From: a virus
Taxonomy: Duplodnaviria > Caudoviricetes
Virus record (IMG/VR): IMGVR_UViG_3300025018_000079
Location: 1-34,791 of that record
Direction: 5' to 3' (one strand)
DNA: 34,791 nt
Part shown: piece after piece, positions 1-34,791 of the stretch
How positions within the stretch are numbered: position 1 is the first letter of the stretch
How the letters are laid out: every line of letters starts with the position of its first letter
Notes under the pieces: model-generated
Told to the model about the DNA's origin: nothing
Database searches by the model: none
The model's input: only the letters and a program-made list of their open reading frames with translations
Translations under genes and position numbers: made by a program

Positions 1-94
1 CAACCGTCTTAGCTAAATCAGCAATATCCTGCCCGCGATATTTTCCGAACGTCAATTTTTTCATCAATACTTTTTTATTGCTAAGCTCAACCAT
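1..94. repeat. Terminal direct repeat, left copy (circular assembly overlap)
   Basis: 1-94 is identical to 34698-34791, and a reading frame continues across the join. Confidence 0.97.
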
Positions 95-613
95 CTTCTC
101 AACCGCCCCCTCTTCGTCTAAAGAAAATAAAGCCATCGCTGTGCGCTTCAGGTGCTTAAATAAGGCGATTAAAACCTTAACATCTCCCCCGGCATCATGA
201 GCCGTTGCACTCTCTCCCACGGTCAATTTAAGGGCATAGCGCAGATACTGCAGGCGATGGGCTGAAAGCTCAGGCAAGAGATGCTGAGCGACTTTTAGTG
301 TATCGATGTACTCTCCCACGGTTACTCCCTCGCGCGCCATTACAGCAATATCAAAAGGCGCATTATGAGCCACAGCCGTTCTCCCAGAAAAGTAAGGCTT
401 CAATTTTTCGGGATCTACCGGCAAGCAGTCTTTCACTCTCTCCTCGGTAATGTGATGAACCTCTATCGCATCGATAGCAATCTCAGCGGCCGGTTTAAAA
501 AACATCTTCATAATCTGTCCGCCTGTCGCATCAAAGCCAACAGCAAGCTGGACCAATCGGCCATTAGCCTTGCTCGTGGTTTCAGTGTCAAAAAAAACTA
601 AATTTCTAGGCAT
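1..613 (-). CDS. DEDDh 3'-5' exonuclease, ExoX-like (N-terminal part; continues across the origin to 34600)
   Basis: Manual translation from ATG 613: MPRNLVFFDTETT (ExoI), AHNAPFD (ExoII), AHDAGGD (ExoIII). In frame with MVELSNKK at 94/34791. Missed by the ORF track because it runs off the window. Confidence 0.9.
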   Translation of the reverse strand, partial: MPRNLVFFDTETTSKANGRLVQLAVGFDATGGQIMKMFFKPAAEIAIDAIEVHHITEERVKDCLPVDPEKLKPYFSGRTAVAHNAPFDIAVMAREGVTVGEYIDTLKVAQHLLPELSAHRLQYLRYALKLTVGESATAHDAGGDVKVLIALFKHLKRTAMALFSLDEEGAVEKMVELSNKKVLMKKLTFGKYRGQDIADLAKTV

Positions 614-617
614 ATGA

Positions 618-1283
618 TTATTTCTTTTTCTTCCTCCCAAGCGGCGGAAAAGCGACATCTATAATTTCCTTTGTTTCAAGGTCGCCTCGACCGAGCGCCT
701 GTTTATTTAAGCCTTTGACAATTTTATTTCTGTCGCAGCCGCATTTCTCATGTTGTTTCTTTTCCATAATGACTTCGTGATAAATTTTTTTAAGCGAAAA
801 TTTTACCGTAGGATGCAGGTCGACATCATTAATTTGTTCCACCTCTATTTTCCCTCCGGTCGAAGAAATTCTAGCCATAAATTCATGATTGCATTTTCCA
901 ACATAACTTGCCTGGATTGCGCTGCAGCTCTCTCCGCGCTCAACCTGATCTCTTATAAGCTCTTTAGCCGCCTCGAGCGGGGTCATCTTGGGAGCTTTTT
1001 CTTTTTTCGGTTTCTTAAACTTAACGCTTTTAATTTCAACAGTTCCGTCTTTCTTTTTTTCTCCCACTACTTCCGCTCCATAATCCCCATTGGGAGCAGC
1101 CGGATCTAAAGCCGCAAATAAGCTCTGTTGATTTTCCGGCACTTGGTTCCTGGCACATGATCGGCAAATCCTTTCCTTGGCCCGGGTAAAAATGAACGAG
1201 TAGCGAGGCTTACCGCATTTGTCGCAGATGTAGGGATTGATGCGGCACCATTTTCTTGTTGGTTGGTTTAAATTTGGGAGCAT
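618..1283 (-). CDS. Hypothetical protein with N-terminal CxxC..CxxC zinc finger
   Basis: 221 aa, CDKC and CRSC, tightly packed in the operon. Confidence 0.75.
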   Translation of the reverse strand: MLPNLNQPTRKWCRINPYICDKCGKPRYSFIFTRAKERICRSCARNQVPENQQSLFAALDPAAPNGDYGAEVVGEKKKDGTVEIKSVKFKKPKKEKAPKMTPLEAAKELIRDQVERGESCSAIQASYVGKCNHEFMARISSTGGKIEVEQINDVDLHPTVKFSLKKIYHEVIMEKKQHEKCGCDRNKIVKGLNKQALGRGDLETKEIIDVAFPPLGRKKKK

Positions 1284-1287
1284 ATCT

Positions 1288-1665
1288 TTAGCCTTTAATT
1301 TTATTCAAAAGATAAAGCATATACTCCTCTTGGCTCTTGATCTCGTTCTGCACCTGGCTTAATGTCTGAGCTATGCTCATGTCTTTTTTATTCGCAATGA
1401 ATTTATGCTGCAAATAAAGATTGACAACGTGGTTGCGGCGATATCCTCTGTAGACCTCATGAAAGAGATCCTTAAGGATGGTTTTCTCATCGGCCAGTAC
1501 CAGGTCAGCAGCTTCAACAGCCTCAGCCAGTTTTTCACCAAAAGGCTTCTCTGCTTTCTTTTCTCCCACCGGAATAGTAAAGGCGGGGGAGTTGTTTTTT
1601 TCTTCTGCCGGTTTTTCCGCTACATTAGCGGCCGGCTTTTCTTCTTTTTCTTTTTTGTTAAACAT
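1288..1665 (-). CDS. Hypothetical protein
   Basis: 125 aa, operon spacing, charged N-terminus. Confidence 0.75.
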   Translation of the reverse strand: MFNKKEKEEKPAANVAEKPAEEKNNSPAFTIPVGEKKAEKPFGEKLAEAVEAADLVLADEKTILKDLFHEVYRGYRRNHVVNLYLQHKFIANKKDMSIAQTLSQVQNEIKSQEEYMLYLLNKIKG

Positions 1666-1680
1666 ATTGGTCGTTTAGTT

Positions 1681-1801
1681 ATCTCCCATGCGGAGCCACT
1701 CGATGGCCGGATAATTTCTTATCCTATTGCCATTATGGTATCCGAGGGCCGGCATGGGGTGGAGCCCTGTTGAGAGCACCGAGCAGCTTCGCCTGGGAGA
1801 T
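1681..1801 (-). ncRNA. Candidate structured intergenic RNA element
   Basis: 16-bp closing inverted repeat (1681-1696 / 1786-1801, 2 mismatches); internal GGATAA-GAAA-TTATCC hairpin on the minus strand. Confidence 0.4.
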
Positions 1802-1812
1802 AATTTATTTAA

Positions 1813-2229
1813 TTATTCCAGGTCGAGCCGCTCTGGGAGCTGGACTCTTGGTTTTTTAGTTTCTTCAACATCGCCAGTCTTTACGAATTTAACCGAGAAA
1901 ACTGGCTCAAGGATATTTCCGTAACTGTCAGTCACCTTAATCTCTTTTCCTGCCACGTAGTCCTTAATCGCTACGTCAGAGATAAGCTGCTTTTGGCTCT
2001 TGATATCTGTCTCAAGTCTTTCTATCTCTTCGCATTCGGTCTTGTTGTCGTCATTAATCGCCAATTTCAAGGCTTTCTTTCGGGCGCGCAATGATTCCGA
2101 TGTTTCTTTGATTTCCTGGAATTCTTGCTTGCCCTCGAGCTGCTCTTTGATCAAGGCTTTTAATTCGCGGAGCCTGTTTCTTTTTTTGTCGGTCTCCGAG
2201 AAGACCAATTGAAGCTGGACTTGTGCCAT
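1813..2229 (-). CDS. Coiled-coil hypothetical protein resembling a family common in CPR bacteria
   Basis: 138 aa coiled coil ending in EPVFSVKF; family recognition is from memory. Confidence 0.8.
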   Translation of the reverse strand: MAQVQLQLVFSETDKKRNRLRELKALIKEQLEGKQEFQEIKETSESLRARKKALKLAINDDNKTECEEIERLETDIKSQKQLISDVAIKDYVAGKEIKVTDSYGNILEPVFSVKFVKTGDVEETKKPRVQLPERLDLE

Positions 2230-2235
2230 AGATTT

Positions 2236-2576
2236 TTAAATCTTAGGGTAATGTTTATTTACCGTTTCAAGCTGCAATCCGAGTTCTTCGGCAATTTGCC
2301 CGGAATTGTAACCTGCTTTTTTAAGCTCTTTCATTTTGTTAAGCGTGCGCCAGTTTACTTTTTTCTCTTTCTTCGCTTTGCCGGTGACGAAGTCTTGAAG
2401 CTCTTTCACCTTTCGGTTGTAGGGCCTTTTATGCTCTACCCCCCCCCGACACTTTCCAGCTCTTTTCGAGCATCTACGATAACGCCGGATTTAACCTCTT
2501 CAAATTCAATGACTCTGCCGTCATTGGTTAAACCGACTAGCGTTCCGGTTTCTTTGTTTTGATAGTACTTAATCAT
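2236..2576 (-). CDS. HTH protein interrupted by a G9 tract (46 aa ORF plus a -1 frame 67 aa HTH extension)
   Basis: MIKYYQNKETG...ESVGGG* (stop 2436-2438); -1 frame VEHKRPYNRK...KELKKAGYNSGQIAEELGLQLETVNKHYPKI* ends at 2236, just before the next ATG. Confidence 0.7.
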
Positions 2577-2580
2577 AGGT

Positions 2581-2700
2581 TTATAAAAATAATTCAATTA
2601 ATTTTCTTAGCAGCCGCCAAAAATTTATCTTTCTCCCAAGAACATAAGCCGAGATTTCTCTCTCTTCCAGGTAATCAATAATTTTGGTTAGGGTCTTCAT
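2581..2700 (-). CDS. Small hypothetical protein (39 aa)
   Basis: MKTLTKIIDYLEERE...IELFL; fills an operon gap. Confidence 0.5.
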   Translation of the reverse strand: MKTLTKIIDYLEEREISAYVLGRKINFWRLLRKLIELFL

Positions 2701-2842
2701 CGTACTTGCGCCGCGCGACATTTAAGGCTTCTGTCGGCGTATTCGGATTATGCCTCGCAGCTGCAATCATTTCTGACGGATCGGCCTTTTTTATATCTCC
2801 GCCAGTTTTTTTAAGAATTCGATAATAATCAATCCAGGACAT
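2675..2842 (-). CDS. Small hypothetical protein (55 aa)
   Basis: MSWIDYYRILKKTGGD...; AAATCT-ATG start context shared with other genes. Confidence 0.6.
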   Translation of the reverse strand: MSWIDYYRILKKTGGDIKKADPSEMIAAARHNPNTPTEALNVARRKYDEDPNQNY

Positions 2843-2846
2843 AGAT

Positions 2847-3374
2847 TTAAAAATTAAAAAGTGTAGCCGGTTGAGGAATGTTCATGATTATCCGGCGGTC
2901 AATGATATTAAAATCTATCTCCCAGTAATCACCGCTCTTGATCAGGTCGCGCAGTTTCACCCTTTCTTCGTTCTCGTGCCAGTATCCAATCTGATGCCCG
3001 GTAATCTTGCTCATGACGGCGTATTTTGGAATGCTCGCTCCCCGGAGGAATTCAGCGCCTTTCCTGGTAAGGCAGTAGTATCCGGACTTTCCCTCTATCT
3101 GCGCGATAAGGCCCTGGGAACGTGCCTTACTGAGGTTTCCAACCATCGTGCTTGTCAGATAGCCCTCGCGTATCATCTGCTGGTAATTAAGCTGATTCTT
3201 GCCCATTTCCATTTCTCTCCTGGGATGAATTATGTTCTCACCTTTTTTCCTGATGGCGGCCGAGATGGCCCGGACGATGTCGCAAGTACCGGCATCGATT
3301 GTCATTAGGTATTCTTCCGTCTGCCCGCAGCAGGAGCAGACCTTGGGTTTAAATTTTTCTAAAGTCATATGCAT
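2847..3374 (-). CDS. Hypothetical protein, Zn-ribbon plus probable winged helix
   Basis: CSCCGQ; GLIAQ...GYYCLTRKGAEFL resembles a winged-helix wing. Confidence 0.7.
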   Translation of the reverse strand: MHMTLEKFKPKVCSCCGQTEEYLMTIDAGTCDIVRAISAAIRKKGENIIHPRREMEMGKNQLNYQQMIREGYLTSTMVGNLSKARSQGLIAQIEGKSGYYCLTRKGAEFLRGASIPKYAVMSKITGHQIGYWHENEERVKLRDLIKSGDYWEIDFNIIDRRIIMNIPQPATLFNF

Positions 3375-3389
3375 GGGGACTTTAATTTT

Positions 3390-4046
3390 TTAATTGTTTA
3401 ACGCCGCGATTTCTCTTTCGATGATCTTGGCGTACTCGCCGCGCTTGGCGGCTTCGGTTCCAAAGCCGTTATGGGCTTGGACGGAATATGTCCAGTAAAT
3501 CGGAAAGCCTTTTGATATCAATCTTTTTAAGGTCCAGTCGGCCGAGCAGTTAAGATCTATTGCGCAGGCTTCTGTTACGTTGTGCAGTTTGGTTTGGATG
3601 TGGAACCAGCCTTTGCTTTTGCCGCCGTCTCCGGTTGGTAGCCAACCGAGCTTTGATTCCTGATAAGACATTGCCCATAGGGTTTGCCAGCATACTTCGT
3701 TATTTTTCTCATCATCCATTCCGTTATTGCTGCAGACTTTTTTTAGTGTTTTGGTAATTTCATCATCGGTTAGTTCCGGCTTTTCATTTTTGATTTCAGC
3801 TTTTTTTTCTTCTATGGCTTCCGGCTGCTTTTCCTCCTGGACGACAATTGCTGTTGCCGCTTCGGCCGATTTGCTGAATTTAAATCCGAAGCAAGCCATG
3901 ATGATGGCTACTAAACCACAAACAGCTAAGGCTAAGGTCGTGAAGATCAATGCTTGCTCAGCTATGGCCTTTATCTGCTCAGCTCTCTGTCTCCGGCGTT
4001 TTGCTTTTTGAATGCTGAGCCAGGTTGTTCTTGTAAAATTTTCCAT
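3390..4046 (-). CDS. Membrane-anchored lysozyme-like / lytic transglycosylase protein
   Basis: One TM helix, then AMSYQES (catalytic Glu), GDGGKSKGWFHI and AHNG motifs; ATG 4046 preferred over GTG 4079. Confidence 0.7.
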   Translation of the reverse strand: MENFTRTTWLSIQKAKRRRQRAEQIKAIAEQALIFTTLALAVCGLVAIIMACFGFKFSKSAEAATAIVVQEEKQPEAIEEKKAEIKNEKPELTDDEITKTLKKVCSNNGMDDEKNNEVCWQTLWAMSYQESKLGWLPTGDGGKSKGWFHIQTKLHNVTEACAIDLNCSADWTLKRLISKGFPIYWTYSVQAHNGFGTEAAKRGEYAKIIEREIAALNN

Positions 4047-4071
4047 ATAAAATTTTGGTTTAAATTTTGAG

Positions 4072-4221
4072 TTTTCCACCGCCTTATTATTATTAATTTT
4101 CTTTTTGTAATTATTTCTTTTTGTAGCCTCGTAATTTTTGCGAGGGGGGCCTCGTAATTTTTACGAGGCGAAGTAGGAGTTATCCGCAAGCTAATCACAG
4201 CTTATCCACACCTTTTCCACT
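4072..4221. other. Putative replication origin
   Basis: Two 21-bp palindromic repeats (4126-4146, 4149-4169), perfect DnaA box TTATCCACA (4202-4210), near-boxes (4180-4188, 4213-4221, 4072-4080), AT-rich tract 4084-4125, at the 3' end of the initiator gene. Confidence 0.6.
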
Positions 4222-4581
4222 TGGGCTTTTTAGGGCTAGTCGATAATAAATTTTTCCGCTGTGCTGCTCTCTTTTTGTCGGATTGGCGAGCAGGTATCCG
4301 CTCTCTGTTACCGTTTCAATAATTTTTAAAGTGTCTGATAATTTGGCTACTGATTTTGAAATTGTTCGGTCGGATTTTATTCCTGTTTTTTTCATGATCT
4401 GCTTAATGTTCATCCAGTCTCTCTCTTTGCGGCGGCCGGTTTCTTTGTCCATTGCGTAGCCAAGCGTTTGTCGGACTAGCAGGACTAGGATTTTAAATTC
4501 AGGGCCGCTCAGTCTTGGCATCCATTCGTCCAGGATGATGTTCGGGGTTTGGGTGGAATTAGGGAACATATCTTGGGGCAT
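4195..4581 (-). CDS. Phage replication initiator-like HTH protein (lambda O N-terminal-like)
   Basis: TQTPNIILDEWMPRLSGPEFKILVLLVRQTLGY followed by an HTH. Confidence 0.75.
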   Translation of the reverse strand: MPQDMFPNSTQTPNIILDEWMPRLSGPEFKILVLLVRQTLGYAMDKETGRRKERDWMNIKQIMKKTGIKSDRTISKSVAKLSDTLKIIETVTESGYLLANPTKREQHSGKIYYRLALKSPSGKGVDKL

Positions 4582-4594
4582 AGTTTTGGCCGCT

Positions 4595-4619
4595 GCCCGG
4601 CGGCGTAATACCGCCGGGC
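4595..4619. promoter_or_regulatory. GC-rich intergenic hairpin
   Basis: GCCCGGCGG-cgtaata-CCGCCGGGC, 9-bp perfect stem; no clear U tract on the minus strand. Confidence 0.45.
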
Positions 4620-4654
4620 TTGCTTAATTAGTTGTTAAGAGTTCGCGCGAACCT

Positions 4655-5923
4655 TTACTCAACTTCGGCTTCAACCGGTCCGTCTGGCATATCCTCATCC
4701 GGATAGTCTGATTTCTTTTCCATCAGCTCCTTGATGATTTTATTGCCCAGGCTCGCCGGCAAATCCTCTAGCTTTTCAAAGCTCTGCTCGTGGAAGAATG
4801 AAACGTAGTCCAAAATTCCGCGATCTTCGGTAAGGCTCTCTTTGTCCTTAGCCAGGGAGCGAAGCAAGGTGAGCTTGTTGGCGCTGATAGTTTCTTCCGG
4901 TTCAACTGGCGCTTTAATCTCTTCCTTGGCTGGCGCTGTGGCCGCTGGCTGAGTGATTGGCTCCGTCTTAGTCTCTTTCTGTGGCTCGGGTGCTTCCGGT
5001 TCGTCCTGCGGCTTTTTAGGGCCTTGGTCGGCTATTTCTTTCTGAATTACTTTCAAGCGGTCTAGGATTTCCTTAAAGTTCTTCTCTACTAGGTCCAGCT
5101 GGGTTTGGCTTTTAACAGCTCCAACCAACTGGTCTTTAGTCCACTTGTTCACCTCGGCTCCGTAAATCTTTATCAGAGTGACCATGATCTCGTGCTTGAT
5201 TCCGTCAAAATCCGGGACACCACTTTCGCTCCATTCCTTTATTTTCTTTCCAGTATCTTCAGTGATGACGAACGGATCTTTATCGATAAACAATCGGGTT
5301 CTGTCTTTAGTGGCCGTAGCGTAGTGACCGTCGCGATCAAGGTTGAAGCTCAGGGTTACCTCGTACTCAAATCCCTCTCTCGTGATTTCTTTCATTCCGA
5401 CTTTTTTAACTTTGCGATCTTCAGTCTGGATGGTATCTGTCTTGCTTCGGCCGCAAGTGATGACGTGGCATTTTGAAGTGACTATCGCATCAAGAAATTT
5501 TTGATGGCGAGGACCGGTCTTGCTCCAGGCGGCCCAAGTATTTCCTTTGAATTGCGTGGCCGCTATCTTGTCGTTGATTTCTAGGCATCCGCCTTTTCCC
5601 TCCCATTCGTGACTGATTGAATCAATGATGATCACTTCGATTCCAGCATCTTCAATTGCCTTTATCGCTTCGATGTATCTCTCCGGGGTGTAGCCCTCGG
5701 TTCCGGCTTCCATGGTTAGGACATTGAATTCTCCCAGGTGGCTGTATAGATCAGCGCTTCCGTTTTCGGTATCGATTATCGCGATCTTGTTCCAGTCGCC
5801 TGCGATTCCTTTAGCGGCCAATAAGGCGCTATAGGTTTTGCCTGATCCGCTCGGGCCGAATATGCCCATGCGAATTTTGGCTTGTTTTCTCTCCGCTTTG
5901 CGGAGTACTAGATTTGTTTGCAT
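4655..5923 (-). CDS. AAA_24 / Sak4-like P-loop ATPase (recombination/annealing)
   Basis: Walker A GPSGSGKT, IDTENGS, IIIDSISHEW, GFEYE, KDRT. Confidence 0.85.
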   Translation of the reverse strand: MQTNLVLRKAERKQAKIRMGIFGPSGSGKTYSALLAAKGIAGDWNKIAIIDTENGSADLYSHLGEFNVLTMEAGTEGYTPERYIEAIKAIEDAGIEVIIIDSISHEWEGKGGCLEINDKIAATQFKGNTWAAWSKTGPRHQKFLDAIVTSKCHVITCGRSKTDTIQTEDRKVKKVGMKEITREGFEYEVTLSFNLDRDGHYATATKDRTRLFIDKDPFVITEDTGKKIKEWSESGVPDFDGIKHEIMVTLIKIYGAEVNKWTKDQLVGAVKSQTQLDLVEKNFKEILDRLKVIQKEIADQGPKKPQDEPEAPEPQKETKTEPITQPAATAPAKEEIKAPVEPEETISANKLTLLRSLAKDKESLTEDRGILDYVSFFHEQSFEKLEDLPASLGNKIIKELMEKKSDYPDEDMPDGPVEAEVE

Positions 5924-6127
5924 AGTGGTTTAAAATTTGTTACAATAAACATTGCTTAGTTTATTAATCTGTTCCGCAGCAATGCGGCGCAGATTTTTTT
6001 TATTAGATCCCGGGGCGCCGGGCCGTCGACCTTTTCAAGCGCAGACCGGCAAGTGCTTACCGGCTAACGTCTGAAAAAATTGAAATAGATTTTTAAAGTT
6101 CAAAAGTTATCAACAGGCTTAGACATA

Positions 6128-6161
6128 CAAAAAACCCCTTACTGTTTCCAGTAAGGGGTTT
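6128..6161 (-). terminator. Intrinsic terminator ahead of the early operon
   Basis: 13-bp perfect stem 6132-6144 / 6149-6161, GAAA loop and T run on the minus strand. Confidence 0.8.
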
Positions 6162-6204
6162 AGATATTATCTAATTTTATTCAATTATATTAAGGTTTTT
6201 GGCC

Positions 6205-6249
6205 CTATGTCCCGTGGCATTTCTTATACTTCTTTCCACAGCCACGTGG
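6205..6249 (-). other. Putative attP core region: SEC-C (SecA C-terminal) remnant
   Basis: Start-less segment translating as PRGCGKKYKKCHGT*, close to CPCGSGKKYKKCHG, about 290 bp downstream of the integrase. Confidence 0.7.
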
Positions 6250-6281
6250 CTTAATTGAATACCCTTACTGGTTATGTCTAA

Positions 6282-6310
6282 ATTATAGCAAGTGCTTACA
6301 AATTAGTCAA
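6282..6310 (-). promoter_or_regulatory. Consensus sigma70 promoter
   Basis: TTGACT-17 bp-TATAAT with extended TGn; GTAAGCA motif in the spacer. Confidence 0.8.
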
Positions 6311-6491
6311 CACTTTCTTTTTTCAAACTGCTATTTTTATCTTTAGGCCTCTTCACTCTCAACCAAATCTTATATGCGGTTTGCCTATTGATTTTAAATA
6401 TATTGCCAATCTCAGCCCAAGACATTTCAGGGTTGTTTTCTTTAATCCGGATTAGCTCCGTGTTTCTTTTTTTATTAGCTGGGTAACTCAT
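6303..6491 (-). CDS. Small HTH DNA-binding protein (repressor/Cro or excisionase-like), 62 aa
   Basis: MSWAEIGNIFKINRQTAYKIW; ATG 6491 lies 8 nt after a -10 box. Confidence 0.75.
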   Translation of the reverse strand: MSYPANKKRNTELIRIKENNPEMSWAEIGNIFKINRQTAYKIWLRVKRPKDKNSSLKKESVD

Positions 6492-6499
6492 ATGCTTAC

Positions 6500-6528
6500 A
6501 GTATAGCAAACTGCTTACAATAGCACAA
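6500..6528 (-). promoter_or_regulatory. Promoter of the HTH gene (near-leaderless)
   Basis: TTGTGC-17 bp-TATACT with extended TGn; GTAAGCA motifs in the spacer and at the start site. Confidence 0.6.
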
Positions 6529-6534
6529 GGCCTC

Positions 6535-7479
6535 TCAATTCCCTTTAAAAGAGCGGTATCTAGACTCGAGCTCAACGTTGGTCATCATGGTATAAATTGA
6601 CGAGCTCTGCACCGATGCGTGGCCGAGAATGTTCATGACGTCTGCCGTAGATCCTCCCTGGTGAATAATGTCGTGGCCCATATGATGCCGGAAGCTGTGC
6701 GCGTTCATGTATGGTATCCCTGCCCGGTTAGAATAGCGGCGGAGCAATTCCCCTACCCCTTTGATGCTTAAACGCTGACCGGCCAGGCTGGAAGTAACGC
6801 ATAAAAAAAGCGCCGCCGAATCTTTAAAGACCATTTTTCGGCCGAGCGCTTCTCGTTTAGCTAACCATATTTTTACTGCCTGGTTCGTTTCTTCTGTCCA
6901 AAAAATTTCCCGGAACGGCCGGCTACCCCGATTCTTCTCTGTCCGGATTAGAGCTTTTTTATTTTCAAGATCGATGTCTTTTACATCAAGCGCCATCAGC
7001 TCGCCGTTACGCGCCCCGGTATCCCAAAGCATTGATACAATCGCGCGGTTTCTGATGTGGCGTGGATCTTTACTGTCGGCCGGGATTGAAGCGATTAGCT
7101 TCTTAAAATTTTCCTCATCGGCCACTCGAGGGATCTTATACTGCTTCCTCGGTATTGGAATCAGCTCCTCGTTTAAAGTAGTGATGCCGCGCAGGCGCAT
7201 AAATTCAAAGAATTTACGAAGCGCCATGCAGCGAGGCAGGAGACTATTCGGGTCCCAGCCCAGCTCTATTATTCCGTTTAAGTAGTCCATGATATCGTTG
7301 ATCGTTATCCGGATGACATCCGGATTCCGGAGGAAAAGGCAAAAATTGCGCAGCTCCCTATCATAGCCCTTTACGGTATTCCCCTTAACTTTAAATTGGC
7401 GCCAATTGGAGAATTCATTGATCGCCTCTTTCATACTTACCGGCACAATAATTCGGCCGGGTTCTTGCGGTTTTAACAT
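6535..7479 (-). CDS. int: Tyrosine integrase
   Basis: SAM-like N-terminus; catalytic R (TGARNGE), K, HSFRH, LGH, Y. Confidence 0.92.
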   Translation of the reverse strand: MLKPQEPGRIIVPVSMKEAINEFSNWRQFKVKGNTVKGYDRELRNFCLFLRNPDVIRITINDIMDYLNGIIELGWDPNSLLPRCMALRKFFEFMRLRGITTLNEELIPIPRKQYKIPRVADEENFKKLIASIPADSKDPRHIRNRAIVSMLWDTGARNGELMALDVKDIDLENKKALIRTEKNRGSRPFREIFWTEETNQAVKIWLAKREALGRKMVFKDSAALFLCVTSSLAGQRLSIKGVGELLRRYSNRAGIPYMNAHSFRHHMGHDIIHQGGSTADVMNILGHASVQSSSIYTMMTNVELESRYRSFKGN

Positions 7480-7724
7480 AGCCCCACGGACGAGAGTCAG
7501 AAAGCATGGAAAAATAACTCTCGCTATATTATAATTAAATTAACCCGGTCGGGAGTTCGCGCTCTCGGCTCGGGCCAGAGAGCGGCCCCACGGTCGCTCT
7601 CGCTTTGTTCTAGCTTAATTGCTAAACGCTATATCTAACCACTAAAATAACAGGCGGTCAAGTGCTTACTTGATTTTTTGCCAGATGTATGGTAGAAAGT
7701 GAGTATATTAAACTAAGTAAAAAT

Positions 7725-7988
7725 ATGTCTGAATCAAAATTCAATATTGGCCTACTTGGAATGATGGGCAAGCTATCTCTTGAGAATGGCTTTTTAAAGT
7801 TCTCTAATCCATACGCAAAACGCTTTAATGTCAGGGTTTCTGATATTGAAACCGTCACAGTTGATGCCTTAAATTTTGGCAAGGCAAAACTCAAAATAAT
7901 TGGCAAGGGGTCTGTTTTAGCTGAGACTGATCTGCCAGTAACTTGGGCGGAGAAATGCCAACAATGGATATTAGGTAATTTAAAATAA
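7725..7988 (+). CDS. Small PH-like domain protein (moron)
   Basis: Beta-rich 87 aa from ATG 7725, with VSDIETV pattern and a C-terminal helix; opposite strand and AT-rich. Confidence 0.6.
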   Translation: MSESKFNIGLLGMMGKLSLENGFLKFSNPYAKRFNVRVSDIETVTVDALNFGKAKLKIIGKGSVLAETDLPVTWAEKCQQWILGNLK

Positions 7989-7994
7989 AAGCAT

Positions 7995-8624
7995 ATGCTT
8001 ACAAAAAAATTAATTGTCGCTATTGGCGCTATTTTAATTTTAGTGCCAGCCGTTGGTTTTGCTGCCGTCAAGTACGATCAAAAACTTATTACACGCCTAA
8101 AGGGTCAAATTTTACTTCAGGCTGATAGCAAGGGAGAGGCCTGGTATGTTAACCCTAAAGATGGAAAGCGCTACTACATGAAAGACGGAGAGACAGCTTT
8201 TGCGATGTTGCGCAAATTTGGCCTAGGAATTAAAACTTCTGATTTAGAAAAAATACCTGTAGGAGATATCGAGGTTGCCGGTGGGGCTAGCAGTGAAACA
8301 AAAACACAAAGTAAAACTACAAATTTTGTTAAGACTCACAGCTATTCTGGAACAGAAAATATCAACACTGAGCCTTTTGCTGTAAAAAATGGTGCGTGGA
8401 TAAAATTTAAATATACTTTTACCCCTTACGATTCCAGCGACAATTTTATTGTTAGATTCACTGATCCAATTTCAAATGGCTTTGGAGATTTATTGGTCAA
8501 CACTATAGCTGAATCAACCATCCAGGGTGAAAATAATGTCTATAATAAAACCAGTGGCGGCTTGTATTATTTTGACGTAAGTGGATCCGGGAATTGGACT
8601 ATAGATGTATACGAACTGGAATAA
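7995..8624 (+). CDS. Secreted/surface protein with a Parcubacteria-type LKGxILLQ..GEAWYVNP domain
   Basis: Signal peptide, RLKGQILLQADSKGEAWYVNPKDGKRYY...GLGI, beta-sandwich-like C-terminus. Confidence 0.8.
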   Translation: MLTKKLIVAIGAILILVPAVGFAAVKYDQKLITRLKGQILLQADSKGEAWYVNPKDGKRYYMKDGETAFAMLRKFGLGIKTSDLEKIPVGDIEVAGGASSETKTQSKTTNFVKTHSYSGTENINTEPFAVKNGAWIKFKYTFTPYDSSDNFIVRFTDPISNGFGDLLVNTIAESTIQGENNVYNKTSGGLYYFDVSGSGNWTIDVYELE

Positions 8625-8632
8625 GAAATTTT

Positions 8633-8665
8633 AAAAACACCGGCCGTCATGGTCGGTGTTTTTTT
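8633..8665. terminator. Bidirectional intrinsic terminator
   Basis: AAAAACACCGGCC-gtcat-GGTCGGTGTTTTTTT between convergent genes. Confidence 0.85.
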
Positions 8666-8685
8666 ATTTGGCAGTAATAAGCGAG

Positions 8686-9708
8686 CTAATTGGCTTTTAT
8701 CGAGACCGCTTTTGCAACCTTGAATTTGGCAAATTCTGCCGGGGCCAATTCAATTATCTTCGCTGATTCGAAGTCTTTCTTGTATGTGTCAAAATTGGTC
8801 GCAAATGGGATTAAGATATCCCCGGCGGCCGCATACAAGGCCGGCTTACCCTGCTCTTTATACATGATCATAGATATTTTATTTAATAACTTAGTTGCGC
8901 TAACCTCAACGACTCCTTTGATTGCCGCAGCAATCTTATAATCCCAGGCCAGGCGCTTGGCAAACGGATTATAGTGATCAAAGTCCTTGAGTTCTTTTTT
9001 ATCGATGTAGCCATCAACCAGGGTGGAATGCCCGGCCCCGGCGCTGCAAGCCTTAATAATCTCGGTTGTATTCCAAGGAGAACATACTGGGGCAGCAATC
9101 TGAAGCGGAGCCTGCTTGGCATGGTATTTCAAGCTTTCTCGGTCCGTTGAAACCCACTCATAGGCGAACTGGAGAACGTTCTTAACCTTTTTAGCTTTTT
9201 CTTTTAGCTCGTCAGTAATAACGCTCTTATCCATCCAATCTTCCCATTCCCAAGGTGTCCTGTCATCCAACTTAGATGGTAGATCTTTTTCCGGAAGCAG
9301 GCCGTCTACCCGGATACTTTCCCAGACAGCATTCAGGTAGTTGCCTTGCTTCGTGGTGTTACTCATAATCGCCGTAAAGCGGTCTGAGGCGTTAAATTTG
9401 CCGTTCTCATCAAAGAAGCCGAGGTCTTTAAGATATTGTAGCCCGTCGCCCTTTAAGAGGCCTTTTTGGACCAAATAAGCCACCTGCTCCTCAACACTGT
9501 TTAAGGCCGCGAACGTCACGCAGCTCATGGTGTCAAAATAGACCCCGATCTGCTTTTCTTCGGTCGGCCGATACCTCTCGTGCCATTGGCCGTCTTTAAG
9601 GCGCTCAGCATAAACCACTGCCGAAACGGCGCCGGCGATATAATCTCCCAGCTTAGGAGGAGCCACCAGGACTCCGGTATTAATTCCCTTGCGTAATGTC
9701 TTTTTCAT
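8686..9708 (-). CDS. Papain-like cysteine peptidase, candidate lysis enzyme
   Basis: Q...SCVTFA (Cys), SDRF, GHSTL (His), DHY; last gene of the late operon. Confidence 0.7.
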   Translation of the reverse strand: MKKTLRKGINTGVLVAPPKLGDYIAGAVSAVVYAERLKDGQWHERYRPTEEKQIGVYFDTMSCVTFAALNSVEEQVAYLVQKGLLKGDGLQYLKDLGFFDENGKFNASDRFTAIMSNTTKQGNYLNAVWESIRVDGLLPEKDLPSKLDDRTPWEWEDWMDKSVITDELKEKAKKVKNVLQFAYEWVSTDRESLKYHAKQAPLQIAAPVCSPWNTTEIIKACSAGAGHSTLVDGYIDKKELKDFDHYNPFAKRLAWDYKIAAAIKGVVEVSATKLLNKISMIMYKEQGKPALYAAAGDILIPFATNFDTYKKDFESAKIIELAPAEFAKFKVAKAVSIKAN

Positions 9709-9758
9709 ATTGATTAAAAATTATCAAATTAAGGGGGAGATTTAGGCTCTCCCCTGGC

Positions 9759-9983
9759 CTATTGTAGGATCTTCCGCCAGCGCCGGCTTCTCTTCATTGC
9801 TCTGATTCTTTCCAGAAGCTCGATTATCTCATCCAGAGTCAGGTTCTTAAATAAGAAATGCCAGGCGTTATGACGTTCTATGTCCATGACTAGAAGATTG
9901 CTCTCCAGCGCATCGCCGCCCCTGGACTTAGGGCGAAGATGATGGCGGTTTGTTGTCCCCGCCCGCTTCCAGGTTTTACTCAT
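9759..9983 (-). CDS. HNH endonuclease-like protein
   Basis: HHLRPKSRGG...SNL...HNAWH. Confidence 0.75.
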   Translation of the reverse strand: MSKTWKRAGTTNRHHLRPKSRGGDALESNLLVMDIERHNAWHFLFKNLTLDEIIELLERIRAMKRSRRWRKILQ

Positions 9984-10007
9984 GACTAACCTTTCTTTTA
10001 GAATGAA

Positions 10008-10115
10008 CTATTTTTATTTGCTTAAATGAATAACCATTCCAACAACCCAGGCTCCAAGACAGGCTAGGAGAAAATAAATCGTCTTAAAAATAAAGGAAAT
10101 TATTTTCCAAAACAT
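10008..10115 (-). CDS. Small membrane protein (35 aa)
   Basis: MFWKIISFIFKTIYFLLACLGAWVVGMVIHLSNKK; starts 3 nt after the fibre gene stop. Confidence 0.55.
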
Positions 10116-10118
10116 AAA

Positions 10119-12038
10119 TCACATTAAAAGTATCGTCAGATAAAATGTTCCCGTAATTGAAGCTGGACTTTGACCTCCGCTCGCCTTAGTCCAATCAATA
10201 TAAATGTTGTACTCGTCAAAGGTAATGACTCCAGACTGAGATAAATATGAGTTGGCGTAGCTATCTCCGGACAGCATTTTCCGCATATAAATTGATGCGG
10301 CGGAGGAATTTCCATCTCCTATTTTTGGCAAGAAAGGGTTAGAGCCAATTGAATTAACGGCAACATAAACGCATTTGTTGTTAGTGCCGTCAGAATATCC
10401 GTCTGAGGTAAGGGTAAGGCCGCCCTCTACGCTAGCAGAAGAATTAGGGATTGCATGTCTGGCCAGAACCGTAGCTAATTTAGGAATTCTCCCAAGACCA
10501 TGAGCAATAGTTTGTCGCGAGCTATTATCTGAAAATGCCCTAGTGGTTTGAAGTATTTCGGTCTTAATAGCATTGCTTAAAATTTCCCCCGGAATCTGTT
10601 TGTCACCTCCAACCCGCACAAGATCATCATCATCTACGCTTCTTGCCGTCTCCGTGGCATTAGTACCCAGGTCTAAATAGTAGCCGGTAGCTCCATCATC
10701 ATCATTGCCGCTGATATCTACTCCAGAAGATGGACTAATTAATTTCAAAATAGAATCAGCGGCTTTTACAATAAACCTACTGTCAACGTATTCGACCGTT
10801 TCGCTTCCACTGGTTAAAGATCTAATTTGAGTCTGAAGATATTGAGCTATAACCGATTTTGGCGCCACATAGGATGCATACAAAGAAAAAATCAACTCAG
10901 CCGATGATCCAGTGGACCAAGTAGAGCCGTTAAAAAGAATCTCAGCCCCACCGCTATAAACAGAACTAGACGTATAGACGTAAACGCGAATACAATTTGA
11001 GCTGTTATTCCCCGGCAGAGTAATTTTAAAGGCATATTGCTTACCAATTTCAAGCTCTATCGGTGAAGCGAACGTAAATTCTACAGCAGTCTGAGAGGTT
11101 GATAAGGTAGAAACGTCAAGCGATTTTTCTACTAGTGCCGAGCCGGTCGGATATCCTCCAGAAATTTCATAAATTCCGAGAGTCACGTTCCCGGTCGGCG
11201 ATCCATATTTGGCTATATTAACGACAAATTTTGAAAAATAATTCCGATCGACTACCGTGAATGTTTGCCCAATCGCTATACTGCTATAAACAGGCTCATA
11301 GCTTGATGATCCATTTTCCTGATAAATTGCACGAGCATCTGAATAATAAGGCAATTTTAGGTGATTATTAGAATATAAATCACCATCTATATTTATCGAG
11401 TACCTTGGGTATGAATCAGGTGCGGTCGCCATGTTGACCTTAAAATAAAGATCACCTAAATTACTCCAGCTTGATCCGCCATTACTAGAATATCGTGCTT
11501 GTCCGCCAGCATAAGAACCGCCATAATAAAAATTATAATAATGCGATCCTGTACCAGTCGGGCAACGGAATACGAAACAATACTTATTGCCATTGGTTAA
11601 TTCTAGTTTAGAAAAATTAACAAAATTCTCTCCGTTAACTATAGAAGATCCGCTTATGGTGTAGGTAGCCAGTACGGACCCGGTCGGATTATCGCTCCCA
11701 TCGGCGGCATAGATATCTAAATAAATATCCCCGGTCGGACTGCCGTATTTTGTAATATAAAAAATAGCCGATACTAAAACCGCTTTTGTCATAGTAAATG
11801 ACTGCGATATTCTCTTATTAGCATCTTGAAGATCGTAATAGGATGATGTTGAATTAACATAAATTTCTTGCGTTTCTCCAACCGGAGCAGTAATAAGCGC
11901 CCATTTAGAAAGAGGGCTGATATTTAGGCCGCCGATAAGTTTGCCTATCACGCTTGGATTTGCTGGATCAATACTATTTGCATTTTCAGCTGCCCACGGT
12001 TCATCTGGTAAAAATCCTTTATATTTTGTTAAACCCAT
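10119..12038 (-). CDS. Tail fibre / receptor-binding protein
   Basis: Follows the tail tip genes; two QSFT/QTFT..KYGSPTG..YxGG modules and IAHGLGRIP; S/T/G/Y-rich. Confidence 0.75.
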   Translation of the reverse strand: MGLTKYKGFLPDEPWAAENANSIDPANPSVIGKLIGGLNISPLSKWALITAPVGETQEIYVNSTSSYYDLQDANKRISQSFTMTKAVLVSAIFYITKYGSPTGDIYLDIYAADGSDNPTGSVLATYTISGSSIVNGENFVNFSKLELTNGNKYCFVFRCPTGTGSHYYNFYYGGSYAGGQARYSSNGGSSWSNLGDLYFKVNMATAPDSYPRYSINIDGDLYSNNHLKLPYYSDARAIYQENGSSSYEPVYSSIAIGQTFTVVDRNYFSKFVVNIAKYGSPTGNVTLGIYEISGGYPTGSALVEKSLDVSTLSTSQTAVEFTFASPIELEIGKQYAFKITLPGNNSSNCIRVYVYTSSSVYSGGAEILFNGSTWSTGSSAELIFSLYASYVAPKSVIAQYLQTQIRSLTSGSETVEYVDSRFIVKAADSILKLISPSSGVDISGNDDDGATGYYLDLGTNATETARSVDDDDLVRVGGDKQIPGEILSNAIKTEILQTTRAFSDNSSRQTIAHGLGRIPKLATVLARHAIPNSSASVEGGLTLTSDGYSDGTNNKCVYVAVNSIGSNPFLPKIGDGNSSAASIYMRKMLSGDSYANSYLSQSGVITFDEYNIYIDWTKASGGQSPASITGTFYLTILLM

Positions 12039-12042
12039 ATTT

Positions 12043-12624
12043 TTAAGCGTTATTTATATGATATTCGCAGGAGACAAAAAGACTCTGCGGAGCTGTCTTT
12101 GCCCACCCTCCAGTCGCAATATAGCTATGCAATGTGCCGGTGTTAGCTGATGCCGTGCCGTCTATCACATTGCCAAATTCGGTCGCTGTTCCGGTGAATT
12201 CACCGGCAGCAAAGAAGAAGTCAATATAAGCGATATTGCCATCATTGGAATGACTGCTATAAAGTTTGCGATACTGCTCGCTTACCAGCTGAGTCGCTCC
12301 TGGAATAACATTCGGCGTTCCGGTACCAAGCAATCCGTAATTAATTACCGGGACAGTTGCTCTTTGGCCGGCCAGTGCCTTGGCGTATTCAGCCAGACCG
12401 GCATCGACAATGATGTTGTGTTTTTCATCTACAGACAAAATCTTTTTTGATTTCAAAAGCGGATCTATTTTGCTGCGGTCTTTACCCTTTGATTTAATAT
12501 AAGAGCGAATGGCAGCGACCTCCGGGCCGTTTTCTTTTACTCCCTTAGCCAGAGAAAATGTCCGGATATTTACGGCCACCTGCTCGTCAGTTTTTGATTC
12601 TTTTTTTATTATTTTTTCTGACAT
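12043..12624 (-). CDS. Tail tip / fibre-attachment protein
   Basis: HNIIVDAG...GTGT...TEFG pattern; position. Confidence 0.65.
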   Translation of the reverse strand: MSEKIIKKESKTDEQVAVNIRTFSLAKGVKENGPEVAAIRSYIKSKGKDRSKIDPLLKSKKILSVDEKHNIIVDAGLAEYAKALAGQRATVPVINYGLLGTGTPNVIPGATQLVSEQYRKLYSSHSNDGNIAYIDFFFAAGEFTGTATEFGNVIDGTASANTGTLHSYIATGGWAKTAPQSLFVSCEYHINNA

Positions 12625-12628
12625 ATTT

Positions 12629-14131
12629 TTAATATAGCTTTAAAGAATTATCTAAAAGTCCGACTCTTTTTGGATCACTGGCCGAAGTTGGAGCGTACGG
12701 ACCAAGTACCCAGATTGGCTCCACGCCTGCTCCCAGCGGATCTTTGTGGATGGTCTCGGCCGCTTCTACGTCAACCTGGTCAAGGTACGGAGCAACTTTC
12801 CGGATAAGCTCAGCAACTTCAAGATCGAGTAAGTCGGTATATATAGTCTCAGCCACTCCACTGTCGTCTATGCTTCCGCCGGCCTGGTTCATTAGTTTTT
12901 GTAAAAGCTCAACCAGCTGCAGCTTGTTAGTCGTTATCGCGCTTACGCTGTAATAGAAATCTTCCGGCCCCATCGCTCTAAAACTGATCCGATTAATAAC
13001 ATAGTTATCACTGACATCTCTCCGGGTGCTGGATAGATTGATGACCATCCCGGATCTTAGGCCGCTGGTATAAGTATCAAAGGATATTTCATTGCTGCCA
13101 TACTGATAAGCCAGTAGCTCGGCCTTAGCGCGCTTCCTGGCAGTCGTCATATCAATGATCGAGCTGTCGTTAATTATCTTTTCTTTTAAGCCATATTGGG
13201 CCACGCTTCCGGAATTTTTGACCACACACTTGATTGGTACTTTTGGTAAGCCGGTATATTCTATCTTGTTTCCATCGGCTAAATTGTTTTCAAATTTAAT
13301 GGATTTCTCTTGAAAATTCTGCAAGCAGTCATGGGTCGTAAAATCATCTTTAAAATCCTGTCCGACTGTCTTGGCAACATAGCCACTCCCTGTATCAACC
13401 CTAATGGCTAAATCGCTAAATTTATAAGGCAAGGTGAAGATGTTGGTATTATTTCCCTTGACTGTAATCACCCCGGTGAACTCCTCACCATCGCTTTCTC
13501 CTCCTCTAACTTTAACCTGATTAACGATCTGAGTACCGTCTATGTTTCTGATAAGCGTTTCATTGACATAATTGCCGCTCGTATCGGTTAAGCCAAAAGG
13601 CGCGGCGTTGGCCATTTTCGGGAAGAAATGAATATCTTTATCCGTATCCACATACCATTCGTATTTCACAATTTCGGCCAGCTTGGTTATACAGTCAGAC
13701 AGGTAGACTTCATTAAAAGCAATCTTGCCGATTGAAAAGTTGGAGAATACATTTGTCGTTGTAAAGTCAGCTGCATAGGTTGAAATCAGGTCATCGATTA
13801 TTTGCTCGATCGTCTGATTAACATAGCTCTTGGCGGCTAGAATCTGCCCTAGCTGGCTGCCATAGTCAGAGCATTGGATTATATAAACTAAGCCATCAGC
13901 ATTATTTAAATTCCTTTCCTCTATATTAACGATGAAGCCGCCAAATATCTTGTTTGCTCCCTCAAAAATTTCCACTTCGTCATTGACGGCCGGCACATAA
14001 GTTCGGCTGCCAAATTTCCTATATTCAAAACTGGCTGTATCTACCTGGCTGGTAATTACCTGATTAACTTCAAAGCCATCCCAGATGATCTGGCTGCTCA
14101 AGTCTACGTTGTTGATTAAAACTTGAATCAT
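12629..14131 (-). CDS. Tail tip / baseplate hub protein
   Basis: Directly after the tape measure; IFGG, WYVD, VNQVKVRG, SVAQYG motifs. Confidence 0.75.
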   Translation of the reverse strand: MIQVLINNVDLSSQIIWDGFEVNQVITSQVDTASFEYRKFGSRTYVPAVNDEVEIFEGANKIFGGFIVNIEERNLNNADGLVYIIQCSDYGSQLGQILAAKSYVNQTIEQIIDDLISTYAADFTTTNVFSNFSIGKIAFNEVYLSDCITKLAEIVKYEWYVDTDKDIHFFPKMANAAPFGLTDTSGNYVNETLIRNIDGTQIVNQVKVRGGESDGEEFTGVITVKGNNTNIFTLPYKFSDLAIRVDTGSGYVAKTVGQDFKDDFTTHDCLQNFQEKSIKFENNLADGNKIEYTGLPKVPIKCVVKNSGSVAQYGLKEKIINDSSIIDMTTARKRAKAELLAYQYGSNEISFDTYTSGLRSGMVINLSSTRRDVSDNYVINRISFRAMGPEDFYYSVSAITTNKLQLVELLQKLMNQAGGSIDDSGVAETIYTDLLDLEVAELIRKVAPYLDQVDVEAAETIHKDPLGAGVEPIWVLGPYAPTSASDPKRVGLLDNSLKLY

Positions 14132-16002
14132 ACGGCCACTCTGCTGTTAAGTCTTAGCTTGTCCATTATCGCTTCACTGACTTGGTCAGATAGGTTCTTA
14201 AGGTCTAGCTTGCTGCTGATAGTATTTCCAGTAATGTTGACGGTTATATTAAAGCCTTGATTTACCTTATTCATCCGACTTAAAGGAATAACTGCCTCAG
14301 GCCCGGCTTCGCCGATCATGGCTAGAGTCGGCCTGGTAACTATTCCTCCGGCGGCCAACATCGGAATTTCCGGAATCTGCGGAGCCTTGGCGCCAAATAC
14401 GGAAGCACCTTTAGCGGCGATAGAATTCAATGAGCGAATGACACTATTTATCTTATCAATCATCCAATTGAGTCCGCTCTTGATTGTGCTTTTAATTCCC
14501 TCCCAGACCGTTGTCAGAGCGCCTCCGATTCCGCTCCATAAAGAATTCCAGGCCTTAGATACCGGCTCAGACATCTTGCCGAACATTTCCTGAATGAAAG
14601 TCCAGCCGACACTTATCGCGCCTTTTATAGCCTCCCAAACAGGAGCCAGGAACGCAGATATCCCATTCCAAACAAACTCCCAGGCCTGTTTTATTGCTCC
14701 CATCGCCATATTGAAAACCATTTTTAAATCAGTCCAGAATTTCTGGAAGAATAGTTTTACTTTTTCAAAGACAGCGACGATATCAATACCCATCAAATCA
14801 AACGCAGTGATCACCAGGCCGACCACGAACGATATCCAAAATTGAAAAATTGTTTTAATTACTTCCCAAATAGCCGAGAAGAAATCTTTTACCCCATTCC
14901 AGGCAGCCGTAATCCCATCGGTTATCTTCGTCCAGATTTCAGTGAAGAACCCGGCAATCGCGCTCCATATCTCTACCGCTTTGGCTTTAATCGTTTCCCA
15001 GTTTTGCACGATCCAAACGATACCGGCTACCAGTCCGCCGATAATAGCGCCGCCGATAATAAAAGGAGCCAGGGCGACTGCCGCGGCTACAAATGCCGAA
15101 ATGGTACTATAAATTGCCGGTACAAGCGCGCCGATAATAGCGCCACTGACTGCGTATATAGCCCACTCGTGTTCTTTAAACCACTTGATTGTTTCTTCTA
15201 TCTTAGTGATCCACTGCGGCAAAGTATTTTGAACAAATGAAGTTGCCTGCTCAATCATCTTGTTTAGAGCCGGCAAAAACCTCTCTCCCTGGGTCCTTAA
15301 GAATTCATTTAAGGAATCCTTGAAAGTACTCCATAAACCCGCCCAAGTCTTACTCTGGGCTTCCATGCCGCCAAAAAAGCGGCCGCCCTCGCTGGTGGCC
15401 GTTTTAAAGGCCTCAGCGACCATCTCAGCGCTTATCTTGCCATCCTCCATCTCCTCTTTCAGTTGAGCCATGCTCTTGCCGGTTTTTTCAGACATTATCT
15501 GCAGCGGATTAAAGCCTTGGTTAACCATCTGAAGAAGATCCTGACCCATCAGCCGGCCGGTAGCCTGTACCTGTGCAAATGCCAATGATAAAGAAGCAAA
15601 CTTCTCTTTATTGCCGAGCGCGACATCGCCGATCATCTGAATGTTCGGCATCACACTTTTCACGTCCAATCCGAATGCCAGCATGGTTTGAGCTGCTTTG
15701 GAAATATCGGAAGTTTCAAAAGGAGTCTTAGCCGCAAATTGTTTCATCTCGGCAACAAACCTTTGAGCCTCCTCGGCCGAACCAAGCATGGTCTTAAACG
15801 CAACCGAAGTCTGTTCTGCATCTGAAGCCGCCTTTAAAGCAAGGCCTCCCAGGCCCGCTAATCCTATACCGGCTCCAACCAAACCTTTGGCGAAGTTATT
15901 TGATGCGCTCTCGGCTCCCTTAATCTTATCGCTGATCTTTCCGAGCGATGCGCTAGCTTCGTCTTTAAGTTGGACTAAAATTTGCAGAATGCTTTGTGTC
16001 AT
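14128..16002 (-). CDS. Tape measure protein
   Basis: FAAKTPF tape_meas domain, W/F periodic repeats, LAAGGIV..GEAGPEAVIPL. Confidence 0.93.
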   Translation of the reverse strand: MTQSILQILVQLKDEASASLGKISDKIKGAESASNNFAKGLVGAGIGLAGLGGLALKAASDAEQTSVAFKTMLGSAEEAQRFVAEMKQFAAKTPFETSDISKAAQTMLAFGLDVKSVMPNIQMIGDVALGNKEKFASLSLAFAQVQATGRLMGQDLLQMVNQGFNPLQIMSEKTGKSMAQLKEEMEDGKISAEMVAEAFKTATSEGGRFFGGMEAQSKTWAGLWSTFKDSLNEFLRTQGERFLPALNKMIEQATSFVQNTLPQWITKIEETIKWFKEHEWAIYAVSGAIIGALVPAIYSTISAFVAAAVALAPFIIGGAIIGGLVAGIVWIVQNWETIKAKAVEIWSAIAGFFTEIWTKITDGITAAWNGVKDFFSAIWEVIKTIFQFWISFVVGLVITAFDLMGIDIVAVFEKVKLFFQKFWTDLKMVFNMAMGAIKQAWEFVWNGISAFLAPVWEAIKGAISVGWTFIQEMFGKMSEPVSKAWNSLWSGIGGALTTVWEGIKSTIKSGLNWMIDKINSVIRSLNSIAAKGASVFGAKAPQIPEIPMLAAGGIVTRPTLAMIGEAGPEAVIPLSRMNKVNQGFNITVNITGNTISSKLDLKNLSDQVSEAIMDKLRLNSRVAV

Positions 16003-16205
16003 AACTTCTTATTTTGAGCCTCCGCTTCTGCATTAAACATCAGCAAGAGATTATCTATAAACCATGCAGGCTGCCTTTGATATTCATCCCAGGTCCAACC
16101 CATTTCCCGACAGATGATTGCCTGTACCATCGTTTCGGTAAGCTGAGATCCGTTCTTACTTGCGAAGTACCGCTCCCAGCGGTACGCTACTCCGCTAATT
16201 TTAAA
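15999..16205 (-). CDS. Tail assembly chaperone, -1 frameshift extension (gpGT-like)
   Basis: Slippery T-TTA-AAA at 16199-16205; the -1 frame stays open to a TGA overlapping the tape measure ATG (...CREMGWTWDEYQRQPAWF...). Confidence 0.75.
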   Translation of the reverse strand, partial: FKISGVAYRWERYFASKNGSQLTETMVQAIICREMGWTWDEYQRQPAWFIDNLLLMFNAEAEAQNKKL

Positions 16206-16528
16206 TTTCCGTCATTGATCTCCTTAAGCTGACCGATAATAAAATCATAATCAGTCGGGCTGCCATCAAGCATCCGGTCAAGAATGTTTTCAGAGCTTCC
16301 ATCATATTCGGCGACAATAACCTCAATCAGCTTCGGCTCTGCCTTGGCGAGAATGTCAGCCGAAACATTATCGACGACTTTATTATTCGTCATGTCTAAA
16401 GACATTGACGGAAGAATCACTGAGCGGATTTCATTTCTTTCGCGCGCAGTGATATAGCTTTTTACCTTGAGCTTTTTGCCGCTCGGGGCAGTCAGCTCGA
16501 TGACTTCTCTTTCTTTTTGGTCGTTCAT
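16187..16528 (-). CDS. Tail assembly chaperone (gpG-like)
   Basis: Between tail tube and tape measure; ends at the slippery site. Confidence 0.8.
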   Translation of the reverse strand: MNDQKEREVIELTAPSGKKLKVKSYITARERNEIRSVILPSMSLDMTNNKVVDNVSADILAKAEPKLIEVIVAEYDGSSENILDRMLDGSPTDYDFIIGQLKEINDGNLKLAE

Positions 16529-16540
16529 ATGTTTATCAGA

Positions 16541-16595
16541 GAACGACCAACTGGGCGGGCGCGCCTCTTACGAGTACTCGCCCAGTCGGTCATTC
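16541..16595 (-). promoter_or_regulatory. Long hairpin after the tail tube gene
   Basis: Long imperfect stem with a GTAA loop on the minus strand. Confidence 0.5.
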
Positions 16596-16602
16596 ATATA
16601 AA

Positions 16603-17598
16603 TTAATAACTAGCTTGGGCGTTGGTCGCTAAGACGGTAATCATCTTGGCATCACTGGCGCTGTAATGCGCCTTGAAAGCCAAGGTCTGCATGACAATAT
16701 CGTCTAAGTTATGAGCCTTAGTAATCTCCGAGAAGATAACCTTGGCAAGATCGATGCGGATCTCCGGATGAGCGGCCGTACCGATAGTAACGTCTGAATT
16801 AATAAGGTCCATTCTCATGGCTTTTGCGGTACCGGCAAGAACGGCTGTTTTATAGGCTGCTTCGCTCTCCCAGACGGCCTCTATTTCGCCCTCAATGGTC
16901 ACTGGACCGTTCGTATAGTCTGCCGGGCCAACATTGCCAAGCGCAGCATCTTCCTGAATAGCCTGGGCGATTTTGATGTTCATGGAACGAACAGTCAAAG
17001 CGCTGGCGGCTCCTAATCCGGAAAGGGCGGAAGCGATCTTAAATGAAGCATGCTGACTTAAGAAGTTATTCTCCGAAGTGCTGGCCGGAGTTAAGCCGGC
17101 AACTACCAATTCCCCTGTCTTAGCCCTGACCTTTGCTTCATATTCAAGCATCTTGCCAACCTCGTACTTGATACTTACTTCTTCCACGACTCCCAAGGCG
17201 TGCTTATAGTCAGCGGCCGCTAACGGATCGTCTAAGAATAGAGATAGACTCTGATGCTGAGCGCTTTGGCCCACCGTGATGGTATGGTCTTTAATGCTCG
17301 CATCACTGTCCGCATTGTCAGCCGTGGCAAGAGCGCCAAGCAATGACATTAAGATGAGCGGAAAGTGCTTATCGCCAATCGGAGCGGAGATACTTCCCTC
17401 AGCCCATTTCTTGACGATGCTTGCACCAGACGAACCCTCAACTACGCCTAGTGATTGATTATGTTCGGCCAGCTCGATTTTTTCATCTAAAGCCAAGCTG
17501 GTCCACGGAATCCAAAAAGTTGCCGCCGCTTCAGCGGTACCCCTGGATGCCTCTTTGGCGATACCAAATTGTATCTGCCTGCCAATTCCTTTTCCCAT
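16603..17598 (-). CDS. Major tail tube protein
   Basis: GIAKEASRGT N-terminus, 331 aa, position. Confidence 0.8.
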   Translation of the reverse strand: MGKGIGRQIQFGIAKEASRGTAEAAATFWIPWTSLALDEKIELAEHNQSLGVVEGSSGASIVKKWAEGSISAPIGDKHFPLILMSLLGALATADNADSDASIKDHTITVGQSAQHQSLSLFLDDPLAAADYKHALGVVEEVSIKYEVGKMLEYEAKVRAKTGELVVAGLTPASTSENNFLSQHASFKIASALSGLGAASALTVRSMNIKIAQAIQEDAALGNVGPADYTNGPVTIEGEIEAVWESEAAYKTAVLAGTAKAMRMDLINSDVTIGTAAHPEIRIDLAKVIFSEITKAHNLDDIVMQTLAFKAHYSASDAKMITVLATNAQASY

Positions 17599-17610
17599 AT
17601 GGTTGTTATT

Positions 17611-17769
17611 TTATTTAAATTCTTTTTTATCTTTCTCCCACTTCTCTAGCGCTTCTTGGTAGCTACCGGCCTCTATCGACATCGGCTGGTATAAGCCACC
17701 GCCTGAAAAATGGAACAGCTCTTTATTTTTTGGCGTTTCGCTGACCGACGCCTTGTCTTGATTTTTCAT
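17611..17769 (-). CDS. Small hypothetical protein (52 aa)
   Basis: MKNQDKASVSE...IEAGSYQEALEKWEK; fills an operon gap. Confidence 0.6.
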   Translation of the reverse strand: MKNQDKASVSETPKNKELFHFSGGGLYQPMSIEAGSYQEALEKWEKDKKEFK

Positions 17770-17772
17770 ATT

Positions 17773-18189
17773 TTAAATTTGCTTAATAATTTTAGCTTCA
17801 ACGATTATGTCAAAAATGACGACTGGCTGAATGTATTCGGTATCTGAGAATGCCGGCGGCAATCCTTGGTTAACCTGGAAGCTGACAGCCTCGCCGGCTA
17901 GTGTCTGATTTTCTTTCTTCCGGAATTCTGCGCTAACCGCATCGGCCAGAGTCAGCCATTTTTCATATCCGGCCGAGCTCTCGGTTTGTGGATAGACTAG
18001 GCGTATAGTAAAACTTTCTACTACCTGGTTGCTGCTATTAGTGAACATCGATTCATTAAATCCATTGCTGATCAGCATAGCCGCCGGGAAGCTCGATGGC
18101 TTACTCTCAAGGTACTTAAACTTGAGCGGCAAAATAGAGCTGGAAATTCCGTCTAAGATAGTTTTAATTTTGCTTAATGCTGTTACCAT
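17773..18189 (-). CDS. Tail terminator / completion protein
   Basis: Size, SFPAA motif, position. Confidence 0.65.
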   Translation of the reverse strand: MVTALSKIKTILDGISSSILPLKFKYLESKPSSFPAAMLISNGFNESMFTNSSNQVVESFTIRLVYPQTESSAGYEKWLTLADAVSAEFRKKENQTLAGEAVSFQVNQGLPPAFSDTEYIQPVVIFDIIVEAKIIKQI

Positions 18190-18193
18190 ATCT

Positions 18194-18583
18194 CTATTTC
18201 TTGATTAATTTTATTGCTGACAGGCGCCGCTTCAGCGATGCTAGGTTCTTATTAATAGCTCTGGTCAAGTACAATTTTCCGGTAATAAACACACTTCTAT
18301 TTCTCCCAGTCTGTCCACCAAATTCTTGAATGGCGGCGTATTCCAAATTACTTCCAATAGATCCAATTTTCATCGTCCCTCCGGACATCGCTACTTCAGT
18401 CTTGTGAGTGATTGACCGTTTCAAGGTTCCGGTTCTTACTGGAACATACCCCGGACTCTTGGCTGTAGTTTTGATGTCTTGCAAGGTATCTTCGGCCGCC
18501 ATTCTCACTCCTGAAGCTAGATTTTTTTTGAAATTATTAAAGTCTTTTTCACTGTATTTAAATTTAACCGATACTGCTGGCAT
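18194..18583 (-). CDS. HK97 gp10-like neck protein
   Basis: PVRTGTLKRSI, SNLEYAAIQEFG, YLTRA. Confidence 0.85.
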   Translation of the reverse strand: MPAVSVKFKYSEKDFNNFKKNLASGVRMAAEDTLQDIKTTAKSPGYVPVRTGTLKRSITHKTEVAMSGGTMKIGSIGSNLEYAAIQEFGGQTGRNRSVFITGKLYLTRAINKNLASLKRRLSAIKLIKK

Positions 18584-18585
18584 AA

Positions 18586-18903
18586 CTATTGTTTTTCTGA
18601 ATGCATTGATATCCGGTATAAGTCATCGCTATCAGGGTTATTCTCGTGTCTTTCAATTCCACTGACTCGATATTCTCTCCCCTTATCGTCAATCACTTTG
18701 GCGCCTATTTCGATTGCGACCGGATCAATGAACATGTCAAAGATTTCTAAATTCGCCTGGTCCCCGAGCACCTGGACCAGATCAGCCCCCTTGCTTTCAA
18801 TGTAAGCCTCTACCCCTGAAAAGTCGGCCGTTGCCGGATAGGTATCTGTACTGGCTCCAAAATCTAAATTGTAGACCGAGACGGTCGCATTTGCTCCGAT
18901 CAT
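18586..18903 (-). CDS. Head closure / head-tail adaptor
   Basis: 105 aa, GREYRV, position. Confidence 0.7.
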   Translation of the reverse strand: MIGANATVSVYNLDFGASTDTYPATADFSGVEAYIESKGADLVQVLGDQANLEIFDMFIDPVAIEIGAKVIDDKGREYRVSGIERHENNPDSDDLYRISMHSEKQ

Positions 18904-19766
18904 ACGGTTCTTACCCCCACCTTTTTATAAGGCTTCAAGAGGTCATTAAACTGATTAAATTCAGCATCGGAGGCAAAGCTAACGGTTTTCGACCCAATCG
19001 TGTAGCTCTTTAGTTTAGGATTCTTCCGGGAGTTCATCAGGTTGGCTACGTAGATCATGACTGCCAGTCTGATATCCTCCGGCATGTTTTCTTTCTGATT
19101 ACTTGAAAGCTGCAAGGTGCTTCCCGATAGAGCTAACCTGACGAGATCTGACGTCGTTATTGTCCTCCCTACGACTTGCGGGTTGGTTCCCTCAATAACA
19201 TAGACATCGCCGCCCAGCGCGAATGCGTTCGTGCCGGCCTTAGCCTGAATGGCCGCAGCGATTGCCGTCGCTTCGTCCTCAATCGAGGTAGCGGGACTCC
19301 AGTCTGTACCTCGAGTGATTGTATATCCATCTGTGTTGATGGCGCCGAGCGTAATGGTTGCATCGGCCGCCAGGTTAGCTAAATCGGTAATAGTTATCTT
19401 GGCGTATCCGTAAGAGTGATATCCGGCCGCATAGGTCACTTTCGCTTCCCTAGGCCCAGCTGATAGCCAATTCTCGAGCTTTACGCGGCTCACCAGGACG
19501 TCGTAGGGGTCGTCCTGGGTATATTCGTCATCTCCGTTCATTATCTTGCTGATTGCCACAATCGGCGTATCGTATAAATCCAAGTACTGACCGTCGGCAT
19601 CATGAACCTCATCGGTCACTTTATGAAGAGATAAATCATTCGCTCCCAGGACACCATTAACGACAGCGGTAGCCATCTTATTGAACATCGCCAATAAAGT
19701 ATCGCTACTAGATGCGGTTATTCCCATGAAAGATTTTATTTCTTCTGTTGTGACGTAGAGATTCAT
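18900..19766 (-). CDS. Head-tail connector (gp6-like) with an inserted domain
   Basis: YVTTEEIKSFM, VTYAAGY, PEDIRLAV, LLKPYK. Confidence 0.8.
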   Translation of the reverse strand: MNLYVTTEEIKSFMGITASSSDTLLAMFNKMATAVVNGVLGANDLSLHKVTDEVHDADGQYLDLYDTPIVAISKIMNGDDEYTQDDPYDVLVSRVKLENWLSAGPREAKVTYAAGYHSYGYAKITITDLANLAADATITLGAINTDGYTITRGTDWSPATSIEDEATAIAAAIQAKAGTNAFALGGDVYVIEGTNPQVVGRTITTSDLVRLALSGSTLQLSSNQKENMPEDIRLAVMIYVANLMNSRKNPKLKSYTIGSKTVSFASDAEFNQFNDLLKPYKKVGVRTV

Positions 19767-19767
19767 A

Positions 19768-20052
19768 TTATTTTGATTTATATCCGGTCGCTCCCAGGAA
19801 GCCCTCGATGTTCGATAGACGGGTATTTATACTCGTGGCTAGGTCGTAGTACTTAGTGGCTGCATCTTGGGCGGTCTTGTAATTACTTTCCATTTGATCA
19901 GCTCTACTTTCTAGAACAGCCACCCGAGCGGTCACAGAATAAAAAGCCGCGGCACAACCTAGAATTACAGCTCCGACCGTTATTAAAAACGCTATTTTTT
20001 TATCAAATGTTTTATTAGCTGTGATTTCAGCTTTATCCTCGGTGTTACCCAT
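19768..20052 (-). CDS. Single-TM coiled-coil protein (holin/XhlA-like candidate)
   Basis: TM helix, RVAVLE, RLSNIEG. Confidence 0.6.
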   Translation of the reverse strand: MGNTEDKAEITANKTFDKKIAFLITVGAVILGCAAAFYSVTARVAVLESRADQMESNYKTAQDAATKYYDLATSINTRLSNIEGFLGATGYKSK

Positions 20053-20066
20053 ATCCTAAATGCTAA

Positions 20067-20582
20067 TTAATTTTTTACTTCTTCCTCCCCCTCTTCGGAT
20101 TCGTCGGCTTCTTCAGTTTCGCCATCAGCCTGGTCAGATAACACATCCTTTAAGAGCCCAGCTAATTCAGCCTTGGTAGCCTGGTCATTGAAAGAGGCGC
20201 CGCGCTTTTTCAGCTGAGTGACAATTTCGGCTTTCTTCATGCCGTCAACATCATCAGCGGTGATATCTTCGTCATCATCATCTCCGGCTTCCTCCCCCTC
20301 TTCGGATTCGTCGGCTTTCTTGGCCTTTTTCGCTTCCTTAGCAGCTAATTTCGCCACCATCTCGTTGTACTTGTGCTTGACCGGCTCATCACCATCAAAG
20401 GTCCACAAATAGGAATAAGAGAGCAGCTCACGAGCCTGCTTCAGGCTGACATTAATCACGTCGCCTTTCTTTACCTCGATCTTTTCGGCTTCGCCGTAAA
20501 TAAGGACCTTGGTGTCATCGCCATGCCACTTTAAAGCGACCATGGACTTGTCGGTTAGATCTTTTTTTAAGTCGTATTTCAT
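20067..20582 (-). CDS. Acidic protein with HeH/LEM-like motif
   Basis: MKKAEIVTQLKKRGASFNDQATKAELAGLL. Confidence 0.7.
   Translation of the reverse strand: MKYDLKKDLTDKSMVALKWHGDDTKVLIYGEAEKIEVKKGDVINVSLKQARELLSYSYLWTFDGDEPVKHKYNEMVAKLAAKEAKKAKKADESEEGEEAGDDDDEDITADDVDGMKKAEIVTQLKKRGASFNDQATKAELAGLLKDVLSDQADGETEEADESEEGEEEVKN
20081..20317. repeat. 30-bp exact direct repeat
   Basis: 20081-20110 equals 20288-20317 (ADESEEGEE). Confidence 0.9.
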
Positions 20583-20613
20583 AGATTTAAACTATTTAAA
20601 AATAGTTAATTAA

Positions 20614-21237
20614 TTAAGCGCTCTTGCGAGCATTGATTTTTAAGCTGGCAGTCGGAGCAGTTCCGCCCAAGACGATCTTGTAGCGGAGGAATGCCAACGG
20701 CTCGGTAGTATGCAGCTCGCTGACTCCGGTGGCGTTTAGGCTCGCGCTCGCGGTCCGATCAATCCAGTTTTCCTTGTCCATGCTGACTTGAGGAGTAACC
20801 ACGACAGTTCCGGCCGCTGTTAGGGCATCAATATCGATGACCGCATCGACCTGTTCCGGATTAATTCCGGAGAATTCAATCGCATCCGTATAGGTCGCAT
20901 CTACGCCTCCGGTTAGGGTCGCGCCGCTGACAACCATGGTCCCGGTGTTGCTTTCTCCCAAAGCTAAAGTTATCGCATTCCCTGCGGCCCCTGGAGCGGC
21001 CGCTACGATGTTTATTACCCCATCAGCTACTTCTGAGTTGATGCCGGTTAAAGCCTCAATCAGAGCCTCTAATTCAGCAATACTGCTGAATTCTCCGGCG
21101 CTTGGGCTTTCAGCTACGCAGGTCAAAGTATTGCTATTAACTATGACTGTATCGCCAACAGCCGGCTCGCCGTAAGTGATAGATCCTTTGGCGTGCTGTT
21201 CGAGGCCGGTTACCTTGTAATTTAATTCGTCATTCAT
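20614..21237 (-). CDS. Virion structural / head decoration protein
   Basis: Right after the capsid gene; A/G/T-rich, GDTVIV, GAAGNAITL, LTGG. Confidence 0.65.
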   Translation of the reverse strand: MNDELNYKVTGLEQHAKGSITYGEPAVGDTVIVNSNTLTCVAESPSAGEFSSIAELEALIEALTGINSEVADGVINIVAAAPGAAGNAITLALGESNTGTMVVSGATLTGGVDATYTDAIEFSGINPEQVDAVIDIDALTAAGTVVVTPQVSMDKENWIDRTASASLNATGVSELHTTEPLAFLRYKIVLGGTAPTASLKINARKSA

Positions 21238-21298
21238 AAATTTAAAGATTTATTTATAGTCTTAGCACCGCCCCCGAGTGATCGGGAGCGGAAAAAGA

Positions 21299-22393
21299 CT
21301 ACAACGTGATGTTGATGCCAGCGGCAACAGTCGGATTGGAGAGACTGGCTTCGGAATCCACGATAGTGAATGCGAAGTCGAAAGTCGCAACCAAGCGATA
21401 ACCGTAACCAGCGACACGAACGACCTCCAGCTTGAAGTCCTGGCCGAAGCCGTATTGGACAGCCGGCTTGTACAAGGCTAAGGTCTGACCCTTAGTGTTG
21501 TTGCCAGCGGTAGCGGAGACCTTTCCGTCCGCTTCAGTAAGCGGAACAAGGTGATGAGTCAACACGTCGACACCAAAAGGAGTCGGAACGATGCCGCTCT
21601 GGATGGTTGCGCGATCACCGGAATTGGCAATCAGCTTGAAAGCATCCAAAGTTTTCATCTTGTTGGTCACCTGGATAGGCTGGATGAATAAACATTCACC
21701 CGGGATAGTCGCATAGCGGCCAAGAACGCCCAACAGATCCATATAGTCGGTATCAGCTAAAGTGCCGAAGTCCTTAGTATAGGAGCCGTTGATAGCGCGT
21801 TCGCGAATACCGTGGTCAATCATCAAGGCATAGTACTTAGCACCGCCGTTAGCAGCGTAAGTGGTAGCCGGAGCTTGATCGTCGGAATTAACGTTGCCGG
21901 TTGCGCCGGTTTCGCTGTCTCCATTGATGATCAAGCCATCAACAGTTAAAGCCATACCGCGAGCAATTTCGGACTTAACGTATTCCTCGGTATTAGCAGC
22001 ATTGTATTTAAGCTGCTCGTCGGAGATATCAACTTCGCAAATGAAGCTGACCTGCTCCAAGGAAACCTGCTTAGTTTTGACCTTAGCTTGACCGTGGTCA
22101 TCTTCGGTCTGGCTTCCGGTGCCAGTGGTCCACTGACCCTTGCCTTGGAACATGGTGTCGCCGATAGAGAGACCCTTAGCGGCGGCGGTGTACTTCTTAG
22201 GCAGACCAGTTCCGTGGTTGCCAGGAAGCAACGGCAAAAGGTTGGAGTACTTAGGCATCAAGTCAATGACCTCTTTCACAAAGACTTCGGAGGGAACGAA
22301 TTCCGCGCCGTAGCCAGAGTTACCAGTGTTCATGACCTCATTGGCCTTGACTTCAACACCTGCCATCTTTTTCAACATTGAGATTACGTCCAT
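21299..22393 (-). CDS. Major capsid protein (HK97 fold)
   Basis: GAEFVP, ISDEQL, IINGD; follows the protease. Confidence 0.9.
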   Translation of the reverse strand: MDVISMLKKMAGVEVKANEVMNTGNSGYGAEFVPSEVFVKEVIDLMPKYSNLLPLLPGNHGTGLPKKYTAAAKGLSIGDTMFQGKGQWTTGTGSQTEDDHGQAKVKTKQVSLEQVSFICEVDISDEQLKYNAANTEEYVKSEIARGMALTVDGLIINGDSETGATGNVNSDDQAPATTYAANGGAKYYALMIDHGIRERAINGSYTKDFGTLADTDYMDLLGVLGRYATIPGECLFIQPIQVTNKMKTLDAFKLIANSGDRATIQSGIVPTPFGVDVLTHHLVPLTEADGKVSATAGNNTKGQTLALYKPAVQYGFGQDFKLEVVRVAGYGYRLVATFDFAFTIVDSEASLSNPTVAAGINITL

Positions 22394-22431
22394 AGATTTG
22401 GCTATGTTAAATTTAGTTAATTAAATGTCGC

Positions 22432-23628
22432 TTATTTTTTCATGCCGAACATGGCCATGAATTCCGGACTCGCTTCTTTCTTCTCGTCTTTGGTCAATTC
22501 CTTACTCTCCTCGTATTGACCCATGACGGTTAAAGCGCGCTTTTCCGGGATAGTAGCCAGCTTGGCTTCCATACCTGCCGCCTTTTCGGCCAGCTCCTTG
22601 TAGGAAGCGACCATTTTGGCAATCAGGTTAGTCACAGACTTGGGCAAATTAATTGCCCCGGCATCCTTAGACTCAACGAAGAGCCCGGCCTGTACGAGTT
22701 CCGGCAGCGACTTTGCCGTCTCGCTATCAACGCCTATAGCTTCTCCTGCTTCCGGTTTCGCCTCTTCAGGCTTCTCCTCAGGTTTGGCCTCGGCATTTGG
22801 TTCCTCGCCGTTACCGGCTTCTCCACCATCCGCGGGCGCGCTCCCAGCGCCCTTTTCAGCCTCTTCCTTAGGTTCTTCACCCTCGGGCTTATCTTCAGCA
22901 GCTTCTGCATCTTTTTTAGCTTGCGCCTCGGCCGCTTTTTCTTCATCAGACTTCTCTTCTTCCGGTTTTTCTCCGCCCTCTTCAGCTTTGGCAGCCGCTT
23001 CTTCGGCCGCCGCCTTTTCAGCGGCAATTTCTTCTTCAGTTTTTTCCGGCGTTTCATTTTCCACACCGGCTTCTTTTTTGATCAACATAGATTTAGTGAC
23101 TAATTGATTAAAGTACTGCTTCACGGATTTTGCGATCGTGAAGAGCGCGTTGCCGTTGGCAGGAGTTGAAACTATTGAAATCTCGACCAGGTCGAGCTTC
23201 TTGATAACGCGGACCATGTCCTTATCCCAAGGGCTGTCTACTTCAGCGTTGAACGGAGTTCCATCTTCATGCTGCAGGGTGCTTTCAAGCGGAATATAAC
23301 CGATTGAGAAAGCGCGGAAACGATTCTCAAGAACATCCTTTTTAGTTTCCTCTTCGGTTACCAAGGCGCGAATCCAGAGACCTTTATCGGTTATCCTGGC
23401 TTCTACAACGTGGCCGGCCGGGCGGTCCGGATCATGGGAGCGCAACAGCGATGGGTTCTTCATGAATAAAGTCAGAGCGTTGCTAAAAGCAGCAGGCTCG
23501 ACGATATCCTTATAACGGTCAATATTCGGAGTTGAGGCATAACCCTCAATTTCCACCCCGTCTTGTCCGAGATCTTTCACTTCCTTAACAGCTATTTGGA
23601 AGTGATAGGTTTGGAGTTGAATTTTCAT
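22432..23628 (-). CDS. Prohead protease (HK97 family) with acidic scaffold-like tail
   Basis: IEGYAST, H, GLW, FSIGY, EISIVSTPAN. Confidence 0.92.
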   Translation of the reverse strand: MKIQLQTYHFQIAVKEVKDLGQDGVEIEGYASTPNIDRYKDIVEPAAFSNALTLFMKNPSLLRSHDPDRPAGHVVEARITDKGLWIRALVTEEETKKDVLENRFRAFSIGYIPLESTLQHEDGTPFNAEVDSPWDKDMVRVIKKLDLVEISIVSTPANGNALFTIAKSVKQYFNQLVTKSMLIKKEAGVENETPEKTEEEIAAEKAAAEEAAAKAEEGGEKPEEEKSDEEKAAEAQAKKDAEAAEDKPEGEEPKEEAEKGAGSAPADGGEAGNGEEPNAEAKPEEKPEEAKPEAGEAIGVDSETAKSLPELVQAGLFVESKDAGAINLPKSVTNLIAKMVASYKELAEKAAGMEAKLATIPEKRALTVMGQYEESKELTKDEKKEASPEFMAMFGMKK

Positions 23629-23662
23629 ATAAATTTTATTATTTTCTATTTATTTTCTAGTT

Positions 23663-24526
23663 TTAAAGCGGATTGCCTTGCGTATCTACCCGGCGATATC
23701 CGCAATCGCAGCGGCAACGTGGATTTGTGGACCTGGGAGCGATATCGTCTCCGGAGGGAAAGTGTTCATCGTATCCTATCCAGCCGACTGATTCGTTCGC
23801 CGCGCATTCCGGTGTTACTCTCTCGTCTTGCACCGTTATCCAGTACTTTTGCATCATTGCCCCGGTCTCTCGCTTATAGATGTCTACCATCTTGTGGCTG
23901 CCCTCTCCGTAAGCGTGGCCGATTTCATTCGTGGCAATCATTTCTGATCTAAAGCGACTGAATACCCCCTCAGCTCCCTGGGCGCGTATCTTTCTCCCAG
24001 TTTCCTGATAACTTTGGCCAGTCTCGGCCGCTTCGGTTAATATCTTAAGGATCTGTTTCTTAGTCGTTCTCTTAATGCTCCCACGATAGTCCGACAGGTG
24101 CAGGGTTTTCTTCGCGTTTAGGTAATCGATGGCGTAAGGGTTAACAAGGTCAAAATCCAGGCCGACTGCATCCATTCCGAATTTCAGGTATAAAGTCTTG
24201 GCGCCCTTGCTGTATGCTGTCTTGCCGCTGTTAGCGATATTCTCCGCAATCTCTTGGTTCTCTGGGAGCTCATCGAGCATCTTGTTTATTTCATCCTGTA
24301 CCGCCTTGCGTTCGAGTCTCAAAATTAATGACTTATTGTTGAAAAAACTTAGCTCGGCCGCTTTCTCAATTATCCATTCCATCTGAGCTTTGAATGACCG
24401 ATTTAATTTCCGTTGCAATCTTGCTTCGCTCACAGCCTTAAACTTTCCATTCTCCTGTTTAAGAGCTGCTGCCTTGAATAAGACATAGTCCTCCGCATCT
24501 TTGATTGTGTGATTGTCTATGCACAT
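23663..24526 (-). CDS. Mu gpF / SPP1 gp7-like head morphogenesis protein
   Basis: RSEMIATNE, KYW..DERV..C, PRCRC. Confidence 0.88.
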   Translation of the reverse strand: MCIDNHTIKDAEDYVLFKAAALKQENGKFKAVSEARLQRKLNRSFKAQMEWIIEKAAELSFFNNKSLILRLERKAVQDEINKMLDELPENQEIAENIANSGKTAYSKGAKTLYLKFGMDAVGLDFDLVNPYAIDYLNAKKTLHLSDYRGSIKRTTKKQILKILTEAAETGQSYQETGRKIRAQGAEGVFSRFRSEMIATNEIGHAYGEGSHKMVDIYKRETGAMMQKYWITVQDERVTPECAANESVGWIGYDEHFPSGDDIAPRSTNPRCRCDCGYRRVDTQGNPL

Positions 24527-24529
24527 GCC

Positions 24530-24865
24530 TTATTCGTTAATGGTGTTTTTATTAGCCTTGTTGATCAGGCTATTTCTTAAGGTGGTATACTGAGCGGCCG
24601 TATAGCTTTTGCCATTCAATACCACACCCTTTGTTTCTGTCCGGGAAAGAATCAGCTGATTAAACTTCTCTATGGCGTTATTTCTAACATCGCGCAAATC
24701 GACGTCTCCGCCGGCTTGCTTGATTTCATAGTCATAGACCTGCATCAGCGTGTTAAATTCGTCCACGGTCATGGGGGAGGGTGTAGACCCTCCCAGAATC
24801 ACCGCGCCAGCGATAACCGCTGCTCCCGCTGTTCCGACTAAAATGTTCTTGATGCTATTCTTCAC
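24530..24865 (-). CDS. Membrane-anchored hypothetical protein
   Basis: Likely GTG start at 24865; N-terminal hydrophobic helix. Confidence 0.65.
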   Translation of the reverse strand: MKNSIKNILVGTAGAAVIAGAVILGGSTPSPMTVDEFNTLMQVYDYEIKQAGGDVDLRDVRNNAIEKFNQLILSRTETKGVVLNGKSYTAAQYTTLRNSLINKANKNTINE

Positions 24866-24869
24866 AAAA

Positions 24870-25076
24870 TTAATATCCTTTAGCCCATTCTCTGATGGCG
24901 TTAGTAAACGTAGGGACCGCCCAGGCAATCAAGCCGGCCAAGACCGGATTGGAGATGTCTAAGGCCCCCAGGTAATCGCACACCGCGATACCGGCCGCCG
25001 CAGTGGCGGAGATAAGCGCTCCTTTTAAGATTTTTGTCATTGTCGCCTTGTCGAACGACCATGCTTTTTGATTCAT
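24870..25076 (-). CDS. Holin-like two-TM protein
   Basis: 68 aa, two hydrophobic helices, NAIREWAKG end. Confidence 0.6.
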   Translation of the reverse strand: MNQKAWSFDKATMTKILKGALISATAAAGIAVCDYLGALDISNPVLAGLIAWAVPTFTNAIREWAKGY

Positions 25077-25091
25077 ATGTGTAAAAATTAT

Positions 25092-25931
25092 TTATAGATA
25101 ACTTGGTACGAACATTTGATATTGGTTCCTGATGTTCAGCGGGAATGTCCTTAAATAGGTCGCGGTCGTTTCCAGAAAGACATGCCCCAGCTGTTCCTTG
25201 ATCATGTAGAGGTTGGCGCCGCGCTTCAGCAGGTTTGTTGCCAGGCTGTGGCGTAGCAGGTGCGGATAAACTCTCTTGTTTATCTTGGCCCGGCGTGATA
25301 GCACGTGGACCAATTTCCTTAAGTCGCTCGGGTTGTACTTGTGGCCGTCTCTCAAAGTCGTGAAGAGATAATCCTCTCCTTTCCTCGGAAACTGATTCAG
25401 GTAATCTATCAAGATCCGGGAACATTCCCCGGCGATATTGATTAGCCGGTCTTTCATTCCCTTGCCTTGGGTAACGCGGACCATGTTGTCGCCAAGGTTT
25501 ACGTCGTTCACGCGCAAGTTGCAAAGCTCCTTGTTCCTGATACCGGAATATGCAAGCAAAGATATTATCGATTTTTCTCTGATATTCTTGGCCGCATCGA
25601 TCAGCAGTGTCACCTCCGCTTCGCTCAAGGTGTTCTTGATCATTGTCTTTGGTTTCTTCGGCCGGCCGAGTTGCAGCGGATTGCCGATGTAATCCATGTA
25701 CCATTCCAGCGCCAGCGACGTGTTGACGATGTGGGCGTAGGAGTACTCTTTCTCGTGCATCTTCACGATGTAGTTGATTATCTGATCGTGAGTCGGCTCG
25801 TAGGTCTTGAGCGCTCTTATCAGCCGGCTGGCTGATCCTTGATACCCGGAAATCGTCACATAGCCGATTCCCTTTTTGACTAGGAGCCATTTTCCGAACT
25901 CCGTCATCCTCTCTCTTAATTCGTTTGTCAT
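25092..25931 (-). CDS. Second tyrosine recombinase (XerD-like)
   Basis: YSGIRNKE, GKGMKDR, PHLLRHS, LGH, TATY: complete catalytic set. Confidence 0.93.
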   Translation of the reverse strand: MTNELRERMTEFGKWLLVKKGIGYVTISGYQGSASRLIRALKTYEPTHDQIINYIVKMHEKEYSYAHIVNTSLALEWYMDYIGNPLQLGRPKKPKTMIKNTLSEAEVTLLIDAAKNIREKSIISLLAYSGIRNKELCNLRVNDVNLGDNMVRVTQGKGMKDRLINIAGECSRILIDYLNQFPRKGEDYLFTTLRDGHKYNPSDLRKLVHVLSRRAKINKRVYPHLLRHSLATNLLKRGANLYMIKEQLGHVFLETTATYLRTFPLNIRNQYQMFVPSYL

Positions 25932-25958
25932 ACATTTTTTTGTGCTTAGTTTATTAGC

Positions 25959-25982
25959 TGACCACTGAGACAGCAGTGGTCA
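25959..25982. promoter_or_regulatory. Hairpin in the recombinase leader
   Basis: TGACCACTG-6 nt-CAGTGGTCA perfect stem; possible -35 TTGACT at 26012-26017 on the minus strand. Confidence 0.5.
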
Positions 25983-26202
25983 AGACAACACAATGCTCCG
26001 AACACGAATTAAGTCAAGTTTTTTCAGGTTGATAAGGTACTTTTTTGCCTCTCAGGTTTCTTTCGTACGAGGCGCTAGCATTCCATCTCTTTCTATGTAA
26101 ATTTTCTAGCCGCAAATTTCGTTAATTTGGTCCGTTTCCGTTCAGTTAGTCCAGTCTGGGAGGAAAAGCGCAACACGGTGCCAAATTTTGCCAACAAAAA
26201 GC

Positions 26203-27348
26203 CTACGGACAGGTGGTCGCGGTTACCAGTCCGTTCTTAACTGTGATCGTACAAGCTCCTGAATCGTCAGCTTTCCTTACGTTTATTGTGGTTGACGTGC
26301 CAATCGTGCCATCGCTTGATTTATAGCCTGTTGCCTTGATGTTGCCGTTAACTTCCAACTTCTCTCCGGGTGCAGTGGTCCCTATCCCGACGTTGCTAGA
26401 ACCAGTAACCACAAATGAACCTTCAGTTCCTCCTCCTCGAACTTCAAGCGCTCTATCTCCTGCACTATCTCCTCCTCCAAATAAAACCATGTTATCATTT
26501 TGTAAATTCTTAGAAACAAATGAGAAAAATGCTGTACCATTATTTTCCACAATTAAACCATGCTCATTTATATCAGCTTTAATACTAGTATGAACCGCTG
26601 AAGAGATAGTATTTATAGCTGAACCAAAAAGCACATCTCCGCTGACCTCTAATTTCCGTGAAGGTGCCGTCGTCCCTATCCCTACCGAGCCAGCTGTGTA
26701 GTAAACATTGCTGCCGGATGTCGTCCATTGTGAGCTCACTTTGCTGTTAAAGGTGGACCAATCAGTGTTTGAAAGGTAGCCGGATGCTGTGCTGCTGGCC
26801 TTGGTAATGCTTAGATTATTAGCCGCCAAGACGAGCGGTGACGTGGCACTAGTGATCCGATTATCAGCTGAGCTATAAAGATTGCCTAAAGTGTCGGCCA
26901 TGATCAGCGTAGCGGTTGAGCTTGCCAGGGTGTTTATCTTGACCTGCCCGGATGAGCTAATGGATAAAGTGTCGGTTCCGCCGTTAACAAATTTAAAGGC
27001 ATCATTTCCGGTCCACATCAGGCCAGTATTGGTGTCAGAGTTGAAAGAATAAGACGGAGCCGTTGAGGTTCCGTTAGCGGCCCTTATTTGCCCGCCTACG
27101 ACCATATCGCCTGAAACCGTTCCACTTACCGCAATTGAGCCGATAGTCGCGTTAGAGGCGTCTAAATTCGTGAACCAGCCCTTTTGAATTCGGGAGGTGG
27201 CGCTGCCTAGTTCCCAGGAGCTCACAACCGGCCTAATTGAGCCGCTTACGATCTTCCAAAGGTTAGGTGCGGTTACTTGGGCCGAAGCTATGCCGCCAAT
27301 TCCTAGGGCAGCGATTATGATTGTTATTAAAAGCCATTTCTTCTTCAT
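26203..27348 (-). CDS. Secreted adhesin / fibre-like protein with two VGIGTTAP repeats
   Basis: Signal peptide (..ASA-Q), APSYSF.SDTNTG, GYLSNTDWSTFNSK, two VGIGTTAP..KLEV.G. Confidence 0.85.
   Translation of the reverse strand: MKKKWLLITIIIAALGIGGIASAQVTAPNLWKIVSGSIRPVVSSWELGSATSRIQKGWFTNLDASNATIGSIAVSGTVSGDMVVGGQIRAANGTSTAPSYSFNSDTNTGLMWTGNDAFKFVNGGTDTLSISSSGQVKINTLASSTATLIMADTLGNLYSSADNRITSATSPLVLAANNLSITKASSTASGYLSNTDWSTFNSKVSSQWTTSGSNVYYTAGSVGIGTTAPSRKLEVSGDVLFGSAINTISSAVHTSIKADINEHGLIVENNGTAFFSFVSKNLQNDNMVLFGGGDSAGDRALEVRGGGTEGSFVVTGSSNVGIGTTAPGEKLEVNGNIKATGYKSSDGTIGTSTTINVRKADDSGACTITVKNGLVTATTCP
26369..26685. repeat. 23-bp direct repeats bounding a 294-bp in-frame module
   Basis: 26369-26391 vs 26663-26685: 20/23 identical with an exact 11-bp core GTCCCTATCCC. 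Confidence 0.8.
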
Positions 27349-27352
27349 ATGC

Positions 27353-28174
27353 TTAACTTAAAGCCACGAAGCTGACTGCATCGCCAGCGTTCTCGGCATC
27401 GATAAATATGCTTGCTAAATTATTAATCTCGAGCTGATAGGTCGCACCCTGTAAAAGCGGAACGCCTATGCCGTTAGTAGCTGAGACTGCGCTATCTCCG
27501 ACCCATACTATCCCGGCGTTGTTAAACGAGGCGGATATAGTAATCTTCTTGGTCTTTGTCGTAGCTTCGCCCAGGACGACAGCTGTTCCCGGAACATCAA
27601 CCGCAACCTTTCCGGATTTAATGACGGTAGGAACGGCTGAGGTTGTGCTTCCGCCTCCGCCGCCAAATACTTGCAAACTTGCCTGTCCGACTGGTGCGCC
27701 TTTCTCATCGATATTGATCACATAAATCGGATTCTTCTTTGTGTTCTGCTTGATTGCGATACCACCCTCCCAGAGTCCGCGGAAAACTTCCGCAATCGAT
27801 TCAGCTGCTTTGGTAATCAGCTTGCTAAAAAATGGGGTATTATCTTTTTCTTGTTTCTGATTGATAATTTCTACTTTCTGAATTTCTTTCTGTTCCGGGA
27901 AATTGGTAACCTTGACCGCCTCAGGGAAGTTCGAGACCTTGACCGCCTCAGGGAAGTTCGAGACCTTGACCGCCTCAGGGAAGTTCGAGACCTTGACCTT
28001 GTCCGGAGCCGGCTCAAAGTTGGACATGTGAACCTCAGACGGAACCTGCATGATGTAATGCGGTTCCGGGCGTTTCTTCATTACCTCAATCAAGTCGTCC
28101 ATTTTTTTGGTCAACAGGTCGACTTGCTTATCCCTGATCAGTTCTTTAAGTTGTGCGATTTGCTCCTTATTCAT
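27353..28174 (-). CDS. Hypothetical virion-associated protein with VKVSNFPEA repeats
   Basis: 273 aa after the portal; beta-rich C-terminal domain (NAGIVWVG). Confidence 0.75.
   Translation of the reverse strand: MNKEQIAQLKELIRDKQVDLLTKKMDDLIEVMKKRPEPHYIMQVPSEVHMSNFEPAPDKVKVSNFPEAVKVSNFPEAVKVSNFPEAVKVTNFPEQKEIQKVEIINQKQEKDNTPFFSKLITKAAESIAEVFRGLWEGGIAIKQNTKKNPIYVINIDEKGAPVGQASLQVFGGGGGSTTSAVPTVIKSGKVAVDVPGTAVVLGEATTKTKKITISASFNNAGIVWVGDSAVSATNGIGVPLLQGATYQLEINNLASIFIDAENAGDAVSFVALS
27909..27998. repeat. 27-bp tandem repeat, 3.3 perfect copies
   Basis: Unit ACCTTGACCGCCTCAGGGAAGTTCGAG. Confidence 0.95.
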
Positions 28175-28179
28175 AAAAA

Positions 28180-29616
28180 CTATGCTCTTAAAATTTCATC
28201 GGCCAAGGCGTGCAGGTCTTTCATGTTAAAGCTCTTCTGCGCCGGCACCTGGCTGCGCTGATTCTTATCAGCAATCCGCTTTATTCTTTCAATCTCTTTA
28301 GTCGCCTGATCTTCGCTTAAGATTGCCGGCGTGCCATCCGGATTCGTATCGATACCAATATCATCAAGCGGCCGTACTCCCAAGCCATTCCAAATAAGCG
28401 GCTTATCAACGAATTCTCCGTAAGTCTTGGGGTCAAAGGTGCTAGCACCGCGCTTTTCTCTTGCTTCATTGATGGTTAAAATGCCATGCTCAACATCGGC
28501 CCGGCTTGAAGCCTCATCCCAGGCTTTGTCGTTGAAAGCCTTGGAATTGAATTCGAGCTTTATTCCTTTCACGCCTAAAACCGGCAAGACTTCGTTATTC
28601 ACGAATTCCGCCAGTAAATCTTGCAATGGGTCGATAGTTCCCTCCCAGAATTTCTGAGTCTGATTCTCGCCGTTTGAATAGTTAACGCCGTCAGTGTAGT
28701 TCAAGATGGCTTTGGGTACGCCAAAAGCCGCACAGACTTTTTCTGTGGTGAATTTGCGCATCAGATTGTACTCCATGTCCTTTTGCGCGATCTGCAATAC
28801 CTTAATTTCCTTAACGCCCTTGACCGCAATCGATTTGTTGCGGTTTTCAGGACCTTGCAGCTGGCGCTTGATGTCGTCAACGATCTTGTCCTGCTGCGCT
28901 TCGGTCAATCCCTCTTCCAAGATGTACTGCGCGCCCGGAGTAGCATCGTTAGTGAAGAATGCGTAGTTTGAAATCATGGCCGATAGGTCGGTTCTCGTCT
29001 CCCAGATTATCGGCTCAAGAGGCGATAGCCCGAACACTGGGTTATTCGGGTCATCGTGTTGTTTAAAAACAAGGACATCGCCAGGCTCGTAAACCTGGGT
29101 AATTCCTTTGACGCGCTGAATCCATTTTAAAATAGTTCCGTAGTCATCGGTCACAACCGAGAGAGTTCTCGAATCAATGACATCAAAGCCGAGGATTTTG
29201 CTGCGATCACCGGCGGAACGCAAAATCAGCAGGAAAGCTGTCCCGCTGATTTGCTGAAATTGAATAATCTTATTTTTTAAAGCTCTGAATGAGCGGCCGT
29301 AGTTTAAGGCTGTCTCTGCCACTTTCACCTGGGCCGCTTCCGGGTCCTTGTTTGGATCAGCAGCATTAACCCATAGATAGCCTTGGGAGCCGACATTTTC
29401 CTTTAATTCCCGGATACACGCAAAAACATCACCATGATTACGGAATACGGTGAAAAGCGAGTCGGGGCTGAGTTTTATTCCCATCAGACTGACTCCGTTA
29501 AGAGGTTGCCTGATTTCGCCGTAGAGGCCTTGGGAGAAACTGCCGCCATTAAAGATTTCGAATGTCTTAGCTGCGAGCCATTTCCGCAAACTAAAACGCG
29601 TTGAGATTTTTGTCAT
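28180..29616 (-). CDS. Portal protein (HK97 family)
   Basis: GLSPL, FGVP..L, NYSN.E, LTINEAR. Confidence 0.93.
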   Translation of the reverse strand: MTKISTRFSLRKWLAAKTFEIFNGGSFSQGLYGEIRQPLNGVSLMGIKLSPDSLFTVFRNHGDVFACIRELKENVGSQGYLWVNAADPNKDPEAAQVKVAETALNYGRSFRALKNKIIQFQQISGTAFLLILRSAGDRSKILGFDVIDSRTLSVVTDDYGTILKWIQRVKGITQVYEPGDVLVFKQHDDPNNPVFGLSPLEPIIWETRTDLSAMISNYAFFTNDATPGAQYILEEGLTEAQQDKIVDDIKRQLQGPENRNKSIAVKGVKEIKVLQIAQKDMEYNLMRKFTTEKVCAAFGVPKAILNYTDGVNYSNGENQTQKFWEGTIDPLQDLLAEFVNNEVLPVLGVKGIKLEFNSKAFNDKAWDEASSRADVEHGILTINEAREKRGASTFDPKTYGEFVDKPLIWNGLGVRPLDDIGIDTNPDGTPAILSEDQATKEIERIKRIADKNQRSQVPAQKSFNMKDLHALADEILRA

Positions 29617-31184
29617 TAGTTTAGCCTTTGGACATCAAACGAAGTCCTAGGCATTCTGACAACTCTCAACGCTATCGCGAATGCTAAAATTGTATCATCA
29701 TGCTTACCTTGTTTCGCCTCTCTCTTGCCGGTGTCGTCGGTGACGAAGCTAAGCATTTCTGATTTAAGTATAGCACTATAAATTTTCACTGACAAGTCCG
29801 CAACCACACCCTCGAATGTGTCAAGCAATAGATCCCTGTTTCCGCCCGGTCCGCCGGTAGTGAGCCAGCCCATTTTCTTAGTCCTCTTACTCGTCTTTTC
29901 GTCAATAGTAACCATGCAAAAGACATTTCCGTATATATCTTTAAGCCGGTCTAAAACAGTATGGCCATGATTGTTTCTTTCAATTACCGCGAGAGCATTG
30001 TTGTAGTACTTTGCCAAGTTTTCCACAACGACCGCCATCTGCGCCGGCTTCAATCTGTCGCTCACCAATTCAGCTACTTGCTCCTGGGTCAAAGAATCGA
30101 TTATCTCAATCGCACTGCGGTCTCCTCCCACGCCCTCAGATGGATCTCCTCCCAAGACGTAGTGTCGGCCCGGCCTAGGCTCAACGTAAATGTCGGCGTA
30201 GAATGTTTCGGTCTTGCCCTCGGCTGTCTCAACCTTAATCGGCCGGCGAGATATGGGAGCGCGCGGCGTAATCTTCTGCATCGATTCCGGGTCAAAGACC
30301 ATTCCGGCGGCAGTTAAGAAGCTGTCCTCGCTCACAGTTGGGTTTTCCTGGTCCATTAAGCGCTTCTGCTTCTTCTTGGTCACATCCCACCAACAAAGCT
30401 GCTCTGGGCTTAATTTAACGCCGTAGCGCGACAATACGAGGCTGGCTTTATGCTGCGCCTCTTCGCTCGGCCGGTAATCCTTGGGAGGGGTGATGCAGTT
30501 TAACGCTTTTTTCCACCAGCCAAAAAAGAACGGCCTATATGCCCCCTCTCCGGCTTCGCATTCATGGAACGTCTCCTCAAACCAATCGCCTACGCCGTTA
30601 GCTGTAGACTCGATTGAGACGTTGCAGCGGCCGTTTGACGGAACAGCGGCAATGGTCGGGATAAGGCGCTGCTCTACGTCCTTGATATGAGCTGCTTCAG
30701 AGACGTGCAGGTTCGTGGGAGTATCGCCTCTGTTTTCCAGGGCGATGTAAATCGTTGAATTGATCTCGGTAAAGGTCAGCTCATTGACGTTGTCATAGTT
30801 AGCCTCCGGGCGGTGCCAGATTTTCCCGGACTCGAGCTTTACCGATTTCGGGCAATTGCTGTAGGCCAGCTTAGCTATTTTAAAAAGTTTCCTGAGATCC
30901 TTTTCCTTGTGCGCCAGGATGACGGACGTAGTATTGGGAGTCCAGAGCGTATCGTCTAAATAATAAATCAACCACCAAGTTGAGACGCCCTCTTTGCGCG
31001 CCTTGTCTACGATGATTTCAATTCCCCGGTGTCCTTTGCTCTCGCAATAATCCCATAGCTCTTCCTGAACCTCGTTGAATTTTAGATTTGTCAGCCTGGC
31101 ATCTTCGGTCTTTATTTTGTAGAGATGCTCCATTCGCCACCTCTTATTTAGGATCGTGTCCAGGTCTCTTTGAGTGACCTGCAT
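29616..31184 (-). CDS. terL: Terminase large subunit
   Basis: KARKEGVST, LHVSEAA, ESTANG, GGDPSEG, IERNNHG, HDD. Confidence 0.93.
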   Translation of the reverse strand: MQVTQRDLDTILNKRWRMEHLYKIKTEDARLTNLKFNEVQEELWDYCESKGHRGIEIIVDKARKEGVSTWWLIYYLDDTLWTPNTTSVILAHKEKDLRKLFKIAKLAYSNCPKSVKLESGKIWHRPEANYDNVNELTFTEINSTIYIALENRGDTPTNLHVSEAAHIKDVEQRLIPTIAAVPSNGRCNVSIESTANGVGDWFEETFHECEAGEGAYRPFFFGWWKKALNCITPPKDYRPSEEAQHKASLVLSRYGVKLSPEQLCWWDVTKKKQKRLMDQENPTVSEDSFLTAAGMVFDPESMQKITPRAPISRRPIKVETAEGKTETFYADIYVEPRPGRHYVLGGDPSEGVGGDRSAIEIIDSLTQEQVAELVSDRLKPAQMAVVVENLAKYYNNALAVIERNNHGHTVLDRLKDIYGNVFCMVTIDEKTSKRTKKMGWLTTGGPGGNRDLLLDTFEGVVADLSVKIYSAILKSEMLSFVTDDTGKREAKQGKHDDTILAFAIALRVVRMPRTSFDVQRLN

Positions 31185-31187
31185 TTT

Positions 31188-31433
31188 CTATTTTCTTTCT
31201 ATTTTATAATTCCTTTGAAGATACATTAGGTCATCAATTACGCTCTCAGGAATTTCCTGCTTAGTCTGCAGACTTAAGCTGATAACAGTTGCCAATGTGC
31301 CGAAGTAGTCTTGCTGCTCAATATGGAATTCAAGCATACTACGATCAACTATTCTTCTCCTGATAGGCGGATTTGGTCCGGCTGTCGCGCTTTTTCTCCA
31401 GACTGGAGGCTCACCTGATTTTTTTCCAAACAT
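31188..31433 (-). CDS. Hypothetical protein
   Basis: Likely ATG at 31433 (MFGKK...). Confidence 0.6.
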   Translation of the reverse strand: MFGKKSGEPPVWRKSATAGPNPPIRRRIVDRSMLEFHIEQQDYFGTLATVISLSLQTKQEIPESVIDDLMYLQRNYKIERK

Positions 31434-31437
31434 AAAA

Positions 31438-32013
31438 TTATTTTTTAGATTTCTTAGTTTTAACCGGTACCGCTTTTTTCTTCTGATCAAGCACCTGGAC
31501 GTCACCGCGGTCCAGGGCTTCCAGGTCGTCTATGGTCAAAGGTGATTCAACTGGCGCATCAATTTTCATGTCGGCAAATTCAGCCTTGCGCTTGCGAATT
31601 AAGTACTGCCAGGAATCGCCAACGCTCTTCTTGTGCAGAGCTTCGATAATGTTGCCGCGAGCCTTTAAAATCGGTACTTCTTTCCAGGCTTCTTTCTGCT
31701 CTAAAAACTCCGGATGCTTCTCGCAGTAGTTATAGAGCGTTTGCAGTGATATTTCCGCATAAATACAAGCCTCTCGGTCAGGGCAGCCTATCCGGAAAGC
31801 ATCCTCAAGATTCTTTAGCACCTGTTTTGTCATTACCGTAGGGCGACCCATGCCGGCTGTAGTCTTAAAATTATCCCTCGGAATAAACTTTTCTTGATTA
31901 GGATCATCCTCGTCAAACGGCTCTTGCGGATTCCATTCAGACAAGGCTTTTAAGGTAGCTTTGCGCTTCTCTCTATCCTTGGCCACCTGGTCAGCTTTTT
32001 TTGTTCTTGGCAT
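31438..32013 (-). CDS. terS: Terminase small subunit
   Basis: GRPTVMT, HTH (ACIYAEISLQTLYNY..HPEF), upstream of terL. Confidence 0.8.
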   Translation of the reverse strand: MPRTKKADQVAKDREKRKATLKALSEWNPQEPFDEDDPNQEKFIPRDNFKTTAGMGRPTVMTKQVLKNLEDAFRIGCPDREACIYAEISLQTLYNYCEKHPEFLEQKEAWKEVPILKARGNIIEALHKKSVGDSWQYLIRKRKAEFADMKIDAPVESPLTIDDLEALDRGDVQVLDQKKKAVPVKTKKSKK

Positions 32014-32017
32014 ATGA

Positions 32018-32173
32018 TTAAAGAGAAATTATCCATTTCAGGAACCGCTTCCATAACCAACGCGGAATCCACCACGGCTTCTTCTCTAGCATGTGGTTAT
32101 AGAATGTCCTAACGGTATCAGTCAGCTGCCTTTTAGCAACCTGCCTGATTTTCTTAATTTGTTTTGAATTCAT
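32018..32173 (-). CDS. Small basic Trp-rich protein (51 aa)
   Basis: MNSKQIKKIRQ...KPWWIPRWLWKRFLKWIISL. Confidence 0.6.
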   Translation of the reverse strand: MNSKQIKKIRQVAKRQLTDTVRTFYNHMLEKKPWWIPRWLWKRFLKWIISL

Positions 32174-32183
32174 ATTTTTTCTA

Positions 32184-32293
32184 TTCCCCTATCCGGATGC
32201 CTGATTGCTATTCCGCGGTCAGCAATCAGTGGCTTTAAACCTAACCAGACGAAAGGTCGCCCGCCGCGATACCATAGCACCCGGACAGGGGAA
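32184..32293 (-). ncRNA. Candidate structured intergenic RNA element
   Basis: 17-bp closing stem whose two mismatches are G-U pairs on the minus strand; inner 9-bp CTGATTGCT/AGCAATCAG stem. Confidence 0.5.
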
Positions 32294-32297
32294 CGAA

Positions 32298-33665
32298 TTA
32301 ATTTTTTAACTTAATAGCTTTTTTCCCTGTCAATTTTTCCCACCGGTCAATGATCACATCAACGAACTTCGGATCTAATTCGCAGCCATAGCAAATCCTT
32401 TTCAGTTTCTCGGCCGCAATTAAAGTTGAGCCACTACCAAGAAATAAATCTAAAACTATACGGCCCTCGGTAGAGCTGTTCTTTATTGCCTCGGCGCAAA
32501 GCTCAATTGGTTTCATTGTCGGATGTTCATCGCTCTTCACCGGCTTGTTATAACGCCAGATATCAGTCTTTTGCTTGCCGCGCTTAATCTGCCCCTCAAC
32601 CTTTCCCTTTAGTCGCAATTCAAAGCCCTGAAACTTTATGATCGTATTCTCGCCGTTATATTCTGATTTTACTTTCATGATATCTTCCCAGACATTGCCA
32701 TTATCGCGCAGCTCAATAAAATAATGGTTCTTTATTTTTTCCGGCCAGCCGTAAAGTATCGGCTCATAGGTATGCTGATAATCGGAGCGGCTGAGCGTAA
32801 ATGTGTTTTTAACCCAGATTATAAAGCTCTGCCAGTGGCCCCCGGATTCTTCAAAGGCGACCTTGAGAGTATCCAGCTCGCTTGAGCTCATACAGATATA
32901 AATACCACCGGTACAAAAATCAATCATATTGCGGCAAGCAGCCAAAAGGAAAGCATAAAACTGCGAGGCGCTCATCTTATCGTTTAAGATTCCCTCTCGT
33001 TCATTTTTAGCATGCGTTCCCATTCCTCCGGTGTAGTCAACGTTATAAGGCGGATCAGTAAAAATCATGTCCGCTTTCTGTCCGTCCATCAACCGCTCTA
33101 TAGTCGCACGGTCCGTAGAATCGCCACAGATAAGCCTATGGCGGCCGAGCTGATAAACATCGCCCATCTTAGCTACCGGATCACCTTTCGGCTCCGGCGC
33201 CTCCTCATTGAGATCTATCTCCTGACAGGCAATATCCTCTAATCTCGGTAAGGCTACAAAGCTGCTTAAATCAAGCGCATTTAATCGGTTATTGGATATA
33301 AAATACTCCAGGCGTTCCTTAGTGACCTCGCCATACTGGGCCGCGCAAGTAAGCAATATCTCTTTCGCTTTAGTTTCGCTATCAACATCAATTTCAACGT
33401 AAGGAATTTTCGGCAGCGTATACCCATCAAAGGCTAAAGATTCAAGCGCGATTTTTCTTTGATGGCCGTCCAAAATCTTCATGTGCCAGGTAATTATCGG
33501 CTTAGTAAATCCGTTCCTAACAATGCTGTTTTTTAGCTTGCCAAGATTCTTTTGACTGATCTCTTTCAGCTCATCATTAAAGGCAATAAAATCACTAATC
33601 AGCGCAGACTGGCAGTCTAACACTTTATTGATTATCGGCTTAAATTTTTCCTTGTTATCTGACAT
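32298..33665 (-). CDS. ParB-N domain fused to an N6/N4 DNA methyltransferase
   Basis: ILDGHQR, TDPPYN, HPTMKP, LDLFLGSGST. Confidence 0.92.
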   Translation of the reverse strand: MSDNKEKFKPIINKVLDCQSALISDFIAFNDELKEISQKNLGKLKNSIVRNGFTKPIITWHMKILDGHQRKIALESLAFDGYTLPKIPYVEIDVDSETKAKEILLTCAAQYGEVTKERLEYFISNNRLNALDLSSFVALPRLEDIACQEIDLNEEAPEPKGDPVAKMGDVYQLGRHRLICGDSTDRATIERLMDGQKADMIFTDPPYNVDYTGGMGTHAKNEREGILNDKMSASQFYAFLLAACRNMIDFCTGGIYICMSSSELDTLKVAFEESGGHWQSFIIWVKNTFTLSRSDYQHTYEPILYGWPEKIKNHYFIELRDNGNVWEDIMKVKSEYNGENTIIKFQGFELRLKGKVEGQIKRGKQKTDIWRYNKPVKSDEHPTMKPIELCAEAIKNSSTEGRIVLDLFLGSGSTLIAAEKLKRICYGCELDPKFVDVIIDRWEKLTGKKAIKLKN

Positions 33666-34080
33666 AGGCATCTATCACATCTTTCGCTTGATCAAAGCCA
33701 TGGCAAACTACGGCCACGACTCCGAACACTTTATTTAAAGCATTTATCCATTCGGCCTGCTCCGGGCTGACCTTTCCCCCTTTCACCTTTTTCATCTCAA
33801 TAAATAGCAGGATGTTATTGCGCTGGCCGGCAACCTCTGTCGGCTTCCTCTCGATCAGCACAATGTAGTCAGGAACGCCCTTATTTATTCCAATAGCTTT
33901 TGTCCGGCGAATGGTTTTCCAGTTAGGAGTCCGAACTCCGTCTCGGTAAGTCACCATCGGCGTTTCCTGGGCTATGTGGCTGAATTTAAGGCCCTTTAAG
34001 CGAAGATACTGGGTTAATGCCATGCATTCGTTATCCTCGCTTGGAATCGCCTGTTTTTGGTCTATTTTACATATTGCCAT
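33655..34080 (-). CDS. VRR-NUC nuclease
   Basis: GVPD, FIEMK..GGKVSPEQ..W. Confidence 0.88.
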   Translation of the reverse strand: MAICKIDQKQAIPSEDNECMALTQYLRLKGLKFSHIAQETPMVTYRDGVRTPNWKTIRRTKAIGINKGVPDYIVLIERKPTEVAGQRNNILLFIEMKKVKGGKVSPEQAEWINALNKVFGVVAVVCHGFDQAKDVIDAYVR

Positions 34081-34109
34081 ATCTGCAATGAAGATAAGTT
34101 AAACTTTTT

Positions 34110-34523
34110 TTAAAATGGGATATTTTCAACTCTGATTTCCTCTTCTTCTCCCTGTTCAGTTTCTTGCGGTTTTTTAGGCGCGGCCGCCGGTGAGTCTGAT
34201 TGTCTTGAGTCTAGAAATTCAAACTCCCTGACAATTATCTCTGTGACGTAGCGCTTAACGCCATCCTTGCCATCGTAAGAGCGATTTTCAATCTCCCCCT
34301 CGATATACAGCTTACTGCCTTTATGCGCGTACTGAGCGATAATCTCGGCCGCCTTTCCCCAAATAACAAGATTGTGGAATGTGGTGTATTTATTTTTATT
34401 GCCGGCCTGATCAGTTACTACCTTATTGGTCGCCAGAGTAGCTGAGCCAACTATCTTTCCTCCCGGTGTGTTTCTTAGTTCGACATCCTTAGTCAGGTTG
34501 CCAATTAATTGTGCTTTGTTCAT
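34110..34523 (-). CDS. ssb: Single-stranded DNA-binding protein
   Basis: MNKAQLIGNL, KGSKLYIEG, acidic tail ending IPF. Confidence 0.95.
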   Translation of the reverse strand: MNKAQLIGNLTKDVELRNTPGGKIVGSATLATNKVVTDQAGNKNKYTTFHNLVIWGKAAEIIAQYAHKGSKLYIEGEIENRSYDGKDGVKRYVTEIIVREFEFLDSRQSDSPAAAPKKPQETEQGEEEEIRVENIPF

Positions 34524-34528
34524 ATGGT

Positions 34529-34600
34529 TTAAATTAAAGTTAATAAATAAATTAGTGGCATCGCCAAAATCCAAAGCATTAAGACGAGCCAATATATCAT
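34529..34600 (-). CDS. 23-aa hydrophobic peptide
   Basis: MIYWLVLMLWILAMPLIYLLTLI; TGATG overlap with the exonuclease stop. Confidence 0.4.
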   Translation of the reverse strand: MIYWLVLMLWILAMPLIYLLTLI

Positions 34601-34791
34601 CAAGAATTTAAAGAACATAAATAGTGATCTAATGTGTTTTTCAAATCCTCTCCCAAGTCATCTTGATTGCGCAGCCAGTTAAGATATTGCCTCCCATCAA
34701 CCGTCTTAGCTAAATCAGCAATATCCTGCCCGCGATATTTTCCGAACGTCAATTTTTTCATCAATACTTTTTTATTGCTAAGCTCAACCAT
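34600..34791 (-). CDS. C-terminal part of the ExoX-like exonuclease
   Basis: TFGKYRG...YLNWL motif typical of the ExoX C-terminal domain; same frame as 1-613 once circularised. Confidence 0.88.
   Translation of the reverse strand: MVELSNKKVLMKKLTFGKYRGQDIADLAKTVDGRQYLNWLRNQDDLGEDLKNTLDHYLCSLNS
34698..34791. repeat. Terminal direct repeat, right copy (circular assembly overlap)
   Basis: Identical to 1-94. Confidence 0.97.

Follow-up and report, generated by a model that had tools for sequence, protein, structure and literature searches.

Attenuators such as those of trp, PyrR and the T-box act through mutually exclusive pairing of the 5′ arm of a terminator, and in the lambda sib system RNase III destabilises int mRNA in a process that needs N antitermination. 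The phage attP region described here resembles both. As in trp, PyrR and T-box attenuation, the terminator 5′ arm has an alternative partner, except that the input would be a DNA rearrangement rather than a ligand, a protein or a ribosome. As in sib, an RNA structure lies across att and its effect is set by the integration state; unlike sib, the leader would gate early genes through pairing with a terminator.

In the T1/canT system of Tn916, an insulating terminator at one end of the integrated element is combined with a promoter and a cis-acting RNA antiterminator at the opposite end, which excision joins to it, and replication genes are gated (Wirachman and Grossman 2024, PMC11658703). According to the same study, canT is a processive element of 341–452 nt that is active on unrelated terminators and is suspected to target RNA polymerase (PMC11658703). 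Like Tn916, the phage carries a terminator at the end of the element facing host transcription, and its promoter and predicted antiterminator meet this terminator only in the circle; the geometry is observed and the activity is predicted. Unlike canT, the phage segment is only about 10 nt long and its predicted pairing is cognate with one terminator, with which it covaries. This specificity suggests that the phage leader would not act processively. Moreover, Tn916 is an ICE, whereas the element studied here is a tailed phage that uses one fixed site in a protein-coding gene.

In the integration-dependent immunity of mycobacteriophages BPs, Brujita and Charlie, the repressor gene itself contains attP, and a protease tag is lost on integration (Broussard and Hatfull 2013, PMC3694055). 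Our phage shares with BPs a compact int/regulator cassette and a regulatory state that is altered by site-specific recombination. Unlike BPs, its attP lies outside the helix-turn-helix (HTH) gene (stop codon at 6303, crossover at 6224–6234) and within an RNA leader, such that termination would be what changes. In addition, int, the HTH gene, the leader and the early genes all run in the same direction, in contrast to the divergent rep/cro arrangement of BPs. Our literature search, which covered subscription journals thinly, returned no paper describing an attP-split paired antiterminator or integration at the end of secA, and the available part of the main text of bioRxiv 10.1101/2024.03.08.584096 does not mention secA.

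We propose, with a probability of roughly three in four, that the attP crossover parts an intrinsic terminator from a segment of RNA further upstream whose base pairing is predicted to disable it, and that integration acts as a lock in cis. This proposal offers a concrete model for how Patescibacteria phages stay silent after insertion into the end of a host gene that is essential. Phages would also join Tn916 in using excision-coupled antitermination, but more simply, since the antiterminator would pair directly with a single terminator.

The att site and its host target

The window, by which we mean the whole stretch of DNA analysed (34,791 nucleotides), is a complete circular 34.8-kb tailed-phage genome from groundwater with a terminal repeat of 94 bp. 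Its attP region is placed between the gene for a 314-aa tyrosine integrase (7479–6535, minus strand) and the early operon, which holds recombination and replication functions. The integrase consists of a SAM-like and a catalytic domain (Pfam PF00589, PF02899) with only about 33 residues N-terminal to the SAM-like domain; a search at E ≤ 1e-40 gave 526 homologues, and most of the taxon-named ones come from Patescibacteria. The first early gene encodes an AAA_24/Sak4-like protein (4655–5923, minus strand) and is followed by a replication O-like gene. A second tyrosine recombinase of 279 aa (PF00589; 25092–25931, minus strand) is located among the head genes, and the 270-nt non-coding gap upstream of it (25932–26202) folds at the level of shuffled sequences (z 0.21).

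The first-pass annotation had placed a putative att core at 6249–6205 on the minus strand. This segment encodes PRGCGKKYKKCHGT-stop, a damaged gene end whose motif we take to be SEC-C, and it does span att, but the true core in common with attB is just 11 bp (6224–6234, minus strand). Junctions were sought by comparing four public sequencing runs with the att region. In a contig from a landfill run, phage sequence from 5811 to 6234 is followed by host codons for CPCGSG, which marks attL, and in a contig from a wastewater run phage sequence from 6127 to 6239 is followed by codons for GRNDLCPCGS. The metagenome locus L086, whose integrase is 99.7% identical, matches the window down to 6224 and then continues into host DNA with a laccase-like gene (attR); it corresponds to the other loose end of the landfill run and may come from the same sample. 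Since attL leaves the phage at 6234 and L086 leaves it after 6224, the common core is 6224–6234. The crossover is thereby placed inside the interval predicted earlier (6187–6252), and it falls between the leader segment 6262–6271 and the terminator at 6132–6161.

This region of the window is the genuine attP of a temperate phage: host junctions occur on both sides of the core, the integrase gene is adjacent, and the end of the target gene is restored, as seen from an intact secA end at attL in 14 relatives. For the host SEC-C gene, the phage brings a substitute 3′ end that encodes KKYKKCHGT-stop (6205–6234, minus strand); in relatives this gene is secA. The target of this particular phage is a SEC-C gene end, likely, to judge from those relatives, that of secA in a Patescibacteria host. 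On the attL side, a second promoter-like site, GGGACA-18-TATAAT (10/12; 6213–6184, minus strand), precedes the terminator. RNA from this site would be without the antiterminator and would end after about 50 nt; its −35 box is lost in L001, the nearest relative. An Xer dif-like reading of 6255–6282 was dropped because by eye only one arm resembles the consensus and the crossover lies elsewhere.

Scans with integrase homologues gathered about 160 loci. A full integrase end was present in 156 of them, and 96 of these had a strict KKCHG-type remnant downstream (81 distinct); the remaining 60, which are short contigs or have variant secA ends, lacked the strict core motif and contributed only L040 and L079. 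Genes past the core were either host genes (secD/secF, NUDIX and others), indicating attR, or phage early genes, indicating attP. In seven genomes secA (PF07516 above cut-off) was found on the same contig, 30–73 kb from the integrase. An intact SEC-C end followed by a terminator and then by new genes, the expected form of attL, was present in 14 of the 15 secA stretches examined, and the five first genes or neighbours past secA that were checked (four left-end proteins and an endolysin) match phage families. A predicted terminator lies 19–51 nt after the stop codon in all 33 loci analysed; the 19 attP-type loci had been selected for having a terminator and the 14 attL sites were unselected. 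Because the SEC-C end of secA is a conserved integration target, prophage ends can be called in Patescibacteria genomes.

The closest cassette (81% integrase identity) was found in a Falkowbacteria genome. Six loci contributed no attL/attR pair: neither the left end of the phage nor secA was found in the Falkowbacteria genome of L048, secA was not found for L072, L035 and L058 and was cut off for L067, and the secA stretch of L055 was without a SEC-C end. At L033:5326–5445, L061 and L078, attR carries two tandem SEC-C end remnants, suggesting that the secA site has been used repeatedly by different elements. Genome bin G023 (L063, L191) holds an attP-form phage contig and, on a separate contig, a secA end with no obvious phage sequence after it. 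The genomes of L033, L035, L036 and L070 (0.7–1.0 Mb) are titled 'uncultured Gammaproteobacteria', a label that looks doubtful; in L036 and L070 secD follows attR, as in named Patescibacteria.

Leader anatomy and alternative folds

Promoter P2 (TTGACT-17-TATAAT, 11/12 with an extended −10; 6282–6310, minus strand) has a predicted start near 6275. In the circle it reads towards attP, whereas at attR it faces out of the phage towards host genes; P2-like promoters are seen in relatives. The 13-bp intrinsic terminator (6132–6161, minus strand) is separated from the restored stop codon by about 44 nt. Both elements had been proposed in the first-pass annotation, and their positions were confirmed.

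Three exact inverted repeats connect the two sides of the core, all of them where they had been reported. The predicted antiterminator (6262–6271, minus strand) is the complement of 6148–6157, a stretch made up of 9 nt from the 5′ arm of the terminator and a single base of its loop. Guide helix C joins 6252–6261 with 6178–6187 (both minus strand), with a pairing probability of 0.93–0.96 when the RNA is folded from the P2 start. The outer repeat A (6273–6281, minus strand) is complementary to A′ (6119–6127, minus strand), downstream of the U tract. A transcript from P2 could not form this outer pair: 6273–6281 is mostly between the −10 box and the start, and pairing would thus be possible only in read-through RNA from upstream. 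This outer repeat is lost in L001. Three or more exact repeats of at least 9 nt between the flanks were found in 0 of 5000 dinucleotide shuffles and two or more in 9 of 5000, with windows that had been picked after the repeats were seen. No Rfam family matched the window at gathering score, the best hit in 5850–7750 having an E value of 0.29.

The RNA was folded as successive prefixes from a start at 6275. The antiterminator had a probability of 0.99 until base 6137 was exposed, and the terminator took over from 6135 and was better by 4.6 kcal/mol at full length. RNA release is expected near 6128, and 9–10 nt are kept in the polymerase hybrid; with these bases withheld, folding would favour the antiterminator when the decision is made, though only as a kinetic trap. 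The terminator was the equilibrium winner in 11 of 14 prophages excised in silico and in 15 of 19 attP loci, so that full-length attP preferred the antiterminator in no more than 3 of the 14 and 4 of the 19, respectively. Read-through must therefore be kinetic. When the last four stem bases were hidden, the 5′ arm paired upstream with a probability of at least 0.54 in 13 of the 14 excised prophages and at least 0.6 in 13 of the 19 attP loci. Full-length attL formed the terminator at 0.92 or above in 14 of 14 prophages.

We propose that in the circle P2 RNA would fold during its synthesis, forming an inner helix, then guide helix C, which would bring the antiterminator beside the terminator, and then the antiterminator itself. 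Segment 6271–6262 would occupy the terminator 5′ arm before the 3′ arm exits polymerase, and the recombination and replication operon would then be read. In the integrated state the promoter and leader face outward at attR and the terminator stands at attL behind the restored stop codon, where it would keep the host transcript out of the lytic genes. Speculatively, P2 at attR might also feed host genes cut off from secA. No promoter scoring at least 10/12 was found downstream of the terminator in 33 loci, within the available sequence of up to 260 nt.

The equilibrium preference for the terminator would also fit a leader that is simply a long rod for RNA stability, RNase processing or production of a small RNA, with a terminator that is only partly leaky or is bypassed by an antiterminator protein. 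Covariation of outer helices past the terminator in the L042–L070 group and weak or mismatched leaders in L001, L008, L044 and L152 point the same way. However, the outer helices could form only after read-through, the strongest covariation falls on the terminator 5′ arm (see below), and no antiterminator protein family was recognised among the 44 phage proteins, many of which are unannotated. We regard such a rod as unlikely and continue with antitermination by pairing.

Several leader features were observed in addition. In the larger prophages (49–73 kb where complete; L042, L044, L045, L047, L059, L070, L040 and L039), the leader is longer and includes outer helices, about 170 nt upstream of the core, whose partners lie past the terminator and which have changed in a compensatory manner; both promoters of these prophages contain TGACA repeats in tandem. 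An AGGTCG motif is present 3′ of the terminator in 18 of 33 loci (about 6035–6005 in the window, minus strand); in relatives it occurs 16–165 nt past the terminator, often with AAA before and a GC-rich stretch after it, and it is possibly a further leader element. DnaA-box-like 9-mers occur, as a raw count, within 260 nt past the terminator in 10 of 33 loci (6108–6116 in the window).

Covariation of leader and terminator

The pairing test was run between the terminator 5′ arm and the 120 nt that precede the core, in 18 attP-type loci and 14 prophages. These 32 loci were grouped by hand into 21 terminator families; L149 was left out and is reported separately. The layout recurs in relatives with unrelated sequences, and in 14 of 21 families no other of the 21 leaders paired better with the 5′ arm than the family's own, compared with 1 expected. 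The summed z of own pairs was −49.5, and the minimum among 100,000 permutations was −23.9 (p ≤ 1e-5). Individually, 19 of the 32 loci reached p ≤ 0.05 against shuffles and 13 failed to do so, as did all four host terminators that follow attR. When scoring was strand-neutral, the share of the 5′ arm covered by helices was 0.71 for own pairs versus 0.20 for foreign pairs; for the 3′ arm the values were 0.13 and 0.27, and the flanks were also without excess. At integrated copies, the phage leader at attR was a better partner for the attL terminator than host secA RNA in 14 of 14 prophages (p = 1.2e-4). The covariation that the first-pass annotation had suggested looking for is thus present, and its claim that the leader pairs with the terminator 5′ arm and that integration separates the two is supported by the geometry seen in relatives and by covarying pairing.

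Could the match be accidental, or the relic of a duplicated terminator 3′ arm? The matches are short (7–15 bp), and in the window the segment repeats 9 nt of the 3′ arm exactly. Both the shuffles and the family permutation test speak against this explanation, and in L063, L079, L049 and L021 the match extends into the loop and the 5′ flank but not into the U tract. Furthermore, where the two differ, leaders agreed more often with the 5′ side's complement than with the 3′ side itself (60 versus 37 positions, p = 0.025; 18 of 21 representatives, with 7 of 32 loci dropped for a stem match below 0.7). This preference shows that the leader did not arise as a copy of the 3′ arm. Chance or relic duplication is already largely refuted, and we consider it extremely improbable.

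The repeats might instead act as DNA, either as integrase arm or core sites or as a folded single-stranded att substrate of the kind known from integron attC and CTX attP. Helix C is centred on 6205–6234, and many relatives have several nested helices on either side of the core, some reaching past the terminator. Counts of G-U versus A-C did not separate RNA from DNA: a gapped alignment gave 219 versus 149, with a sense/antisense energy gap equal to that of foreign pairs, and the counts were 50 versus 45 without gaps and 5 versus 6 in stems. As one form of the count showed this bias and the other two did not, the case for pairing at the RNA level rests on targeting rather than on wobble. Several observations speak against sites for the integrase. 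The integrases of L045 and L047 are 99% identical, yet these loci carry different, internally matched leader/terminator pairs, so the paired sequence changes with the terminator and not with the integrase, and an integrase binding site is disfavoured. The arm-site alternative raised in the first-pass annotation lost ground accordingly. In addition, complementarity is focused on the terminator 5′ arm, the spacing of helix and crossover is variable (the antiterminator starts 22–62 nt upstream of the core), the gene end in L079 runs much further, and the integrase has little space for an arm-binding domain. A role of the repeats as DNA is therefore very unlikely, and we retain base pairing in RNA as the preferred explanation.

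Single loci showed compensation as well as its failure. Guide helix C has compensatory changes in L001 and in L033/L176, and L001 also has an uncompensated A-C mismatch in the antiterminator. L044, a complete prophage, combines an L045-type leader with an L047-type terminator. A tandem prophage was rejected as the source of this mismatch since a pattern search found no inner core in L044. This locus may have arisen by recombination, may be a prophage that is trapped, or may contradict the model. In L149, the leader of L004 stands before an unrelated terminator and phage genes (pairing p = 0.95), and our guess is that this is a tandem junction. L045, L047 and L044 provide natural matched and mismatched pairs as ready controls, and a recombination-gated terminator of 150 nt is a possible compact part for synthetic memory.

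A small HTH gene between two promoters

The first-pass annotation had seen no large CI-type repressor and had taken recombination itself to be the lysis-lysogeny switch. Neither statement is supported in that form by the segment between the integrase gene and P2, which encodes a small tri-helical HTH protein of 62 aa that is likely a repressor (6303–6491, minus strand). Its AlphaFold model has three helices and no strands (pLDDT 82), and a profile search gave a weak match to the mycobacteriophage immunity repressor 7r6r (E 0.009), which we treat as a lead only. Small ORFs occupy the same slot in most of the 41 loci listed; most of the 15 that were scanned gave weak HTH hits, few of them above the curated cut-off. 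Upstream lies a promoter-like sequence, P1 (TTGTGC-17-TATACT; 6500–6528, minus strand), which was read from the sequence, is below the 9/12 threshold, and is found at the same offset in L001, L048 and L096. The HTH start codon is 8 nt past the P1 −10 box, so that the mRNA would be nearly leaderless; this distance is 6–9 nt in the window and about ten relatives. Leaderless mRNAs are known for repressors.

The motif GTAAGCA, a putative binding site of the HTH protein, was found by motif search on the minus strand in the P2 spacer (6293–6299), the P1 spacer (6512–6518) and the P1 start region (6493–6499). Further minus-strand copies lie in the early leader (6054–6060, at the same position in L093) and upstream of int (7663–7669, with an equivalent at the same place in L093 and L033); 6 of the 9 copies in the window fall within 6054–8002. 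Across relatives, the spacers of P1 and P2 carry a common phage-specific motif (longest shared stretch 5.9 versus 3.5 nt, n = 17, p ≤ 1e-5, for promoters chosen by consensus and by eye). An HTH gene between two promoters that have a motif in common makes a protein layer of control very likely. On the simplest reading, the HTH protein would be an autoregulated repressor of P2; it would repress P2 and its own promoter as a trans-acting layer, set the decision and confer immunity. Given the conserved gene and the common motif, recombination is likelier a lock beside this repressor than the whole switch.

It is possible, though in our view doubtful, that recombination itself decides, with early expression set only by attP versus attL; the HTH protein would then not repress the lytic promoter but would serve in excision as a directionality factor, or act as an activator or in the manner of Cro. 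The six clustered GTAAGCA copies are non-palindromic, have one orientation and lie on both sides of the core, and sites of Xis, Cox and Apl are likewise non-palindromic and in one orientation. The HTH protein may be a directionality factor. No CI-type repressor is annotated among the 44 phage proteins, and BPs-type phages show that integration can determine the outcome (PMC3694055). On the other side, the motif sits within both promoter spacers and covaries between them, and a cis-acting RNA lock would be unable to give superinfection immunity. The Xis/Cox fold is winged, unlike the wingless three-helix model of the HTH protein. Only tentatively, then, might the recombination-gated attenuator be the main switch of a widespread family of secA-integrating Patescibacteria phages, with the HTH protein secondary or a directionality factor. 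If it were, terminator and antiterminator would have re-evolved in about twenty sequence versions, joined only in attP, and integrase activity would set early expression, a scenario to which we give limited credence. A cis lock alongside an HTH repressor remains our preferred model.

The sole two plus-strand genes of the window (7689–8624; 99 and 209 aa) gave no family hits. They are preceded by a rightward promoter-like site (7619–7648) that adjoins the GTAAGCA copy at 7663–7669. The 209-aa gene is swapped for an unrelated gene in L001, and the two genes look like lysogen-expressed cargo.

Follow-up and report, generated by a model that had tools for sequence, protein, structure and literature searches.

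The window analyzed here, a single virus record of 34,791 bases, carries a fibre gene in which a compositionally foreign, in-frame module is exchanged among relatives at a repeated VGIGT motif with biased codons, and downstream of it a tyrosine recombinase from a clade that is linked to VGIGT genes. We propose, with confidence a little better than even, that this recombinase is a module-exchange enzyme acting on the fibre-coding DNA. Its candidacy as the enzyme that performs the swaps comes from sequence comparison and is unproven.

The window has a 94-bp terminal overlap and is therefore a circular assembly. It is a circular siphophage of 34.7 kb with genes for terminase, portal, MuF-like protein, protease, capsid, tail tube and tape measure, identified by Pfam and PHROG matches, and with an integrase gene at 6535-7479, also matched in Pfam/PHROG. 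The host is likely a Falkowbacteria-type Patescibacterium, as judged from a fibre homologue whose name derives from a MAG of this type and from recombinases 82-83% identical in Patescibacteria MAGs. Outside the fibre and recombinase locus the phage encodes a Sak4-like protein, which is the enzyme that an explanation of the swaps by homologous recombination would use. The features are collected in Table 1.

Table 1. Coordinates of the fibre and recombinase locus and of the Sak4-like gene in the window
Feature	Position	Strand	Evidence
AAA_24 / Sak4-like annealing protein	4655..5923	-	Pfam; PHROG phrog_124, E 5e-7
XerA-like tyrosine recombinase, simple (no arm-binding domain), 279 aa	25092..25931	-	PF00589, E 7e-31
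Intergenic region with conserved blocks and a hairpin ahead of the recombinase start	25932..26202	-	Sequence comparison
MAT-type (VGIGT capping-loop) fibre/adhesin, 381 aa	26203..27348	-	Bd2133 profile match; PHROG tail-fibre matches
Constant C-terminal tip, 62 aa	26203..26391	-	Decayed homologue adjoins recombinase in two Patescibacteria MAGs
Site 2, second VGIGTTAP-coding repeat, putative recombination site	26369..26391	-	Alternative modules join at 26391-26396, runs X1, X2, X5, X7
Exchangeable module, 294 bp / 98 codons	26392..26685	-	Other modules in its place in relatives
Site 1, VGIGTTAP-coding repeat, putative recombination site	26663..26685	-	Alternative modules join at 26666-26684, runs X1, X2, X4, X7, X8
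Constant N-terminal part, aa 1-221	26686..27348	-	Common to alleles P0121-P0129, P0135, L007

The fibre begins with a hydrophobic, signal-like peptide (judged by eye), and its two VGIGTTAP motifs start at 26685 and 26391, with a spacing of 294 bp and GGG ATA GGG AC in both. The first-pass annotation had described these repeats, their shared codons and a lower GC content between them, and its coordinates, repeats and GC values were all reproduced, with GC at 0.362 for 26401-26640 compared with 0.492 for 26701-26940 and 0.458 for 26221-26340. The 23-bp copies are identical at 20 of 23 bases (counted by hand), and a repeat search lengthens the pair to 47 nt at 72%; the chance that two copies share the G, I and G codons is about 3% (calculated by hand from codon counts). 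The 294-bp module is foreign by composition. GC3 is 0.15 in the module core (26392-26625) versus 0.53-0.55 in the flanks, a value below all 473 78-codon windows drawn from 22 other genes of the window (minimum 0.24).

The repeat is first of all a protein motif, the MAT capping loop. The VGIGT motif of the fibre conforms to the consensus V-G-x-G/N-x-x-x-P-x-x-x-L given for Bdellovibrio MAT fibres in the accessible text of Caulton et al. 2024 (PMC10769870), and the mosaic build is likewise shared. A profile of nine fibre alleles matched Bd2133 (8OND) at E 8e-16 and had four more matches to entries named ‘Cell wall surface anchor family protein’, while the AlphaFold monomer of the fibre was uninformative (pLDDT 34.9). 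Recombinases of the clade adjoin such fibre genes in Bdellovibrionota MAGs. In contrast to the MAT fibres as presented in the available portion of PMC10769870, the window fibre is phage-encoded, short at 381 aa and lacks an S74 domain. The same portion notes tip swapping and names no recombinase or mechanism; its supplement lists fibres from other bacteria, and subgroup HMMs are listed as a supplement of PMC8138268.

Searches with the parts of the fibre returned nine proteins for the N-terminal query and 15 for the C-terminal query. Both termini are common to nine alleles, which carry one or two differing in-frame modules between VGIG motifs, and P0124 equals P0123 with one additional module at the first motif. 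In the phage contigs L001, L007 and L008 the constant flanks and differing modules are also seen at the DNA level. Equal sizes of the longest contigs (36542, 33523, 23899 and 3068) suggest that four alleles share contigs with recombinase homologues. In the contigs of eight public runs, alternative sequence is joined at 26666-26684 and at 26391-26396, and run X1 contains the window’s own module (depth 5.8) alongside a different module joined at 26391. No 294-bp deletion joint or circle was seen in the contigs of these eight runs, an absence that shows little since contigs drop rare variants. Related loci thus have the constant flanks, variable modules and breakpoints at the motif that the first-pass annotation had anticipated; of the products that it expected in sequencing runs, the alternative modules were found in these contigs and the deletion or circle was not.

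The recombinase lies between the portal gene (28180-29616) and the MuF-like, protease and capsid genes, 271 bp downstream of the fibre gene. Residues R132, K157, H224, R227, H250 and Y259 are all present, and these six catalytic residues are invariant or nearly so among 47 homologues. The earlier description of a catalytically complete tyrosine recombinase in the head operon, downstream of an adhesin gene, is therefore correct. It had also been called unlike the integrase at 6535. That integrase lies on a long branch separate from the recombinase clade in the tree but likewise has the full R-K-H-R-H-Y set (by eye), so the distinction holds only as sequence dissimilarity. The closest solved structures are archaeal XerA (5HXY, E 1e-49), to which the profile aligns end to end. 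The score against NF040815, 176.6 bits with a cut-off of 220, indicates that the protein is not a XerA equivalog, and TIGR02249 (integron integrase) gives 90.6 bits with a cut-off of 265 and a best stretch limited to 197-260; the recombinase scores under the XerA, XerC/D and integron-integrase cut-offs alike. IntI carries an IntI-specific insertion, and the profile of the recombinase aligns to XerA without a large insertion. The two-domain, Xer-like build is shared with archaeal XerA (5HXY, 4A8E) and, according to the accessible part of PMC9703825, with Tyrovirus gp50, which also lies within a structural operon. The window recombinase differs from XerA and gp50 as a member of a separate clade, under the NF040815 cut-off, that is patchy, mobile and fibre-linked. 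Three genome samples contained it in 1/401, 5/401 and 2/401 genomes, a distribution that is not that of one vertical copy per genome.

A 344-codon ORF (24901..25935, minus strand) overlaps the entire recombinase in the -1 frame. It is stop-free in the window, L001, L002 and L003, where 7-11 stops are expected, at 81-87% DNA identity for the three pairs compared. T occupies none of 55 stop-making third positions versus 32 of 147 others (p 2e-5). The frame is closed in L214 and L134, and the ORF had no Pfam match. Overprinting of a gene is one possible explanation; another is that the open frame keeps translation of the late operon running through the recombinase.

We then asked how the recombinase is distributed relative to VGIGT genes, an association that had been proposed from the window alone. 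Alignment of the 47 homologues led to 54 viral, at least 80 genome and at least 80 metagenome loci. Loci at 43% identity or more were taken as the clade and those under 39% as the outgroup; three loci at 39-43%, all motif-free, are in neither count. Among the matches listed, a strict VGIGT motif was present within 6 kb at 41/86 clade loci versus 0/125 loci of the outgroup, which consists of Xer-like enzymes mostly from DPANN and gut Bacteroidota and is not host-matched. The motif was then relaxed, after the clade loci had been viewed, and applied to both sets, with matches under 150 aa dropped and clustering at 90%. On this basis, and again among the matches listed, 34 of 59 clade clusters had the relaxed motif within 5 kb compared with 1 of 64 outgroup clusters, and where both flanks reached at least 2 kb the listed matches gave 16/20 for the clade and 1/22 for the outgroup. 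The association is therefore present as proposed; the linkage to fibre genes is strong and the locus is real.

The clade forms one branch (SH-aLRT 98, quick tree) with members in phage contigs, Patescibacteria, Bdellovibrionota, Acidobacteriota and Bacteroidota. Its fibre genes lie upstream, downstream, divergent or convergent relative to the recombinase, and the persistence of the link in these four geometries argues against passive operon inheritance. The genome samples added five further regions, one of which repeats L145; three of the four new ones adjoin a fibre gene, one of the three neighbours being recognized solely from a motif tail at a contig end. Motif loci are sparse in Bdellovibrionota MAGs (8 in 3.7 Mb and 10 in 3.4 Mb), and the host background, worked out by hand from the MAG motif-locus densities, is about 3-4% per search window. 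Clusters without the motif make up 25 of the 59 in the clade, several of them with long flanks (L087, L101, L103, L138, L146). The link between the recombinase and VGIGT genes is one-way: of the 76 other viral VGIGT loci (L009-L084), with fetched flanks that reach 8 kb at most and are in some cases short, not one has the recombinase in those flanks, and motif DNA occurs in 45/121 genomes of the class of G001 with the recombinase in 1/401. Matched controls taken from the window phage comprise few loci, with one relative for the integrase at 6535 and three for the portal. A search of mainly freely accessible literature found no published link of a recombinase to VGIGT or MAT fibres.

This linkage bears on a reading in which the swaps do not involve the protein at all, and it instead works at the conserved intergenic region, either resolving dimers or binding DNA to regulate expression of the fibre. 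A resolvase has no need of a fibre gene next to it, and among the matches listed just 1 of the 64 outgroup clusters has such a neighbour. The kinship with archaeal XerA (5HXY) would suit such a role, as would the conserved blocks between the two genes and the Tyroviruses, whose structural operons, in the accessible part of PMC9703825, include Xer-like genes close to an 11-6-11 site; across the clade, however, the upstream regions show no common motif by eye, and we consider this function very improbable. The intergenic region had no sigma-70 promoter or terminator match and no Rfam match; the consensus fold is weak, and neither a structured RNA nor a tRNA was found. An exact scan of viral contigs with the intergenic block gave one match, the window’s near-copy.

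The codons of the motif are biased toward GGC AAC GTC GGN ATH GGR ACG ACG relative to the usage of the same genes. Across 96 linked motifs, C is favoured at three synonymous positions to the left of the GIG core (z +6.0, +5.3 and +9.9) and G at three positions to the right (z +8.5, +8.3 and +5.6), with the Pro codon unbiased. The biased arms form a partial dyad around 8 bp, C..CGTC-N8-GACG..G, and the full CGTC-N8-GACG dyad is present at 15/117 linked sites and at neither of the two window sites. Most of the same codon bias is seen in 278 unlinked viral motifs. One 20-mer, of 1,536 possible, accounts for 23 of the 150 CPR matches listed, in 11 genomes (hand count), and shared descent of homogenized repeats could be a source of the bias.

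The first-pass annotation had taken the GIGTT-coding DNA, and specifically the 11-mer GGGATAGGGAC, as the recombination site. Its interpretation is partly supported. Breakpoints fall at the motif and the motif codons are non-random, but the 11-mer itself is not supported as the site, since codons vary in L001, L007 and L008 and relatives carry GGCATTGGCAC, GGCATCGGGAC or GGGATAGGCAC at the motif. Both window sites are on one strand and are direct repeats, as had been noted in setting the locus apart from inversion systems, and no clade locus among the matches listed has motifs on both strands near the recombinase. An attI/attC-like asymmetry was also considered; the constant-flank and module arms showed no difference (Fisher p 0.28-0.65). 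Single-stranded DNA hairpins on six strands around the window and L134 sites were no better than shuffles (z -0.75 to +0.80).

Crossover positions were located by likelihood mapping, in which the pairs are not independent. Eight of nine crossovers in linked loci fall within -6 to +21 of the Val codon, and linked crossovers spread over about 25 nt; the window and L001 cross at +26 to +51, and the crossovers of 19 unlinked pairs scatter to +43. The weight within -6 to +17 is 0.86 for linked and 0.41 for unlinked crossovers, from few, non-independent pairs. The mapping lends weak support to a site and speaks against the idea that every product preserves a single, fixed cut. Nor is a single fixed crossover within the 8-bp spacer supported.

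Five pairs share a recombinase-containing block that ends at a motif (L085/L215, L088/L216, L093/L219, L153/L233 and L134/L135); in the Acidobacteria pair L153 and L233 the sequences are 97.7% identical as far as the motif and then diverge, and L233 runs past the motif into a stop, followed by a second gene. The block shared at 95% by L148 and L150 has its ends at the stop codon of the recombinase and within the fibre coiled coil, not at a motif. In Acidobacteria, the limits of shared blocks are often found at this stop codon and about 74 bp ahead of the recombinase start.

Such ends would fit a recombinase that works elsewhere, for example in moving itself and the whole fibre gene as cargo, with the modules swapped by homologous or microhomology recombination at capping-loop DNA through the Sak4-like protein or host RecA. 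Swaps at the motif occur in 15/22 detected pairs of phage loci that have no recombinase in the fetched flanks, and the codon bias is likewise present where no enzyme is nearby. The scatter of crossovers, the Sak4-like gene of the phage and the motif-free clade loci point the same way, and motif-mediated swapping is described in the accessible parts of PMC3157838 and PMC10408124. What this explanation leaves unaccounted for is the linkage in four geometries across phyla, the dyad-shaped bias of C on the left and G on the right, the G002 array, which lacks a start and has conserved non-coding flanks, and, in few and non-independent pairs, the concentration of linked crossovers within -6 to +17. 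We regard it as doubtful, though it is the strongest of the alternatives.

Decayed copies of the locus were informative. In two Patescibacteria MAGs (L134 and L135) the modules differ, the sequence to which they are joined at the motif is common to both, and the recombinase comes after it. The post-motif sequence is a stop-broken homologue of the window’s tip (z about 7). Between the two loci 86/90 non-coding bases after the motif are identical compared with 78% of recombinase third positions, and the upstream modules differ. In G002, a Falkowbacteria MAG, an intact recombinase adjoins a module array that has no start codon ahead of its first motif and is framed on either side by decayed homologues of the constant flanks. 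The array extends onto another contig as about 1.47 kb of open modules and starts at a decayed homologue of the window’s N-terminal constant end (0/500 shuffles, for spans of 120 and 300 bases). A different fibre gene of this MAG contains a module that matches one in the array at 86% identity over 236 bp. The DNA beside both sites has therefore been kept after its coding role was lost, which is how a recombination platform would be expected to look, with MAG binning as a caveat.

The L134 junction was also considered as an inovirus attL. Its ‘non-coding arm’ is the decayed homologue of the window’s tip, a second inovirus copy in G001 has no recombinase, and an exact scan of viral contigs with the junction gave 0 matches; this assignment was rejected.

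Another reading is that the enzyme serves an element as its integrase, with the motif in the role of attP and VGIGT genes of the host in that of attB. Integration would then produce a pair of chimeric fibres, both in frame, and host modules would be captured when excision ran through an adjacent motif. A module common to phage L001 and MAG locus L134 (80% over 103 bp), the AT-rich third positions of the window’s module and the rarity of the enzyme in chromosomes are all compatible with this. However, the phage has a second integrase at 6535-7479, an empty one-site allele is absent among the nine, and no host gene split by the element was found: on the 231-kb L152 contig the only two motif matches are those in the linked gene. 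The inovirus beside L134, moreover, has a second copy without the recombinase. Integration of this kind is improbable.

Returning to module exchange by the recombinase, the system would work like an integron inside a gene, yet by its features it belongs to neither the integrons nor the shufflons. In common with integrons, as described in the accessible parts of PMC8618304 and PMC9892861, a tyrosine recombinase adjoins foreign units that are arrayed in tandem and directly oriented, one more unit is gained at the first position (P0124 versus P0123) and a silent array exists (G002); the catalytic residues predicted for such an enzyme are intact. In contrast to integrons in those sources, the units here are in-frame protein modules in one CDS and the putative site is coding DNA. 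The enzyme, moreover, is XerA-like and under the integron-integrase cut-off, and no attC-like hairpin was found at the window and L134 sites.

The R64 shufflon is a further inversion system of the kind represented by Rin, Min, Gin and Cin. The Rin shufflon of Bifidobacterium prophages, in the accessible part of PMC6109161, likewise has an armless tyrosine recombinase adjoining a phage receptor-binding gene, with crossover sites within the CDS and an altered fibre as the outcome. Shufflons, as far as these sources describe them, invert a fixed local set between near-identical inverted sites, whereas the window sites are direct and degenerate and the modules appear to come from outside the locus. 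T-even gp37/gp38 and tailspike genes, in the available portions of PMC3157838 and PMC10408124, also undergo exchanges in or near conserved fibre-gene motifs. Those portions describe no dedicated site-specific recombinase, unlike the present case, in which one clade is tied to the motif genes.

The N-terminus and the tip of the fibre gene stay constant while the in-frame modules between them, joined at VGIGT motifs, are exchanged. In the mechanism that we propose, the XerA-like recombinase likely uses the coding DNA of the motif as a loose recombination site. The enzyme would bind the partial dyad, with strand exchange close to the GIG codons; modules flanked by direct repeats would be cut out, and modules drawn from other phage or host fibre genes would be inserted. 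The modules may travel as circles, and the donors probably include host fibre genes, likely those of Falkowbacteria-type Patescibacteria. The predicted outcome is an altered binding specificity of an exported trimeric fibre, and further swaps are probably added by host or phage homologous recombination. More tentatively, and at rather less than even confidence, the locus may represent a ‘domain integron’, in which a XerA-derived clade in phages and islands reads the universal capping-loop DNA of trimeric fibres as its site, moves modules among phage, Patescibacteria, Bdellovibrio and Acidobacteria, keeps silent libraries and has left the dyad codon signature on VGIGT genes generally.

If the proposal is correct, it would provide a tool for scarless in-frame domain assembly and a route of programmed protein diversification to stand beside shufflons, integrons and DGRs, one in which the site is a structural protein motif. 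For the mosaic adhesive-fibre repertoires of Bdellovibrio, CPR symbionts and their phages, whose origin is the question that it addresses, it puts forward one enzyme and one stretch of about 25 bp as the candidate recombinase and its candidate site. It would likely be a new way of diversifying adhesins, in which modules are added or removed in frame at motif coding DNA, with the recombinase as the predicted agent.

The whole XerA-like tyrosine recombinase gene, together with a 68-aa gene, is spanned by an open reading frame of 344 codons in the -1 frame. Stop-making T was found at 0 of 55 sites in this frame, compared with 32 of 147 others (p 2e-5). The avoidance is common to the phage relatives L001, L002, and L003 and is absent in locus L214 and the Patescibacteria MAG locus L134. 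The frame is a candidate for either an overprinted gene or an anti-polarity frame.

Elsewhere in the window, a second tyrosine recombinase by eye also has the full catalytic set. A 273-aa gene between portal and fibre contains three to four tandem 27-bp repeats encoding VKVSNFPEA, one copy more than in the phage relative L007. A tail-region gene has a low GC3 of 0.33 overall, with windows down to 0.24; it lacks the VGIGT motif and is possibly another mosaic receptor-binding gene.

Positions of the features in the window and in related loci
Feature	Locus	Position
-1 frame ORF	Window	24901-25935 (-)
132-aa gene	Window	24530-24928
Tandem repeats	Window	27894-27998
Second recombinase	Window	6535-7479
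Tail-region gene	Window	10119-12038
Stub and second secreted gene	L243	1259-2890
Stub and second secreted gene	L233	2059-
Stub and second secreted gene	L151	7855-
Reverse transcriptase and bAvd	L138	6025-7400
Neighbour gene	L319	807-1265
Inovirus-like element	L134	2489-10216
Inovirus-like element	G001	C24
Cys-rich gene	L315	6233-6694
Cys-rich gene	L316-L318	

In three Acidobacteria-branch loci, a signal-peptide stub runs into a stop codon at the motif, and downstream of it comes another secreted gene, which in L243 continues into the usual C-terminal part. This arrangement looks like an N-terminal replacement cassette. Beside the early-branching clade recombinase of L138, DGR-like reverse transcriptase and bAvd genes take the place of the fibre gene; a similar-looking neighbour gene in L319 had no match in a Pfam search. 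In one Patescibacteria MAG an inovirus-like element occurs twice, and its copies share 87% identity; it has a Zot-family ATPase, Rep ORF2/G2P, and a small coat-like gene, with a serine recombinase adjacent.

The Bdellovibrionota loci L315 to L318 retain, between fibre and recombinase, a small CxxCWRGxKYC-like Cys-rich gene, a candidate accessory factor; the one such gene scanned had no Pfam match. By eye, a homologue of the window's 132-aa gene also follows the L230 recombinase, an enzyme 49% identical to that of the window, and therefore the fibre, recombinase, and small membrane genes form a recurring block.
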